A DNA stretch of 64,000 nt, taken from positions 1 through 64,000 of the IMG/VR virus record IMGVR_UViG_3300045988_116708. The stretch is one strand, 5' to 3'. How positions within the stretch are numbered: position 1 is the first letter of the stretch; each line of letters opens with the position of its first letter. Below are positions 1 to 64,000 of the stretch, in pieces. The notes below the pieces were generated by a model. The model worked only from the letters and a program-made list of their open reading frames with translations. It ran no database searches and had not been told where the DNA came from. Position numbers and translations under genes: made by a program. The stretch comes from a virus.

Positions 1-43
1 GAGCCGCTAGCCAGACTTGAACTGGCGACCTACGCGTTACGAA
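1..43 (-). tRNA. Partial tRNA 3' half (anticodon-loop remnant, variable loop, T-arm, acceptor 3' strand); probable att core
   Basis: The reverse complement reads TTCGTAA-CGCGT-AGGTC-GCCAG-TTCAAGT-CTGGC-TAGCGGC-T. This gives a 5-bp T-stem with a canonical T-loop. Loop TTCGTAA would give anticodon CGT (Thr). No complementary 5' anticodon-stem strand, D-arm or 5' acceptor strand is present at 44-110. Confidence 0.6.
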
Positions 44-128
44 TGTTTATCCAATTTACGGTCTAACTGATTGTTTAATAGTGTATTGGTGCGTGACTAA
101 CTGAGGTCGTAGATAAGTTTTTGCACAT

Positions 129-398
129 TTATCCATTCCAGTTGGGGTCAAACATAGGTCCTTTACCAAGTACTATCCATTCAACAGAGACTCCGTAATC
201 ATTATGTATATAGACTATCCATTCAGGCTTTAACACGCAACGATTGGGGGAGAACTTAACTTGGTTTACGTTCCATCGATTTAGGTTATGTTCTCTTGTG
301 AAAGTTTGCAGTCCTCTAATCTTCTTTTGAGCTTTTAACATTGCTATTGCTTCAAAAAAACGATTACTTATAGCTATTCCTTCTTCTGATATCTTCAT
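129..398 (-). CDS. Small putative DNA-binding protein
   Basis: 89-aa ORF. The C-terminal VSVEWIVLGKGPMF resembles the WLLTGxGxMF tail of Bacteroidota phage HTH regulators. It lies in an operon with the repressor. Confidence 0.5.
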   Translation of the reverse strand: MKISEEGIAISNRFFEAIAMLKAQKKIRGLQTFTREHNLNRWNVNQVKFSPNRCVLKPEWIVYIHNDYGVSVEWIVLGKGPMFDPNWNG

Positions 399-407
399 TT
401 TATTATT

Positions 408-926
408 TTATTTAATATTTGTGCTCTTTATGTCGCTCGTTGAAATATCCGACCCACTTGCATGAGCACATCTGGCAACATTTTCCTGACGGGCAAGAGT
501 TTTTTTATTTTGTTCTTGCATTGATTCTATGGTTCTCTGCTGAGATAATACGGTTTCTGTTAATCTTGATAATTGCTCAAAGACTTCCCGGCTCATAGAG
601 ACTGAGCTACTCTGTAGTTCTAATCTTTGTTCTACAAGTTCATCTAAGATTTGTTCTCTTAATTTTTCTTTATTACTTCTAGGGACACTTTTTTCAATAA
701 TGCCAGCTATAGTATCTCCTTTTATAAACATTGGCACATCGGCTCCATCTAGCCATCCTGGGGTTAAGTGATACTTGCTTTCTAATAAATATTTGTTTTT
801 ATCTGTTAGGGATACATTCCCGATTTCTATCTGTGAATAACTATTTTGCTTCATGCATAGAACTTCTGCAAGTTGCGATTGAGTCATTCTTAGATATTTT
901 CTCAGATGTTTTAATCTATTATCCAT
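408..926 (-). CDS. XRE/cI-type HTH repressor
   Basis: The N-terminal LRKYLRMTQSQLAEVLCMKQNSYSQIEIG is an HTH_3 motif. The gene is divergent from a Cro-like gene across a 93-bp promoter region. Confidence 0.8.
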   Translation of the reverse strand: MDNRLKHLRKYLRMTQSQLAEVLCMKQNSYSQIEIGNVSLTDKNKYLLESKYHLTPGWLDGADVPMFIKGDTIAGIIEKSVPRSNKEKLREQILDELVEQRLELQSSSVSMSREVFEQLSRLTETVLSQQRTIESMQEQNKKTLARQENVARCAHASGSDISTSDIKSTNIK

Positions 927-979
927 ATAAAAATAAGTTAAATATATCTGTTTTATAGTGTATTTATATCTATAATTGA

Positions 980-987
980 TATATTTG
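980..987 (+). promoter_or_regulatory. Bacteroidota-type -7 promoter box (TATATTTG) for the rightward early operon
   Basis: Matches the TAnnTTTG consensus, 33 nt upstream of the ATG at 1020. Confidence 0.55.
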
Positions 988-1019
988 CAAAGACATTAAT
1001 ATATAACACTACAAAGATA

Positions 1020-1274
1020 ATGAAAGATGCATTAAAAACAAGTAAAATGCTTGCTGAAGGTCGTAAAATGACCTTAAAAGGCTATTATCAAAGTCTGCCT
1101 AGCTCAACCCATCCCAAAACTGAGTTTATCAACGAAATAACAAAAAGGACCGGAGTATCATTTACTGCTGCGAGAAACTGGGTTATATACGGAATGAAGC
1201 CTAATAATCCTAAACATGTTTCTGCCCTTTCGGAAATAACCGGAATTTCTCCTGAAGATTTATGGTCTGAATAA
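1020..1274 (+). CDS. Cro-like small HTH protein
   Basis: 84 aa, divergent from the repressor. The segments ITKRTGVSFTAARNWVIYG and ALSEITGISPEDLW are HTH-like. Confidence 0.55.
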   Translation: MKDALKTSKMLAEGRKMTLKGYYQSLPSSTHPKTEFINEITKRTGVSFTAARNWVIYGMKPNNPKHVSALSEITGISPEDLWSE

Positions 1275-1286
1275 AACTATTGAGCA

Positions 1287-1841
1287 ATGAAAGATTTAGA
1301 ATTTTACATCTTTGAAGATCAGCTTTGGTGTATGTTTTCTGATGGCACTAACAAACCTGTTACGGACAAAGATACGTCATTGGTAAAAAATATACTTGAT
1401 CGTATACGGGAATGTTATCCGGATGCTTATAAAGCACTGATGGAATGTTATCAAAAAAGTTCTCAAAATATACCATACTTCCAGTACCTTATGGCTAATC
1501 GGTTTTGTAAATGCAATTTTGGAGAACTGGATAATACGACCCGTGATATTGACAAAGGAGGAAAATTTAACTTTGAACGTGTCAGTTGCCCAATGCGTGG
1601 AGAGTGTAAATATGAAGGAGTCATTTGTGATCCTCAATTTGATAGTCGTATATCAGATGCGGAAATGAGAGTTATGCGCTTAGTATACGAGGGCCTTAGT
1701 AATGAAGATATTGCAGATAAACTTTATTTATCTCCACATACAGTTAAAAATCACATCAAGTCAGTTTATCTGAAGCTTGGTATCCATGAAAAGTCTGAGT
1801 TTATTCAATACGTACATAAAAATAACCTTTTCAAAGATTAA
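1287..1841 (+). CDS. LuxR/GerE-family transcription regulator with a Cys-rich N-terminal domain
   Basis: The C-terminal ISDAEMRVMRLVYEGLSNEDIADKLYLSPHTVKNHIKSVYLKLGI is a LuxR_C HTH. The N-terminal part carries CKC...SCPMRGECKYEGVIC. Confidence 0.8.
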   Translation: MKDLEFYIFEDQLWCMFSDGTNKPVTDKDTSLVKNILDRIRECYPDAYKALMECYQKSSQNIPYFQYLMANRFCKCNFGELDNTTRDIDKGGKFNFERVSCPMRGECKYEGVICDPQFDSRISDAEMRVMRLVYEGLSNEDIADKLYLSPHTVKNHIKSVYLKLGIHEKSEFIQYVHKNNLFKD

Positions 1842-1846
1842 ATGGT

Positions 1847-2053
1847 ATGATTAGTGAAGAAGTTTTGAAAATTGTACTTAACAATAAGACGTTTGGGCAA
1901 CGTGAAGCTGCTGATATAGTTGGTGGTAGAGGACGATTATTCAGATTAGTTGGATCTGGAGTTATACGTGCTGAAAAGAAACCAGCTGATCGTCAAAACG
2001 GAAGATGGTATTGTAATGCTTATGATGTAATTAAAAATGCTACATTAAAGTAA
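1847..2053 (+). CDS. Small protein, possibly an excisionase/MerR-like HTH
   Basis: 68 aa. The pattern QREAADIVGGRGRLFRLVGSGVIRAEK is weakly Xis/HTH_17-like. Confidence 0.4.
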   Translation: MISEEVLKIVLNNKTFGQREAADIVGGRGRLFRLVGSGVIRAEKKPADRQNGRWYCNAYDVIKNATLK

Positions 2054-2168
2054 TTGATATTCAAATAGTTATACTAAGTTAATGACGCAAAAAATACAAG
2101 TTTAACGTTTGGATAAAAGTCAAAAACTATATAGTTTTACATCATAAATAATAGATAATCAATAAGTT

Positions 2169-2333
2169 ATGAAAAGAACACCGCTTTTGACTATTTGGGT
2201 TTTATCATTTGTTGTAATGATATTACTTGCTAATCCTGAAAAAGTTTTATTCTGGATTGCGTTTGTGATATTTTCTTGGTCTTCACTATATATTGAGAAA
2301 CACAAAAAAAGACTTAAGGAAGAAGATGAATAG
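2169..2333 (+). CDS. Small two-TM membrane protein (54 aa, below the ORF-track cutoff)
   Basis: My translation is MKRTPLLTIWVLSFVVMILLANPEKVLFWIAFVIFSWSSLYIEKHKKRLKEEDE. It has two hydrophobic stretches. Its stop overlaps the next ATG. Confidence 0.55.
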   Translation: MKRTPLLTIWVLSFVVMILLANPEKVLFWIAFVIFSWSSLYIEKHKKRLKEEDE

Positions 2334-2520
2334 TAAACGTCCATATATTGTCCAAGATGTAACATTGGTAACATACAGTGGACGTCGGATTTCCCTCTCT
2401 TTAGTAGAGTATAAGATTATAGATGTCCCTGTTAGACTTGTTAAAGAAAAAATACTTGATTCTTTTTCTGCAATGGTTGATAAACCTGTAGATGTAGAAT
2501 TAAAAGTAAGATACATATAA
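2326..2520 (+). CDS. Hypothetical protein
   Basis: In-frame ATG of track ORF 2293..2520 (MNSKRPYIVQDV...), overlapping the stop of the preceding small ORF by 8 nt. Confidence 0.5.
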   Translation: MNSKRPYIVQDVTLVTYSGRRISLSLVEYKIIDVPVRLVKEKILDSFSAMVDKPVDVELKVRYI

Positions 2521-2540
2521 ATAAAGCGTACATAAGAGCA

Positions 2541-2720
2541 ATGAAAACGAAAGAAGAATTACTGGCAATGAAGCATGAAGACTTGGCTTTATTCGCATAC
2601 AAAATCATGTATGAACAATGCCTTCTTGAAGACAAAGAAAAAGAGAATAAAAAATTAAAAGAAATACTTAATATGATTGGGGTTACATATGAAACTTACA
2701 AATCAGAATTTAGTGAATGA
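2541..2720 (+). CDS. Hypothetical 59-aa protein
   Basis: Hand-translated ORF that starts inside the conserved ACATAAGAGCAATGAAAA junction motif. Confidence 0.45.
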   Translation: MKTKEELLAMKHEDLALFAYKIMYEQCLLEDKEKENKKLKEILNMIGVTYETYKSEFSE

Positions 2721-2970
2721 ATTATTGCAATTGGAGGTTGAATTGAAAAAGGTAGAGTCCAGTAATCTTGAATATCTACCTGAATATGGATATTCACCCA
2801 AAGAAGAAATAATCCAACTTATCAAAGAAGATATATCTGATGTTAAAAAAGAAATAGACATAAATCTACAATTAGAAACTTCTGGTATTTCATCAGAATA
2901 TACGGAAAAAAACTTAGAAGAAGAAAGAACTAACCTTTGCTTAATACAGGGGTTATCGAGATATTGTTAA
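2689..2970 (+). CDS. Hypothetical protein
   Basis: ATG-started part of track ORF 2677..2970, with coiled-coil-like composition. Confidence 0.5.
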   Translation: MKLTNQNLVNELLQLEVELKKVESSNLEYLPEYGYSPKEEIIQLIKEDISDVKKEIDINLQLETSGISSEYTEKNLEEERTNLCLIQGLSRYC

Positions 2971-2989
2971 ACTTTAAAATATTTGATCG

Positions 2990-3832
2990 ATGGAGGAAAA
3001 TAATCAAGTTACAGAATTACAGATTATTCAGGCCAAACAAGCGGCTGAGTTTGCAATGACACCAGTAGGACAAACCGTGAAACAGTTTGAGGTCATGCAG
3101 CGCATGGCTAAGATGTACACTGAAAGTACAATTGTTCCTGAAGCTTATAAAGGGAATACAGGAAATTGTGTGATTGCGCTTGATATGGCAATGAGAATGA
3201 ATGCTAATCCGTTAATGATAATGCAGAATCTCTACGTTGTCAAGGGAAACCCGTCATGGTCAAGCAAGTTCCTTATCGCTACCATTAATATGAGTGGCAG
3301 ATATACTTCACTCAGATATCGGAAAAGAACGCTGGGGAAGGTTGGTAAAGTAAAATACAATGAAACAGTGTGGGATGCCACAAACAGACGCAATACAATC
3401 GTTGTAAAAGAGTTTGACGGTACTGATGTGGATAATATTGAATGTATTGCTTATGCCACTGAACTTTCTACTAAAGAAGTTCTTGAATCAGATCCGATAA
3501 CTATTGAAATGGCAATAAAAGAAGGGTGGTATACAAAGTCTGGGAGCAAATGGGTTACAATGCCAAATCTGATGCTTACTTATCGTGCGGCTGCTTTCTG
3601 GCAACGCGCCTATTGTCCTGAAATATCAATGGGATTCTTAACCAAGGAAGAAGTTGAAGATATTCAGGATACAGAATATGATGAAATTATTGATAAATCA
3701 GCAAAAGCTAATAAACTTGCCGAAATCGCAGCAAAAGCCGCAGGAGTTGAAGAACAACCAAAAGCAGAACAGCCGGTAAATCAGCCCCAAACTAAAGCAA
3801 ATGATAAACCTATTCAAAAAACGTTGTTATGA
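2990..3832 (+). CDS. recT: RecT-family single-strand annealing protein
   Basis: NCVIALDMAMRMNANPLMIMQNLYVVKGNPSWSSKF matches the RecT core pattern. It is followed by a YqaJ exonuclease. Confidence 0.8.
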   Translation: MEENNQVTELQIIQAKQAAEFAMTPVGQTVKQFEVMQRMAKMYTESTIVPEAYKGNTGNCVIALDMAMRMNANPLMIMQNLYVVKGNPSWSSKFLIATINMSGRYTSLRYRKRTLGKVGKVKYNETVWDATNRRNTIVVKEFDGTDVDNIECIAYATELSTKEVLESDPITIEMAIKEGWYTKSGSKWVTMPNLMLTYRAAAFWQRAYCPEISMGFLTKEEVEDIQDTEYDEIIDKSAKANKLAEIAAKAAGVEEQPKAEQPVNQPQTKANDKPIQKTLL

Positions 3833-4761
3833 TGGAAAATGATGGTGAAATATGGAAAGATATAGTTGGATATGAGGGTAGATACCAAGTGTCCAACTAT
3901 GGAAGAATTAAATCTCTTGATATTAACTTGCATAAACGTGATGGAAAGATAGAGTTTAGGAAAGGTAAAATTCTTAAAGCCAGTTTAAGCGCGTTTGGCT
4001 ATCCTCAGTACTGCTTTAGTTCCAGTTTTGGTAAACGAAAGCTCATGAGGATACATAGAGTTGTAGCAGAAACTTTTATTCCTAATCCTGATAAAAAGCC
4101 ATTTATTGATCATATAAATCGTATAAAGACAGATAATAATGTTAATAATTTGCGATGGTGCACAGGCAAGGAGAATATGAATAACCCATTAACAAGGGAA
4201 TGGTTGAAAAACTGTAGGCCAAGTTTCCACCATTCAGAAGAAGTTAAGAAAAAGATAGGGTTATTAAACAAAGGACGCATATTTAAAGAATCTACAAGAG
4301 AAAAACTCCGTATTAGAGGATTTCCAGTAATGCAGTTTACTATAAGTGGTGATTTTATCATGGAGTATAAAAGTCCTTATTATGCTCAAAGTGAGACAGG
4401 GGCATTACGAACCCATATTGTAGCTTGTTGTAATGGAAAAAGGAAAACAGCTGGTGGGTATAGATGGGTCTATAAAAAAAATTATAAAGGGAAGGATCTA
4501 CCTAATTTGGCAAATAAAAAGCGCATATACAAAACAGGTTATAAGCAAACAAAACAGGCTATAATAAATATGCGTAAATCTAAAGAAAAATACCGTAAAG
4601 CGGTATTAGTCTTTTCATTAGACGGTTCGTTTCTGTCTGAATATCCTTCAATTATTGAAGCAGGCAATGCAACAGGCACAAATTTCGGCTCAATATGTAA
4701 TTGTTGTAGGGGTAGAATTGGACAATCAAATGGTTACAGATTTAAATATAAAGATATATGA
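3829..4761 (+). CDS. HNH homing endonuclease (NUMOD4 + HNH_3 + C-terminal NUMOD/IENR-like DNA-binding repeats)
   Basis: WKDIVGYEGRYQVSNYGRIKS is a NUMOD4 motif. HRVVAETFIPNPDKKPFIDHINRIKTDNNVNNLRW is an HNH motif. GGYRWVYK and NGYRFKYK are repeated DNA-binding modules. Confidence 0.85.
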   Translation: MMENDGEIWKDIVGYEGRYQVSNYGRIKSLDINLHKRDGKIEFRKGKILKASLSAFGYPQYCFSSSFGKRKLMRIHRVVAETFIPNPDKKPFIDHINRIKTDNNVNNLRWCTGKENMNNPLTREWLKNCRPSFHHSEEVKKKIGLLNKGRIFKESTREKLRIRGFPVMQFTISGDFIMEYKSPYYAQSETGALRTHIVACCNGKRKTAGGYRWVYKKNYKGKDLPNLANKKRIYKTGYKQTKQAIINMRKSKEKYRKAVLVFSLDGSFLSEYPSIIEAGNATGTNFGSICNCCRGRIGQSNGYRFKYKDI

Positions 4762-5441
4762 TGAATTACAATTTTAAACAAAGGACCATAGGATGGATGC
4801 GTGAGCGTCTCGGAAACATTACTGGTAGCAATGTCGGCTTGCTTATGAAAAGCGGAAGAAACGACATGTTCAGCGATACTGCCAAAAATTATATTTTCCA
4901 AGTTGCGGCAGAACGGGCTATGAATCCAGAAATAGTTAATGATGATGTTGCGTTCGCCGAATATTTGTCTACTGTCAATGTAGAAAGCAAAGCAATGAGA
5001 TTCGGAACAGAGCAGGAAGCAAGTGCACGTGATTTGTATTCAAGACTGACAGGAAGGCATATTGTAGAAGTGGGGGCGTGTAAGCACCCCACTATCCCAA
5101 ACTTTGCAAGTAGTCCTGATGGTTTCTTCTACGATGAAGAGTTGAGGGAACGTGGATGTATTGAGATAAAATGTCCGTCTCAAAACACATTTATGAAATA
5201 TAAGAGTGAAGTTTATGATAATGATTCACTTCTCCAAGTTAAATATGAATATTTCTATCAGTGTATGGCACATGCAATGTGTTGTGATGCAGACTGGGTT
5301 GATTTTGTAGTTTACAACCCTTTCCAAATAGACCCTATTCACATTGTTCGTATACTACCAGACGAAAAGGTCTTTGCGGAAATGGAGAAACGCATTAAAA
5401 TGGCGGACGATATTATTAACCAAATAGCAGACATTGAATGA
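4758..5441 (+). CDS. YqaJ/lambda-Exo-like recombination exonuclease (PD-(D/E)XK)
   Basis: Contains RTIGWMRERLGNITGSNVG, GTEQEASARDLY, SSPDG and IEIKCP motifs. Confidence 0.8.
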   Translation: MMNYNFKQRTIGWMRERLGNITGSNVGLLMKSGRNDMFSDTAKNYIFQVAAERAMNPEIVNDDVAFAEYLSTVNVESKAMRFGTEQEASARDLYSRLTGRHIVEVGACKHPTIPNFASSPDGFFYDEELRERGCIEIKCPSQNTFMKYKSEVYDNDSLLQVKYEYFYQCMAHAMCCDADWVDFVVYNPFQIDPIHIVRILPDEKVFAEMEKRIKMADDIINQIADIE

Positions 5442-5668
5442 TGAAATCGGACATTATAATTAAACAATTAGATAATGGATGTTTTGATGTCCATGTAGAT
5501 GATAAAAGCACAGAACAGCTATCATTTGATGAAATGCTTGGAGTGGTTGCACAATTGACTGTCCCAGAAAATAAAAGATGTCTTCAATGGCTCAAGACAA
5601 AAGAGCAACATGAGTCTTTCAGGAACAGAAACAACTTTAAAAACAGTAATAATGGAGAAAACATATAA
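5438..5668 (+). CDS. Hypothetical protein
   Basis: 76-aa ORF; its start overlaps the upstream stop (ATGA). Confidence 0.5.
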   Translation: MMKSDIIIKQLDNGCFDVHVDDKSTEQLSFDEMLGVVAQLTVPENKRCLQWLKTKEQHESFRNRNNFKNSNNGENI

Positions 5669-5900
5669 TGCTCAGCAAGCAATAATTGCTCAAAAAGAAT
5701 ACTTGAAAGAATTAGCCAAAAACAACCAAGCTGATTGGATGGCTGATAATTTTTCAAAAGGGATAGGGTTTGCCCCGTCTAATGGTATATGCTACCGTTG
5801 CAAAAAGCAAATTTATTCCGAAGGTGGAATATCAGTTGAGAGAGCGAGTACAGAACTTACTACCGGTTGTCCATTTTGCCACACTTCATATGTTGATTAA
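5652..5900 (+). CDS. Small zinc-ribbon protein
   Basis: Internal ATG of track ORF 5610..5900. Contains CYRC...CPFC cysteine pairs. Confidence 0.5.
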   Translation: MEKTYNAQQAIIAQKEYLKELAKNNQADWMADNFSKGIGFAPSNGICYRCKKQIYSEGGISVERASTELTTGCPFCHTSYVD

Positions 5901-5915
5901 AAAAACGATAGAGTA

Positions 5916-6836
5916 ATGAATACACAATTAGCAATCCAAGAAACCGACCTAGAACTGGTCGTAAGCGAAAAGACGTTAGGCAGTCTTACTACCAACGCAA
6001 AGCAAATCAGAGATATTGTAATGGCAAACCTGCCTAAGTACGATATATCCAACTACACGGATGATAACATTGACCAAGCAAAGAAAGACAAGGCAGCTTT
6101 AAACAAGGCGGCGAAAGCCCTCAATGCCAAACGTCTTGAAATTGAGAAAGAGTTTATGAAACCTTTCGGGGAGTTCAAGGACGTTGTAACCGAAACCGTA
6201 AAACTTATTGGTGAGTGCTCCGCTAGGATTGACACGGTAGTCAAGCAGAACGAGCAGCAATACAAGGACAAGAAGAAAGCCACTATCAAGACCTACTTTG
6301 ATGGAATGAACGTAAATCTTGTAGACTTTAACAAGGTGTTCAAACTGGAATGGCTCAACAAATCCGCAAGCATGAGGTCTGTATGCAACGAAATTGATTC
6401 CATATTCTCCAAAGTCGAGAACGAACTTTCCACGCTGAATGGGTTTGGTGAGGATTTCGATGTCCTCCGTACTTATTATATGGATACGCTCAACATCACA
6501 TCCACCATTCAGTATGCCAACCGTCTGAAAGAGCAACGTGAGCGTGCCAAAGCAGCAGAAGAGGCGCGCATCAAGGCAGAGCAGGAAAGAAAGGCTTCCG
6601 AAGAAGCCCGTAAAGCTGCTGAAGCAGAACAAGCCAAATCCCGTCCGATCAATCCGTTTGCCATGGCAGGACAAAAATCCAACGAACAACCTCCTTTTAT
6701 TAATCATCCCGAAGTACAACAGCCTGAGCTGTTAACGAGAGCTTTCAAGGTTACTACTACCCGTGAGAATATCATTGCTTTGGGTGACTTCATGAATGAA
6801 AAAGGTATTGATTTTGATAAAATAGAATTGCCATGA
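5916..6836 (+). CDS. DUF1351-like phage protein of the recombination module
   Basis: The N-terminal pattern AKKDKAALNKAAKALNAKRLEIEKEFMKPF is typical of DUF1351 as I recall it. There is an acidic/basic coiled-coil tail. Confidence 0.5.
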   Translation: MNTQLAIQETDLELVVSEKTLGSLTTNAKQIRDIVMANLPKYDISNYTDDNIDQAKKDKAALNKAAKALNAKRLEIEKEFMKPFGEFKDVVTETVKLIGECSARIDTVVKQNEQQYKDKKKATIKTYFDGMNVNLVDFNKVFKLEWLNKSASMRSVCNEIDSIFSKVENELSTLNGFGEDFDVLRTYYMDTLNITSTIQYANRLKEQRERAKAAEEARIKAEQERKASEEARKAAEAEQAKSRPINPFAMAGQKSNEQPPFINHPEVQQPELLTRAFKVTTTRENIIALGDFMNEKGIDFDKIELP

Positions 6837-7150
6837 GTGAAGCTGGAAAAGAATACAGACAATTTGTAAAACAGCGAAGAGAAGAACGCTATAGTCAATT
6901 TGTAAACTCAACCCTTCCTGCCATCAAATCTTTAGGCTATGAAGTTATTCAACGAAATGATTATGGATTCGAATTCATTGTTCCTAAAAAAGGATTTGGC
7001 TGGGTTATATTCTACCCCAAGGGTGATAGGATATTATTGTGCAAACAAAATAAATGGATATATGGTGGTTTCTCTTGGATTCGCAAACATATACTTAAAG
7101 GCAATGGAAGTATGCAAAACAGATGTACAGACTATTATTCGGCTTCTTGA
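6833..7150 (+). CDS. Hypothetical protein
   Basis: 105-aa ORF with its start coupled to the upstream stop. Confidence 0.5.
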   Translation: MSEAGKEYRQFVKQRREERYSQFVNSTLPAIKSLGYEVIQRNDYGFEFIVPKKGFGWVIFYPKGDRILLCKQNKWIYGGFSWIRKHILKGNGSMQNRCTDYYSAS

Positions 7151-7254
7151 TAAGAGTGCAGAGCTAATTGATAAATATTGTAAGAAGCCTTGTGAGTGTG
7201 ATAAAGCAAGACAATGCAGGAAAATTAGTAAGAAACTTAAAAATAAAATTGACA

Positions 7255-7731
7255 ATGAAAACTTTGCAAATCAGTGAACAAAAAGCTAGAGAACTCTACA
7301 AAAGTGGTTCCAGCGAGTTAAAATCTATTTTGGAAGAGTCTTTTGGAAAAGATTTTTTCTCTCAAAAGATAACAGATAGAGTTAAAACCTATGAAGATGC
7401 ATGTCGCGAATTAAGTACCAGTCCTCTTGATGAAAATAAGTTGATGAAACTCGGTCTTACTAAACATGATATTGCTTATCAAAAGTTGGTAACCATTATC
7501 AAGGCCCTTAACGAAGGTTGGGTACCGGATGTATGTGATAGTAGTGTATATAGATGGTACCCGTGGTTCAAGACTAATGGTTCTCCTTCCTCTTTCGCTT
7601 TCGACGGTTCGGATTGCGGTAGTGCGTTTGCGATTGCGGGTAGCGGGTCTCGCCTTTGCTTGAAAAGTAAAGAATTGTCAGAGTATTGTGGTAAACAATT
7701 CATTGACCTTTGGAAACAGTTCATTATTTAA
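7255..7731 (+). CDS. DGR variable protein 1 (target gene carrying VR1)
   Basis: ATG at 7255 of track ORF 7168..7731. Paralogous to 7747..8127 (ALNEGWxPD, YPWF, SSFAF, AIAGSGSRL, QFIDxWK). VR1 lies near the C-terminus. Confidence 0.85.
   Translation: MKTLQISEQKARELYKSGSSELKSILEESFGKDFFSQKITDRVKTYEDACRELSTSPLDENKLMKLGLTKHDIAYQKLVTIIKALNEGWVPDVCDSSVYRWYPWFKTNGSPSSFAFDGSDCGSAFAIAGSGSRLCLKSKELSEYCGKQFIDLWKQFII
7582..7655 (+). repeat. DGR variable repeat VR1
   Basis: 74 bp. It differs from the TR at 13 positions, all of them TR adenines. Confidence 0.9.
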
Positions 7732-7746
7732 CTAAATATTATCATC

Positions 7747-8127
7747 ATGAAAAAAGAAAATAAAAAGATTACAGAGTTAGTCAAAACGTTTGAGGATGCC
7801 CGTAAGCTGACCGGCAGACCGGATGTTCCTGACTTTTCCAATCTTCCCACTGACATGCGCAAACATTTTGAGGCACAGTATAAGATGATTGTAATTGCAG
7901 AAGCCCTTAACGAGGGATGGATTCCTGATTGGGATAATTATAATGAATATAAGTATTATCCTTGGTTTGAAATGTCTCCTTCCTCTTTCGCTTTCCTCGG
8001 TTCGGCTTGCGATGGTGCGATTGCGATTGCGGGTAGCGGGTCTCGCCTTAAATTTCGGACACGCGAGCTTGCAAATTATGCAGCAGAGCAATTTATTGAT
8101 ATTTGGAAAGATATCCAGATAGGATAG
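7747..8127 (+). CDS. DGR variable protein 2 (target gene carrying VR2)
   Basis: 126-aa paralogue of the upstream target; VR2 lies near the C-terminus. Confidence 0.85.
   Translation: MKKENKKITELVKTFEDARKLTGRPDVPDFSNLPTDMRKHFEAQYKMIVIAEALNEGWIPDWDNYNEYKYYPWFEMSPSSFAFLGSACDGAIAIAGSGSRLKFRTRELANYAAEQFIDIWKDIQIG
7975..8048 (+). repeat. DGR variable repeat VR2
   Basis: 74 bp. It differs from the TR at 14 positions, all of them TR adenines. Confidence 0.9.
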
Positions 8128-8150
8128 GATATAAAGGTTGCCTGTCCTTG

Positions 8151-8224
8151 TCTCCTTCCTCTTTCGCTTTCAACGATTCGAATTACGATAATGCAAATGC
8201 GAATGCAGGTAGCAGGTCTCACCT
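8151..8224 (+). repeat. DGR template repeat (TR)
   Basis: 74-bp non-coding copy with 18 adenines, giving the AAY-rich frame SSFAFNDSNYDNANANAGSRSHL. It lies directly upstream of the RT. Confidence 0.9.
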
Positions 8225-8331
8225 ATGTTACAATAATCCAATGGGCAGGGGCCTCACCTCTTGGTGGAAAATAACAATTCAAACGGTGTCGGTAGGGCTT
8301 ATCCGAAGACTCTTATTAGAAACAAAGGCTT

Positions 8332-9318
8332 ATGAAACGATTTGGAAATTTATACTATCGTATTTGTGACATTGATAACCTTTACCTTGCATATACCAAA
8401 GCAAGAAAAGGCAAGGGAAATACTTATGGGGTCATTCAATTTGAGAAAGAATTGGATGACAACATAAATACCCTTCATAAGGAACTGTCAGAAGGTAAAT
8501 ACGTTACTTCTGAATATCAAACTTTTATCATACATGATCCTAAGGAACGTGAAATATACCGGCTCCCTTTCCGTGATCGTGTTGTTCATCATGCGATAAT
8601 GAATATCCTCGAAGATATATGGACTCCGATATTCATTTCACATACTTATTCATGTATTAAGGGCAGAGGTATCCATGGAGTAATGAAACATCTAAAGAAA
8701 GATTTGAAAGATATCCAAAATACAAAATATTGCCTGAAAATGGATATTCGTAAATACTATCCGTCAATAGATCATTTGATACTTAAGAATATTGTCCGAA
8801 AGAAGGTTAAGGACAAACGTCTTCTTAAGTTACTCGACGGTATTATTGATTCTGCTCCAGGAATACCTATCGGTAATTATCTTTCTCAGTTCTTTGCAAA
8901 CTTGTATCTATCTTACTTTGACCACTGGCTTAAAGAGGAAAGACGTATAAAGTATTATTATAGATATGCTGATGATATGGTAATACTTTCATCAAACAAA
9001 GAAGAGCTTCACTCTCTGCTTGGAGATATAAAATCATATCTGCATAATAAGCTTCATTTAAATTTAAAAGACAATTATCAAATATTCCCGGTTGATAATA
9101 GAGGAATTGACTTTGTTGGCTATGTTTTCTTTCACACTCATATTTTAATGCGGAAAAGTATCAAGAAAAACTTCTGTAGAAAAGTAGCAGTGTTGAACAA
9201 AAAGAAAACTACATCCTGCAACTGCAAGATAGCACTTTGTTCATGGATGGGATGGGCAAAACATTGTAATTCAAAGCACTTAATTAAAACTGTAATCAAA
9301 AATGAAAAGGTTTTCTGA
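8332..9318 (+). CDS. DGR reverse transcriptase
   Basis: Contains PKEREIYRLPFRDRVVHHAI, LKMDIRKYYPSIDH, GIPIGNYLSQFFANLYL and YYRYADDMVIL. These RT motifs 1-5 include the DGR-typical GxxxSQ. Confidence 0.9.
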   Translation: MKRFGNLYYRICDIDNLYLAYTKARKGKGNTYGVIQFEKELDDNINTLHKELSEGKYVTSEYQTFIIHDPKEREIYRLPFRDRVVHHAIMNILEDIWTPIFISHTYSCIKGRGIHGVMKHLKKDLKDIQNTKYCLKMDIRKYYPSIDHLILKNIVRKKVKDKRLLKLLDGIIDSAPGIPIGNYLSQFFANLYLSYFDHWLKEERRIKYYYRYADDMVILSSNKEELHSLLGDIKSYLHNKLHLNLKDNYQIFPVDNRGIDFVGYVFFHTHILMRKSIKKNFCRKVAVLNKKKTTSCNCKIALCSWMGWAKHCNSKHLIKTVIKNEKVF

Positions 9319-9619
9319 TTTTGGAATTGATATTGACGCGGGACGTAATATTTTCCCTGTACAGCAAATATCAATAACCGATATACTCAACTGTGAGATA
9401 GAGGTACTTGACTATGAATCTGGAGTTAAAACTCAACATGGAGATAATCGTTGCGTAGTCAAGATTAGGCATGAAGGAGCTGAATATAAATTCTTTACTA
9501 ACTCTTCTCCGATAAAAGAGGCACTTAGTAAAATTTCCAAAGAAGATTTTCCATTTATAGCTACAGTACGTATCAAGAAAATAGGTACTGGTAATAATAA
9601 AATGTATTATTTCACTTAA
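9302..9619 (+). CDS. Hypothetical beta-rich protein coupled to the RT
   Basis: 105 aa; its start overlaps the RT 3' end by 17 nt. Confidence 0.6.
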   Translation: MKRFSDFGIDIDAGRNIFPVQQISITDILNCEIEVLDYESGVKTQHGDNRCVVKIRHEGAEYKFFTNSSPIKEALSKISKEDFPFIATVRIKKIGTGNNKMYYFT

Positions 9620-9625
9620 AAGATA

Positions 9626-10117
9626 TTGTATATGAAAATTACAATCAATAAACCAACTGAATTTGAGGCTGTCTACCTGAAAGTAGATGCAGGTGTTCGC
9701 TATTGGGAGGATGCAATAGTAAACGGAATAAGAGACATTGATTTATACGAGAGTAATGGTATAGGCAGCCCTCTTATTCCTTGCGCTGTACAAATAAAAG
9801 AAGAACCTGACTATAATATATATTCAGACCATTATCGTTGGAGACCTATTATAACGATTGAAACTGGTCGAATAGTCAACTGGATGCAGGGAACAACTGC
9901 TAATGTTCACTACAAAGTGTGTGATGATTTTATATGTGATATTGTTGATGAAGATGATAGTGCTATTGTTTCTTATGACGGCTATGTGCCTAAGATCATG
10001 TGTCCGGCAGATAAAGGATATGGTGACTATATCATTATGAATATTGACGAAAACGGATTTATTCAAGGATGGAATAAGGAACTAATTAAAGAACTTGTAA
10101 AACAAGAGGAGGATTAA
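9626..10117 (+). CDS. Hypothetical protein
   Basis: 163-aa acidic ORF. Confidence 0.6.
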   Translation: MYMKITINKPTEFEAVYLKVDAGVRYWEDAIVNGIRDIDLYESNGIGSPLIPCAVQIKEEPDYNIYSDHYRWRPIITIETGRIVNWMQGTTANVHYKVCDDFICDIVDEDDSAIVSYDGYVPKIMCPADKGYGDYIIMNIDENGFIQGWNKELIKELVKQEED

Positions 10118-10119
10118 TT

Positions 10120-10737
10120 ATGGCAATGCATACATGGTTTGAGTGCAAGATCCGTTACGAAAAGGTGATGGATAACGGAATGCAGAAGAAAGTGACGGAA
10201 CCTTATTTGGTAGATGCACTTAGTTTTACAGAAGCAGAAGCACGTATTATCGAGGAGATGACTCCATTTATAACAGGAGAATTTACCGTTTCCGACATCA
10301 AACGAGCTAACTATAGTGAACTTTTCCCCAGTGACGAGGAAAGTGCTGACCGCTGGTTTAAGTGCAAACTGATCTTTATCACCCTTGACGAGAAAAGCGG
10401 TGCCGAGAAAAAGACTTCTACCCAAGTGATGGTTCAGGCTGCCGACTTGCGCGACGCAGTGAAGAAACTGGACGAGGGCATGAAAGGAACAATGGCTGAT
10501 TATCAGATCGGTATGGTATCTGAAACTTCTATTGTAGACGTATTCCCTTATGAAACTAAAGAAGGAAGTAATACTACAGAAGATAAAGAGGTAGTTCGCT
10601 TTATTGATAAGTTCCCTGAAGGGCAATGTACCGAAACTACAGTAGGTGGAAAACCGGTTATCGTTGATAAGACTGGAGGTAAAACAAAAGTAATCCCTAA
10701 CAATAAATCAGATACTAATGAAGGAGATCAACAGTGA
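10120..10737 (+). CDS. DUF4494-like protein
   Basis: MHTWFECKIRYEKVMDNGMQKKVTEPYLVDALSFTEAEARIIEEM matches my recollection of the Bacteroidota DUF4494 family. Confidence 0.6.
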   Translation: MAMHTWFECKIRYEKVMDNGMQKKVTEPYLVDALSFTEAEARIIEEMTPFITGEFTVSDIKRANYSELFPSDEESADRWFKCKLIFITLDEKSGAEKKTSTQVMVQAADLRDAVKKLDEGMKGTMADYQIGMVSETSIVDVFPYETKEGSNTTEDKEVVRFIDKFPEGQCTETTVGGKPVIVDKTGGKTKVIPNNKSDTNEGDQQ

Positions 10738-10868
10738 AGAATATTTGCCAGATTGGGCGATAATTGAAGACTAGTTTAAAAGCGAGGAACGATGAGTGTT
10801 ATTTGTTCCTCTCTATGTGATAAGCTATCTACTACGAATTTACTATAAAGAATAAATAAGTTATAATT

Positions 10869-11669
10869 ATGGCAGAATTTTATAATATGGGAGAACTTAT
10901 TCCTATCAGAGAAAATAACGGTCAAAGAGCCGTTAACGCACGTGATTTACATGCTTTCCTAGAAAGTAAGCAACAATTTGCTGACTGGATCAAGAATCGT
11001 ATTGACAAGTATGATTTCATTGAAAATCAGGATTATGTAGTTTTTCATAATTCTATGAATAACCCATCTGGCGGTCGCCCCCAAAAAGAATACGCCTTAT
11101 CCATAAACATGGCGAAAGAACTTTCCATGATTGAGAATAACGTACGTGGGAAGCAAGCAAGAAAGTATTTCATCAATTGTGAAGAATTTGCCACTCAAAA
11201 AATTGTAGAAGAAAAGAAAAGTACTAAACGTGAACCATCACTAACAACTAAAGTCCGTGTTGGTCTTGAATGGGTAAAAGGCGTAAGTGAAGTGCTTAAT
11301 CTAAATGATTCTTCTAAATTATCTTTAATTAGTAAAGTAGCTGCACCTCTTGGACTTCCGACACCTGATTATACTCCGTCACATGGGATACTTAAATCCG
11401 CTACTGAATTGCTCAAAGAAGCGGGTTTGTCTATCAGCGCACAGGCGTTTAATCAAAGAGCGATTCGGAAAGGTATCTTATGTGATATTAAAAGGAAATC
11501 ATCAAAAGGTAAAGATAAGCATTTCAAATCAATAACCGAATCCGGGCTTCTATATGGTGAGAACCAAGTCAACCCTAATAATCCTAAAGAAACGCAGCCG
11601 CTTTGGTATAAAGATAAATTCAATGAATTATTGATGTTACTTGATTTTAAACTTGTTGAAGCGTTATGA
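10869..11669 (+). CDS. AntA-domain phage antirepressor
   Basis: NNGQRAVNARDLHAFLESKQQFADWIKNRIDKYDFIENQDYVVF is an AntA/AntB N-terminal motif. Confidence 0.75.
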   Translation: MAEFYNMGELIPIRENNGQRAVNARDLHAFLESKQQFADWIKNRIDKYDFIENQDYVVFHNSMNNPSGGRPQKEYALSINMAKELSMIENNVRGKQARKYFINCEEFATQKIVEEKKSTKREPSLTTKVRVGLEWVKGVSEVLNLNDSSKLSLISKVAAPLGLPTPDYTPSHGILKSATELLKEAGLSISAQAFNQRAIRKGILCDIKRKSSKGKDKHFKSITESGLLYGENQVNPNNPKETQPLWYKDKFNELLMLLDFKLVEAL

Positions 11670-12073
11670 CATACGAAGAAATGAAATCTAAATATTGTGG
11701 AACCAATATTCGCAGGAAGCCAAAAAGTGAAGAACATAAGATACAGGCGTCTTGTATCCGTTGGTTCCGTCTCCAATACCCCCAACTAAGGAATATACTG
11801 TTTGCCGTTCCTAACGCAGCAAGAAGAAGTGCTAGAAACGGGGCATACATGAAAGAAGAAGGGATGCTTTCGGGAGTTGCAGATCTGATACTTCTTAAAA
11901 GTAATCGTTTCTACGGTGCTTTGTGTATAGAAATGAAAAAGCCTGGTAAATACCAAAGGGTAGTACAAAAAGAATGGCAAAAGGAATGTGAAGCGGCTGG
12001 AAATAAATATGTCGTTGTCCGTTCCCTTGACGAATTTATCAAAGTGGTAACCGATTATTTGAATAACATGTAG
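11666..12073 (+). CDS. VRR-NUC domain nuclease
   Basis: EEHKIQASCIRWF...GVADLILL...ALCIEMKKPG...Q..W is a PD-(D/E)XK VRR-NUC pattern. Confidence 0.75.
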   Translation: MTYEEMKSKYCGTNIRRKPKSEEHKIQASCIRWFRLQYPQLRNILFAVPNAARRSARNGAYMKEEGMLSGVADLILLKSNRFYGALCIEMKKPGKYQRVVQKEWQKECEAAGNKYVVVRSLDEFIKVVTDYLNNM

Positions 12074-12075
12074 TT

Positions 12076-12489
12076 ATGGCTGTTTCGCAAATTATAAAAG
12101 ATATTCGTTGCCTAAAGAAACTGATAAAAAATGCTACTGGATTGAAAGTCTATGAGCAAGAAGCTATTTATCATCATGATTCCTATTGGAGCATTTCTAA
12201 TGAATATAAAGACAAAAACAGTCCTCATATCACAGTTACTAGAGGTAGCTATTGGACCTTGGATGATGGGGCAGAATACAAAATATCTATTTATGCTTCC
12301 TCTTTATCGATTGGCATACGTAGAAATTTCAACGCTCCATTATTTCAATCTTATATTGACAGAATAGTTCAGGCATTAGATAGCTGTTTTGGAGAAAAGC
12401 AGTGGAATTACTGTAATGAAGAATGCATTACTTGGCGTCCAATGTCTCGATTTAGTTTTTATGTGCAGATTCCAAATTTTAAAGATTGA
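12076..12489 (+). CDS. Hypothetical protein
   Basis: 137-aa ORF. Confidence 0.55.
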   Translation: MAVSQIIKDIRCLKKLIKNATGLKVYEQEAIYHHDSYWSISNEYKDKNSPHITVTRGSYWTLDDGAEYKISIYASSLSIGIRRNFNAPLFQSYIDRIVQALDSCFGEKQWNYCNEECITWRPMSRFSFYVQIPNFKD

Positions 12490-12494
12490 GACTT

Positions 12495-12647
12495 ATGAAA
12501 CCGAATGAATTAGAAGAATGGCATAAGCTATCAAAGAGCCTTCTTGCATTTACTAATGATTGCAGTGAGGACATAAAGCCTTATATTCTTGGACAGCTGG
12601 AAGCTTTATGCGAGATACTGTCTGGACAAATTGATTTTGAGAAATAA
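12495..12647 (+). CDS. Hypothetical 50-aa protein
   Basis: Hand-translated ORF MKPNELEEWHKLSKSLLAFTNDCSED..., the last gene before the terminator. Confidence 0.4.
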   Translation: MKPNELEEWHKLSKSLLAFTNDCSEDIKPYILGQLEALCEILSGQIDFEK

Positions 12648-12745
12648 AACTTGTGTCGATTGGTTCAACTCCTATTATCGGCAAATCGTTCTTTGACATT
12701 TTGTTTTCAGCTTTTAATCTGCCTTATTACTGCATTGGAATAAAT

Positions 12746-12770
12746 AAAGCCAGATATAATGTCTGGCTTT
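12746..12770. terminator. Bidirectional intrinsic terminator between convergent units
   Basis: AAAGCCAGA-tataatg-TCTGGCTTT forms a 9-bp stem. It is flanked by an A-run and a T-run. Confidence 0.7.
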
Positions 12771-13188
12771 ATTTATCAATTAGTCCGAACCTTTTTAATT
12801 CGGCTTTATTGATTCGAGAGTTACTCTTTATCTTATCACAAACAAGGCTAATATCTTCCTCATCCAATGTGCCTAAACTAGTACTTTTAAGAAGTTTGTT
12901 CTTCTTTACTATTTTAATTGAAGAGCAATCTATGTAGCTATCATATGAAAGGAAATCATAACTTTCCCCTTTTATAAGATGTTGCATTGCTCGTACATTA
13001 AGTGGCAGATTCATATTAATAAAGGAGTTAAAGATGACACCACCATAAACGTTTCCATCGTTATCAAAGCCAAGTACTACAAAAAATTTATCACGACTGG
13101 TATCTCCGGGTTTGGGTACTACTCCATTGGCTTTGTTCATCGTAACAAAAAATACATCCCCTATCTTAATTTCCGAAGGTTTCATCAA
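12769..13188 (-). CDS. Putative toxin partner of the Panacea antitoxin (possibly a PemK/MazF-like SH3 barrel)
   Basis: 139 aa; overlaps the upstream gene. GDVFFV...DKFFVVLG is weakly PemK-like. Confidence 0.45.
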   Translation of the reverse strand: MMKPSEIKIGDVFFVTMNKANGVVPKPGDTSRDKFFVVLGFDNDGNVYGGVIFNSFINMNLPLNVRAMQHLIKGESYDFLSYDSYIDCSSIKIVKKNKLLKSTSLGTLDEEDISLVCDKIKSNSRINKAELKRFGLIDK

Positions 13189-13693
13189 ATGCTATTGAAT
13201 CATTAATATATTTTACAAGTTCATCATTAGCTCCTCCATCAAGGGCAATATCCCCCGGATCAATAACATGATTCCCCTTTTTGTCTCTCGCTTTTTGCCA
13301 ACAAGTTGTATGAGAAGTTTTTTCCAACTCCTTAAAACTCATTTTCCCGTATTTGGAAATACATAAATCTAAAGTGTCTTTATCATATTGTGAAAGATAA
13401 TCCATATTCGGTTCACGTTTAGATAATAGATAGTAATCTACAACATGAACATCATCTGTCATTTTTGAAAGAACGCTTTTTTGCCCCCGTATTGTACTAT
13501 ACAAAATTGTTGGTACTGGTCCATGGGGAAGAGCACAAAACTTATCTGCTATCATCAGTTGTCCCCAGTCAACCAAGCTGCGTTGATTGGCAAAATATAA
13601 TATCTTGAACAAATGATAATAGTCCATACCCCCAGTTTTATTAAGGATATAAAGTACTATTTCTATGATTTTTTGTTGTTCAAATTTTGTCAT
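13166..13693 (-). CDS. Panacea (DUF4065/SocA-like) domain antitoxin
   Basis: YYHLFKILYFANQRSLVDWGQLMIADKFCALPHGPVPTILY matches the DUF4065 core (KLLYFA...GPV). An alternative GTG start lies at 13714. Confidence 0.7.
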   Translation of the reverse strand: MTKFEQQKIIEIVLYILNKTGGMDYYHLFKILYFANQRSLVDWGQLMIADKFCALPHGPVPTILYSTIRGQKSVLSKMTDDVHVVDYYLLSKREPNMDYLSQYDKDTLDLCISKYGKMSFKELEKTSHTTCWQKARDKKGNHVIDPGDIALDGGANDELVKYINDSIAFDETFGN

Positions 13694-13726
13694 TTTTTTA
13701 GGGTTCTTGGTCACTAATTATATAAC

Positions 13727-13746
13727 TGCATATTCAAATATATGCA
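13727..13746 (-). promoter_or_regulatory. Promoter/operator of the TA module
   Basis: The inverted repeat TGCATAT-tcaaat-ATATGCA overlaps a minus-strand -7 box (CAAATATA on + at 13735-13742). Confidence 0.5.
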
Positions 13747-13888
13747 TTTTAATGCAAAGAAACAAACAATAATTCAATAAGCAAACGATTAACGGCTTAA
13801 TTAACACGTTAATTAACATGTTTATAGCTAAAATATCGGTTTATTAGGGAGCTATATAAATAAAGAGATGCATTTCATCCCTTATTTG

Positions 13889-14155
13889 TTAGCCTTTCTC
13901 GATTGTTGTTTTGACTACTATCGGTTGTCCGCAGTGGGGGCAGATGTCAGACTTGGTTTGTTGGGCGACTTCTTCCGGGGACGCGAATAGCTGCCACATG
14001 GGGACGTTGAGGGCGGTGGCGATTTTTTCAAGTGTAGCAGTTGTCAATGATTCAGCAGCAACCATTTGTCTAACAGCAGATAGGCTTACATTCATTTTAT
14101 CTGCCAATTCTTGTTGTGTGTAATGTTTCTCTTTTAAAAGTTCCTTTATTCTCAT
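13889..14155 (-). CDS. XRE-family HTH regulator with a C-terminal zinc ribbon
   Basis: HYTQQELADKMNVSLSAVRQMVAAE is an HTH motif. CPHCGQP lies at the C-terminus. Confidence 0.75.
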   Translation of the reverse strand: MRIKELLKEKHYTQQELADKMNVSLSAVRQMVAAESLTTATLEKIATALNVPMWQLFASPEEVAQQTKSDICPHCGQPIVVKTTIEKG

Positions 14156-14172
14156 AATTATCTTTTTGATTT

Positions 14173-14286
14173 CAAAAATACAGATTATTTATGAAGAATA
14201 CAGTATATACTATATTAATTTATGCAAAAGAAATAGTATATTATAGTTGTTTTGTTTGGCGATATACAGTAAATACTGTATCTTTA
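14173..14286. promoter_or_regulatory. Divergent promoter region with three ATACAG-type operators
   Basis: Perfect palindrome ATACAGTAaaTACTGTAT at 14264-14281 overlaps the + strand box TATCTTTA (14279-14286). A near copy lies at 14198-14215. A half-site at 14178-14183 overlaps the minus-strand box (14173-14180). Confidence 0.6.
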
Positions 14287-14326
14287 CATCAAATAAAAGA
14301 ACTAATAACAATTAACTCCTAAATAT

Positions 14327-14638
14327 ATGAAACGCTACAATTTATCAGAGATAATGAAAAACGCTCACAGATCGTATAAGTATTCAGGCAAGCAGCAAGG
14401 TAAGACTTTCGGTGAGGTGCTTAAAGCAACTTGGAAGCTTGCAAAACTTCAAGCTATCTTCACGCAGGAAGCAGTAAAAGCACGAACTGATAAATTCTTG
14501 ACAGAAAGTAACGAAGCTATAAGAAGAGCGGCTAAGTCTACTCCTAGCAAAGCATACAATGATTTATCAATTCCTTCGTCGGCATATTACAATCCGAATA
14601 GCACCGGTAGATATGGGGCCCATTATGTAGGAGATTAA
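14327..14638 (+). CDS. Hypothetical protein (MKRYxLSxIM family, paralogue of 32382..32774)
   Basis: The shared N-terminus is MKRYNLSEIMKNAH here versus MKRYDLSKIMRRAH. The shared C-terminus is Y.GD. Confidence 0.6.
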   Translation: MKRYNLSEIMKNAHRSYKYSGKQQGKTFGEVLKATWKLAKLQAIFTQEAVKARTDKFLTESNEAIRRAAKSTPSKAYNDLSIPSSAYYNPNSTGRYGAHYVGD

Positions 14639-14661
14639 CTAACACTTTAAAATATAAAACA

Positions 14662-14814
14662 ATGAAATACGAAGTTTCTAAGAAAGGTTCAAGCGTAACA
14701 TTTAAGTTCGAAACATACGAACAGGCGGCTGATTTCTGCTATATGTATGTCATGTCAATGCACGTGAAAGGTGATAGATTCCCTGAACTTTCAATTAGAG
14801 AGATAAGCGAGTAA
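14662..14814 (+). CDS. Hypothetical 50-aa protein
   Basis: Hand-translated ORF MKYEVSKKGSSVTFKFETYEQAADF... Confidence 0.4.
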   Translation: MKYEVSKKGSSVTFKFETYEQAADFCYMYVMSMHVKGDRFPELSIREISE

Positions 14815-14837
14815 TCAGAACATTAAAATTTAGAGCA

Positions 14838-15242
14838 ATGGACAATATTTTGAACTCAACAGTTGAAATGAGCCAAGCAGAACTTATTCTTCAGTTGGCC
14901 AAGACGAATGTGGAACAAGAGAAAAGGCTTAAAACTACAGAGCTAAGATTAAGCGCACTCGAAGAGGAAATAAAAAAGTTGTCTTCAAAGTGCATTGGTA
15001 ACTATGGGTGCTCCACCATGTCATCATATATCCAGAGGTACAAATTACCGATTTATGTGAGTGACATTTCGAAGCTTAGTAATGATGCTGCACGATTATG
15101 CAGAAAAAGGGGGTATCCGGTCAATAAGGTAAATATTGAACGTTTCGGTGCAATCAATGTTTATCCGGACTTCATTCTTCATGAACTACTGGATGACTAT
15201 ATAAGGACCACACAGCGTCTTAATGGAAGTATAATAAGATAA
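14838..15242 (+). CDS. Hypothetical protein
   Basis: 134-aa ORF. Confidence 0.55.
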   Translation: MDNILNSTVEMSQAELILQLAKTNVEQEKRLKTTELRLSALEEEIKKLSSKCIGNYGCSTMSSYIQRYKLPIYVSDISKLSNDAARLCRKRGYPVNKVNIERFGAINVYPDFILHELLDDYIRTTQRLNGSIIR

Positions 15243-15261
15243 TAATACAAACTATAAAGCA

Positions 15262-15462
15262 ATGATTAAGGTAGAAATAAGCCAATACTTAGCAATGTTA
15301 AAGTCATTCACTGAATGCGCTCAATACAGAGCGGAGTGTTACCGGTTAAAAGCTGAAAACGAAAAGCTAAGATCTGAACTGTCGGATAGTTTAAAAGATT
15401 CTCGGTCTCCCCGTAACAAAATCGAATACTTCGATTACGGTAGCCGGATAGGAACTAACTAA
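15262..15462 (+). CDS. Hypothetical coiled-coil protein
   Basis: 66-aa ORF. Confidence 0.5.
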   Translation: MIKVEISQYLAMLKSFTECAQYRAECYRLKAENEKLRSELSDSLKDSRSPRNKIEYFDYGSRIGTN

Positions 15463-15472
15463 GATGAAAGTT

Positions 15473-15551
15473 GTGTTGGGGCTTCGGTCTGACACTTTAA
15501 GTTGATGCCAATCGACACAGTGACAATCTGAAAAATGGTTGTCACTGTTTT
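15473..15551 (+). ncRNA. Conserved structured element plus intrinsic terminator (copy A)
   Basis: About 45 nt are roughly 88% identical to 33456-33500. It includes a C(UUCG)G tetraloop hairpin, then stem CAGTGACAA/TTGTCACTG followed by TTTT. Confidence 0.45.
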
Positions 15552-15595
15552 ACCGGTTTTAAGTGGTTCTAAGAGAATCATGTGATTTAAAATAA

Positions 15596-15683
15596 GGCAC
15601 TTATATACGACCCTGCACTAAGTGTTTGGGTTATAACTAAAAGTTATTGCGACGGGCTGAGTGTTGAGTCGTATATAACTGCC
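15596..15683 (+). ncRNA. 88-nt extended hairpin in a 314-bp ORF-free region
   Basis: GGCACTTATATACGAC pairs with GTCGTATATAACTGCC (16 bp, 1 mismatch). There is an internal ATAAC-taaaa-GTTAT hairpin. Confidence 0.4.
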
Positions 15684-15778
15684 TAAAATAATAACTATCA
15701 TCTTTGATTATTCAAAGTAATATAGAGTTGAAAATAGTACATAAAACAATTTTATTAACAACATAAATAATTAGTATT

Positions 15779-15991
15779 ATGGAACAAGAATCAAGCGCAA
15801 TCAATCCGTATAACGGAATATTTGGGCAACAAGGTTGGATTTGTCCGAAGTGTGGAAGGGTATATTCACCATATACTCAAATGTGTTTGTATTGCAAACC
15901 TGATGATATAACTACTATTTCTAATCTTAGCGACCTTTCTAACAAGAATGTCAGCGAAGAAGAACTAAGAGAAAATCGTAAAACCAAATAA
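15779..15991 (+). CDS. Small zinc-ribbon protein
   Basis: CPKCGRVYSPYTQMCLYC. Confidence 0.55.
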   Translation: MEQESSAINPYNGIFGQQGWICPKCGRVYSPYTQMCLYCKPDDITTISNLSDLSNKNVSEEELRENRKTK

Positions 15992-15994
15992 GAT

Positions 15995-16339
15995 ATGAAA
16001 CAGACATTAGAAGAAGCAGCAAAAGAAAATATCTTATTTAACCATAGAACGGTTGATCGTACTTTGTCAGGTGGCAACTTGGCGCAATTTGGGATAACGA
16101 ATTTTATTCAAGGCGCCGAATGGCAAGCAAAGCAATTATCTTGCGTAAGTGCATATGAAAAATTGCTGGAATCTAACAAAGATGATTTTTTAAGCCATCA
16201 TATAGATAAGGTCAAAATGGAAATTATTCGCATTGTAGCTAATGATGCGCAAGCAGTGACTTTTCAAACACTTGGACAGTATAGAAGTTGGCTAATGAAA
16301 ACTATTAACGAGTTAAGTTACCCAATACCTGAATTATGA
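15995..16339 (+). CDS. Hypothetical protein
   Basis: 114-aa ORF. Confidence 0.55.
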   Translation: MKQTLEEAAKENILFNHRTVDRTLSGGNLAQFGITNFIQGAEWQAKQLSCVSAYEKLLESNKDDFLSHHIDKVKMEIIRIVANDAQAVTFQTLGQYRSWLMKTINELSYPIPEL

Positions 16340-16770
16340 GTAGAACACCTAAAATAAATAGAGTTTGGAATAAACAGGAGAAACGGATAGTCCGGCTTCT
16401 CTATCGCAAAGGATTTGAGATAGATTTATCAACCTTGTATTGGGCCTCCTATAAAGAGACAGGAAAGAAGTACAGACATAAAGGCTCTCCGTATAACTAT
16501 CCGGGTTATCGTGATGAAGTCTATTTTTGTACTTGGGACTATTGGGGAGAATGTGATGAACATCCTTTAGTTGACCGTTTTATAGAAAAAACGACATGGG
16601 AAAATATTCCTGATGACGTACTAAAGAACTGTGGTGATATGTGTGAAGTATATTCACGATCAAATTTCCAATATAAAGGTAGAAAGTGGCTGATTAAATA
16701 TTTGTCAGCCCTTCCCACCGTTAGATGCGATTCGAAGATAAATAAAATTCTGAGAATCAAACATTATTAA
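16336..16770 (+). CDS. Hypothetical protein
   Basis: 144-aa ORF with a coupled start. Confidence 0.55.
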   Translation: MSRTPKINRVWNKQEKRIVRLLYRKGFEIDLSTLYWASYKETGKKYRHKGSPYNYPGYRDEVYFCTWDYWGECDEHPLVDRFIEKTTWENIPDDVLKNCGDMCEVYSRSNFQYKGRKWLIKYLSALPTVRCDSKINKILRIKHY

Positions 16771-16790
16771 AAACTATACAGAAATGAATT

Positions 16791-17042
16791 ATGGAAGAGA
16801 TAGATTTGAATGATACTGTTACTGTGGAACTGACAGAATGGGGAGCAGTATATCTTAATGCGATAAATATGTTTAAGAGACTAACCACTCTAAAAAACTG
16901 TTCTTATAATCACCATTATAAAACGGACTATAAAGAAGGTGATATTTATAGAAACCAACTTTATCAGTTAATAGCAGAGTTTAAAGACGGGATTAGGTTT
17001 GATAAACCGAAACCTTTTAATAAGTTGAAGAAAGCATGTTAA
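16791..17042 (+). CDS. Hypothetical protein
   Basis: 83-aa ORF. Confidence 0.5.
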   Translation: MEEIDLNDTVTVELTEWGAVYLNAINMFKRLTTLKNCSYNHHYKTDYKEGDIYRNQLYQLIAEFKDGIRFDKPKPFNKLKKAC

Positions 17043-17060
17043 ACCAAATAATAAAAAGTT

Positions 17061-17519
17061 ATGGGATTTACAACGTCTTGTTTTATTAGAAAAAATACGG
17101 AGGAACTTCGTAAAAAATTGGAAGAGCTGGGATATAACCTACTTAATTCCGGTGATACGACTTTAGATGCACATAATTATGACGGTAAGGGAAGTCATAA
17201 AAATATCGAAGAAGGGAGAGCTATCATTACGTCTTATGGGAATCTCTATGGGGTGATATATAATGTAGATGCTGTCACCAAGAAAGGAAGGAGTGATTGC
17301 GGAACCAATGAGGAACTTTTCCTGGCTATAGCTGCATTAAGGGATGATAGTAACTACATGCAGTGGTTTATTTGTACTGAGGATTACATAGAATCCCCTG
17401 CTAAAGAATGGAAAGTCGGAGATTGGGATTTAAATACCTGTCCGGATGTTACGTATGAACAGCAATTACCACATTGGCGTAAGGCTACGGTAGAAGAACT
17501 TATTAATCATTTCAAATAA
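17061..17519 (+). CDS. Hypothetical protein
   Basis: 152-aa ORF. Confidence 0.55.
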   Translation: MGFTTSCFIRKNTEELRKKLEELGYNLLNSGDTTLDAHNYDGKGSHKNIEEGRAIITSYGNLYGVIYNVDAVTKKGRSDCGTNEELFLAIAALRDDSNYMQWFICTEDYIESPAKEWKVGDWDLNTCPDVTYEQQLPHWRKATVEELINHFK

Positions 17520-17534
17520 AAGCATAGTACTTGT

Positions 17535-17978
17535 ATGGAAATAAACTGTAAATACTGCCCTAAAAATGACGGTGCAGGGACGTGCAAAATAGATGACTGT
17601 CCTCTTCTTCCTATTATACAGGAAATAGAAAAAATGCAGTCATTCCTTGAAACAACCGCTAGTGATAACCCAAAAGAACTGATAGAACGTCTTACTGACA
17701 TAAATGTCTACTTGGCCCGTTCAGGGAAACTCTTAGCTGATGCAAAAGCATATCAGGATCAAGTGACTGCAAATATATATTCGCAGCACATGGAGTTTAT
17801 ATCGCGGGTTCCGGCTACTGTTGCAATAAAGTTTGTTGCAGCCCAAAGTGTGACTGCTAATCAGTTGGTTGTATGGCTAGATCGCATAAATCGAACACTT
17901 GTTCATGCTGGAGATAATATACGTACGCAGATATCCTTTGCAAAGCAGGACATGGCATTGCAAAGAAAGGGATATTGA
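17535..17978 (+). CDS. Hypothetical protein
   Basis: 147-aa ORF with an N-terminal CKYC...C..DDC cluster. Confidence 0.55.
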   Translation: MEINCKYCPKNDGAGTCKIDDCPLLPIIQEIEKMQSFLETTASDNPKELIERLTDINVYLARSGKLLADAKAYQDQVTANIYSQHMEFISRVPATVAIKFVAAQSVTANQLVVWLDRINRTLVHAGDNIRTQISFAKQDMALQRKGY

Positions 17979-18010
17979 AAAAACGTTAATCACGGAAAAA
18001 TAACTGATTT

Positions 18011-18047
18011 AAAGTGATTGTTTTTACGTCACTTTTGTTTAGCTTTA
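18011..18047 (+). promoter_or_regulatory. Promoter with AAGTG-N13-CACTT operator (site a)
   Basis: AAAGTGA-N11-TCACTTT at 18011-18035, followed by box TAGCTTTA at 18040-18047. Confidence 0.55.
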
Positions 18048-18238
18048 CACCGTGAAAATAATGAATCATCTTAGTGGTGTTTGATGACAAAAGGATATTA
18101 AATAGGCTTTCTTGGAGTATATACCCTAAACACCACATCAAGGGTATAGAAACTCGAAAGCCTTCGCTTTTTATAGATGAATACAATAGGCATACATGGC
18201 AAATCCATTGGTTAATTTCTAAAATACTAGATTTAATT

Positions 18239-19222
18239 ATGTCGAGACCTAATAAGACAGGTTTGAGTTATTTCCCAATGGATGTTGATTTATTCCAAGA
18301 CATACGAATAAGGAAACTAATCAAGTATCAGAGTGGCAAGGCTATAACAGTATATGCTCTCCTGCTATGTCTTATCTACCAGCGTGGGTACTACATGAGG
18401 TGGGATGAAGAGTTGCCCTTCATTATATCGGAACAAACCGGGTTTGAAGAGGCGTATATACTGGAGGTCATCAGAAGCTGCATGACACTAGGGTTATTCT
18501 CCAAGAAACTGTATGATGACGAACAAATCATTACGTCAAAAGGGATTCAAGAGCGATACCTGTATATATGTAAACTGCTCAAAAGAAGAGTGAGCATTAC
18601 TGAATATTTGCTTATTGATGAAGAAAAGGAGCTTGTTACTTCTCAAGAAACCGGGGTTATTTCCGGAAAAACCCCGGTTATTTCCGAAGAAACTGCTTTA
18701 AATTCGGTGAAAATGCAACAAAAGAAAAGAAAGGAAAAGGAAATAAAAGAAATCTCTCTATTGAGAGATAAAGAAAAGTTTCCCCCTCCCGAGGTTGTAG
18801 ACAAAACATTAAGCGAATGCTATGATGAACTATCATGTGACAGAAGTTGGATTGAAATCGTAACGATGAATACACGTAATTCCGGTCATAAGGATTTTAC
18901 GATAGACATGTTCGGAATGTATTTAAAACGTTTTTTCGAGAAGCTCCAAAACGAGGGAGAGGTAAGAAAGTCTCCCAAGGATGCAAAATCGCATTTCTCC
19001 CGTTGGTTGAATATTGAACTGAAAAAGAAAGGCAATTATGAACCAAAACCAATTACCAACAACATCTACGAGCAGAAGCGAATTGATTCTGAGCGGAGAA
19101 AATCTAAACTCATGGCTGAGTTCGCAGAAGCGGACGCAAAATTCCTTGCAGAACAAGAAGCTAAACGAAAAGCAGTTGGCTTTATTGGAGAAATATCCGA
19201 CACCTTCCCGGATGGCGGTTGA
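18239..19222 (+). CDS. Replisome organiser (DUF4373 / Lin1244-like, DnaD-related N-terminal domain)
   Basis: GLSYFPMDVDLFQDIRIRKLIKYQSGKAITVYALLLCLIYQRGYY matches the N-terminal DUF4373 pattern. ATG at 18239 of track ORF 18074..19222. Confidence 0.7.
   Translation: MSRPNKTGLSYFPMDVDLFQDIRIRKLIKYQSGKAITVYALLLCLIYQRGYYMRWDEELPFIISEQTGFEEAYILEVIRSCMTLGLFSKKLYDDEQIITSKGIQERYLYICKLLKRRVSITEYLLIDEEKELVTSQETGVISGKTPVISEETALNSVKMQQKKRKEKEIKEISLLRDKEKFPPPEVVDKTLSECYDELSCDRSWIEIVTMNTRNSGHKDFTIDMFGMYLKRFFEKLQNEGEVRKSPKDAKSHFSRWLNIELKKKGNYEPKPITNNIYEQKRIDSERRKSKLMAEFAEADAKFLAEQEAKRKAVGFIGEISDTFPDGG
18647..18695 (+). repeat. Intragenic direct/inverted repeats (GGTTATTTCCGrA x2)
   Basis: CCGGGGTTATTTCCGGA and CCCCGGTTATTTCCGAAGAAAC. 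The same core occurs inverted at 33555-33575 and 47321-47360. Confidence 0.6.
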
Positions 19223-19778
19223 TTACAATCCTGACCTGCAAGGGAAACTTGCGAAGTCGAATCTTACACTTGCGGATATTGCAATGAATGACAACATACC
19301 TTCGTTGTCCATCATCCGCTCCGTGTACGGTGAAGACAATGCACTCAGGTGGCTGAAAGTACAGTTTGACAGCCTAAACGATTATGCGGAGCAAGGGAAG
19401 GGTATAGCAGACTCACAACTGGATGAACTTTGTATTCTTGTCCTGGGTGAGTATTATTGGATGAATTTAGCTGAAATATGCAACTTCATATCCAGGCTCA
19501 AGTTGGGAAAATATGGGCAGTTTTATGGAGCCATTGGTCCGATGAAGATTACTTGTTCGCTCCTGGAGTATATTAAAGAGCGACGTATTGACATCGAACG
19601 TTATGAACGAGAGCAATACCGCATTCAACGCCAGAAGGAGATAGAAGAACGTGGGAACAACATGATTCCTTATGCTGAATATCTTGATCGAGAACGGAAA
19701 CTTGTAGAAAGTGGGGATAAGGATGCTATTGAAAGAGCTTCGAAGCGTATTGGAAGCACTTGTTTGTCAACAGGTTAA
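19212..19778 (+). CDS. Hypothetical replication-module protein
   Basis: ATG at 19212 of track ORF 19038..19778; overlaps the organiser stop. Confidence 0.55.
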   Translation: MAVDYNPDLQGKLAKSNLTLADIAMNDNIPSLSIIRSVYGEDNALRWLKVQFDSLNDYAEQGKGIADSQLDELCILVLGEYYWMNLAEICNFISRLKLGKYGQFYGAIGPMKITCSLLEYIKERRIDIERYEREQYRIQRQKEIEERGNNMIPYAEYLDRERKLVESGDKDAIERASKRIGSTCLSTG

Positions 19779-19881
19779 TTAAAGATAAAGCCTTGTGAAT
19801 AAAACAGGTAACGTTTGTTTACAAGTGGAAAAATAAGTAACTTTATACCTGTAAATCAGAAATATATAAAATATAAGAGCA

Positions 19882-20028
19882 ATGAAAACAATTAGAAAAT
19901 TAACTGAAAGGGAAGTGGTACTCAACAGGCTCATACAACCTATTCTTATGCCTGTTATTTACTCACTAAATTACAAAGTTAGTAACCAAACAGATGATAA
20001 TTCAAGGTTATCCAGTAATTTGTAACGG
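19882..20028 (+). CDS. Hypothetical 48-aa protein
   Basis: Hand-translated ORF that begins in the AAGAGCAATGAAAA junction motif. Confidence 0.35.
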
Positions 20029-20189
20029 CATTCATAATGTCGGAAGGCATCTTAAGCCTATGTGCAAACAATGCCCGTTGTATACCAAAGGAAAGCAGCC
20101 ATTTAGAAGTTCATGGCGTATAAGTGGAATTGAAAAATGTATTATAAATCATGTTAGTAGGAACAACAAATCTTAATACGACGCTCAAT

Positions 20190-20543
20190 ATGGCATACGT
20201 CCTGACCGACGTCGTGGAAACGCTTCTCTACGATTTGAGAAGTGAAATGGGAAAACAAGGTTATGAATTGCGTCATGATGCAAAACGCAACTTCAACACT
20301 GCGATTTCCTCCATCCGTAAATTGAAGCTTGACGTTGACAAAACGCAGCTCTCTACACAGGAAAACTTCGGGAATGACTCCGATTGTCTTCTTGCCTTCA
20401 TCCGGCTATTGGTAGATCGCTGCGGTGATGATGACAAGAAGATGTTTGAGTTCTATAATTATATCAAGCGGTATCCGTCTCAACTCGGCTTGAAACTGTC
20501 TGATGAAAAGTGTGTGTTTGCGCATGTTTTTGAGAATAAATAA
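20190..20543 (+). CDS. Hypothetical protein
   Basis: ATG at 20190 of track ORF 20151..20543. Confidence 0.55.
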   Translation: MAYVLTDVVETLLYDLRSEMGKQGYELRHDAKRNFNTAISSIRKLKLDVDKTQLSTQENFGNDSDCLLAFIRLLVDRCGDDDKKMFEFYNYIKRYPSQLGLKLSDEKCVFAHVFENK

Positions 20544-20572
20544 CTATCAAGACAAATAAGAAAGGAACTAAT

Positions 20573-20941
20573 ATGAAATTAACAAAAGAAGAAGATAAAG
20601 TAATCTGCAAGTTTTTAAAAAATGTATCGGACGAAGGAGGTAAAAGCCTGGTTAGATTAATGCAGTTTGTTCTTATAAAACTATCAGAAGATGCTATTCT
20701 GATGAACGCTGCCGAAGTAGTTTTAAGTCAAATTATGGCTTTCGAAGGCGAGAAATACAATACACGCATGGCCATCCAATACTCTAAAGTCGGTGAAAAA
20801 ACTTTGGAAGAACGTGCATACGAAATAGCTGACTGGATGCTTTCGTTAGGATCTGAAAACTGCGATCTTCGGGAAGAGTTGAAAAAGGCTATTTTAGCCG
20901 GATATAATTTGCATCATGAAGATTTCGATGACGAAGAATAA
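20573..20941 (+). CDS. Hypothetical protein
   Basis: 122-aa ORF. Confidence 0.55.
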   Translation: MKLTKEEDKVICKFLKNVSDEGGKSLVRLMQFVLIKLSEDAILMNAAEVVLSQIMAFEGEKYNTRMAIQYSKVGEKTLEERAYEIADWMLSLGSENCDLREELKKAILAGYNLHHEDFDDEE

Positions 20942-20958
20942 TTCAAATTAAGATAAAA

Positions 20959-21180
20959 ATGAAAGCAGAATTATATAAAGAACTACGCCAGTCTGAGCAA
21001 TACATGGAAATGCTGGAAGCTGGTATAAAAGCTCTTTCTGAGCTTTTGGAAACATTTGATATAGTGAATAAAATAAGAGAAAATACTATAGTAGAAGCTC
21101 ACGGACACTTAACCATTGAGCTGAATGATGAAAAAGAATATTATAAACGATTGATTAAACAATTAGATAATAAAAATTAG
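20959..21180 (+). CDS. Hypothetical coiled-coil protein
   Basis: 73-aa ORF. Confidence 0.5.
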   Translation: MKAELYKELRQSEQYMEMLEAGIKALSELLETFDIVNKIRENTIVEAHGHLTIELNDEKEYYKRLIKQLDNKN

Positions 21181-21193
21181 AAAGGAATAAATT

Positions 21194-21511
21194 ATGAAAA
21201 GTGGAATCGAAATTATAGCAGAAGAACGCAAGAGACAAATTGAAGTTGAAGGATGGACACCGGAACATGATGATGAACATCGTTGTGGGGAATTGTCCGA
21301 TGCAGCAGCTTGTTATGCCACCAGAGGTTACTGGCGTAATTATCAACGTAATCCAGCTTATTCCATGATATGGCCTTTTAGCGTAGATTGGTGGAAACCA
21401 ATGGCAGATGATTTATTAGGGGAGGAATACATTGATGGTCGTATAAAAGAGCTTGCAAAAGCTGGTGCACTCATTGCTGCCGAAATTGATAGATTGCAAA
21501 GATTGAAATAG
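21194..21511 (+). CDS. Hypothetical protein
   Basis: 105-aa ORF (EERKRQIEVEGWTPEHDDEH...). Confidence 0.55.
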   Translation: MKSGIEIIAEERKRQIEVEGWTPEHDDEHRCGELSDAAACYATRGYWRNYQRNPAYSMIWPFSVDWWKPMADDLLGEEYIDGRIKELAKAGALIAAEIDRLQRLK

Positions 21512-21687
21512 TCCTCAAAATAAAGATAGAAAGGAATATTTATGAAGAGTAAAAAAATAACCGTAATCATGCTCGCTTATCTGCCAAATAGAGTTTCAAG
21601 AGATATTAGACCGACAGGTAGAACGAGTTTTGAAAGGAGAAATTAGTATTAACGATGTAGCCTGAAAAGGCTCAAAACAATTTAGAA

Positions 21688-21930
21688 ATGAATAGTGATG
21701 GTAATAAAATTCTGGATGCTATTAAGAGAATGGCAGCAGATGACAATAAAGGTTTGATAATGACCACTACGATAGTCGATGTTAAAGATGATCCGCGCGG
21801 CTCAATCGTTGGCTTTGGGACTGAAAAAGTTTGCGGAGATGATGCATTCGCCCAGACAATGGGTTTACCAGGCAAGTATATGGCATGTGCCTTTTTTATA
21901 GATCGAGAAGAACTAAAGAAATACCTCTAA
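21688..21930 (+). CDS. Hypothetical protein
   Basis: 80-aa ORF. Confidence 0.5.
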   Translation: MNSDGNKILDAIKRMAADDNKGLIMTTTIVDVKDDPRGSIVGFGTEKVCGDDAFAQTMGLPGKYMACAFFIDREELKKYL

Positions 21931-21941
21931 ACGATACAGTA

Positions 21942-22103
21942 ATGAAGAAAATACTAATAATTCTCGCAGTCACCTCGCTGATAGGCTGCACTACCCCCAA
22001 AGCCTCACATACGACATTTAAGAGAGAATATAAAGAGAACCGCTTTACAAAACAGTTTCAAGAAGCGGATTCAATGTTTAATCAAAAATATTTATTAAAA
22101 TGA
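21942..22103 (+). CDS. Small lipoprotein
   Basis: MKKILIILAVTSLIGC is a signal peptide with a lipobox Cys. Internal ATG of track ORF 21885..22103. Confidence 0.6.
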   Translation: MKKILIILAVTSLIGCTTPKASHTTFKREYKENRFTKQFQEADSMFNQKYLLK

Positions 22104-22582
22104 AAACATTAGATGAAAAGGCTGCTGAATATGCAGCGAGTGTAGTATCGTGTAATAAAGAAGCAAAAGAGTGTGAGGGACTTATTCAAACAGCTTACAT
22201 TCTTGGAGCAACAACGGAAGGAGAATTGTTGAGAGAAGAAACAGGAACCTTCGGGCAAGCACTTGAATCCCTCAAACGGGGGCATCTTGTTACTCGTAAA
22301 GGATGGAATGGCAAAGGTATGTTTATATTCATGCGTCCTGCTGATGAACTTCATATTGGCTTTGTAGCCAAAGATATTAAGTCTTTACCTCAAAAAGTGA
22401 AAGATTACTATTATCAGGATTGTGTTGACGAAAACGGTAATCCTATCGAACTGGAAAAGGATGACACAGTAAAATTCACAGCATACATTTGCATGAAAGC
22501 CGCTGATGGCTCTATCGTAAACGGTTGGCTTGCTTCCCAAACGGATATGCTTGCTAACGACTGGATGATATTTGAGTTTTAA
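22100..22582 (+). CDS. DUF2829 (Tad2-like) domain protein
   Basis: TFGQALESLKRGHLVTRKGWNGKGMFIF...ASQTDMLANDWMIFE matches the DUF2829 pattern. Confidence 0.7.
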   Translation: MKTLDEKAAEYAASVVSCNKEAKECEGLIQTAYILGATTEGELLREETGTFGQALESLKRGHLVTRKGWNGKGMFIFMRPADELHIGFVAKDIKSLPQKVKDYYYQDCVDENGNPIELEKDDTVKFTAYICMKAADGSIVNGWLASQTDMLANDWMIFEF

Positions 22583-22615
22583 CATACTGCCATACGGTGG
22601 CTGAACGTCCGCCGT

Positions 22616-22945
22616 ATGGCTCAAAACAGAATAGTAATGAACAAAAATATAATCATAAAGAAAGAGAAGCCTATCTGTCAGTTAGATGGGCTTCCGGGAG
22701 TAAAAAGACGTAAGGTTGATGCGTATAGTATCAATAATACAAGTGACATTGAATCAACCATCGAACTGGGATATGCGTGTACTTCTGCCGGAGATAATGG
22801 AGCTATAAATGTTTGGAAGGATGATGCAGGAATTATTCGCGGTGAATTAATGCGGTACTGTGTAACTGTTGAAAAAAGAACGTTTACCAGCTATGCAGAA
22901 GTGGAAAAATGCGTTAGTGATTGGCTTGAAAGGATTAACCCATAA
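22616..22945 (+). CDS. Hypothetical protein
   Basis: 109-aa ORF. Confidence 0.5.
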   Translation: MAQNRIVMNKNIIIKKEKPICQLDGLPGVKRRKVDAYSINNTSDIESTIELGYACTSAGDNGAINVWKDDAGIIRGELMRYCVTVEKRTFTSYAEVEKCVSDWLERINP

Positions 22946-22955
22946 CAGTACAGAA

Positions 22956-23189
22956 ATGAAAGATTCAGAAAAATATATTGCAAGTATAATAGATAAATTC
23001 CCCATCAATAGTTTGCCAAAGTTTACGATACATGAGTTATCTCACATTATCAATTTGGTTCGCAATGAAGAACGTCAGAAAGCGACTGAAGCATTTCGTA
23101 TTATGGGAGAAGAAACACGCTTTGATATTCCTATAGACGTTTTAGGGAAAGCGAGAGAAATTTTTGAACGAGAGTTAAATTCAGATTAG
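22956..23189 (+). CDS. Hypothetical protein
   Basis: ATG at 22956 of track ORF 22869..23189. Confidence 0.5.
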   Translation: MKDSEKYIASIIDKFPINSLPKFTIHELSHIINLVRNEERQKATEAFRIMGEETRFDIPIDVLGKAREIFERELNSD

Positions 23190-23196
23190 TTTAGAA

Positions 23197-23679
23197 ATGA
23201 ACACAAGTTTTGAAAGAACGGCTGCTGCTACCGATGAATGGTACACACCGAAAGAAATAATAGACAGTTTAGGCAGATTTGACCTCGACCCGTGCGCTCC
23301 CATAAATCCACTTTGGCAGACAGCTAAGATAATGTACAATAAGAGCGATGACGGGTTATCTAAGAAGTGGAGGGGTCGTGTTTGGCTTAATCCTCCTTAT
23401 TCCCGTCCTCTTATCGAGCAATTTGTTCGCAAGTTAGCGGAGCATGGTAACGGTATAGCATTGCTTTTTAATCGTTGTGATAGTAAGATGTTTCAAGATA
23501 TCATCTTTGAGAAAGCTACGGCTATGAAGTTCCTCCGAAATCGTATTAGGTTCTATCTCCCAGACGGTACTCGTGGAGATTCGCCCGGTTGTGGTAGCAT
23601 TTTAATCGCTTTCGGCGAAGAGAATGCAGAAGTATTAAGGACATGCGACATCGCAGGTAAATATGTACGAATCAATTAG
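23197..23679 (+). CDS. Phage-type DNA N6-adenine methyltransferase (Dam, PF05869-like)
   Basis: DEWYTPKEIIDSLGRFDLDPCA and WLNPPYS motifs. Confidence 0.8.
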   Translation: MNTSFERTAAATDEWYTPKEIIDSLGRFDLDPCAPINPLWQTAKIMYNKSDDGLSKKWRGRVWLNPPYSRPLIEQFVRKLAEHGNGIALLFNRCDSKMFQDIIFEKATAMKFLRNRIRFYLPDGTRGDSPGCGSILIAFGEENAEVLRTCDIAGKYVRIN

Positions 23680-23696
23680 AGTAAAACAAAGAAGAT

Positions 23697-23897
23697 ATGA
23701 AAGAATCACATACAGGCATTGGGATATGCCATTGTTACCAATGTCGAATGGATAAAAAACATTGCAGTTCTAAAAAAAGAAAGTTTGAGAAACGGGCTAT
23801 AAATAAGTTCCGTCGGAAACAATTGAAATTAGATGAAATAATAAAATGCAATCGTTTTGGAAATATTGGGCTTGATCCCAATATTTTCCGATTTTAA
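23697..23897 (+). CDS. Small basic Cys-rich protein
   Basis: 66-aa ORF with CHCYQCRMDKKHC. Confidence 0.45.
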   Translation: MKESHTGIGICHCYQCRMDKKHCSSKKRKFEKRAINKFRRKQLKLDEIIKCNRFGNIGLDPNIFRF

Positions 23898-23915
23898 AAA
23901 AGAAAGGATCTAATT

Positions 23916-24293
23916 ATGAAACAGACAGTAGAAAAAGCAGCAATATCATTTGCAAATAAATGCCGTGTTGCAAATATTAAAGGAGGTCTTGACTATCCTT
24001 ATGATGAACTTGATATGAGAAATGCTTTTGAGGAAGGAGTAAATTGGCAGTCAAAGCAATCTCCTTGGATAAGCGTGGAGGAACGGTTGCCTGAATATCC
24101 GTGTTGGGTGCTTGTGACAGGTAAGGAGTATAAATATCGAATTTTGTTTTACTGTGGAGGTAAGTTTTATACAGATAAAAGTTTAACATCATATGATGGG
24201 AGCATTCTTTTCTGGATGCCCATTCCCACCTTCGATGAAATCCTTGAAGCGAACAAAGATGTGTTGAAACGAATTAAAGAGAAAGGAGATTAA
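23916..24293 (+). CDS. DUF551-like protein
   Basis: WISVEERLPEYPCWVLV...FWMPIP. Confidence 0.5.
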   Translation: MKQTVEKAAISFANKCRVANIKGGLDYPYDELDMRNAFEEGVNWQSKQSPWISVEERLPEYPCWVLVTGKEYKYRILFYCGGKFYTDKSLTSYDGSILFWMPIPTFDEILEANKDVLKRIKEKGD

Positions 24294-24295
24294 AT

Positions 24296-24616
24296 ATGAA
24301 AGCAAGAGTAAAATCAACCGGAGTTCTGATAGATGTAATTCCGAAAATAAACACCAGTGCGCAACATAGCATAGATAATCTGTATGTATGCGATAATATG
24401 GTTTTCAGAGAGTGTGAACTTGACTTTTTAAATCTTGGAAATTCAGCTATTGATTGGGAACAGAGGCGTTATGAAATAGCGAAAGCCGCTATGCAAGGGA
24501 TTTTATGCGCTCCTATTGTTGAGGGAGTAGATCCTAATCCAACACCTTGGGAACTGGCAAGGATGGCAGTAAGAAACGCTGATGCTCTTATTAAAGAACT
24601 AAAGAAAGGGGAATAA
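24296..24616 (+). CDS. Hypothetical protein
   Basis: 106-aa ORF. Confidence 0.55.
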   Translation: MKARVKSTGVLIDVIPKINTSAQHSIDNLYVCDNMVFRECELDFLNLGNSAIDWEQRRYEIAKAAMQGILCAPIVEGVDPNPTPWELARMAVRNADALIKELKKGE

Positions 24617-24618
24617 CC

Positions 24619-25002
24619 ATGACCGAAGAGCTTGTAACGTTTGAAACAGCAAAGTTTTTAAAAGAAAAAGGTTTTGACATAGCTTGTGAAAATGTTGTTA
24701 GAGAAGATAAAACGCGCATGAATACTTTATTTAGAATAAATAAGAATCTACCTAAAACATGTTATTCTCTACCTACCCAAGCTATTGCGGCTAAATGGTT
24801 AAGAGAAAGACACGAAATAAATGTGTCTGTACTTAGAATGACAGAAAGATATGGTGGTGCGGTTGCTGAACATAATCTGCTGAAATACTTTTATCATATT
24901 CAAATCCCTAACAGACAATCTATAGTTGATGTAGGTATATATTATTTCACCTACGAAGAAGCACTTGAAGCAGGAATACAGGAAGCATTAAAACTTATGT
25001 GA
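24619..25002 (+). CDS. Hypothetical protein
   Basis: 127-aa ORF. Confidence 0.55.
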   Translation: MTEELVTFETAKFLKEKGFDIACENVVREDKTRMNTLFRINKNLPKTCYSLPTQAIAAKWLRERHEINVSVLRMTERYGGAVAEHNLLKYFYHIQIPNRQSIVDVGIYYFTYEEALEAGIQEALKLM

Positions 25003-25574
25003 TTATGGACAATATTAATTTGAATAAATGGCGCGACCGTGCTTATAAGACCGCTTGTGAGCACGGTTTCCATGATAAGGAGCTGAGTAAAGAACACTGC
25101 CTTTGCCTTGTCATTTCTGAGCTTATGGAAGCTGTGGAAGCGGACCGAAAAGGTAGATTAGGAAAAAATTGTAAACGTCGTTTTGAAATGGAATACAATC
25201 GTTACCCTGCATTGGTGAAAGAAGAGATGCGATTCAAATGCACGTTTGAAAAGCATATAAAAGATTCACTTTTTGATGAACTGAGCGATGCAGTTATACG
25301 CTTGCTTGACTTGTGCGGAATGTGTAAGATAGATTTAGAAAATGACTGCTTAGACAATGAAGTGCTTGAAGAATATTCGCGTATATTCATTGGCAAAACA
25401 TTCACAGAGTCTATTTTCAATATTACTAAAAATCTTATTGATGGAGATATATCCTACTCTCTAATTAAGATTTTCGGGCTTGCTAAGCATCTTGATATTG
25501 ATTTGCTCTGGCATATTGAACAGAAACAAAGATATAATGAATTAAGACCTATGTTGAACGGGAAAAGATATTAA
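24999..25574 (+). CDS. MazG-like nucleotide pyrophosphohydrolase
   Basis: LVISELMEAVEADRKGR and DELSDAVIRLLDLCG match the EexxE/ELADV-type all-alpha NTP-PPase pattern. Confidence 0.55.
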   Translation: MIMDNINLNKWRDRAYKTACEHGFHDKELSKEHCLCLVISELMEAVEADRKGRLGKNCKRRFEMEYNRYPALVKEEMRFKCTFEKHIKDSLFDELSDAVIRLLDLCGMCKIDLENDCLDNEVLEEYSRIFIGKTFTESIFNITKNLIDGDISYSLIKIFGLAKHLDIDLLWHIEQKQRYNELRPMLNGKRY

Positions 25575-25576
25575 TC

Positions 25577-26020
25577 ATGAATCATACAATAAAATTCAGA
25601 GGGAAAACGGTTAATGGCAATAAATGGGTATATGGAGATTTGCTTCATATTGCTGGAGGATATATTATATATCATGGCTCTCAAAAAGATTGTGAGATTA
25701 CTACCGGCAAGCATGTTGCCGTTGAGTTGCTTCATGATGAAATCTCTGTTGTTGTTCCAGAGACCGTCGGGCAATTTACTGGTTTATTCGACAAAAACGG
25801 AAAAGAAATATATGGAGGTGACATTGTACAACTTGACTATATTACAACGATTGGAAAACATCGCATAGGACTTTCATTTGAAGTTAAATGGTGTACCCAA
25901 GAAGGATGTTGGGTTGGATGGGATGGCTTTGTAGAAAATGCTCTTCAACAAACATGCAAAATGTTTGTAGTTAAAGGAAACATTTATGATAATCCGGAGT
26001 TGATGAAGGAGGAATTATGA
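25577..26020 (+). CDS. YopX-family protein
   Basis: KFRGKTVNGNKWVYGDL, VGQFTGLFDKNGKEIYGGDIV and GNIYDNPEL. Confidence 0.8.
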   Translation: MNHTIKFRGKTVNGNKWVYGDLLHIAGGYIIYHGSQKDCEITTGKHVAVELLHDEISVVVPETVGQFTGLFDKNGKEIYGGDIVQLDYITTIGKHRIGLSFEVKWCTQEGCWVGWDGFVENALQQTCKMFVVKGNIYDNPELMKEEL

Positions 26021-26631
26021 AAAAGATACTTTTTAATGATAAATATGAACTTGCACAGGCTGTTCTTGACGGTCGGAAGACGATGACGAGAAGGGCAATA
26101 ACTTGTCCGAGAACCTTTAGAGGTGAATGGGTTGCAGGATTCAATGTGCATATCCAGCAATCTGACAGGAAAATAGTTGATTATCCTTGTATGTACGATG
26201 CAGACGAAAGGGAATTTGATGGGGGCCAAATACTTCCAAAATACAAAGTAGGCGAAGTGGTTGCTATTGCGCAATGCTATAGGGATATTGACCAGCTTCA
26301 CCGAAATGGTAAAAATGCAGCTTATTTAGAACTGTTACCTGGACTGAAATTATATCCAGGATGGGGTAACAAAATGTTTGTTAGATCTGATCTAATGCTA
26401 CATCATATCCGTATTACTGATATCAAAGTCGAGCGCCTAAAGGGTATATCTGATACAGATTGCTTACGTGAGGGAATAGTGAAGGGGCAATGCGGCTCAA
26501 AAGAAACACATTTATCAAGTGTTGATACAAACATTTGTACTTGGGAAACAGAATATTCTGTTGACTATCTAAAAAACGGTAAGACATGGACGATGATTGG
26601 GGTTCCTGCAAGAGCGATAGATTTAGCATAA
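26017..26631 (+). CDS. ASCH-domain-like protein
   Basis: The N-terminal ILFNDKYELAQAVLDGRKTMTRR is an ASCH-type pattern. Confidence 0.5.
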   Translation: MKKILFNDKYELAQAVLDGRKTMTRRAITCPRTFRGEWVAGFNVHIQQSDRKIVDYPCMYDADEREFDGGQILPKYKVGEVVAIAQCYRDIDQLHRNGKNAAYLELLPGLKLYPGWGNKMFVRSDLMLHHIRITDIKVERLKGISDTDCLREGIVKGQCGSKETHLSSVDTNICTWETEYSVDYLKNGKTWTMIGVPARAIDLA

Positions 26632-26673
26632 GTTTAACCGCAGGGCGAAAGCCCTATATAACACATAAGAGCA

Positions 26674-27090
26674 ATGAACACATATTACAAATTTGCGCCA
26701 AACGTATTTTTGGCAAAGTGCGAAGAAAAGCACGAAAGAGGTGAGGAAATTCTAGTTACCACTAGGTATGGCAAAGAAAACGAAAGCATAGTTTTCAATC
26801 TAATTTTTGAGAAAGACGGTTTTTACTATTACTCCATCGTCCGTGCTGACGGTTTTAACGTTCAGGAATGGGCGAAGCAAAAGGCAGAACGCAGACGTGA
26901 ATGGGCTGTATCCGCAGAACGCAAGAGTACTGAATTTTATAACAAGTCGAATAAGGATGCTGATTTCCTTTCACTTGGAGAACCTATCAAGGTCGGACAT
27001 CATAGTGAAAGAAGACATAGAAAAGCAATAGATGATGCCTGGAACAATATGGGTAATTCAGTGACAAGGCTAATGAACATGAAAGAATAG
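26674..27090 (+). CDS. DUF3560-like protein
   Basis: GEPIKVGHHSERRHRKAID matches the DUF3560 signature as I recall it. Confidence 0.6.
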   Translation: MNTYYKFAPNVFLAKCEEKHERGEEILVTTRYGKENESIVFNLIFEKDGFYYYSIVRADGFNVQEWAKQKAERRREWAVSAERKSTEFYNKSNKDADFLSLGEPIKVGHHSERRHRKAIDDAWNNMGNSVTRLMNMKE

Positions 27091-27209
27091 ATAACTCGAT
27101 AATTCGTAACCTATTACTACAATAAATAGGTAATCACCATTCATTACCAATCACTTATACTTTTTTAGTAACATCAGTGGACAAATATAAAATAATAAAT
27201 TAAAATTAT

Positions 27210-27240
27210 TAACTTTGCATTACATGTCAAGTGGCATGTA
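27210..27240 (+). promoter_or_regulatory. Promoter (-7 box TAACTTTG) and leader hairpin upstream of the terminase genes
   Basis: Box at 27210-27217. Hairpin TACATG-tcaagtgg-CATGTA at 27221-27240. Confidence 0.5.
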
Positions 27241-27259
27241 GCTAATCGGACGAAAAGAC

Positions 27260-27826
27260 ATGAGGTTATCAATAAAACAGGAAAATTTTTGTAATTACTA
27301 CATTGAATGTGGGAACGCATCCGAATCTTATCGTCGTGCGTATTCTTGTAAGAATATGAAAGACAACACTGTTAATCGGAAAGCGATTGAACTGTTAAAT
27401 AACGGCATGATTACGGCAAGGGTCAAAGAATTGCAATTAGAACAAAAGGAGAAGTCAGATATAACTAAAGAGCGTATCTTACAGGAATTATCCGGTATTG
27501 CATTTTCTACCATCGCCGATATGCATAATACTTGGATTGAACGTAAGGAATTTGACCGGCTTTCTAAGAAAGAAAAATCATCAATAAAAAGTATTTCTAC
27601 AAAAGTGCTTAAAAAGAATATCGGCACAAGAGATGAGCCGGAAATAGTGGATGTTGAGTATGTGAAGATAGAGTTGTACGATAAAATAAAAGCTATTGAG
27701 CGTATCTGCAAGATGCTTGGTTTTGATTCACCAACAGAAGTGAATATCAACAAGGACAGTGAGGATATGTCCCGTGAAGATATGTTGGATGAATTAGAAC
27801 GTCTGGAAAAATTGCGTGAGGAATAA
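27260..27826 (+). CDS. terS: Terminase small subunit (Terminase_2 family)
   Basis: LSIKQENFCNYYIECGNASESYRRAY... is the typical N-terminal motif. The gene precedes TerL. Confidence 0.8.
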   Translation: MRLSIKQENFCNYYIECGNASESYRRAYSCKNMKDNTVNRKAIELLNNGMITARVKELQLEQKEKSDITKERILQELSGIAFSTIADMHNTWIERKEFDRLSKKEKSSIKSISTKVLKKNIGTRDEPEIVDVEYVKIELYDKIKAIERICKMLGFDSPTEVNINKDSEDMSREDMLDELERLEKLREE

Positions 27827-29292
27827 TGAGATTAACTGATGCACAGGTAAAAAGAAAGCTTGAGTTGGAGCGTCTGCTATTGAAAATGGATGCTCCCAAT
27901 ATGTTTTATAAATTTATTCCGTATATCAATGCGTCATATACCAGTATGTGGTTCCACAAGGTTATTGCTGATCATTGCCAAATGCTTTTTGATGGTAAAA
28001 TCAAGAATTTAATGGTATTCATGCCGCCACAAAATGGGAAATCTGAAATTGTATCTCGTAATTTCCCAGCGTTTGCTTTAGGCTGTAATCCTGATCTTAA
28101 AATTGTCGGTACATCGTATAGTGCTAATCTTGCAGAACAATTCTCGCGTTCTATTCAGCGTATTATAGATAGCAAGGAGTATCAAGCTATATTCCCCAAT
28201 ACTTATCTTAATGGAAGTAATGTCAGGACGTGTGTAAAAGGTTATTTGCGCAATGTGGATATATTTGAGACGGTGGGGCATAAAGGTTTTTATAAGGCGG
28301 TTGGTGTCGGTGGTTCTTTGACGGGAACGCCAGTGGATATAGCCATTATTGATGACCCGGTAAAGGATGCAATGGAAGCCTATTCTGTTACTTACAGAGA
28401 GCGCGTGTGGGATTGGTATACTTCAGTGTTGCTTACACGTCTTCATAATGAAAGCAAACAGCTTTTTATTATGACGAGATGGCATGACGATGACCTTGCC
28501 GGACGCATATTGAAGAAGGAACCTGACAAATGGACTGTATTGTCTGTTCCTGCTATACGCGAGACACTTGAGGATGGGAATGATTTTGACCCTCGCAAGG
28601 TAGGCGAGGCATTGTGGCCGCAACGTCATTCTTTGGAAAGGCTTCTTGACGCACAAAAACGTTCGCCAAGATTCTTTTCTGCGTTATACCAGCAGCATCC
28701 CACCGTTGAAGGAGGTAATATTATCAAGGAAGCGTGGTTTGGTCATATTTCTGCTTTTGACTTTAAGAAAAAGCTTAAATATGAGCCTATAATCTTTTTT
28801 GTCGATACGGCTTATACGGAAAAAACGAGCAACGATCCGACTGGCATACTCGGTTCCTGCATGATTGGTAATGATATATATATTGTGTGTGGAAAGAAGG
28901 TGAATATGAAGTTCCCTGAATTGTGCCGTTTTCTTCCTTCCTATGTACGTGACAATGGATATGGAAGTGATAGTACGGTAAGGATTGAACCGAAAGCAAA
29001 TGGTCTTTCCGTAATAGACCAATTACGCGAAACAACCAACCTGAGTGTTGTTGCCACTTCTTCACCAAAAGACAGCAAAGAAACAAGGTTAAACGCTGCC
29101 TCTCCTTTTGTTGAGAGTGGACGTGTGTATCTTGTGGATGGAGATTGGAATGAAATGTTTATTGATGAGGTGTGCGGTTTTCCTGCAAAACCTCATGATG
29201 AGTTTGTGGATTTGCTTTGCTACTCGATAGATTATCATCACAGAAGCTTTAATGAATTGAGTGACGAGGAGATTCTAAGGGATTTTCTTTGA
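27826..29292 (+). CDS. terL: Terminase large subunit
   Basis: 488 aa with a Walker A-like PPQNGKS, a Walker B-like IAIIDDP and a C-terminal nuclease region. Confidence 0.85.
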   Translation: MRLTDAQVKRKLELERLLLKMDAPNMFYKFIPYINASYTSMWFHKVIADHCQMLFDGKIKNLMVFMPPQNGKSEIVSRNFPAFALGCNPDLKIVGTSYSANLAEQFSRSIQRIIDSKEYQAIFPNTYLNGSNVRTCVKGYLRNVDIFETVGHKGFYKAVGVGGSLTGTPVDIAIIDDPVKDAMEAYSVTYRERVWDWYTSVLLTRLHNESKQLFIMTRWHDDDLAGRILKKEPDKWTVLSVPAIRETLEDGNDFDPRKVGEALWPQRHSLERLLDAQKRSPRFFSALYQQHPTVEGGNIIKEAWFGHISAFDFKKKLKYEPIIFFVDTAYTEKTSNDPTGILGSCMIGNDIYIVCGKKVNMKFPELCRFLPSYVRDNGYGSDSTVRIEPKANGLSVIDQLRETTNLSVVATSSPKDSKETRLNAASPFVESGRVYLVDGDWNEMFIDEVCGFPAKPHDEFVDLLCYSIDYHHRSFNELSDEEILRDFL

Positions 29293-29302
29293 TTATATGA
29301 AA

Positions 29303-29350
29303 GAAGTGACTCTAAATACGTCACTTCTTTAAATTAAATTCCTATATTTG
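29303..29350 (+). promoter_or_regulatory. Promoter with AAGTG-N13-CACTT operator (site b)
   Basis: GAAGTGAC-N9-GTCACTTC at 29303-29327; box TATATTTG at 29343-29350. Confidence 0.55.
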
Positions 29351-29761
29351 CATCGTGAAAACAATAAGACTGGTCGAGTGAAGCCCTCCGGAAACAAGAT
29401 ATTAATGTAAAGTGTCTATTTAATGCTACGGGGCTTCACAATATGCGTGGCAAAGGATAGGCACTTTATTTTTTATCTGCGTGAAGAGGCGCAGTACATT
29501 ATGAAAAATAATCATTCATATGCGAGTATTCGCAATTTACTGCCGAAAACATTTGCTGTTGTGAAAAGTATTAGTACCTTTGCGGTGCGACAACTTTATT
29601 TACATAACAGCTATGTGGATTTTTTATATCCATACGGCATACTTTTTAATAATATATTGGAGAAGTTACACTCGTGTCTTTATTCGCCGCATAGCAGTAA
29701 AGAGGTTGTCGCAGACTTAGGGTGTACTTCTCCTTTTTTTGTAAACAAATAATTTCATTTC

Positions 29762-30700
29762 ATGCGACAACCAAATGAAATCTATTTGAACGGGAATAAT
29801 AGTACCGTACAAATTGCGTCAGCTCACGAGACGAGCAAGACTTTCTCCTATAATGGGAACGATGTCCTTTTTGACATCAAAGATGATGTTATGGTTAACG
29901 CCACACAGCTTGCTAAAATCTATGGAAAGCGCCCTGCTGAATATTTGAGATTGCCAGATACGGTAAAATTGATTAATGCAATTACAAGAAAATATGGTAT
30001 TTCTGAAAATCAATTAGTTGTAACATCAAAAGGTGGGAATATTAGCGATATGGGAAAATCCCACATCGTTGATAATCAACAAGGTACTTGGATGCACAGA
30101 TTAATAGTAGTTGATTTCTGTCAATGGTTAGACATTGATTTGAAACTATGGTGTACCGAGAAGCTTGACGAGTTAATGAGATACGGTATGACCGCCACGC
30201 AGCCAACGCTTGAGCAGATGATTAACAACCCTGACCTTGTTATAAGTCTTGCCACACAACTAAAGAGCGAACGTGAGGAGAAGCAACGATTGGCATTGGA
30301 AGTGCAGAAAAAGGAACAGGAGAAGCTGTCTATCATAGAGGGAACAAAGCCAGCCGTAGTATTCACGGAATGTGTAACAAGCTCGTCTACCAATATTCTC
30401 ATAGGAGATCTTGCGAAACTTATCACTCAAAACGGATATAAGATTGGAGAAATAAGGCTTTATGAATGGATGGTAGAGAACAAGTACCTTATCAGAAAGC
30501 AGCGATACAGCAAGTCGAAGAATAAATACGTAAATGACTATATGCCCACACAGAGGACGTCAGAAATGGGATTGTTCTTTGTGAAAGAAAGACCGATAGT
30601 GTCGGGTGGAAGTCCCATTTTTATAAAACATACCTGTTACGTTACAGGTAAAGGCCAGGTGTATTTTCTGAATAAGTTTAAATCTTTAATGGCTGCATGA
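29762..30700 (+). CDS. KilA-N / KilAC (ANT) antirepressor
   Basis: N-terminal VNATQLAKIYGKRPAEYLRLPDT...GTWMHRLIVVDFCQWL is a KilA-N pattern. C-terminal ILIGDLAKLITQNGYKIGEIRLYEWM is a KilAC pattern. Confidence 0.75.
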   Translation: MRQPNEIYLNGNNSTVQIASAHETSKTFSYNGNDVLFDIKDDVMVNATQLAKIYGKRPAEYLRLPDTVKLINAITRKYGISENQLVVTSKGGNISDMGKSHIVDNQQGTWMHRLIVVDFCQWLDIDLKLWCTEKLDELMRYGMTATQPTLEQMINNPDLVISLATQLKSEREEKQRLALEVQKKEQEKLSIIEGTKPAVVFTECVTSSSTNILIGDLAKLITQNGYKIGEIRLYEWMVENKYLIRKQRYSKSKNKYVNDYMPTQRTSEMGLFFVKERPIVSGGSPIFIKHTCYVTGKGQVYFLNKFKSLMAA

Positions 30701-30950
30701 TCATGGAAATAAAAATGAATAATAGCTTAACATTTGATGAAGTAGCAGATAAGTTGGGATGTTCAGTGGAGGAACTTTAAAAATTGGCTTTAGAAAATGG
30801 CTTGATTGACGAGAATGGAAATCCTACCGAAATGGCCAATAAGAGAGGGACTTCTTCTGATGGAAGTTGGCGAAAATACAGTGAGTTGACATATAAATGC
30901 GTAAGACGCTGTGATAAACTAGCACAGCGTCTTTTGTATGTCACATTAAT

Positions 30951-31913
30951 TTATAATTGCTTATTTATCAATTGTTCGACTTTCTTAAGCCTCTCGGCGT
31001 ATTTTTTCTCTTTCGGGAATGTAGATATGGCTTTTTTAATAATACGCAGTTCGTTCACGTAATCCTTTTGTTTTCTATATAATATCATAAGTCTGTCATA
31101 AGAATGTGTTGCGTCACAATCTTCGTAAGAAATGTTTTGCTCATATGTTTTGATAGCCTCTTGAATTTCTCCACGTTTTTCAAGTTCAATGCCCTTGTTG
31201 TTTAGCATCGCTATACGATGTATGGAACGTTCTTGTTTCATGTATGCAGAACGTCTTTCTTCCATGGCATCCAACTTGGATTTCTTTATGTCTATATATT
31301 CGTCTATACCATTATACTCCCCAAATAAATCACCCATAACAGCCCCTTTGAAATATCGTTTATGTAGGTAGCTCCATTTCACACGTACATATCCATCCCC
31401 CAAGTCTATAATAGAGCCTTTCCCGTATTTGGATATAGTTTCCTCTTCTAACTCCTTAGCTTTTCGCTCCTTGTCTTTTATCTGTTGTATTGATGTATTT
31501 ATGGGTATGTTGAAATCGTACCCATTTACTGTTGATTTATATTCTCCTACAATATCTCCGTTATCATAAACATCTACGTCTATTCCTTTAACTGATACAT
31601 GCTGTGGTTCCAGTTTATTTGTACGCTTCATGGCTTCTTCATACTCATTACGAATGACAGAACGTGCTTGCTTAAGCGTCATATTATTCAGTATTATTGT
31701 ATCGGGAAGCTGATTTATGTAGCTTATTATTGCATTATAACTTTTAATGACATCATTTTTGTTTGATGCGTTATCCATGTCACGCAGGCATTGATTGATT
31801 AATCGAACTTTATATTCGTAAAGATCGGATTTTGTATTGCTGTCTTTGCTGCTAATTCGGCATAAGGCTATTATCAATACTATCGTGGAAGCAATGATGA
31901 TTATTATTGCCAT
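30951..31913 (-). CDS. Membrane-anchored protein with a C-terminal TPR-like repeat
   Basis: The N-terminal TM segment is MAIIIIIASTIVLIIALC. The C-terminal GEIQEAIKTYEQNI...YDRLMILYRKQKDYVNELRIIKKAI is TPR-like. Confidence 0.6.
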   Translation of the reverse strand: MAIIIIIASTIVLIIALCRISSKDSNTKSDLYEYKVRLINQCLRDMDNASNKNDVIKSYNAIISYINQLPDTIILNNMTLKQARSVIRNEYEEAMKRTNKLEPQHVSVKGIDVDVYDNGDIVGEYKSTVNGYDFNIPINTSIQQIKDKERKAKELEEETISKYGKGSIIDLGDGYVRVKWSYLHKRYFKGAVMGDLFGEYNGIDEYIDIKKSKLDAMEERRSAYMKQERSIHRIAMLNNKGIELEKRGEIQEAIKTYEQNISYEDCDATHSYDRLMILYRKQKDYVNELRIIKKAISTFPKEKKYAERLKKVEQLINKQL

Positions 31914-31920
31914 ATTAGGT

Positions 31921-32214
31921 TCACAATTTATCAGCTAACTTTTTAATATCTTCCTTACTCGTAACCTTGTGGATGGTTCCGTCTAATTCGATGTAGCCGT
32001 TTATACTGGTCGGTTCCTCGAATAACTCGGTTATTCTCACATTTAAGGCACTGGCGATTTTTTCCAATGTCTCAAGTGATGGATTTACCTTTCCATTAAT
32101 TATATTACTCGTGTTTGTCTGTGAAATACCTATCATTGTGGATAAATCCATAACTTTAACACCTTTCTCTTTACACACTTCTTTTATTCTCAATTCTGCC
32201 ATAATGTAGTGCAT
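31921..32214 (-). CDS. XRE-family HTH regulator
   Basis: VMDLSTMIGISQTNTSNIINGKVNPSLETLEKIASAL is an HTH_3 motif. The likely true start is the MAELRIK Met at 32202. Confidence 0.75.
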   Translation of the reverse strand: MHYIMAELRIKEVCKEKGVKVMDLSTMIGISQTNTSNIINGKVNPSLETLEKIASALNVRITELFEEPTSINGYIELDGTIHKVTSKEDIKKLADKL

Positions 32215-32342
32215 TAATTAGTTATGATGCAAAAGTACAATACTTATCCTTATATTTAATGTATTACATGATTAATTAATGTTAATATGATGTAGTATAT
32301 TATTGTTTTGTTTTGATATATTAATCTACTACATTATATTTG
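32204..32342. promoter_or_regulatory. Divergent promoter region with ATGTAGT operators
   Basis: Inverted repeat ATGTAGTATATTA (32290-32302) / TAATCTACTACAT (32322-32334) abuts the + box TATATTTG (32335-32342). There is an extra ATGTAGT at 32204-32210. The minus-strand box is at 32230-32237. Confidence 0.55.
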
Positions 32343-32381
32343 CATTGTGAAATTGATGTATCACGTTAAAATGTATAACAT

Positions 32382-32774
32382 ATGAAACGTTACGATTTAA
32401 GCAAGATAATGAGAAGAGCACACCAGTTATTCATTAACGCTCGTGCAAAGTACCCGACATTTTCTGATGCACTCCGTAAATCTTGGAACATGGTAAAGTT
32501 TGAGGTTAAGGTAGCTGAAACACGCCAAGCAATCGAAGCGGAAGAAAAAGCTCGTGAAGCGAAGGAATGCGAAGAAAGGGAACAGGCTGCTGTTAATTCA
32601 GTTCTTCTTCATGCACAACTGGAAGCCGACCGGATCAGACGTGAAGCGGAAGCCAAAGCACAACGTATGAGAGAAGAAATGGCAGCACGTAAAGAAGGTA
32701 TAGCTTATAACGAATATCAAGAATGTATCAGCCGTGCTATGGGTTACGGAATTGGTGCTTATTGTGGAGATTAA
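32382..32774 (+). CDS. Hypothetical protein (MKRYxLSxIM family, paralogue of 14327..14638)
   Basis: Shares its N- and C-termini with 14327..14638 and has a central charged coiled coil. Confidence 0.6.
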   Translation: MKRYDLSKIMRRAHQLFINARAKYPTFSDALRKSWNMVKFEVKVAETRQAIEAEEKAREAKECEEREQAAVNSVLLHAQLEADRIRREAEAKAQRMREEMAARKEGIAYNEYQECISRAMGYGIGAYCGD

Positions 32775-32930
32775 AATTATGATAGAAATAATAATCATAT
32801 TCGTTTGTCTCTTTTTAGGGTATTTTCTTTTTAAGAGAAAGGGAGACTCTCTTTTTTACAAAGACTAACTTAGGAGGATTATTAATCCGATGGATATAGA
32901 TAATTTGTCCATCATAAAAGATATTACATT

Positions 32931-33191
32931 ATGAAACAGTTTCAGTTAACTATTAATGAAGAACTTGCAGGCTTATTACGGTCTGCTACAGAGTTGAATA
33001 GCCTGCTTAACAGCTATGTACAAGAGCATTTCAAAGGCTTGGATTATCAGGACTGGCAAGAATATCCAGCAAAGCAGTTTGCAGAAATGCAGAATAGTAC
33101 TTTAGACATGATGTCGGACTTATCCGATATTATCGGCTACGATATTGCGCAACAGGTAAACGCAGAAGTTAAGAAGGAGGCGAAAGTATGA
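32931..33191 (+). CDS. Hypothetical protein
   Basis: 86-aa ORF. Confidence 0.5.
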   Translation: MKQFQLTINEELAGLLRSATELNSLLNSYVQEHFKGLDYQDWQEYPAKQFAEMQNSTLDMMSDLSDIIGYDIAQQVNAEVKKEAKV

Positions 33192-33421
33192 AGACAATCA
33201 GAGTAACAGACGCCGCCGCTCAGTTTATCAAACAGTTACGGGAAGAAGGAATAGAGGAAAGGAAAGTTTTCCTTTGTGATGCTTATTCAAAAGCAGTGGA
33301 ACATGCGTTGGCCAATGCTGAATACAGTGAAGCGGATTTTTACCCGTTGACGGTGATACATGATTATCATAAACTGATTGAAGAACTTGCAGATAACGAC
33401 GATACTAAAGGTAATGACTGA
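33188..33421 (+). CDS. Hypothetical protein
   Basis: 77-aa ORF with a coupled start. Confidence 0.5.
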   Translation: MKTIRVTDAAAQFIKQLREEGIEERKVFLCDAYSKAVEHALANAEYSEADFYPLTVIHDYHKLIEELADNDDTKGND

Positions 33422-33455
33422 AAGCGCACATAAGAGCAATGAAAATACATAGGTA

Positions 33456-33538
33456 GTGTTAGGGGCTACGGTCCGACACATTTAAAGTTGACGCCAATCA
33501 GCAAAGCCACCCCGGCAGCAATACGGTTGCCGGGTTTT
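33456..33538 (+). ncRNA. Conserved structured element plus intrinsic terminator (copy B)
   Basis: Homologous to 15473-15551. It has a C(UACG)G tetraloop hairpin, then stem CCGGCA/TGCCGG followed by TTTT. Confidence 0.45.
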
Positions 33539-33539
33539 G

Positions 33540-33630
33540 TGTATGCAATAACCTCAGTTTCTTCGGAAATAATACGGTATTATTCCGTGATTAATCACTG
33601 ATTATTCACTGATTGATCACTAAACGATAC
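33540..33630 (+). repeat. Repeat R1: 13-bp and 52-bp blocks identical to 47307-47393, then TCACTGATT iterons
   Basis: TGTATGCAATAAC and CAGTTTCTTCGGAAATAATACGGTATTATTCCGTGATTAATCACTGATTATT are both exact copies of the 47.3-kb locus. Confidence 0.75.
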
Positions 33631-33695
33631 GATAAGTACTCTGTGAATATTCTCAATTTATGCAGAAAAGAATATGTGGTGATTTGGAAGTTTGC

Positions 33696-33703
33696 TACCT
33701 TTG
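33696..33703 (+). promoter_or_regulatory. -7 promoter box TACCTTTG inside the IR-flanked segment
   Basis: Matches the TAnnTTTG consensus and faces the right IR and gene 33919. Confidence 0.45.
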
Positions 33704-33918
33704 TAACCGAAAACACTTCTTTTGTGTTTTCATTGCTCTTATGTGCACTGGCTTGTGAAAGTCGGTGCCATTTTTGTTCTATGTCAAAAGTTAAATCTTT
33801 GATTTAGAGAGGTTTGTTGTAAAAATAAAAGTGTAAATCTTTGGATAACTCGTTGATAATTATTATCTTTACAATACAAAAAGAAACCAATAATACTAAC
33901 AATTAAAAGACAAGAGCA

Positions 33919-34101
33919 ATGAAATCAACAACAATCCAACAGAGAATAATAGAAAAGTTCATCATGTCAGAGTTTGTACAAGGTAACTTAGATACAAAAG
34001 AACAAGTAAGCTGTATGCTTATCCTGATTCAAAAGAAGCTGAATATGTCAGTAGAGCAAGCAAGTGACTTTATGAGAAAATCAATTGGTATTAACGCTTA
34101 A
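33919..34101 (+). CDS. Hypothetical protein
   Basis: 60-aa ORF. Confidence 0.45.
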   Translation: MKSTTIQQRIIEKFIMSEFVQGNLDTKEQVSCMLILIQKKLNMSVEQASDFMRKSIGINA

Positions 34102-34112
34102 TACACACGATT

Positions 34113-34430
34113 ATGAAAGTATATGATATAAATGGCAATGTAGTAGCAGAAGGCTATTTAGTTCCCAATCCCAATTTCATTCCTAAAGGTGAATACAAAG
34201 AAACTGAACTGGATTATCAAAAGAAGCAAGCTGATATGTTGATAACTTCAATTGATGGCAGTTTCTATGAAATCAGTTTGCCTAAAAATGCTACACTTCG
34301 CCAGAAGATAAGCAAAGATATAAAAGGATATGGCAGAAACGTAAGAAGGTATAATGAAGATATAATTCATGTAACAGAAAAAGTCCTAAAGATTTTGCAA
34401 ACTAAATATACTATAATGTGTGACTTTTAA
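34113..34430 (+). CDS. Hypothetical protein
   Basis: 105-aa ORF. Confidence 0.5.
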   Translation: MKVYDINGNVVAEGYLVPNPNFIPKGEYKETELDYQKKQADMLITSIDGSFYEISLPKNATLRQKISKDIKGYGRNVRRYNEDIIHVTEKVLKILQTKYTIMCDF

Positions 34431-34438
34431 AAATAGAT

Positions 34439-34708
34439 ATGACACAAGATCGACTTGATATATTTGAAAAAGTACTCCTTCTTTATGGAGAATACGTCTT
34501 ACTCAATCTTTATTCTTCTGCTAAAGTTATGGAAAGGTACGAAGATTGTGCCATTATGCGAGATTTGATGAAAAGGCACAATATTGATGAACGTAATGAA
34601 ATCCAGGATTGGCAAGCTGAATTATGGCGTTGTGGATATTCTGGTGAAATTGCTGGCATTAACTTTCCATATTATATGCATGAAGCTGTAAAAATGGTAG
34701 GTTATTAG
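34439..34708 (+). CDS. Hypothetical protein
   Basis: 89-aa ORF. Confidence 0.5.
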   Translation: MTQDRLDIFEKVLLLYGEYVLLNLYSSAKVMERYEDCAIMRDLMKRHNIDERNEIQDWQAELWRCGYSGEIAGINFPYYMHEAVKMVGY

Positions 34709-34733
34709 ATAAATATTATTATTTTTTTTGTTT

Positions 34734-34770
34734 AAAAGTGGCATAGTGAATGTCACTTTTGTTATATTTG
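34734..34770 (+). promoter_or_regulatory. Promoter with AAGTG-N13-CACTT operator (site c, portal operon)
   Basis: AAAAGTG-N13-CACTTTT at 34734-34760; box TATATTTG at 34763-34770. Confidence 0.6.
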
Positions 34771-34893
34771 CACCATAGCATCTGATGCTAACGTATCCTT
34801 TCACGTTCTCGGGTATACGTATTGTTTTATCCGGTCCCTTTTGGAAGGTATTTATTGTTGTTCAACTAATTACCGTATGAAGATGTACGGAAC

Positions 34894-36300
34894 ATGCCCA
34901 TGGATGAAATAACCGCTATATTAGACAGTACCCGACCTTTTGATAATATTATCAACGACTTAAAAGAGAAATCAGTCTGTGTCCCCTCATGGGATAAACT
35001 TATCAAAGACTATGAACCAACGATGCACGACATAGTTACTGATACTGTTACTCGTCAAAACAAGGTAAGGTCTGATGGTACGGTAGAGCAAGCTTCACGT
35101 ATCTATGTTGGTCTTGAAAAGCTTCTAACGAAGCGAATAACAGAGTTCATGTATTCTATTCCGGTAAAACGTATATATCACAATATAGAGGGTAATCCTA
35201 CCAGACAACAAATAGCAAAAGCGATCGAAGCAATATACAAGTATGCTCGTATTGATAGTGAGAATATTAAGCGAGGTAATGCTTACTTTGCATCATGTGA
35301 AGTGTTCACTATTTGGTACACAGTTGAGAGCCCCAATACTCTATATGGTTTTACAAGTAGATATAAACTAAAATGTAAGACCTACTCACCAATGGACGGT
35401 GTTAAGCTATATCCTTTACTTGATGAACTTGGTGATATGATCGCAATGTCTTTTGAATACACAAAAAAGGTCAAAAATGAACAAATTACTTTTTTTGAGA
35501 CATATACAGCAAACATGCATTATAAGTGGAAACAGGAGGGTAGCGGATGGGAATTAGTCAAATCAGAACCGGTTGCTATTCTAAAAATACCAGGAGTCTA
35601 CGCCTATTGTTCGGTACCTATTTATCACGGGCTTTCCTATATCAGAAAAGAAATAGAATATACCCTTTCACGCAATAGCGATGTAATCGCGTATAATTCC
35701 GCTCCTATACTAAAAATAGCTGGTGGGATAAAGGGTAGTGAGAATAAAGGAGAAAGTCGTAGAGTTTATCGCGTAGAACAAAATGGGGATGTAGCCTATG
35801 TTTCGTGGGCACAATCTATCGAGGCATTAAAATACCATGTTGACACTTTAGTCAAATTGTTTTGGTCACAATCACAAATGCCAGATATTTCTTTTGAAAA
35901 CATGAAATCTCTCGGTAATATCGGATTTGATGCAAGGCAGACTTTACTTACTGACGCTCATTTAAAGGTTGGAGACGAAAGCGGAGCGTGGATAGAAGCA
36001 TTTGAACGCGAATGTAGTGTAATTAAGGCCTTCTTGAAAATGATGAATGTTACGTGGAAAGGTGAAGTAGATAATGTTGAAGTTGAGCATGTTATTACTC
36101 CGTTTATCCAAAATGATGAAAAGTCAGAAATAGAGAAGTGGGTTACAGCCAGTGGGGGGAAAGCGGTTGTCAGTCAATTAGAGGCCATCAAGAACTTGGG
36201 CATTTCTACCGATCCGCAAGAGACTCTCTCTCAAATTCAAAAAGAAGATGAAACTGCTTCTAGAATCAGAGTGAGCAACATATTTGAACAATCAGAATAA
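34894..36300 (+). CDS. Portal protein
   Basis: 468 aa. It is the first gene of the head operon and is followed by MuF, scaffold and capsid genes. Called from size and synteny. Confidence 0.65.
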   Translation: MPMDEITAILDSTRPFDNIINDLKEKSVCVPSWDKLIKDYEPTMHDIVTDTVTRQNKVRSDGTVEQASRIYVGLEKLLTKRITEFMYSIPVKRIYHNIEGNPTRQQIAKAIEAIYKYARIDSENIKRGNAYFASCEVFTIWYTVESPNTLYGFTSRYKLKCKTYSPMDGVKLYPLLDELGDMIAMSFEYTKKVKNEQITFFETYTANMHYKWKQEGSGWELVKSEPVAILKIPGVYAYCSVPIYHGLSYIRKEIEYTLSRNSDVIAYNSAPILKIAGGIKGSENKGESRRVYRVEQNGDVAYVSWAQSIEALKYHVDTLVKLFWSQSQMPDISFENMKSLGNIGFDARQTLLTDAHLKVGDESGAWIEAFERECSVIKAFLKMMNVTWKGEVDNVEVEHVITPFIQNDEKSEIEKWVTASGGKAVVSQLEAIKNLGISTDPQETLSQIQKEDETASRIRVSNIFEQSE

Positions 36301-36320
36301 TAATCTAAAATATAAATATT

Positions 36321-36611
36321 ATGGCAAAAACGGATACTCTAGAATTTAATAAAGAAAAACAGGGATATTCCTGCGAATTTACCTCTGTTGGGAAATGTGT
36401 AATACAGATAGACAGAGAGAAAAGTGGCACACTTAGTATATACGCAAAGTTGGAAGGAATGGATTATGCGCTATTGCATCAATATCCTGCCGCTCAATTC
36501 AATGACAATATGATTTTTGAGCTTGACGTACAACAAGGGCTTTCTATCAAGATACTAAGTTCGGTGGGTGTCATGAGTGCAAAGATGACTTATGAAGATG
36601 AAGAGTTGTAG
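36321..36611 (+). CDS. Hypothetical virion-module protein (paralogue of the N-domain of 36709..37266)
   Basis: The shared segment is EFN..KxGY..[13 protein letters not shown]. Confidence 0.55.
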   Translation: MAKTDTLEFNKEKQGYSCEFTSVGKCVIQIDREKSGTLSIYAKLEGMDYALLHQYPAAQFNDNMIFELDVQQGLSIKILSSVGVMSAKMTYEDEEL

Positions 36612-36708
36612 TAGTGTTACCTTTGTATAAATGCTATCTCGTATATAAAAATTTTGTAAAAGAATTGATTAAAAATATATATGTAAAAATAATTAAACAT
36701 TTAATAGT

Positions 36709-37266
36709 GTGGAAAATATTGAATTTAATGAAAAAGAAGGTTTGTATGTAGCTGATTTTGAATCAAAAGGCAAGTGTGTGATTCAGATTGATAATAATAC
36801 GGCAGATAATCTTGTTTTTTATCGTTACATGCCAGATATGGAGCCAAGCTCATACGATAAGTTGGATTTTGATTGTAGAAAGAGGATATTTGATTTGGAT
36901 ATACCTATTGGAATGATGATACGTATTATTAGTAAGACGGAAGTAAAAGCCGCCAAAATGATTGTCATACAACAACCAAACGGTAGCAGTTCTTCTATTA
37001 CAGAAGTAGAAGCGACTATTGATAATAATACTGGTATTCCATCTGTGAACGTTTCTACAGAAGATGGTAAATTACAGTTTGACTTTAAAAATCTAAAAGG
37101 GACCAAGGGGGATAATGGGACAAATGGCAGTGATGGAGAAAAAGGTGCGACTGGCGCAAAAATTATGTCCATTGAATTGAGTATTACCGGAACGTCTATT
37201 TCAGGTACGGCGCATTTAGATGATGAAAGTACAGCGCCTATTTCTGGTACATATAATCCAGCATAA
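36709..37266 (+). CDS. Hypothetical protein with a short collagen-like G-X-Y segment
   Basis: GTG start. [21 protein letters not shown] gives 7 triplets (37099-37161). Confidence 0.55.
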
Positions 37267-37291
37267 ACATATAATTTTAAATAATATAAAG

Positions 37292-38008
37292 ATGAAAAAG
37301 TACATTGGAACAAAACAAATTGAAGCGGAACCTATAACAATGGGTGAAGCATTTGAAAAAGGTTTATTGCAAGTAGGCAGAGTACCCACCGAATCCGAAA
37401 AGGACAAAAATGGGTATCGTGTAAGGTACAAGGACGGTTACGAAAGCTGGTCTCCTGCCGAACCGTTTGAGGAAGCATATAAATGCGCTGACACTTTCCT
37501 TGACCGTTTGCAGATTGAGCATGATGATCTTGTAGAAAAGTATGACAAGTGCGAAAAGTTTGTAGATTCGGATAAGTTCCGTGAAATTGTACAAGAGGAT
37601 TATCCGGCATTTCTGTTATCATTGCAACGAAATGTGATGAATAGATATGGAAGTATTATTGAACAAAGAATGTCCATAGCTAAAGGAGAAACAAGCATTA
37701 CAACACTTCCAAGAATGTCCTTTGGAGATGCAATCGAAGCGTTGAAGTTCGGTTTTGCCATCCGTAGAAAAGGCTGGAACGGTAAAGGTCTGATGGTATT
37801 CAAACAAATACCAGCGCATATCGAAAGTGATATTATCCCCAAGATGCAATCACTTCCGCAATCAGCAAAAGACCTTATTCTGAAAGGCAAGGGCTTCATA
37901 GACTATACAAGCCAGTGTCTTATCTACAACGAAAATACTGGTCGTGCTGATTCATGGGTTCCGTCTATCAGTGATGTATTTGCCGAAGATTGGGAGATTG
38001 TACAATAA
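37292..38008 (+). CDS. DUF2829 (Tad2-like) domain protein with an N-terminal extension
   Basis: C-terminal MSFGDAIEALKFGFAIRRKGWNGKGLMVF...DVFAEDWEIV. ATG at 37292 of track ORF 37220..38008. Confidence 0.7.
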   Translation: MKKYIGTKQIEAEPITMGEAFEKGLLQVGRVPTESEKDKNGYRVRYKDGYESWSPAEPFEEAYKCADTFLDRLQIEHDDLVEKYDKCEKFVDSDKFREIVQEDYPAFLLSLQRNVMNRYGSIIEQRMSIAKGETSITTLPRMSFGDAIEALKFGFAIRRKGWNGKGLMVFKQIPAHIESDIIPKMQSLPQSAKDLILKGKGFIDYTSQCLIYNENTGRADSWVPSISDVFAEDWEIVQ

Positions 38009-38083
38009 CCTATCTGTCAAGTTGTAGAAAAGTTAAAGGCAGCGTAGGCATCTGTTTATGCTGCTGGCTTAAAACTTAAAATC

Positions 38084-38452
38084 ATGAAGAAAAAAATATC
38101 AAACTGGCTTATTAGATTAGCATCGAAGATCAACCCACAAGAAAGACTGAGTAGTATTGAACGAGTTGATAACTACGAAGCAAAGAAGCTAGGCATATGT
38201 CTTGCACGGACCAAGAAAGAAATCAAGGACTATCGCAAAAAGATGAAATTAGATGAAGGTTGGTCTAATCGCAAAGCCGATGAAATGCTTATCAGAGAAC
38301 TTAAGAACGAAGTGCGCCAGTCAATCAACAACTCTATCAACCAAAGAGGGTTGGTTGAATACTCCGTTGAAAAGGTTGGTGACGAACTTCATGTTACCGG
38401 TGAAATCAAAGTCTATATCAAAAAAGAATCACATGAAAGTTCCAATAGATGA
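38084..38452 (+). CDS. Hypothetical protein
   Basis: 122-aa ORF. Confidence 0.5.
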   Translation: MKKKISNWLIRLASKINPQERLSSIERVDNYEAKKLGICLARTKKEIKDYRKKMKLDEGWSNRKADEMLIRELKNEVRQSINNSINQRGLVEYSVEKVGDELHVTGEIKVYIKKESHESSNR

Positions 38453-38795
38453 AATGACGTTTGCCGAAAGCGAATATCATAGAGGTAACAAAATATGGAA
38501 TGCCCAAACGTTATACGATTTTGCTAAGGCAAAAGAGTATCCAGTTATGGATATGCAACTTTGGTGCATTGATTTGACTACTGAAGCATTTGAATGCAGC
38601 CAACTTCATAGTTTCATATTCCAATGCAAGCGGGTTCGTAACTGTTCGCTTGATTATCCTATCATATTAGATGAAGTTGGCCAAATTGCTGATGGCTATC
38701 ATCGTTTATGCAAAGCTATATTAGAGGGTAAGGAGACAATTAAAGCTATTCGGTTATTGGAAATGCCGGCACCTGATAGGATTGAGGAGGAATAA
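38433..38795 (+). CDS. ParB/sulfiredoxin-like nuclease-domain protein
   Basis: PIILDEVGQIADGYHRLCKAILEG has the DGxHR core. ATG at 38433 of track ORF 38253..38795. Confidence 0.6.
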   Translation: MKVPIDEMTFAESEYHRGNKIWNAQTLYDFAKAKEYPVMDMQLWCIDLTTEAFECSQLHSFIFQCKRVRNCSLDYPIILDEVGQIADGYHRLCKAILEGKETIKAIRLLEMPAPDRIEEE

Positions 38796-38796
38796 T

Positions 38797-38937
38797 ATGA
38801 AGAAGCATACAAGAATTATTACGGTAGAATATGTTGTACGAGATTGCCATATCTGCGGTAAAGTTATAGTGAAGCATCATTTGTATCCAGAAATTGATAA
38901 AAAGCAAGAAAAACTGCGTAGATGGCAAAGGAGGTAA
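38797..38937 (+). CDS. Hypothetical 46-aa protein
   Basis: Hand-translated ORF MKKHTRIITVEYVVRDCHICGK... Confidence 0.35.
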   Translation: MKKHTRIITVEYVVRDCHICGKVIVKHHLYPEIDKKQEKLRRWQRR

Positions 38938-39095
38938 TGATTCAGTCTAAATATCATTGTCGAGATTGTGTACATAGCTACGATTGGCATGAGAAAAATA
39001 GTAAAGGTGAATTGTTTATGTGTCGATGTCGGCTATCTAAATGGACTAAATTTTTGAATCGTAATATATGTGATAAGTTTAAGAAGAAAGAATAG
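38937..39095 (+). CDS. Hypothetical 52-aa Cys-rich protein
   Basis: Hand-translated ORF with CRDC...CRC. Confidence 0.35.
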   Translation: MIQSKYHCRDCVHSYDWHEKNSKGELFMCRCRLSKWTKFLNRNICDKFKKKE

Positions 39096-39179
39096 GATCT
39101 TAAAAATATGCCATAATTATTAGTCTAACCCCCGTGATTTTTCTGACAACTTATAGCGTAATATTAAAAATAGGACAAT

Positions 39180-40796
39180 ATGGCAAAACCTAAAATTCCA
39201 AATCAGAAAAAGAAGTATCAAGAACTTAACAGTCGGATAAATAGGTATGTCGTTCTTGTTGAGCAGATATACGACACACTGAATTTGGACGCCGCCAAAG
39301 CTGTTTCACGTACGGAATATTCCTCTGATAGCAATAAACCGTTTAAATGGTCCGATTACCCTCAAACTAAAAAACAAATTGACGACATACAAAGGCATTT
39401 CGTAGAAGATATAAACGCAATTATCTATCGTGGTACGACCGAAGAATGGAAAAATAGTAATGAAGCACAGGATTTGATAGCAAACAGAGTATTAAAAGCA
39501 TATAACGCACAAGTTGATAGAGAGAAATATAAAGTTTTGTATCAAGTAAATTCTGATGCTCTGAAAGCATTTCAAAACCGGAAGGATAAAGGATTCAATA
39601 TATCGGCAAAACTCTGGCAGCAATCTATGATCTACAAAGAGGAATTGGAGGCTGCGATCTCATGCGCTATTCAAAAAGGAACCAGCGCTGTTACGTTGAG
39701 TAAGCAAATATCTCAATACTTACTTGATTTTCCATCACTGCAAAAAGATTATAAAGACAGATACGGAAGTGCTGAACATATACAAGATTGTGAATACAGA
39801 TCTATCCGCCTAGCCCGTTCGGAGATAAACATGGCTTATCGAACATCCGAAAATGAACGTTGGAAGCAAATGGATTTCGTAGTAGGATATGAAATTAAAT
39901 TAAGTTCCTCTCATCACAACCGTATGCCACATGGAGATATTTGTGATACACTTGCCGGAAAATATCCTAAAGATTTCAGCTGGACAGGATGGCACCCGAA
40001 CGACTTATGCTATAAAGTCCCTATCCTCAAAACAGAAGAAGAATTCTGGGAATGGGATGGACTGAGCGATGTTTCTACAGAAAGTATTAATGAAGTAAAG
40101 GATGTTCCTGACGAATTTAAAAAATGGGTACTTGACAACCAACAAAAGATTGAGAAAGCGCGGGAAAGAAACACCTTACCTTATTTTTTGAGAGATAACA
40201 AATCAATTGTTCAGAATATAAATACTGAGAATTCAGCTAAAGAGCTTGTTAATCGTGCTTCTTTAGTTGGGAAGGAGGTACAAAGTTTAGCAGAATCCAT
40301 CGCTAAAAATAATAAAGGATTTGTAACTCCAATCAATTACAAAAGCATTTCATCAATAACAAGAAAAGCGACAACGGAGGGTATAACTCCATACGATATA
40401 AAAGACGCAGTTAGGACGACAATCATAGTTCCCAAATCACAAATAGATCAAGTCTTGAACGAACTATCTGAAAACGATTCGTTTGTGCGACTGAAAAGAC
40501 AAAAGCCGGAATCATTTATGGGATATAGTGGCAATATAGTTAATATTCAAACATCTAACGGATTAATTGCTGAGATTCAAGTTAATACAGACCGTATGAT
40601 TTATGCCAAAGAAAAACCGGAAGACGCAAAACGAATTCTTGGAGAAAAACGTTGGAAGAATATACAAAATCAAACAGGTATGAAGGGGGGGCTGGGGCAT
40701 AAATATTATGAAGAATGGCGAGTATTAGACAAAGCTGATAAAAAGGCGCAAAAAATAGTTGAAAAATCAATCGAATATTATAGTCATTTCCAATAA
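39180..40796 (+). CDS. MuF/SPP1-gp7 head-morphogenesis protein fused to a C-terminal RelA/SpoT-like (RSH/toxSAS-type) nucleotidyltransferase domain
   Basis: The MuF core is EYRSIRLARSEINMAYR and WHPNDLC. The C-terminal region (about 40287-40796) has YKSISSITRKA, IKDAVRTTIIV, GYSGNIVNIQTSNGLIAEIQVNT and GHKYYEEWR. These match the alarmone-synthetase motif order. Confidence 0.65.
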   Translation: MAKPKIPNQKKKYQELNSRINRYVVLVEQIYDTLNLDAAKAVSRTEYSSDSNKPFKWSDYPQTKKQIDDIQRHFVEDINAIIYRGTTEEWKNSNEAQDLIANRVLKAYNAQVDREKYKVLYQVNSDALKAFQNRKDKGFNISAKLWQQSMIYKEELEAAISCAIQKGTSAVTLSKQISQYLLDFPSLQKDYKDRYGSAEHIQDCEYRSIRLARSEINMAYRTSENERWKQMDFVVGYEIKLSSSHHNRMPHGDICDTLAGKYPKDFSWTGWHPNDLCYKVPILKTEEEFWEWDGLSDVSTESINEVKDVPDEFKKWVLDNQQKIEKARERNTLPYFLRDNKSIVQNINTENSAKELVNRASLVGKEVQSLAESIAKNNKGFVTPINYKSISSITRKATTEGITPYDIKDAVRTTIIVPKSQIDQVLNELSENDSFVRLKRQKPESFMGYSGNIVNIQTSNGLIAEIQVNTDRMIYAKEKPEDAKRILGEKRWKNIQNQTGMKGGLGHKYYEEWRVLDKADKKAQKIVEKSIEYYSHFQ

Positions 40797-40820
40797 AAAT
40801 CACTATCTTTACATATAAAA

Positions 40821-41048
40821 ATGAACCAGAAGGAATTATATAATAAATTACAGTCAGGCGAAACGGTTTATTTACTTGACGATTTTGAAGAAGCTGTTAT
40901 CCGTTTATATTTCGATAACGGCCAAACAAAATCATATATAAAACATCATGGACGTAATGAAATAGAAATTCCGCAATCCGATGATACAGTGTGTGATATA
41001 ATTCTTGGAGGAAAAGAGATTTCAAAATCAGAATATGACAAATACTAG
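40821..41048 (+). CDS. Hypothetical 75-aa protein between synthetase and hydrolase
   Basis: Acidic small ORF; its stop overlaps the next start. Confidence 0.5.
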   Translation: MNQKELYNKLQSGETVYLLDDFEEAVIRLYFDNGQTKSYIKHHGRNEIEIPQSDDTVCDIILGGKEISKSEYDKY

Positions 41049-41466
41049 TACTTTATTAGAAAAAGCTCTTCAAATAGCAACTGATGCGCATCTTTATCAA
41101 GTTGACAAAGCTGGGGTACCTTATATTTTCCATCCTATCCGTGTCTCAAACAGATGTTCTACTGATGACGAAAGGATTGTTGCTTTGCTGCACGATACAA
41201 TAGAAGATACCGAAGTTACCGCTGAATATTTACTTATGGAAGGGTTTCCTCGTAATATAGTAGATGCTATACTTTCTGTCACTCGCAACGAGGATGAAAA
41301 CTATGAAGATTTCATAAAACGCTCTAGGCTTAATCCTATAGGAAGACAAGTAAAACTACATGATTTAGAAGACAACATGGATATAACACGTTTGAATGAA
41401 CTTACAGAAAAGGATCTTTACAGATTGAACAAATACATAAAAGCATATAAATATCTTAAAGAATAA
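41035..41466 (+). CDS. HD-domain small alarmone hydrolase (SAH, RelA/SpoT hydrolase-type)
   Basis: AHLYQVDKAGVPYIFHPIRV and ALLHDTIEDT match the H...HD...ED motifs. ATG at 41035 of track ORF 41005..41466. Confidence 0.75.
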   Translation: MTNTSTLLEKALQIATDAHLYQVDKAGVPYIFHPIRVSNRCSTDDERIVALLHDTIEDTEVTAEYLLMEGFPRNIVDAILSVTRNEDENYEDFIKRSRLNPIGRQVKLHDLEDNMDITRLNELTEKDLYRLNKYIKAYKYLKE

Positions 41467-41553
41467 TCGCTGATGTACAATTACATTCAGTTTCACGGCA
41501 CGAAGTACAAGATTACTCTCGTGCCGTGCGTTTATTATGATAGTTTAACATTG

Positions 41554-41615
41554 AAAGTGGCGTTTAAAACGTCACTTTTGCTACCTTTGTGTCAGAAGCG
41601 TATGAAGATGTACGC
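41554..41615 (+). promoter_or_regulatory. Promoter with AAGTG-N13-CACTT operator (site d) and leader hairpin
   Basis: AAAGTG-N13-CACTTT at 41554-41578. Box TACCTTTG at 41582-41589. Hairpin GCGTA-TGAAGATG-TACGC at 41598-41615. Confidence 0.6.
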
Positions 41616-41758
41616 CACAGAACTTGTCGTGTTGTGATTTGCTTCAATTTAGCACGATTGAACGAAACTCATTGCTCTAATGTTTAGTAAAGTTCTAAGC
41701 GAATAGTCTGCTGGCATACGTGCTACGCAGACTATTTTTGTAATTAAAACATTATACA

Positions 41759-42478
41759 ATGGACAGAAAACAACAAGTATTGTTGAGATTGAAACCGAAA
41801 GTGAAGGCATTCGGGTTCAATTCAAGGGAATTAAAGGGTATTGCTGCCAAGATTGCCGATAACCTTACTTCCGCAGATGATGCCTCAGATGAAGACGTAA
41901 ATGCAGAAATTGACAAAGAGATTGACTCCGCATTACGTTACTTGCCTTTCGGCCAGTCACAAGCCAATCGCTTGCTTGATGAATGGAAGAAAAATCACCC
42001 TGAAACAGATGACGACGACAACGATGACGATGATGACGACGACGGAGCTTCGGATAATCAAAGACGTCAAGCTGGTTCAAACACCAAAAATCCCAAAAAC
42101 AAAGGAAAGAATGATGATGCTCCGGAATGGGCTAAAGGTTTGGTTCAGACAGTACAAACACTGAATGACGAAATCGCAGCATTGAAAGGTGAAAAAGTTA
42201 CCACTACACGTAGAGAGAAACTTGAAACCCTTTTAAAAGATGCTGGTACATTCGGAACTCGCACATTGAAATCCTTCAATAAAATGAAGTTTGAAAATGA
42301 TGAAGAGTTTGAAGAATTCTATTCCGAAGTTGAGGAAGATTTAAAATCTTACAACCAAGAACGTGCCGACGCAGGACTATCTAGTTTGGGGAATCCTCCA
42401 GGTGCAGGAAGTAAGAAACAAGAAAAAAATGAAGTATTAACCGATGAAGAGGTTATAGCAATTGCTAAAGGCCTTTAA
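41759..42478 (+). CDS. Scaffolding protein
   Basis: 239 aa, highly charged, with a poly-Asp tract (DDDDNDDDDDDD). It lies upstream of the capsid gene. Confidence 0.6.
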   Translation: MDRKQQVLLRLKPKVKAFGFNSRELKGIAAKIADNLTSADDASDEDVNAEIDKEIDSALRYLPFGQSQANRLLDEWKKNHPETDDDDNDDDDDDDGASDNQRRQAGSNTKNPKNKGKNDDAPEWAKGLVQTVQTLNDEIAALKGEKVTTTRREKLETLLKDAGTFGTRTLKSFNKMKFENDEEFEEFYSEVEEDLKSYNQERADAGLSSLGNPPGAGSKKQEKNEVLTDEEVIAIAKGL

Positions 42479-42495
42479 TCAAAAGTAAAATTAAA

Positions 42496-42897
42496 ATGGG
42501 CGCAAAAGCTGATTTAGTAAACGAACAGGAGACGATTTTAACCGGAATGGATTCGATTGTTATTCGTAACTATTTGGGCGGAATTATGAATGGGCGGACA
42601 TTAGACATGACTGGATTTAAGCAGTCTGTAATTAAAGCCGGTCATATTGTTATCCGCGATACAGAGAACGATACCTATAAGCCAATGCCTGTTAACTCAG
42701 CAGGCACAGCTTACGAATCATTGCCATCTAATCATGAATACGTTGGTGTTGTTGTTTGTTCAAAACCTGCCGACAAGCCATTCGTTGGTATTATGTATGC
42801 TGGTGAAGTAAATGATGTGGCGAGTCCTTATCCTATTGACAGCATTAAGGCTGCATTAAAAACGGCATTGCCGCAATTGGCTTTTTTACACGATTAA
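42496..42897 (+). CDS. Head decoration / accessory capsid protein
   Basis: 133 aa between scaffold and major capsid, a lambda D-E-like arrangement. Called from synteny only. Confidence 0.4.
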   Translation: MGAKADLVNEQETILTGMDSIVIRNYLGGIMNGRTLDMTGFKQSVIKAGHIVIRDTENDTYKPMPVNSAGTAYESLPSNHEYVGVVVCSKPADKPFVGIMYAGEVNDVASPYPIDSIKAALKTALPQLAFLHD

Positions 42898-42911
42898 AAA
42901 GGAGGTGAAAG

Positions 42912-44249
42912 ATGAATGAATCATTATTTATTGAATTTGTAAAAAAAATATGGCCCAAATTGAGCCTATATGTGAAAGAAAAGACCAATGGAACAAATAA
43001 GAATTTGACCTATCTTCACAAAACTATGCTTACCAGAGTATATTCTCCTGATCAAAAATGGGAAGGTACTTCTGCTAACACTACTTATGTAGCAGCGGAT
43101 ATGGTAGCTATGGATTCTCCTTTGTCTCCCAAGAAACGTGACTCTATTGCACGTTCTAGTGGTGAATTGCCTAAAGTTGGTATTAAAAAGATTCTGAGAG
43201 AAACTCAGATCAACGCTATTAATATCATGAAAGCACATTTGTCTAATGCCACTACAGAGGAAGCGCAAAAATCTCTCAAAAACAGAATCTTTTCTCGATT
43301 AACTGATGACGGAACCGCATGTTCTGTTGGTATTGATGAAAGGAATGAAGCTAATTTCCTTACTGGGCTGTCTGATGGGGTTATTATTGTTGAAGGTGAT
43401 GATGATAAAAATTCCGGTCTCGGACTTCGTGTAAATTATGGTTATTTGCCAGAACATAGTTTTGGTGTTGTTACTACCGGAGAAGTAACAGGTGATGATA
43501 TTGAAAGAGTTATAGGTAAAGCCAACGATGACGGGAATAGCATTTCTGTTATCATGTTAGCGTTGTCTACCTATAACAAAATGCGTCAATCTCAATGGGC
43601 TAAGGAATTGGTGGCAAGTTATCGAGGGCAAACCTTTGATAATGAAACAAAGTTGCCTGTTCCCACTTCTACGTTGTTTGATGAAGCATTTTCTGATCAA
43701 TATAATGGCATTTCATTCTTTAAGATTGATCGTTCTGTCACTTATGAAAAGAATGGTAAAAGAGTTTCTTATAAGCCGTGGAATGCAAATAAACTTATAT
43801 TCCTTCCTTCTGCTGACAATGTAGGTTCTTTTGTATGGGGAACTTTGGCTGAATCTACTAACCCTGTCAAGGGAGTAGAATATACCATTGTTGATGAATA
43901 TAAGCTGATTAGCCGTTACTCCAAAACAGACCCGTTGCAGGAATTTACGAATGGGCAGGCTCTTTGTTTGCCGGTTATTGAGAATGTAGACCAGATTTAT
44001 TCATTGGATATTCTGGAAGCTCAAACAGTAGATACAACGAAAGAATCTGAGGATTCTACTGATGTAAAGATTACGATTTGGGGAGTAACTTACAAGAAGC
44101 CAGAATTTGTGACAGAATACAATAAAATCGCTGGTAAAAACTTGACTTCCACCGTTTCCGATGATAAACTTATCGCGGCAGTCAACAGATTGAGTGATGC
44201 AGACGAAGCATCGTTGAAAAAAGCGGTTGAATCCCATAAAGCAACATAA
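42912..44249 (+). CDS. Major capsid protein
   Basis: 445 aa. Called from its position after scaffold/decoration and before the connector genes. Confidence 0.6.
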   Translation: MNESLFIEFVKKIWPKLSLYVKEKTNGTNKNLTYLHKTMLTRVYSPDQKWEGTSANTTYVAADMVAMDSPLSPKKRDSIARSSGELPKVGIKKILRETQINAINIMKAHLSNATTEEAQKSLKNRIFSRLTDDGTACSVGIDERNEANFLTGLSDGVIIVEGDDDKNSGLGLRVNYGYLPEHSFGVVTTGEVTGDDIERVIGKANDDGNSISVIMLALSTYNKMRQSQWAKELVASYRGQTFDNETKLPVPTSTLFDEAFSDQYNGISFFKIDRSVTYEKNGKRVSYKPWNANKLIFLPSADNVGSFVWGTLAESTNPVKGVEYTIVDEYKLISRYSKTDPLQEFTNGQALCLPVIENVDQIYSLDILEAQTVDTTKESEDSTDVKITIWGVTYKKPEFVTEYNKIAGKNLTSTVSDDKLIAAVNRLSDADEASLKKAVESHKAT

Positions 44250-44252
44250 TCC

Positions 44253-44591
44253 ATGAAGACAATTCAGCAAGCCCTTATAGACGAAATACATTACCCGATT
44301 CCAGCTGGTTTTGTAGAGAATGTTATGATTAAACGTAATCTCAAAGTTGATGAAGAGTTTGATTATGACGTTTCTCGTTCCAACGAATATCAGGGGGCAT
44401 TAGCTGATTGTCTTTGGTCTTTAGTTCAGTCTATCAATTTTTCTGAAGCAGATAAGTCTTTTGGATCTTTATCTGATAAAGACAAAGAGCGAATTTTGTT
44501 ACGTGTCAACTCTATCTACAATACTATTGGTGAGCCTTCGGTAGAACTGGAGGCAAAGCCGATGGTATATGTAGGTGATTGCTTGTTATAG
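44253..44591 (+). CDS. Head-tail connector protein
   Basis: Called from size and position. Confidence 0.45.
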   Translation: MKTIQQALIDEIHYPIPAGFVENVMIKRNLKVDEEFDYDVSRSNEYQGALADCLWSLVQSINFSEADKSFGSLSDKDKERILLRVNSIYNTIGEPSVELEAKPMVYVGDCLL

Positions 44592-44593
44592 TA

Positions 44594-44920
44594 ATGGCTG
44601 TATTGAATAGAAATCCACACCGTTTGCAATATCTTATATCCACACAAGGATACGAAGATGAAAACGGCGACTATCATCCCGGGCTCTCTGAGTGGAGTGG
44701 TTCGATTCCTTGCGATGCAGTACCATCCGGTAGAGCAGAAGAAAGAGAGTTTGAGGACGGTGTTATAAGGAGCTATTCATATACGGTTTATCTACCGAGT
44801 AATTGTCGTACATTTACTATTGGAGATAGAGTTAAAATAGGCCTGCTTGGAGGAATTGAAAGAGAATTTCAAGTCAAAGGTTTCCATCGTTATCAGCTTC
44901 AGTGTAAAATATGGGTTTAG
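44594..44920 (+). CDS. Head-closure / head-tail adaptor protein
   Basis: ATG at 44594 of track ORF 44579..44920; called from position. Confidence 0.45.
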   Translation: MAVLNRNPHRLQYLISTQGYEDENGDYHPGLSEWSGSIPCDAVPSGRAEEREFEDGVIRSYSYTVYLPSNCRTFTIGDRVKIGLLGGIEREFQVKGFHRYQLQCKIWV

Positions 44921-44923
44921 TAT

Positions 44924-45385
44924 ATGGGCATAAAGATGACTACTAAGCTGGATGAAGTTCATGACAAGCTTATGAAAGAGGCAGAGCGGGTTGAAAGATT
45001 GATAATACGGGCCTTATCGTATCTCGGTGAACAATGTGTCACTAGGGTACGTAATCGAGGCGGTGAGAAAAGCTGGTATGATCAATCTGGAAATTTACGT
45101 AGTTCAGTAGGGTATGTAATAGCACATAATGGCAGTATTGTCCAATACTCAGACTTTAACCAAGTAAAGCAAGGTTCAGAAGGCGTAAAAGTGGGAAAAG
45201 ATCTAGCTGAAGAAATCGTAAAAAGATATTTGAATGATTATGTGCTGGTAATAGTTGCTGGAATGAATTATGCAGAAAAAGTAGAAGCGATGGATAACAA
45301 GGATGTGCTTGCGTCAACAGAACTATGGGCTACCGAACAGGTTCCTAAGATGCTTGAAAAACTGAAAAAACAGATTGCTAGATGA
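44924..45385 (+). CDS. Tail-completion (HK97 gp10-like) protein
   Basis: Called from size and position only. Confidence 0.4.
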   Translation: MGIKMTTKLDEVHDKLMKEAERVERLIIRALSYLGEQCVTRVRNRGGEKSWYDQSGNLRSSVGYVIAHNGSIVQYSDFNQVKQGSEGVKVGKDLAEEIVKRYLNDYVLVIVAGMNYAEKVEAMDNKDVLASTELWATEQVPKMLEKLKKQIAR

Positions 45386-45804
45386 AATCGGACATTGAAA
45401 TACAGAAGTTTGTCTATCACAAGATTAAAGGTACAGCTCTTGAACAAAGTGTTACTGGAAAATTGAGTGATAGAGGTAGACCTAACAAATCAGACAAGGA
45501 AGATATTGTCATATCAGTACTTGCTAATGAGGGTTGCGGGCAAATCCAACGGGCTTATGTGAATATCAATGTTTACGTTAGTGACCAATGGAATGAAGAT
45601 ACGAAACAATGGGAACGAAATACGGTCCGTGTAGGTAAATTATGCGAATTGTGTAAGTTCCTTTTCTCCATACGAGAGGAAGAGTATCATACGGTACCTA
45701 AGCAATGTTCTCAAAAAACCATTCCAACAGGAGTGACCTTTGAAGATGGACATACTGAACATTTCATTAATAACAAACTGTATATTGAGATAAATAACGA
45801 ATAA
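45382..45804 (+). CDS. Tail terminator-like protein
   Basis: Called from size and position only. Confidence 0.4.
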   Translation: MKSDIEIQKFVYHKIKGTALEQSVTGKLSDRGRPNKSDKEDIVISVLANEGCGQIQRAYVNINVYVSDQWNEDTKQWERNTVRVGKLCELCKFLFSIREEEYHTVPKQCSQKTIPTGVTFEDGHTEHFINNKLYIEINNE

Positions 45805-45833
45805 TTATTAACTATATTAAGTGATATAGAGCT

Positions 45834-46382
45834 ATGGCAGTTATAGGGTGGGGGAAACCTCGTATATTTATTAAAGATTTGGATGCAAGTTCTCCAAAGT
45901 GGGAAGAGCTTCCGACTCCTGTAGAGGATTCTACACAATTGACAACAACCAAAGGAGATAAACAGGAAGCCAAGATTGAAGGTGGGGAAAACGAAGACGT
46001 AAAGTATGGCAAAAATACTTATGCTCTTGCTCTCAACATTCGTGCCGCAAAGGGACGCAAAAGACCTATTAGTGATAGTGATGGTGTAGTTGCTCACAAT
46101 TACGCTATTGCGTTACAGCCGGAGGATCCGGAAGTTCAAGGTTTCTGTATGGAAAAGACTACTGTTTCTGTTGAAGATACATTTACTACGGCAGATGGTG
46201 GTGTTTGGGCGTATATGTTTGATGCATTAAAACCTGGTTCCGACAAAAAGCAAATTCAATGGGGTAAAATTATTGTCACTCCGAACACTGGTACACCAAC
46301 TAAAATTGAATGTGATCCAGAAGATGAATCCGGAGATGGGGATAAGTTTGAAGTAGCTCCTAATCCGGGTGTAGGAGGTTAA
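45834..46382 (+). CDS. Major tail protein
   Basis: 182 aa, the last gene before the chaperone/tape-measure region, followed by a hairpin. Confidence 0.5.
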   Translation: MAVIGWGKPRIFIKDLDASSPKWEELPTPVEDSTQLTTTKGDKQEAKIEGGENEDVKYGKNTYALALNIRAAKGRKRPISDSDGVVAHNYAIALQPEDPEVQGFCMEKTTVSVEDTFTTADGGVWAYMFDALKPGSDKKQIQWGKIIVTPNTGTPTKIECDPEDESGDGDKFEVAPNPGVGG

Positions 46383-46403
46383 GTTTTGATAGGTAATGCC
46401 GAG

Positions 46404-46430
46404 CGTGGGGGCGTAATACCCACGTGTTTT
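46404..46430 (+). terminator. Hairpin plus short T-tract after the major tail gene
   Basis: CGTGGG-ggcgtaata-CCCACG followed by TGTTTT. Confidence 0.4.
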
Positions 46431-46501
46431 GCGGAGATGGTGTAATGGTTGCATATATATCATCCAGATATCAGGTTACGGTTCAAATCCGTATCTCCGC
46501 T
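46431..46501 (+). tRNA. Phage-encoded tRNA-like gene, best read as tRNA-Gly(UCC) with an atypical anticodon loop
   Basis: Acceptor GCGGAGA/TCTCCGC. D-arm GTGT-AATGGTT-GCAT. T-arm TACGG-TTCAAAT-CCGTA. Discriminator T. Anticodon arm TATAT-CATCCAG-ATATC, with A at position 33 and a T-C mismatch at the stem top. Confidence 0.55.
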
Positions 46502-46578
46502 CTGTTTTTTGAGAATCTGATTTGTTGTTCATAATTTAATGTCGGTTGTCTGTGAAGATAGCCGATAAAAAATAATTG

Positions 46579-47295
46579 ATGATGAAAGAAACTATAAAAG
46601 ATATAGACGCGGATATTGCTGATATAATAATGAGCGTTCCGAGAGGATTTAAAGTGGGTAAAAGAAAGTTCTATCTTTATCCTATTACTCTTGGTAAAAC
46701 ATATCTTATTTCACGCCTTATGTCTTCTTTGAATATAAATCTAAAAATAGTACACGCTAATCCATACATGGAGGCTTTAAGGCTATGCCAAGACAAGAAA
46801 AATATTGTATGCCGTATATTATCCTATCACACAATTAATAAGAAAAAAGATTTGTTTGATAATGATGTGATTCAGGAAAGATGTGATTTTTTTATTAAAG
46901 AACTTGATAATGAAAGTTTGGCACAACTGCTTGTGATGGTCCTTTCCGAAGGGGATATATCTCAATTTACTAAGCATTTAGGCATTGACAAAGAAAAAGA
47001 GTGGCAAGAAAAGGCGATGAAGGCTAAAAGAGACAATAATTCTTTCGTTTTCGGTGGAAAAAGTATATATGGTACACTAATAAGTTCTGCTTGTGAACGT
47101 TATGGCTGGACTTTTGAATATGTTGTATGGGGAATAAGCTATGCCAATCTGCAACTACTTCTTGCCGATTCTATAACGTCTATCTATTTGTCTGACGAAG
47201 AACGTAAGCGAGTTAATATACCTAAAGACCGCAACGTGATAAATGCTGATGATCCGGCAAATATGGCAAGGATTAAGGCAATGAAATGGGATTGA
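46579..47295 (+). CDS. Tail assembly chaperone-position protein
   Basis: 238 aa between the major tail and tape-measure regions. No frameshift signal was identified. Confidence 0.4.
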   Translation: MMKETIKDIDADIADIIMSVPRGFKVGKRKFYLYPITLGKTYLISRLMSSLNINLKIVHANPYMEALRLCQDKKNIVCRILSYHTINKKKDLFDNDVIQERCDFFIKELDNESLAQLLVMVLSEGDISQFTKHLGIDKEKEWQEKAMKAKRDNNSFVFGGKSIYGTLISSACERYGWTFEYVVWGISYANLQLLLADSITSIYLSDEERKRVNIPKDRNVINADDPANMARIKAMKWD

Positions 47296-47306
47296 TTCAA
47301 CATAAA

Positions 47307-47393
47307 TGTATGCAATAACTGGGTTTCTTCGGAAATAACCCCAGTTTCTTCGGAAATAATACGGTATTATTCCGTGATTAATCACTGATTATT
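47307..47393 (+). repeat. Repeat R2: copy of R1 with a duplicated 20-bp GTTTCTTCGGAAATAA unit
   Basis: 13-bp and 52-bp blocks are identical to 33540-33606. The tandem pair is GGGTTTCTTCGGAAATAACC / CCAGTTTCTTCGGAAATAAT. Palindrome TGATTAATCA at 47376-47385. Confidence 0.75.
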
Positions 47394-47400
47394 CCGTGAT

Positions 47401-47444
47401 CACTACGTGAACACTACGTAATCACTACGTCAACACTACGTGAT
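47401..47444 (+). repeat. Four tandem 11-bp iterons CACTACGTnAn
   Basis: The copies are cactacgtgaa, cactacgtaat, cactacgtcaa and cactacgtgat. Confidence 0.8.
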
Positions 47445-47498
47445 TTTTAAAATATATTAATTCTTATCTGTTTTATATTGAATACAGATAAAAATATC

Positions 47499-47506
47499 TA
47501 TATTTG
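47499..47506 (+). promoter_or_regulatory. -7 promoter box TATATTTG downstream of the iterons
   Basis: Matches the consensus. It is preceded by inverted repeat TTATCTGT/ACAGATAA (47464-47491). Confidence 0.5.
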
Positions 47507-47917
47507 CATCTGTAACAAGTACGAGATGTTACCAGACATTGATTCAGTATTCTCCTGTACGGAGTTTATATATGAATAGCCTCGTAGTAGCTCGTACCTA
47601 TTACGGGGCTTTCTATTTAAAGCCAGTTATACAATCGGTTCTATCAGTGCCAACCGTTCCGAACTTTGACAGCGGAGAGATAAAATGGCTCTTATGTTTT
47701 GCACTATATGTCTTTTATTGGAAAGTCCTGCTCTGTTCCTATCACCTAACAACAGGCGCCCAAGCGTTGTATTACGATAACCAATAAGGGATGAATCAAA
47801 GATATTGGAGAAGTATTGAGTGTTAAAGCAACAAAATGGATAATTGAAGTTTAATAAAGTCCATCCACCTCCTAATAATTATCTTGGGAGAAAGGGTGAG
47901 GTATAAAATTAGTCAAC

Positions 47918-48403
47918 ATGGAAGAGATATATTCGTTTGAAGAAATTGCAGATTATATCAATAAGCGTAATTTAGCCGTATCTCCTGAGTACGTTGTTAG
48001 TTATTGGACAAAGAAAAAATGGATAACTAAGAAAGGGACTCCTGTAAAAACATTAGCTGCTGTTGTTGATGTTGCTAATAGCATATTTCTCACTAAAAAG
48101 AGAAGAGAGAAAGGAGAGCCAACTTCTAATTTAAAATCTCTTCGGAAAATGAAGAGAGAAAAAGAAAAATTAGAATATACTAAATTTACCACTTATAATA
48201 ACCAACTTCAAGATGATAGATGGATAGCGTTTAGAAACTTTGTTCTTACAGCAAGAGGGAAACGTTGTGAAAAATGTGGGAGTGACAAACATATTCAAAT
48301 ACATCATCCATATTATATTAAAGGAAGAGCTGCATGGGAATACAACTGCTTAGATGTTATCGTATTATGTAGTTGTTGTCATGAAAAAGAGCATCACATT
48401 TAA
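47918..48403 (+). CDS. HNH endonuclease
   Basis: CEKCGSDKHIQIHHPYY...LCSCCHEKEHH. Confidence 0.8.
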   Translation: MEEIYSFEEIADYINKRNLAVSPEYVVSYWTKKKWITKKGTPVKTLAAVVDVANSIFLTKKRREKGEPTSNLKSLRKMKREKEKLEYTKFTTYNNQLQDDRWIAFRNFVLTARGKRCEKCGSDKHIQIHHPYYIKGRAAWEYNCLDVIVLCSCCHEKEHHI

Positions 48404-48432
48404 AAGAACAATATAACTTTAAATTATAGTTT

Positions 48433-48819
48433 ATGAATGAACTTGTTTTCAAAGGTCAGAATGACCAAGTTTTAACAAGCAGCCTTTTGGTGGCTGAGAA
48501 GTTCGGGAAAGAACATAGTAACGTATTAAAAGCTATTGATGCTTTAGCTTCTAAAATGCCTGAAAATCAATGTAAAGTATATTTTGACGATACATCAATA
48601 GAAATGCAGCAGCCTAATGGTGGTATACGTTATTCTCGAGTTGTTGTTATGAACAGGGATGGATTTAGTTTACTTGTAATGGGATTTACTGGCAAAAAGG
48701 CTTTTGATTTTAAATCTGATTTTTACGATGCTTTTGAAGCGATGGAAAAAGCGCTAAAAGAGCAAAGGAAGCCATTGTCTCAACTTGATTTTGGAATTTG
48801 TTTACGCAAGACCTTTTAG
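48433..48819 (+). CDS. Rha-family phage regulatory protein
   Basis: VLTSSLLVAEKFGKEHSNVLKAIDAL is the Phage_pRha N-terminal motif. Confidence 0.75.
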   Translation: MNELVFKGQNDQVLTSSLLVAEKFGKEHSNVLKAIDALASKMPENQCKVYFDDTSIEMQQPNGGIRYSRVVVMNRDGFSLLVMGFTGKKAFDFKSDFYDAFEAMEKALKEQRKPLSQLDFGICLRKTF

Positions 48820-48927
48820 AGAAATATTCAAGGTGTCAAATTTAGTTTTTACTGCTTTTTATCAGTTACTTAGATAATATGTAAAAAAGGCCAGGAGTAA
48901 TCCCAGCCTAAAAAAAGAAAAAGGATA

Positions 48928-50322
48928 TTAGTATTGTTTGTATTGCTTAGATACCTTATATTCTTTTCCTGCATAATTAAATGTCCAAATAAATATAGGC
49001 AAATAAACATATCTCATTTGACCGCCTAAATTTGTTGTTTGTCCGGCTGCTAAAGCGCCCAATTTTGATGCATCATCTGTATATAATACAATATTTTCAC
49101 TCAATCCATCTTTTACCTCAAACTTAGTAAGAGATATCTCTTTAGAACTTGTGTTGGTTATGTAACAATACACAGACCCTGTTATATAACCATTAATGGA
49201 TACAATAGATGAAGAGCTTATACCCAGATTCATAAAATCGGAAATCTCAGCTGATACAACTTCGCAAGTGGCAGTATGGGCACCATCTTCTGTAGTTATT
49301 GTTATTGTAGAAGTACCTTCCTTCAATGCTGTAACCTTTCCATTATTGTCTACAGAAACAGTGTTGGGTGCAGAACTGCTAAATTTTACATTTTTATTCT
49401 CTGCATTTTCAGGTAAAATAGAATATGTCAATGTATAGCTTTCTCCATTCAGAATCTTAACTGAAGATTCTGTAAACTGAACTCCTTTTACCGAAAAAGG
49501 CAAAACATTCACAGTACACTGCGCTTTAAAATTCCCATCATTAGTAGTGGCAATTATGTTACATGTACCTTTTGCCAATGCAGTCACCAATCCGTCTTCT
49601 ACCTTTGCAATATTAGGATCGCTGGAAGACCATTTGATACTTTTGTCCTTTGCATTTTCAGGAGATACAGTAGCTGTTAGAGTAAATGACTTGCCGGCTT
49701 CAATAGATTTAGTTGTTTCATTCAATGTAACTCCTGTAACCTTAATAGGATTCACTTTAACAACACATTTGGCGTAGGTATCACTTCCTTTGACTTTGAC
49801 TGTAATAGTACATTCACCATCGGAAACGGCTGTAACCTCGCCATCTGCATTAACCGTTGCTATAGTTTTATCCGAAGACTCCCACTCCACTTCTTTGTTG
49901 GTAGTATTTTCAGGTTCTATCGTATACTCCAAACGGAATGATTCACCGGTAGTCATCGTCTTCTCACTCTCAGATAGTTTGATATCAGTTGCTTCAATTG
50001 GAGTTACAGTGACCTTACATATATCTTTCAATTTTAGATTAAAAGAAGAAACTGATATAGTAACCTCTCCAACAGACTTTCCATAAACAATACCGTTTTC
50101 AACAGTTGCAATTGTTTCATCAGAAGAATTCCATTCATATTCGGGAGCGGGTAAATCTGCTGGCGAATGGCTGACAGTGAGAGTTATTTTCTCACCAACC
50201 TTTACTGAAGCTTCACTTTTAGAAATTTCGATAGATTGTACAACAGGTTTGTCATCATCGCCACAAGAAGATAATGATAGAATAGAAACAATAGATAGTA
50301 ACAATAAAATAGTTCGTTTCAT
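48928..50322 (-). CDS. Surface lipoprotein with five tandem Big_2 (bacterial Ig-like) domains and an unknown C-terminal domain
   Basis: Signal/lipobox LSLSSCG. There are five repeats of the pattern V.VG....L.....P.......W.SSD..IATV...G.VTA...G...I. Confidence 0.8.
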   Translation of the reverse strand: MKRTILLLLSIVSILSLSSCGDDDKPVVQSIEISKSEASVKVGEKITLTVSHSPADLPAPEYEWNSSDETIATVENGIVYGKSVGEVTISVSSFNLKLKDICKVTVTPIEATDIKLSESEKTMTTGESFRLEYTIEPENTTNKEVEWESSDKTIATVNADGEVTAVSDGECTITVKVKGSDTYAKCVVKVNPIKVTGVTLNETTKSIEAGKSFTLTATVSPENAKDKSIKWSSSDPNIAKVEDGLVTALAKGTCNIIATTNDGNFKAQCTVNVLPFSVKGVQFTESSVKILNGESYTLTYSILPENAENKNVKFSSSAPNTVSVDNNGKVTALKEGTSTITITTEDGAHTATCEVVSAEISDFMNLGISSSSIVSINGYITGSVYCYITNTSSKEISLTKFEVKDGLSENIVLYTDDASKLGALAAGQTTNLGGQMRYVYLPIFIWTFNYAGKEYKVSKQYKQY

Positions 50323-50354
50323 GAATATAACACTTTAATATTAAAAATATTTTG

Positions 50355-50362
50355 CAAATATA
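50355..50362 (-). promoter_or_regulatory. Minus-strand -7 box for the lipoprotein gene
   Basis: CAAATATA on + equals TATATTTG on the minus strand, 33 nt upstream of the start. Confidence 0.5.
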
Positions 50363-50447
50363 ATTTATATATACAATTCATCCTTTTCTTATATTATATT
50401 AAATAGTCCTACAAGGTTAATAAAATAAAATACTGTCTGCTAACTAC

Positions 50448-50476
50448 GTCACTTTTGCGATTATGCCATAATTTTG
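50448..50476 (+). promoter_or_regulatory. Half-operator GTCACTTTTG plus -7 box TAATTTTG (site f)
   Basis: Only the right half-site is present. The box lies at 50469-50476. Confidence 0.4.
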
Positions 50477-50512
50477 TAGATGATTTTTTAAGCGCAGATT
50501 AGATATAATTTG

Positions 50513-50709
50513 TATCTTTGTGGTGCTAACAACTTATAGGAGCGGCAAACTCCTATGGCTTCATCATTGGAGCTATTTTTTTGCCAGTACATATAACAAG
50601 TAGTATCATAATTTAAGATATTGCGCACGAACGGTGGGGTAACAGAAATGTCCCCAAACTAAATTCCTATGAGTTTGTTAGCAGCCGTGAACGTGCGCAT
50701 TTTTTTGTT
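50513..50709 (+). promoter_or_regulatory. Second -7 box (TATCTTTG) and about 190 nt of structured leader ending in a terminator-like hairpin
   Basis: Long-range pairing of 50524-50540 with 50666-50683. Hairpin ATAGGAG/CTCCTAT. Stem GCGCACG (50623-50629) / CGTGCGC (50692-50698) plus T7, ending 3 nt before the ATG. Confidence 0.45.
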
Positions 50710-51570
50710 ATGCTAACAAACTCGATTCAAGTTCTAAAACAAACAGAATTGTGTGGACGGCAATTCACAGTTTACGGAACGGCAGAAAATCCATTGTTCT
50801 TAGCCAAAGAAGTAGCAGAGTGTATTGAACACAGTAACATCACCGTAATGCTTCAAACAATAGATGAAGAAGAAAAGGTGAAAATCACCCCTAAACAATC
50901 CTTAGGGGACTTAGTTAACTACAAAGAATACAACTTCTTAACTGAAGATGGCTTATACGAAGTCCTCATGCAATCCCGCAAACCTATCGCAAAGCAATTC
51001 AAGAAGGGAGTTAAACAAATCCTTCACGAAGTACGAACTATTGGCGGTTACATCGCCACCAAGCAAGACGACACCCCCGAAGAAATCATGGCACGTGCGC
51101 TAACCATCGCACAAGCTACCCTTGCCAAAAGAGAGGAACGGTTAAAGCAGCTTGAAGCTCAAGCCGAACAACAGCAAGTCACCATCGAGATTCAGACAGA
51201 GGAAATCAAGAAAGCAGCACCGAAAGTCAGCTACTACGACAACCACTTGCAGAGTGTGAACACGCAGACAAGCACCCAAGTAGCCAAGCAGATTGGCTTG
51301 GATGCGGAGAAGCTTCACAAGAAACTGAAAGAAATCGGAATCATCTACAAGCAATCGGGGCAATGGCTCCTTCATGCTCCTTATTCCACTTGGGAGCTGC
51401 ATTCCACCCGTACACAGACGTACACACGTTCGGACGGTTCGACAGGAACAAGTGTATATACGGTATGGACTACCAAGGGCGTGCGTTTCATCATCGCATT
51501 GTACGAGAATGATTGGAATGTGAAGAAATCCATTAAGCAGATAAAGGGCGAGATGAATCCGGCCGCATAA
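50710..51570 (+). CDS. Bro-N / KilAC (ANT) antirepressor
   Basis: N-terminal FTVYGTAENPLFLAKEVAECIEHSN is a Bro-N pattern. C-terminal KVSYYDNHLQSVNTQTSTQVAKQIGL is a KilAC pattern. Confidence 0.7.
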   Translation: MLTNSIQVLKQTELCGRQFTVYGTAENPLFLAKEVAECIEHSNITVMLQTIDEEEKVKITPKQSLGDLVNYKEYNFLTEDGLYEVLMQSRKPIAKQFKKGVKQILHEVRTIGGYIATKQDDTPEEIMARALTIAQATLAKREERLKQLEAQAEQQQVTIEIQTEEIKKAAPKVSYYDNHLQSVNTQTSTQVAKQIGLDAEKLHKKLKEIGIIYKQSGQWLLHAPYSTWELHSTRTQTYTRSDGSTGTSVYTVWTTKGVRFIIALYENDWNVKKSIKQIKGEMNPAA

Positions 51571-51739
51571 CACTATTGCATAATTATCAGCGGTCCTTTT
51601 CAATGCAGGACAGCCTAAGTTGTACACAATAAAATATTACCTATGAAAGTTGAATTAGATGTTAATCAATATATGGAAATGCTCAAAGCATTTACGGAAT
51701 ATTCAGACAAATAGAACAATTTTAAAAAATAAACGTTTT

Positions 51740-52153
51740 TTATTCCCTTATTGCCATTTTAAGTGATTCTTCTAGTTTTCCTGCATATTTAAATATATCG
51801 TCTATACTGTCAATCTGAAGCCATTCGCAACTCTTGTAGTTATCTAATGGTATTCCTATCTGCTTCTTTCTTGCGCCAATAGAGATACGGCATATCCAAA
51901 ACCACTGGCTGTTATCAAGGTTTACGACGAAGTAGCTCTTGTAGTCTCTATAGGTTATACGTGCCACATCCACGCTTTTTCTTAAAATACTTCTTACGAT
52001 ATTGTAAGCATCCAATTCTTCTTGCGTCGTTACAACACCGGATTCTTTATCCATGTATACAACTCCGTCCGGGAGTTGCTCTTCTGTAGCTATACTATCC
52101 TTTTGCTTTTGGATACGTTCTGCAAGTTGTAAGATTTGATCTTTAAAGTCCAT
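51740..52153 (-). CDS. Hypothetical protein, possibly HsdR-N-terminal-like (PD-(D/E)XK-related) domain
   Basis: EELDAYNIVRSILRKSVDVARITYRDYKSYFVVNLD...WICRI resembles HSDR_N_2-type proteins as I recall them. The likely start is MDFKDQ (52153), with a -7 box at 52183-52190. Confidence 0.4.
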   Translation of the reverse strand: MDFKDQILQLAERIQKQKDSIATEEQLPDGVVYMDKESGVVTTQEELDAYNIVRSILRKSVDVARITYRDYKSYFVVNLDNSQWFWICRISIGARKKQIGIPLDNYKSCEWLQIDSIDDIFKYAGKLEESLKMAIRE

Positions 52154-52257
52154 GCTTTTATTGTTGTATAATAATATATGCACAAATATATTTTATATAA
52201 CAATATAAACAAAATTAAAGATAAAAAAATAATCTATTAAATATGTTTTTGCTATGT

Positions 52258-52315
52258 ATGTGGCATTTAATACGTCACTTTTATTATCTTTGCAATGCCG
52301 TGTGATGTTGCACGG
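52258..52315 (+). promoter_or_regulatory. Promoter with degenerate operator (site e) and leader hairpin, tape-measure operon
   Basis: ATGTG-N13-CACTT. Box TATCTTTG at 52285-52292. Hairpin CCGTG-TGATGTTG-CACGG at 52298-52315. Confidence 0.55.
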
Positions 52316-52338
52316 AACTATTTCTATCGAAAAGACTT

Positions 52339-55300
52339 ATGGCTGGATTACACTTCGACATAACCGGTGACAACTCCAACTTTATACGTAAACTTCATGA
52401 GTGTGAAAATGGAGTAAAAAACACATCCCGACAAATAGAACAAAGTGGGTTAGGTATAGAAGATTTATTTAACCGTATGACTAAAGCTGCTGCCGCATTC
52501 GGAGTTGGTTTCACTGCGAAAGAATTAATTTCAAATATAGCACATGTTCGCGGCGAGTTTCAACAATTGGAAGTTGCATTTAAGACAATGCTTGGTAGCG
52601 AAGATAAAGCTAATGCTCTTATGCAACAGTTGGTCAAAACAGCTGCTACTACACCATTTGATTTGCAAGGAGTTGCAAATGGAGCCAAACAGCTTCTTGC
52701 TTACGGAGAAAACGTTGAGAATGTCAATGATGATTTGATACGTCTTGGGAATATAGCAGCAGGTCTTTCTCAGCCGCTTGGTGATATTGTGTATTTGTAC
52801 GGTACTACCATGACGCAAGGACGGTTATACACGGCGGATTTAAACCAATTTACTGGCCGTGGTATCCCTATGATTCGCGAATTAGCAAAAGTATTTGGTG
52901 TCGCTGAAGGGAAAGTAAAAGGTTTGGTTGAAGCAGGGAAGGTTGGTTTTCCTGAAGTGCAGAAAGTTATCCAGAATCTTACAAATGAAGGTGGAATGTT
53001 TTTCAACTTGATGCAGGAACAATCTAAAACGATTGCTGGTCAGATTTCAAATATTGAAGATGCAATTGCTACTATGTTCAATGAAATTGGTAAAGCCAAT
53101 GAAGGTATTATCAATGATGCTTTGTCTGGGGTTTCTTATCTGGTTGAAAACTACGAAAAGGTAGGAGCTCTTTTATTAGAAATAGTAGGAACTTATGGAG
53201 TATACCGTACAGCCCTTATGGCTACGACTGCATTGCAGGCTTTGCAAGCTTCCGGTATAACTGCTTTAACGGCGAAAGAAGCTATTCATTATGGGTGGTT
53301 AGTGCTTACGAAGAAAGCTCAAGATGCCTTAAATTTATCCATGCTTAAAAATCCTTATATATTGGTTGCTGCATCTATTGCAGGATTGGTTTATGGTATA
53401 TATAAATTTGCTACAGCAGAAAGTGATACGGAACAAGCAATTCGTAAAACGAACGATGCACTTGAGGCACAAAATAATCATTATGAAGAGTTGAAAAATA
53501 AGGCAAGTCAACTCTCTAATATTTTAAGTGATGAATCTAAATCTATAGAAGAGCGTTTCATTGCATATCGTAAACTTCAGCGTTTAATGCCAGAAGTTTT
53601 TAAAGATATGGATTGGGAAGCAGCTAAACGGAAAACAAATGCTGAGCTTACAAAACTTGAGAATGATGAACTTTTAAGACAGCAACGTATTGGGCTAAAA
53701 ACAAAGGTTGTAATGTCTCAACAAAAAATACAGGGGCTAAGGAGTAGCTTAATAAAAACTCAAAATGCTGGTGGGTATACTGGGGCATTAAAGGAAGATT
53801 TAGCTGCTGCTGAAAAAGAATTGGAAATATATCAAGAGGCCCTTAAGGCTTTTGAGGAAGCCAAAGAAGAATCGAAAAAAGCTAAAAATGCTCCAACTGT
53901 ACAAGACAAAGAATATTGGGAGAATCAAAAAAAAGAAGCTGAAAATGCCTTAGAATCTATTGCATCTTCTCAAAAGAGATTGTTGGACGCTGGTAACTTT
54001 AAAGGTATAGATACTGCTGTTGTAAAGAGTTACAAGGATAATGTTAAAAAGCTAAAGGAGGCTGAAAAAGAACTGAAGGTTTATGACACCTCTTCCAAAC
54101 AGGAATCTGCTGCTGAAAAACTTCGCAAACAGCAAGAAGGCATTCGTTCCCAGAATGATAAGATCTCTGAAATAGAACGCAAACAGGCAATCCAGCGTAA
54201 AAGGCAGGCTGAAGATATGGAAATGGAAATCTCACAGTCTGAGATCAATGCCATGGCTGATGGATCTGAGAAAAAACGTATGCAGAGGGAATTGGATAAC
54301 CGGAAAGAGATCCAATCACTGGAAAGGCAAAAAGAAGATATGATCCAGGCTGTAATTCAAGCTGAGAAAGAGATTTTTGATGCTCAGGAAGAGTTGAAGG
54401 TTAAAGAGAATAACAAATATCAGAAAAAGACTTTTGATTCTTCTAAGGTGGATACAGAGAAGATTAGCTCTATCTGGGATACCATTATAGGGAACACGTC
54501 TAGAAAGCAACTTGATGATAAAATACGCGAACAAGAGGCGTCTTGGAACGAATATCTTATCAAGTTTGGCAACTATCAACAGAAAAGGCTGGCCATTATT
54601 GAGAAATATGATAGGGCCATAAAGGAGGCCGAAACGGCGGGTGATGTAGCTATCTTGATGAAAGAGAAAGCTAATGCGCTTGATGATTTTGACAACTCCG
54701 TAAAGAATAGTACAACCTTAATGGGGCAGCTCTTTGCTGATGCTTCCCAAAAGAGTGTGAACGAGATTCAGTCCATCATTGCAAAAGCCGAATTATTGAT
54801 GCAATACCTTGGTGCCGTTAAGGATGAACAGGGAAATGCTCAAATCGGTGGAAAGACAGTTTCAAAGAAGGATATTTTAGGTCTTGGGATAAGTGACAAT
54901 ACCCTTCAAAATTTAGAACTTTCAACCGAGCAAACAGAGGCACTAAGAAATGCTATTGGTCGTTTAAAAGAGGAATTGGGAGCAAAGAGTCCTTTTGCGC
55001 TTTTCAAAAAGCAAGTAAAAGAAGCGGCAGGTGAAATAGCGAAAGGAGGTCAGGAAAATATTGCTCGAGGGATTGCAGGGATCGGAAGTGCTATTGTTCA
55101 ATTTACTCCTGCTATATCTCAGTTTGGTCAGGATCTTGGTACAATATTTGGCAACGACGATCTTGGTAATAAAATAGCTGGTATTTCTGATGCGTTAGGT
55201 GGAGTTGGCCAAACAGCCATGGGAGTTGGCCAGATAATGTCTGGTGATATTGTAGGTGGTGCTATGAGTGCTGTTTCCGGTATTTCATCAGTTGTAAAGG

Positions 55301-56421
55301 CCTTGGATGGTTTGTTTGGTGCTGATTATTCCCGATACAATGAAATGAAGTCACAATATGAAGCTCTTAATTCTGTGTGGGATGAACTTATCAATAAGAA
55401 GAAAGAGTATATTGATATGTCTTATGGGGATGAAGCGTATAAAGTTGGGAAAGAGGCCGAAAGCCTGATAAAGCAACAAACCCAAAGATATTATGAACTT
55501 CTGAATGAATTAAGAAAAAGTGGGTCCAGTATCGGGTCAAGTTCTTTAGGCAAACGAATAGAAAAAAGACTTAATAAAGAAGATTGGGCCAGAATATCCA
55601 GTGCTGTTGGTGAATCTGTAACAAATGCAGAAACTTTATTAAATCTTTCAGCAGAACAGCTAGAAGAAGTGCTTGCCGACCCTAAGCTAGTCTCTGTCCT
55701 CAATACTGTCAACGAAGACTTTATAAAGTATATACAAGATATTGTGAATGGTTCCGAAAAATTAGAGGATATACAGAATCAAGTCAAAGAACAGCTTACT
55801 CAAGTATCGTTTGATAGCGTGTTTGACAGTTTTGTAGACACTTTGATGAATATGGATAGTTCGGCTAAGGATTTCGCTGATGATTTCACTTCTTATATGC
55901 AAAAAGCTATCCTTTCTACTATGTTAGGAAAGACATATGAAAAACGGTTGCAAGAATGGTATGATGCTTTTGCTTCGGCTAATGAAGATAAAGGCGGTAT
56001 CTCTAGTGATGAATATAAGAATCTGCAAGAACAGTGGAATAGCATTGTTAATGATGCCATTAAAGAACGTGATGAATTAAAGGATTTGCTTGGTTGGGGT
56101 TCCGATACTTCCGCTTCGCAAGATTCTACAAAACGAGGGTTTGAAGGAATGTCCCAGGATACAGCAGAAGAACTGAACGGACGTTTCACAGCTTTGCAAA
56201 TGGCAGGGGAAGAGATTAAGAATCAAATGATAAATGTTGTTGTTGGAGTTAACTCTTTAATTTCAATCTCAACAGAAGAGAATGTTACCTTGAGTAATAT
56301 CCTTAGCCAACATGTAATTACGAATGGCTATTTAGAAGATATTGTAAAACACACAAAGCTGATGCTTGGTTTTGGAGATAAATTTGATAGGATGATTACT
56401 GTTTTTAATGATAGACTATAA
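52339..56421 (+). CDS. Tail tape measure protein
   Basis: 1360 aa. The TMP core region is FKTMLGSEDKANALMQQLVKTAATTPF...LYTADLNQFTGRGIPM. It has long coiled coils and Gly-rich TM-like segments. Confidence 0.9.
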   Translation: MAGLHFDITGDNSNFIRKLHECENGVKNTSRQIEQSGLGIEDLFNRMTKAAAAFGVGFTAKELISNIAHVRGEFQQLEVAFKTMLGSEDKANALMQQLVKTAATTPFDLQGVANGAKQLLAYGENVENVNDDLIRLGNIAAGLSQPLGDIVYLYGTTMTQGRLYTADLNQFTGRGIPMIRELAKVFGVAEGKVKGLVEAGKVGFPEVQKVIQNLTNEGGMFFNLMQEQSKTIAGQISNIEDAIATMFNEIGKANEGIINDALSGVSYLVENYEKVGALLLEIVGTYGVYRTALMATTALQALQASGITALTAKEAIHYGWLVLTKKAQDALNLSMLKNPYILVAASIAGLVYGIYKFATAESDTEQAIRKTNDALEAQNNHYEELKNKASQLSNILSDESKSIEERFIAYRKLQRLMPEVFKDMDWEAAKRKTNAELTKLENDELLRQQRIGLKTKVVMSQQKIQGLRSSLIKTQNAGGYTGALKEDLAAAEKELEIYQEALKAFEEAKEESKKAKNAPTVQDKEYWENQKKEAENALESIASSQKRLLDAGNFKGIDTAVVKSYKDNVKKLKEAEKELKVYDTSSKQESAAEKLRKQQEGIRSQNDKISEIERKQAIQRKRQAEDMEMEISQSEINAMADGSEKKRMQRELDNRKEIQSLERQKEDMIQAVIQAEKEIFDAQEELKVKENNKYQKKTFDSSKVDTEKISSIWDTIIGNTSRKQLDDKIREQEASWNEYLIKFGNYQQKRLAIIEKYDRAIKEAETAGDVAILMKEKANALDDFDNSVKNSTTLMGQLFADASQKSVNEIQSIIAKAELLMQYLGAVKDEQGNAQIGGKTVSKKDILGLGISDNTLQNLELSTEQTEALRNAIGRLKEELGAKSPFALFKKQVKEAAGEIAKGGQENIARGIAGIGSAIVQFTPAISQFGQDLGTIFGNDDLGNKIAGISDALGGVGQTAMGVGQIMSGDIVGGAMSAVSGISSVVKALDGLFGADYSRYNEMKSQYEALNSVWDELINKKKEYIDMSYGDEAYKVGKEAESLIKQQTQRYYELLNELRKSGSSIGSSSLGKRIEKRLNKEDWARISSAVGESVTNAETLLNLSAEQLEEVLADPKLVSVLNTVNEDFIKYIQDIVNGSEKLEDIQNQVKEQLTQVSFDSVFDSFVDTLMNMDSSAKDFADDFTSYMQKAILSTMLGKTYEKRLQEWYDAFASANEDKGGISSDEYKNLQEQWNSIVNDAIKERDELKDLLGWGSDTSASQDSTKRGFEGMSQDTAEELNGRFTALQMAGEEIKNQMINVVVGVNSLISISTEENVTLSNILSQHVITNGYLEDIVKHTKLMLGFGDKFDRMITVFNDRL

Positions 56422-56422
56422 T

Positions 56423-56845
56423 ATGGCAGCGGGAGAATTTTATATAAATAATAAAGACACTTATACTACATGGGGTATAAGTATGGATACTTCTTCTTTA
56501 TCATCATTGATGACGCCACCTCCAATGAAAGATTTTATAGAAAACAAATCTCGTTTGGAGCACGGTAAGAGAGTCATAACATCAAATCCTAAGATTGATG
56601 AACGGAATATTACATTGACATTTAATCTTACAGCTAAAAATGAAGAGCAATTTTTTTCACGGTACAACTCTTTTTGTGAAGAATTGGCTACTGGGGTATT
56701 GCATATCAAAAGCAAATATCAACCCAGTATTGTATATAAAACTATTTATTTGTCATGTAATCAGTTCACACAGTTTATGAGAGGAATCGCTAAATTTTCG
56801 TTGAAATTAGTAGAACCTAATCCGACAGATAGGGCTATAACATAA
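56423..56845 (+). CDS. Distal tail protein-position gene
   Basis: 140 aa immediately after the TMP; called from position only. Confidence 0.4.
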   Translation: MAAGEFYINNKDTYTTWGISMDTSSLSSLMTPPPMKDFIENKSRLEHGKRVITSNPKIDERNITLTFNLTAKNEEQFFSRYNSFCEELATGVLHIKSKYQPSIVYKTIYLSCNQFTQFMRGIAKFSLKLVEPNPTDRAIT

Positions 56846-56855
56846 TTTTAATTAT

Positions 56856-56924
56856 AAAGTGATTGTTTCAATGTCACTTTTGTTATATTTGCATTCAATA
56901 AAAGCATTGTGTGAAGGCGCACAA
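56856..56924 (+). promoter_or_regulatory. Promoter with AAGTG-N13-CACTT operator (site g) and leader hairpin, fibre gene
   Basis: AAAGTGA-N11-TCACTTT at 56856-56880. Box TATATTTG at 56884-56891. Hairpin TTGTG-TGAAGGCG-CACAA at 56907-56924. Confidence 0.6.
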
Positions 56925-56932
56925 AAACCAAT

Positions 56933-59900
56933 ATGATTAGCATTAAAGACATAACTGGCAAAATACGTTTCTCTTTCGTAGAGAATACCGGTTCTGTATA
57001 CCGTAAGACTTTGATGAAAGAAGATTATATCCTTCTTCATTTCAATGTCGACCAACCGGTTCTTTTTGAGAAGGGAGATTATTGTGAAACAGAATTCGGA
57101 CGATTTGAGATCGTTGATCTTGTATTTCCGAAGTATAACACTTCAACAGGCGGCTATGATTATGAACTCCGGCTTGACGCAGAATACTATAAGTGGAAGA
57201 ATAAGATATTGTTCTATGATCGTCAAGGTGGTAACCGCGAGGCTTCATGGAATCTTACCCGTACTCCGGATGCGCATCTATCGATAGTAGTCTCTAACTT
57301 AAAATCTTTAGGTTACACATACAACTCAGGAGTAGAATATACTTTCTCTATTGACAGCACAGTAGAGAAGTCTGCTAAGTTGATACAGTACGATAATACG
57401 AATATCATTGATGCGTTGACCAAAATAGCGGAAACATGGGACGCTGAATGGTGGATCGTTGATCATGTGATCCATCTGGGCAGATGTGAGTATAACACAG
57501 CGGTAGACTTTGAACTGAATGGGCTTGTTTCCGAAATGTCTCGTTCGGAAAGCAACGATAATTATGCTACCCGTGTTTACGCTTTCGGTTCTACCCGTAA
57601 CCTTCCTACTAATTATCGTCCGGATATAACCGGTGTTGTGGTCGACGGAGTAGTCCAAAGAAGATTGATGCTTCCCGAGGGTACTCCTTATGTTGACGCT
57701 TTTCCGGATATGTCTACGGAAGAAGCTGTTGAAGAAGTCGTTGTATTTGAGGACGTGTACCCCAAACGTATAGGTACCATGTCAGACGTGACCACTAAGG
57801 AATACACAGACAAGATTGAGAATGAAGATGGTACCACAACAGAAGTCAAATGGAATGCCTACCGTTTCAGGGATTCCGGCATAACTTTTTCAAAAGAGTA
57901 TATTATCCCCGGTCAGGAGTTAAGAATTGTATTTCAGTCAGGTCCTTTAAACGGTATGGACTTTGCTGTTACCTTTAATCCGGGTGCTGCGGATGAAAAG
58001 AACAGTGATGGATCATGGAACTCCGCTGCCCAGTTATGGGAGATCGTAAGGAATGAAGATTACGGCCGCGAGCTTCCGTCTGCCCCGTTAATCCCTGAGA
58101 ATGGGAACACTTATGTCTTGTATGGATATGATACAAAATTTGTTTCTGTGTCCATGATTCCTGATGCCGAAAAGGAATTGCTTGAAAAGACAAAAAGCTA
58201 CGTAGAGAAGAGTAAAATAGACCCGTCTGTCTATACATGCGTCATGGACCCGATAAAAGTGGGTGGATTCGATGGAGGACGCGTTATCGATTTGGAGATA
58301 GGGGATCGTGTCAATATTATCAATCCGGCTTATGCAATAAAGAGCCGGCAATCTCGTATATATGGCTTTGAAAAGGCACTGGATAAGAAGTATGAAGTGA
58401 CTTATACGGTGGGACAATCGACTAAATATTCTCGTATCGGAGAGATTGAAAGTAAAGTCGAAGCATTGACATATAAAGGAGAGGCTTTTACTGGTTCCAG
58501 TACCGGAAGTGTTTATATTGTCGGACGATACGATAAAACGAGGCTTACTGACCGTAATGCTTTATCTTCCCTTCGGTCTTTGGAAACATTTTTTAGGAAA
58601 GACCAAGAGGATGTTACCTTTTACAAACAGGCCTTTCGTAAAGGTATAGAAATCGGTTGGAATGAATCCGAAGGAAAGCCTACTGCTTCTCTCTCTGAGG
58701 ATGGTATATTAAACGCTGCCGCAGCTATATTGAAAGAATACATCTCTTCTCCGAAGTTTGTTCCGGGATTCACAGGCGAAGGCTTTAAAATATATAAAGA
58801 CGAGTATGGCAACTGGCATATAGAATGTGATATTCTAGATGTGAGGAAAGTTATGAATGTATTTGAGTTGCTTATACAGAAAGTACGTTCAATAAATGGT
58901 GCTCTTGTTATAAGCCAAGCGAACGGTAAAGTCAGTGCAGTTACTGAGACTTCTGATTTGCAATCTTGGATTCTTGAATTTGAGGATGAAGATGAAACAT
59001 TCCAGGCGCACGACTTAGTGAGGTGTCAAGTATTTGATAGAAGAATAATCCAGTCACCGGCTTTTGATTTCACAAAATTTACAGCCTATTTATATGATGG
59101 TTCAGCCATAGATGATAGCGTAAGGATAACGAACACGAGCATTGAGTTTAGCATGAATAATTCAGCAAATTCAGGCTTTCAACTTTACATGTATCCAGAG
59201 GGACATGTAGCAGATGCTCCTATAACGACTAAAGAATGCAAATTAGAAATATCTGGTTTGTATGATGGTGCTATGGCTGTATGGAGTGGTTTATCAAAGG
59301 ATGGAATCGGTTCTGATACTGTAGGAGGGCTTTTGACAAATGGCGAGAATGTAATTCGTGCCATCAATGTATCCGAAGAGATATACAACCTTGGTATAAT
59401 GATTGTATTAGATTCCGGACATGGTAACGGAAAGGTTACTGTTACTCAAAAAATGGAGGATACATCATCTAAAAAAGGTAAATACTATTGGTGCGAAGTT
59501 GCGAGTGTAAATGGTAATCTTGTAACTATTCCTAAGTCTGAATTTGAGGGTATTACGCCAACTGACGGTGATGAAGTTGTACAGATGGGTAATACTGAGA
59601 ATCCTCTTCGTCAGAGCTTGATATATATGTCGGCTGCCGAGGATGGCAAGCCTAAGATTGAGATATTAGGTGGAGTCAAGACTAAGTCATTTGCCGGAGC
59701 GTCTCGCTCTGTATTTGGGAATTTAGATCATATAACGGACCCGGATTTTCCGGATAATATGCAGCCGCACGATAATGGTGTATATACAAATAACGGTTAT
59801 TTCAAAGGCATCTTCATCCTTCGCAACGGAAAGACCATCGAACAGGAGTTTGAGTCAACCAACAAGGAAATAGACATCGCCAAAACCGATGCGAAAGCTG

Positions 59901-62900
59901 CTCAGGACAGATTAAACACTTGGGCTTCTGATGGCTTTATTTCTCCAACTGAAAAGACCGCGTTAAAGCAGGAAATGGAGGCATTAAAGGCAGAAAGAGA
60001 TTCTATCCTTGCTAACGCGTCCCGGTATGGCATTGATACCGTTGCTTATCGGAATGCTTTCAACGATTACTATCATGTGCTTGAGACCCATTCTGCAAGT
60101 GAGCCTGAAAATATACCGGTCAGTGCTTCATTCAAGACTCTTCAACAGGCTTATTATGATCAGCAGAGGGTAATTATAGACGCTATCAATTCTGCTTCAT
60201 ATTCGTATGTTGGGGAGAAGGTTAAGATTGAGACTGATACTATTATGGAGGCTTTGCCCGGACAGATTACGTTGGCTGTGAAGGGTGAGGTTAGTAAGGT
60301 GAAAGTTGCTGATGTCAATTTATTAAAGGGTGCCTATACAGAGAAAGCAAATACATCATACGGATTTGGAGAATATGGGTATGATGTTCCAGCAGTTAAT
60401 GGCAAGAAGTATACGTTGACATTATGCTATACACTGGGAAATGATAATAACGAAATTAGAGCTTATTCTAACAATGGCTATAATATAATTGCTTATTTTA
60501 CAACCAAAGGTGATAGAATTGTAGAAAGCAAAGAAATTACAATGAGCGGTTATACAGAAGGCTATGGAATGTCACTATATCAATTCCCTAATGGAATCTA
60601 CGGTTCAAAAGTGCATTGGGCTGTTCTTACTGATGGTAACATAGGGGTAACACAGTGGATTCCTGCTGCAAGCGAGCGAGTTGCAGGTATTAAGAACTTA
60701 TGCTCTTTTAAACGTATTGTTGATGCGGGATTTACATACGCTTCAAAATATACTAATGAAGGAGAGTTGTTAATACTACCATCTTTGTTGCATAAAGAAT
60801 CACTTGTAGCTAACAAGGACATGTTTGGCTTGACATATAACTCACAAAAAAGGTATTATGTGTTTATAGATCATTTTGTTCCATCGTCTACAATCCCGAG
60901 TAGTTCAAGAAGTGTCTTTTTTCGGATCGTTTACACTGATGGCGCGTATGAAGAAATAGCGGTAACTAATGATAGCATAGTAAACAACTTCGTTCTTACA
61001 TCAAAACCTATTAAGCATATATTAGGTTCTTATGGTACTTCTATATCTACTTATTTGCGTATTGGCGTATTTGAAACCAACACTCCTGTAACCTGGAGCC
61101 CAGCCCCCGAAGATCTTAACTACATTGCCAAGACCTACACCGACTCAGAGATAAAAGTAACGAAAGGGTTAATTGAAAGCAAAGTCTCCCAAACCGACTT
61201 TGACGCTCTCGGACAGGTTGTATCCAATCAGGGCACTGAGATCTCTCAGACCAAGACGGATATTAACCTTGTATCAACGGTATCGGGTAATGCACGTTTG
61301 ATAGCCCTTGCTATGAGTAAGGGGAAGATGCTTTATCGTGATCCGGAGTTTAGGAGCGGGATGAACCACATATCGGTTTACAATAATAGTGGTGGGGGAA
61401 CTGTGACAGTTGAAAGAACAACAGATGTTAATTTGCCTAATCAATCCGGATATAAAATTAAAATTACCACTGTACAAGGAAGTGTATCCCCCGGCTTAGG
61501 TGGGTTTACTTTTAACACTCAAACACGCGCTAATGCCGTATTTATAACTCGGTTTATTGCATGGATTCCCGCAGGACGTGCAATTGAGTGGGCTTCAAAT
61601 GCTACGGGTACTGGCAGTACAGCAAAATGGCTTACTAACAATGTCGGGACTGGCGATTGGGAGGAATATGCGTATTATGTCAAGTGCGGTACTGGCGGGA
61701 CATTTAATGGAACTAATTATTTCTATTTGGTTTCTGGTGGGGCTCCCGTCACCTGGTACCTTGCCTTTGCCACAGTCTACGATGCCGGTTCTATTGATGA
61801 CACTCCTACAAAGGATGAATTAAAAACGGGAATCACTATTAAGCCGGGTGCTATCAATATATTCGGGCAGGATATCAGTATTGCAGGCATGGTTACTTTT
61901 TCCGGCTTGTCGGCATCCGAGCAGCAAAATTTCAAGGGTAATACAGGACCACAAGGCCCGCAGGGGCCTAAAGGAGATACCGGCGCTACAGGTCCTCAGG
62001 GATTGCAAGGACCCGCCGGTGCTACTGGTGCTACCGGATCTATTGGTCCTATTGGTCCCCAGGGACCACGGGGATCTCAGGGGCCTAAAGGAGATACCGG
62101 TGCTAAAGGTCCGCAAGGAGATAGAGGTCCGCAAGGGCTTCCAGGGCCACAGGGTGCAACTGGTCCACAAGGACCTCAAGGACCGCAGGGATTCTTGGAC
62201 GCTACCGCTATGCGTAACTTGCAGAATGATTTCGCAACGAAACTCGGATACTCTTCGTATGACCAAATGGCTTCGTATGCTACTCAGGGTAAAACAATTA
62301 TCAATGGTGGATTGATTCGAACGAACTTGATAGATGCAACCGCAATCGTTACCAATGCCTTAGCGGCTGGTCGAATTACAACAGGAAACATTACGGTAAC
62401 GAATGGTGCTCAAATTGGGTATTTTACGATTCAAGATAACGGATTGTATTCAGATGGACTATCTACTGTGATTACAATGAAAAATTCTTCCGGTCAGGTT
62501 ATTATAATACCTCAGATGATTACTATAACTCGTAATGACGGTGGAGCATCTATATCTACATCAGGTAATAGTTATGTGGATTTGAACGGTACAAATATAA
62601 ATCTTGCAGGCACCGTAGCAGTCAATATCAATAGTAAGTTGATTACAAATGGTATCGTCAAGATGACTCAGGGGTTAATATTTAGAACTCGGGTTATATC
62701 ATCATCTATCGCTTTGGATAGTAGTGATTGCTTTGTTGTATGTACTAATTCTGGTAGTATAAATGTGACCCTTCCAGGATATCCAGAGGTTGGGCGATTT
62801 ATCTATGTTCGTAGAAGGAATGGAAATGTAACTATTTATGGTGGAACAAATAGTATTTACTCAAACAAAGTATTATCGTCAGCTACTTTAGGTAATAACT

Positions 62901-62962
62901 CAGACCTATTTATGTTTGTCTTTGATGGGACATACTGGATTTTAAATTATTGTGGAGTTTAA
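56933..62962 (+). CDS. Giant tail tip / fibre host-specificity protein with a collagen-like segment
   Basis: 2009 aa after the TMP/Dit genes, with an 85-residue G-X-Y run near the C-terminus. Confidence 0.8.
61937..62191 (+). repeat. Collagen-like G-X-Y triplet repeat (85 aa) inside the fibre gene
   Basis: [28 protein letters not shown]...[10 protein letters not shown]. Confidence 0.9.
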
Positions 62963-62978
62963 TATAAATATATAGAGT

Positions 62979-63317
62979 ATGAAAATAGATTTTAGAAAGA
63001 TCGTGGTTAACGATATCGAAGGCAACGTCTTGATGAAAGAGGTTGAGAAGAGAGACTCTGAGGGCAACATTGTCGGGACGGAGAGAGTGATTGATTACAA
63101 AGATGTAAGCAAGGACTTAGGTAATGCTATTTACTTTAATGTGAGTGACATCAAAGATCAGGAGATCGGCAGAAAGTTATATCTTGAAGGTGAGATTGAA
63201 GTCGATGGTCCCACTGCTGCTCTGATTAAGAAATTTGCAGATCAGATTTTCTATGCTTATGTAAAGTCCGCCCTCTTCAAATTGCTGGATTCAGCTTTGA
63301 ATCAAAACAAAGAATAA
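62979..63317 (+). CDS. Hypothetical protein
   Basis: 112-aa ORF after the fibre gene. Confidence 0.55.
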   Translation: MKIDFRKIVVNDIEGNVLMKEVEKRDSEGNIVGTERVIDYKDVSKDLGNAIYFNVSDIKDQEIGRKLYLEGEIEVDGPTAALIKKFADQIFYAYVKSALFKLLDSALNQNKE

Positions 63318-63346
63318 ACTTATTATAAACTTAAAATTAAAATGTT

Positions 63347-63697
63347 ATGAACGAAGAGATTAAAATTGTAGCTACTGGTACAACAGAAGTAAATAGCTTT
63401 GAAGGAACTTCTTTAAGTATTCCGACCGTTAAATATTCGATCAGATATACTTCAATCAATGGTAACAAACAGTCGATATTTGTCGGTGTAACCGATAATG
63501 CAACAGAAACGGTACCGAACGCCGACGGAGATGGCACACATGAAGAGATCAGAGAGATGAAGTTGGGAGAGGTCCGATTTGACCCTGTTCCAACTCCGCA
63601 GATAACTACTATTAGTTTTATCTACACGAATGACTTTGAATGTTATATGTCTGATATTCGTAAGATCATTGACCAGATCACTAGTGATAAGTCATAG
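63347..63697 (+). CDS. Hypothetical protein
   Basis: 116-aa ORF. Confidence 0.55.
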   Translation: MNEEIKIVATGTTEVNSFEGTSLSIPTVKYSIRYTSINGNKQSIFVGVTDNATETVPNADGDGTHEEIREMKLGEVRFDPVPTPQITTISFIYTNDFECYMSDIRKIIDQITSDKS

Positions 63698-63811
63698 CAT
63701 AAAAAAGCCCACCTCACCTTCACAGGCAAGATAGGCTCACGCATTTATCTAGTTTTAATTTAATTATGTAATCTGATTACAAATGTAGTATTATTATTTA
63801 AAAAGACAAAT

Positions 63812-64000
63812 ATGCAAGACAAATCAATACATCAATTCTCTTCTGGTCTGTTTGCTCCTGTAGCCGGAAGTTTCGTAATGGAAGCTATAGAGCACATGAT
63901 CCCATGGTTGATCACTATGTTCTTTGTAATACTGTGTGATTTGGCTACGGGATGCAGGAAGAGCTTGTTGATGGGTGAGCGCGTTAGGTTTAGTAGGGCT
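63812..64000 (+). CDS. Holin-like membrane protein (5' part, truncated by the window end)
   Basis: MQDKSIHQFSSGLFAPVAGSFVMEAIEHMIPWLITMFFVILCDLATGCRKS has TM segments and a D..TG pattern like phage_holin_4-type proteins. Confidence 0.5.
   Translation, partial: MQDKSIHQFSSGLFAPVAGSFVMEAIEHMIPWLITMFFVILCDLATGCRKSLLMGERVRFSRA

Follow-up and report, generated by a model that had tools for sequence, protein, structure and literature searches.

The window, a 64,000-nucleotide stretch of the virus record IMGVR_UViG_3300045988_116708, carries three co-directional open reading frames (ORFs) on the + strand (39180..40796, 40821..41048, and 41035..41466), at the same coordinates as in an earlier sequence-only reading, whose quoted motifs are likewise all present. 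The cassette is embedded in a head-morphogenesis module, with the portal gene on one side and the major capsid gene on the other. The features of the locus are listed below.

34894..36300, + strand: portal protein gene of the head module, upstream of apk2 (Pfam SPP1_portal, E = 9.2e-31; phrog_64, E = 1.2e-46)
[quoted passage not shown]
39180..40214, + strand: MuF/SPP1-gp7-like N-terminal domain of apk2, residues ~1–345 (PHROG profile matches)
40245..40784, + strand: Apk2tox, Tas1/Apk1-like, predicted (p)ppApp synthetase domain of apk2, residues 356–535 (match to PDB 6OX6_A)
40821..41048, + strand: tis1-like (iapK-type) gene, predicted 75-aa non-enzymatic immunity protein (Tis1_ImmP; 89.3% identity to the BcTis1 equivalent)
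41035..41466, + strand: aph1, predicted 143-aa HD-domain (p)ppApp hydrolase, the enzymatic immunity protein (match to PDB 7SMG)
41467..41758, + strand: structured and conserved spacer that separates the cassette from the following gene of the head module (folding energy, conservation)
42912..44249, + strand: major head protein gene, downstream in the head module (phrog_29 "major head protein", E = 3.8e-31)

The tis1-like ORF starts 24 nt past the apk2 stop codon, and the ATG of aph1 overlaps the tis1-like ORF by 14 nt; the aph1 product is 143 aa long when read from this ATG, or 153 aa when translation begins with a TTG at 41005. The cassette has portal, terminase, and major head genes around it, the portal gene being 2.9 kb upstream of apk2. 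The layout that Jamet et al. (2017) described for MuF polymorphic toxins is found here: the muf gene stands among the head genes of a temperate phage, ends in a variable toxin part, and is followed by a small immunity ORF. Within the same head module, 1.2 kb upstream of the cassette, there is a Tad2-like anti-Thoeris gene; a DGR and a c4-type immunity RNA are present as well.

The three genes have close counterparts in a Bacteroides caccae prophage operon, BACCAC_01148-01146, which has been studied by genetic, biochemical, and structural means (Ahmad et al., PNAS 2023; PMC10083569). The proteins of 538, 75, and 143 aa are 92.4, 89.3, and 93.0% identical to those of this operon, and the DNA is 90% identical. 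In locus L001, where Aph1 is identical to the protein of PDB entry 7SMG, the gene order and spacing are the same as in the window. Since identity to characterised proteins reaches 92–93%, the question of what the cassette is can be regarded as decided: it is almost certainly, judging by sequence, an orthologue of the published Apk2-BcTis1-Aph1 toxin/bi-immunity cassette, carried by a prophage of Bacteroides, most likely B. fragilis. No evidence contradicting this identification was found, and the matches to phrog_7625, the Tas1 structure, and the Aph1 structure are much stronger than chance could give. The catalytic and specificity residues were compared with the B. caccae, Tas1, and 7SMG sequences, and all those checked are kept except the counterparts of Tas1 K353 and N370. 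The system is already known: its identification, crystal structure, and assays were published in 2023 for a prophage operon with 92% identity to the window cassette.

Many B. fragilis genomes encode proteins identical to those of the window, and near-identical proteins occur on hundreds of contigs from gut Bacteroidales, where the cassette is very common. The identical 538-aa protein is also carried by chromosome-sized B. fragilis contigs, which indicates a prophage, and it is named "Tas1" in one Caudoviricetes record. A near-identity DNA search of a phage collection returned no match, and a protein-level search of the same collection gave only relatives of the MuF domain and a single metagenomic match to the toxin domain, at 45% identity.

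The sequence-only reading had recognised a MuF/SPP1-gp7 head-protein core in the 538-aa protein, and PHROG profiles bear this out. The N-terminal part matches phrog_7625 (head morphogenesis) with E = 2e-86, phrog_1657 with 2.7e-25, and phrog_115 with 5.3e-14, while SPP1 gp7 itself has its best match to phrog_115 (1.5e-66) and also matches phrog_7625 (1.7e-5), so that the MuF homology follows from profiles shared by the two proteins. The motifs LARSEINMAYR and WHPNDLC occupy residues 211–221 and 271–277, and gp28 of the Riemerella phage RAP44, annotated as "SPP1 gp7 family", is 30% identical (E = 5e-42). The domain assignment in Apk2 combines this profile-level homology with a position near the portal gene. 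The Pfam model Phage_Mu_F (PF04233) did not match the 538-aa protein even at E ≤ 10, and TIGR01641 gave E = 0.31, short of a hit; as a control, SPP1 gp7 and Mu gp30 match PF04233 at 1e-32 to 1e-33. Two annotated homologues, RAP44 gp28 and one Porphyromonas minor capsid protein, are also without a PF04233 match. The Bacteroidota MuF clade, RAP44 gp28 included, is too divergent for the PF04233 model.

The C-terminal ~190 aa of the protein match the sequence of the Pseudomonas Tas1/Apk1 crystal structure (PDB 6OX6_A) with E = 4.5e-26 over residues 356–535 (36% identity, 179 aligned residues). Together with the characterised orthologue (PMC10083569), this upholds the earlier view of a C-terminal RSH-type synthetase toxin. 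The synthetase motifs are located at residues 387–396 (YKSISSITRK), 409–417 (DAVRTTIIV), 448–452 (GYSGN), 464–470 (AEIQVNT), and 507–514 (HKYYEEWR). According to the list of catalytic and ATP-site residues of Tas1 (PMC12691689), D409, R412, E465, and Q467 align with Tas1 D327, R330, E382, and Q384, and the catalytic residues, whose loss would have spoken against a synthetase, are retained. Tas1 K353 and N370 have no identical partners in the ungapped alignment (F435 and I453 stand there), but at both positions the window protein agrees with the B. caccae enzyme, which is active. The toxin domain is 94.3% identical to that of B. caccae Apk2, and none of its 11 substitutions alters a syn motif. 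Codon differences in apk2 relative to L001 comprise 118 synonymous and 41 non-synonymous changes, which points to purifying selection. Relatives of 877 aa were considered as alleles with an alternative toxin and rejected, because the alignment shows the same toxin with an intein-like insertion; intein-bearing alleles of apk2 thus occur among the relatives.

As to the product, the sequence-only reading had listed (p)ppGpp, (p)ppApp, and pyrophosphorylated tRNA; the activity of the orthologue (PMC10083569) supports the second and speaks against the other two. By orthology, the window toxin is predicted to make pApp, ppApp, and pppApp, and not (p)ppGpp or pyrophosphorylated tRNA. That the domain instead yields (p)ppGpp or modifies tRNA, like PhRel2, FaRel2, or CapRel, is hardly credible. 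Aside from having been left possible by the earlier reading, such a product is favoured by the weak match to the generic Pfam RelA_SpoT model, whose score of 19 bits (E = 0.0017) lies below the cutoff of 27. However, in a PDB sequence search with the window toxin, Tas1/Apk1 was the only solved structure matched, with no CapRel, FaRel2, or RelQ chain at E ≤ 10; the domain shares 94% identity with an enzyme whose demonstrated products are pApp, ppApp, and pppApp; it carries the Apk-type "RTT" in syn2 and "VN" in syn4 in place of the RSH "AVR" and "IR"; and the partner hydrolase has a (p)ppApp-specific signature. PADLOC likewise returned no defence, toxSAS, or CapRel-type model at E ≤ 0.01. The anticipated match to RelA_SpoT/toxSAS profiles was obtained at the level of Tas1 only, RelA_SpoT being below cutoff and toxSAS models absent. 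A defence-system reading of the cassette was dropped in view of the PADLOC result.

The 143-aa HD protein, proposed earlier to be a small alarmone hydrolase acting as the antidote, matches Aph1 (PDB 7SMG) with E = 1e-84 and 93.0% identity (10 substitutions), in agreement with that proposal. Its motifs HPIRV and LLHDTIEDT are at residues 33–37 and 51–59, and the HD metal-binding motif and the (p)ppApp-specificity signature defined in PMC10083569 (D24, R96, D116, R119, K133, and Y134) are all identical to those of 7SMG. Seven of the 10 substitutions cluster at residues 16–29, around the specificity residue D24. B. caccae Aph1 hydrolyses (p)ppApp and not (p)ppGpp (PMC10083569); by orthology, the 143-aa protein is expected to hydrolyse (p)ppApp.

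The HD hydrolase was the single antidote recognised earlier, and a second one, the 75-aa ORF between toxin and hydrolase, was noted but left unassigned. This ORF is small, directly downstream of the toxin, and Tis1-homologous, as Tis1/IapK-type proteins are. Pfam Tis1_ImmP matches it with E = 9.5e-5 (22.9 bits, below the curated 27-bit cutoff), the sole match in the PDB search is the Tis1 chain 6OX6_B (E = 0.44), and identity to the BcTis1 equivalent in L001 is 89.3%, with eight substitutions. The 75-aa product is, therefore, assigned on homology as a second, non-enzymatic, Tis1-like immunity protein, so that the cassette is predicted to have two antidotes, not one.

The spacer following aph1 (41467..41758) has a minimum folding energy of −92 kcal/mol (z = −5.0 versus shuffles), and a TTTTT run follows its last hairpin. 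It is ~97% identical to the spacer of L001 apart from a 32-nt indel, compared with 90% for the coding DNA, and may hold terminators or a processing region. A terminator scan gave no site on the + strand, and a sigma-70 promoter scan, which is not suited to Bacteroides-type promoters, found no more sites than in shuffled sequence.

Among known systems, the closest is the B. caccae operon encoding Apk2 (BcTas1, BACCAC_01148), BcTis1 (BACCAC_01147), and Aph1 (BACCAC_01146), with the same three genes, order, lengths, and spacing, and the same place in the head module downstream of an SPP1-type portal gene. Relative to it, the window represents an allelic variant of B. fragilis-type prophages differing by 41+8+10 amino-acid substitutions; in comparison with L001, the window has ~2.9 kb of additional genes, one of them Tad2-like, between portal and apk2 and a spacer past aph1 that is 32 nt longer. 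Experiments on the B. caccae proteins have demonstrated that the toxin is active, that (p)ppApp is produced and ATP depleted, and that the protection by the antidotes is cumulative (PMC10083569). Tas1/Apk1-Tis1 of P. aeruginosa PA14, a T6SS effector system (PDB 6OX6), shares a homologous synthetase domain (36%) and a homologous small immunity protein, but its delivery domain is PAAR (type VI secretion) rather than MuF, and it is without a hydrolase partner such as Aph1. Furthermore, the effect of Tas1 is bactericidal and that of B. caccae Apk2, in E. coli, bacteriostatic; BcTis1 gives no protection against Tas1, while Aph1 does protect against this heterologous toxin (PMC10083569).

The same tripartite architecture has been described as Apk2-IapK-Aph1 in prophages of Streptococcus pneumoniae, Mannheimia haemolytica, and Pasteurella multocida (Bartoli et al. 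2023; Paulet et al. 2025, PMC12226406), with biochemistry as for the orthologue of the window cassette: (p)ppApp is the only product made from ATP, and immunity comes from a protein that binds specifically and from a hydrolase that is interchangeable. These systems belong to distant phyla and are divergent in sequence, and none was among the near-identical matches here. Bxa and other Bacteroidales MuF polymorphic toxins (PMC11699363; Jamet et al. 2017, PMC5576092) have a homologous MuF scaffold, the MuF part of the window protein matching phrog_16625 "Bxa ADP-ribosyl transferase" with E = 5.3e-68, and follow the same principle of one enzymatic and one binding immunity protein; in Bxa, however, an ADP-ribosyltransferase forms the C-terminal toxin, and an ADP-ribosylhydrolase serves as the enzymatic antidote. 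The toxSAS modules (FaRel-ATfaRel, CapRel, PhRel; Jimmy et al. 2020, PMC7229694) also employ an RSH-fold toxin, and FaRel makes (pp)pApp and is neutralised by an SAH-type antitoxin, but these toxin-antitoxin or defence modules stand alone in the cytoplasm, have no capsid domain, and gave no sequence-level match to the window in the PDB and PADLOC searches.

The following mechanism can be proposed. The C-terminal domain would move pyrophosphate from ATP onto the 3′-OH of AMP, ADP, or ATP, giving pApp, ppApp, or pppApp; (p)ppApp synthesis would drain the ATP pool and arrest growth. The 75-aa Tis1-like protein would protect in part, presumably by occluding the active site, by analogy with Tis1, and Aph1 would turn (p)ppApp back into AMP, ADP, or ATP, and the two antidotes together would protect fully. 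These toxin and antidote steps have been shown for the 92–94% identical B. caccae proteins and are carried over to the window by orthology. The MuF half may send a few copies of the fusion into the capsid beside the portal, in which case the enzyme would enter a new cell with the DNA, while the cell producing the phage, or the lysogen, would be shielded by the immunity genes. Capsid delivery of MuF toxins was put forward as a hypothesis by Jamet et al. 2017 (PMC5576092) and is still treated as one in papers of 2024/2025 (PMC11699363, PMC12226406).

What such a delivered enzyme might do is explained in several ways, to each of which we assign a low probability. Virions released upon spontaneous induction might inject the toxin into non-lysogens as an interbacterial weapon, with lysogens shielded by the tis1-like gene and aph1 of the prophage; this is somewhat unlikely, though raised by both Jamet et al. 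(PMC5576092) and Ahmad et al. (PMC10083569), and the toxin-immunity layout resembling T6SS and CDI systems, the protection by Aph1 against heterologous Tas1 (PMC10083569), and the abundance of the cassette in gut Bacteroidales all agree with it. Yet the immunity genes lie inside a late head operon with no recognisable promoter of their own (in a scan not covering Bacteroides-type promoters), MuF proteins are thought to number few copies per virion (PMC12226406), and bacteriostatic action in E. coli sits poorly with a weapon. A little less probable is that the injected enzyme serves the phage upon entry, briefly lowering ATP or raising (p)ppApp, thereby slowing host metabolism or blunting nucleotide-dependent defences, until newly made immunity proteins stop it. 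Fusion of the toxin to a DNA-pilot/minor head protein beside the portal and the nearby Tad2-like gene fit such a role, and it was suggested by Ahmad et al. that co-injection may ease infection (PMC10083569). Early production of immunity proteins from a late module is, however, hard to explain, and ATP depletion would harm phage replication too. A more elaborate version of the entry role is more doubtful still: MuF-Apk2 might be packaged at the portal vertex and injected, with the (p)ppApp burst and ATP drain acting, e.g., against ATP- or nucleotide-dependent defences, and together with the Tad2-like gene it might form a portal-proximal counter-defence island and not an interbacterial weapon.

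It is improbable that the toxin acts solely in the producing cell, either late (host shut-off, lysis timing) or as a prophage-stabilising addiction module, with no delivery at all. All activity data so far do come from intracellular expression, full-length B. caccae Apk2 has a lower toxicity than its toxin domain alone (PMC10083569), and the FaRel toxin-antitoxin module is a known case of an SAH-type antitoxin. Nevertheless, a toxin-antitoxin or addiction role leaves unexplained both the covalent fusion to a capsid protein and the recurrent swapping of toxin domains on the same MuF scaffold (PMC11699363, PMC5576092), and it gains nothing from PADLOC, where no defence or toxSAS model matched.

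As a discovery, the orthologous Apk2-BcTis1-Aph1 cassette is unimportant, since the system was already described in 2023. It adds a further natural set of alleles, in which substitutions gather near D24, the specificity residue of Aph1. It also illustrates how such cassettes are overlooked: standard Pfam/NCBIfam profiles miss all three components, and with RelA_SpoT and Tis1_ImmP below cutoff and Phage_Mu_F absent, generic profiles alone would under-call every part; in public genomes the components are labelled "hypothetical protein" or, for the hydrolase, "GTP pyrophosphokinase". Finally, as members of a common prophage family of gut Bacteroides, these phages would be a reasonable system for asking whether capsids carry MuF toxins and what the toxins do on entry.

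The three-gene cassette is an already known system, described in a B. caccae temperate phage by Ahmad et al. (PNAS 2023, PMC10083569). There, BACCAC_01148 encodes a MuF-fused BcTas1, renamed Apk2, BACCAC_01147 encodes BcTis1, and BACCAC_01146 encodes BcSAH, renamed Aph1. In the window, the three co-directional ORFs lie exactly where the sequence-only reading had placed them, among the following genes:

27260..29292, terminase subunits
34894..36300, plus strand, SPP1-type portal gene (profile match)
39180..40796, plus strand, MuF-Apk2 ORF, 538 aa (ORF call)
40821..41048, plus strand, Tis1-like ORF, 75 aa (ORF call)
41035..41466, plus strand, HD-protein ORF (Aph1), 143 aa from ATG or 153 aa if TTG at 41005 is used
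42912..44249, plus strand, major head gene (profile match)

The first two cassette ORFs are separated by 24 nt, the second and third overlap by 14 nt, and a 292-nt spacer follows. Every motif quoted in that reading is present. In the 538-aa protein these are LARSEINMAYR (residues 211-221) and WHPNDLC (271-277) in the MuF part, and YKSISSITRK (387-396), DAVRTTIIV (409-417), GYSGN (448-452), AEIQVNT (464-470), and HKYYEEWR (507-514) in the synthetase part; the HD protein has HPIRV (33-37) and LLHDTIEDT (51-59). The observation is thus confirmed, and its interpretation as a MuF head protein with a synthetase toxin and an HD hydrolase is supported by PHROG, 6OX6_A, and 7SMG matches, being sharpened to a (p)ppApp product and two immunity proteins.

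Among solved structures, residues 356-535 match solely Tas1/Apk1 of P. aeruginosa (6OX6_A; E=4.5e-26, 36% identity). The generic Pfam RelA_SpoT profile matches the C-terminal domain at E=0.0017 only, and PADLOC models (e.g., CapRel-type toxSAS) give no match to the protein. The Tas1 ATP-site residues R330, E382, and Q384, listed with others in PMC12691689, align with R412, E465, and Q467, while the syn2 aspartate, which is the residue mutated to obtain catalytically null Apk2 variants (PMC12226406), is D327 in Tas1 and D409 here. In sequence comparison, syn2 ‘RTT’ and syn4 ‘VN’ are variants of the Apk type, as opposed to ‘AVR’ and ‘IR’ of the RSH type. Of the products initially considered, (p)ppApp is retained; that the domain instead makes (p)ppGpp or modifies tRNA is very unlikely, given the match to Tas1 alone, the Apk-type syn motifs, the (p)ppApp signature in the partner hydrolase, and the products measured for the orthologue. 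Growth of E. coli is inhibited by the toxin domain of B. caccae Apk2, which also reduces ATP and makes pApp, ppApp, and pppApp (PMC10083569).

The HD hydrolase was proposed as a single antidote; it keeps this role, but it is joined by a second immunity protein, the 75-aa Tis1-like one. The latter scores 22.9 bits (E=9.5e-5) with Pfam Tis1_ImmP, whose cutoff is 27, and in the PDB matches the Tis1 chain 6OX6_B alone (E=0.44). The 143-aa protein matches 7SMG, a ‘(p)ppApp hydrolase’, at E=1e-84. In the published system, BcTis1 or Aph1 alone gives partial protection and both together give full protection; Aph1, whose 2.3 Å structure has an HD fold, acts on (p)ppApp but not on (p)ppGpp, with D24, R96, D116, R119, K133, and Y134 as its (p)ppApp-specific signature (PMC10083569). 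Aph1 of the window has lost neither the HD motif nor any of these six residues. The 90%-identity cluster containing this protein is represented by the 236-aa P0151, by Pfam a Tad2-like/crAss001_48 protein rather than an HD hydrolase; this probably reflects an artefact of clustering or chimerism of one member.

Locus L001, which encodes the B. caccae-type protein, has an HD protein identical to the 7SMG sequence. The window shares with it 90% DNA identity and identical gene lengths and order, the proteins being 92.4% (Apk2), 89.3% (Tis1-like), and 93.0% (Aph1) identical. In the toxin domain, identity rises to 94.3%, and the syn motifs are free of substitutions. Codon differences in apk2 are 118 synonymous and 41 non-synonymous; amino-acid substitutions number 41, 8, and 10 in Apk2, Tis1-like, and Aph1, respectively, and 7 of the 10 in Aph1 are concentrated in residues 16-29, surrounding the specificity residue D24. 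From portal to apk2 the window has ~2.9 kb more small genes, including one for a Tad2-like/crAss001_48 protein, and the spacer 3′ of aph1 differs by a 32-nt indel. These differences are modest, and none alters the classification.

The N-terminal half is supported at the profile level as a MuF homologue. The 538-aa protein matches PHROG head-morphogenesis family 7625 (E=2e-86), phrog_1657 (2.7e-25), and phrog_115 ‘minor head protein’ (5.3e-14). The Pfam Phage_Mu_F profile gives no match and TIGR01641 an insignificant one (E=0.31); likewise, neither detects annotated relatives, among them gp28 of Riemerella phage RAP44, which carries the label ‘SPP1 gp7 family’ and is 30% identical to the 538-aa protein (E=5e-42). 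Canonical SPP1 gp7 matches PF04233 (7e-33), phrog_115 as its best PHROG (1.5e-66), and also phrog_7625 (1.7e-5). Homology is supported because SPP1 gp7 and the 538-aa protein share the latter two families, and the gene position in the head module agrees. In a Porphyromonas phage (phage005b_ATCC49417, locus L003, 2926-5771), the gene for a ‘minor capsid protein’ of MuF type, 591 aa long and extended at its C-terminus, adjoins one for an ADP-ribosylglycohydrolase; this resembles a Bxa-like pairing of MuF toxin and immunity genes in a phage of P. gingivalis.

Relatives of 877 aa from B. fragilis and metagenomes (P0029, P0031-35, P0071) represent this MuF-Apk2 protein with a ~340-aa insertion (P0029 residues ~275-614), identity being 98% in either flank. 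The insertion lies exactly within the conserved MuF ‘HPNC’ motif, corresponding to 39990-40010 (WHPNDLC) in the window, and has intein features: a ‘CYSNDSEVLT’ start, ‘TPDHNM’, two LAGLIDADG-like motifs, ‘VYDLTLERNH’, and a ‘GSN’ end followed by Cys. It has no Pfam match at 1e-3. The intein-free window allele reads NDLCY, whereas the predicted spliced product would read NCMDY. A published survey covers inteins of minor capsid proteins in actinophages.

The exact 538-aa protein occurs on ~100 contigs, including chromosome-sized ones of B. fragilis. One Caudoviricetes record labels it ‘Tas1’, and B. ovatus, B. thetaiotaomicron, B. caccae, and Phocaeicola vulgatus carry variants that are nearly identical. 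The window, of which essentially the whole 64 kb is occupied by phage genes, most likely represents a prophage of B. fragilis. Its other features include:

7168-9318, plus strand, diversity-generating retroelement (DGR)
7582-7656 and 7975-8049, two DGR variable repeats, at the 3′ ends of ORFs 7168..7731 and 7747..8127
8151-8225, A-rich DGR template repeat, 75 nt
8332..9318, plus strand, DGR reverse transcriptase (RVT_1, 4e-17)
12769-13714, minus strand, 182-aa SocA/Panacea antitoxin-domain protein (1.4e-20) and overlapping ORF
37220-38008, plus strand, 262-aa Tad2-like protein (crAss001_48 domain, 5.9e-12; Thoeris anti-defence Tad2-like domain, 1.7e-18)
41467-41758, spacer 3′ of aph1, unusually structured (-92 kcal/mol, z=-5.0)
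46431-46502, plus strand, tRNA-Gly(TCC), inside the structural module
48928-50322, minus strand, 464-aa protein (four Ig-like domains of the Big_2 family), its gene lying between tail genes and on the strand opposite to theirs
50619-51570, plus strand, c4-2 antisense RNA (Rfam, 53.9 bits; gathering score 41) and Bro-N/ANT antirepressor gene

The DGR repeat copies differ mostly at adenines of the template. The 139-aa ORF that overlaps and follows the SocA/Panacea gene has no family match, and the pair may be a PanA-type toxin-antitoxin in the early region. The Tad2-like gene, between portal and apk2, is absent from the equivalent L001 interval. Outside the indel, which takes out one hairpin, the aph1 spacer is ~97% identical to that of L001, as against 90% for flanking coding DNA; it has no Rfam match, and a processing site, terminators, or a small RNA may be encoded there. 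The c4-2 RNA lies directly upstream of the antirepressor gene, and together they look like a P1/P7-type c4-ant immunity module.

By 92-94% identity to the orthologue, in which these activities have been demonstrated, the C-terminal domain would synthesize (p)ppApp with ATP depletion, the Tis1-like protein would neutralize the toxin, and Aph1 would reverse its effect enzymatically. [quoted passage not shown] Through its MuF half the fusion would be loaded into capsids and would enter the recipient cell together with the DNA, as proposed by Jamet et al. 2017 (PMC5576092), in whose list of MuF toxin domains RelA-like ones already figure. Virion delivery and the biological role are a published hypothesis. 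The lysogen could use the cassette as a weapon against other bacteria, or the phage could use it as an effector on entry; alternatively, it could act solely inside the producing cell, late in infection or as an addiction module. These explanations differ in purpose only.
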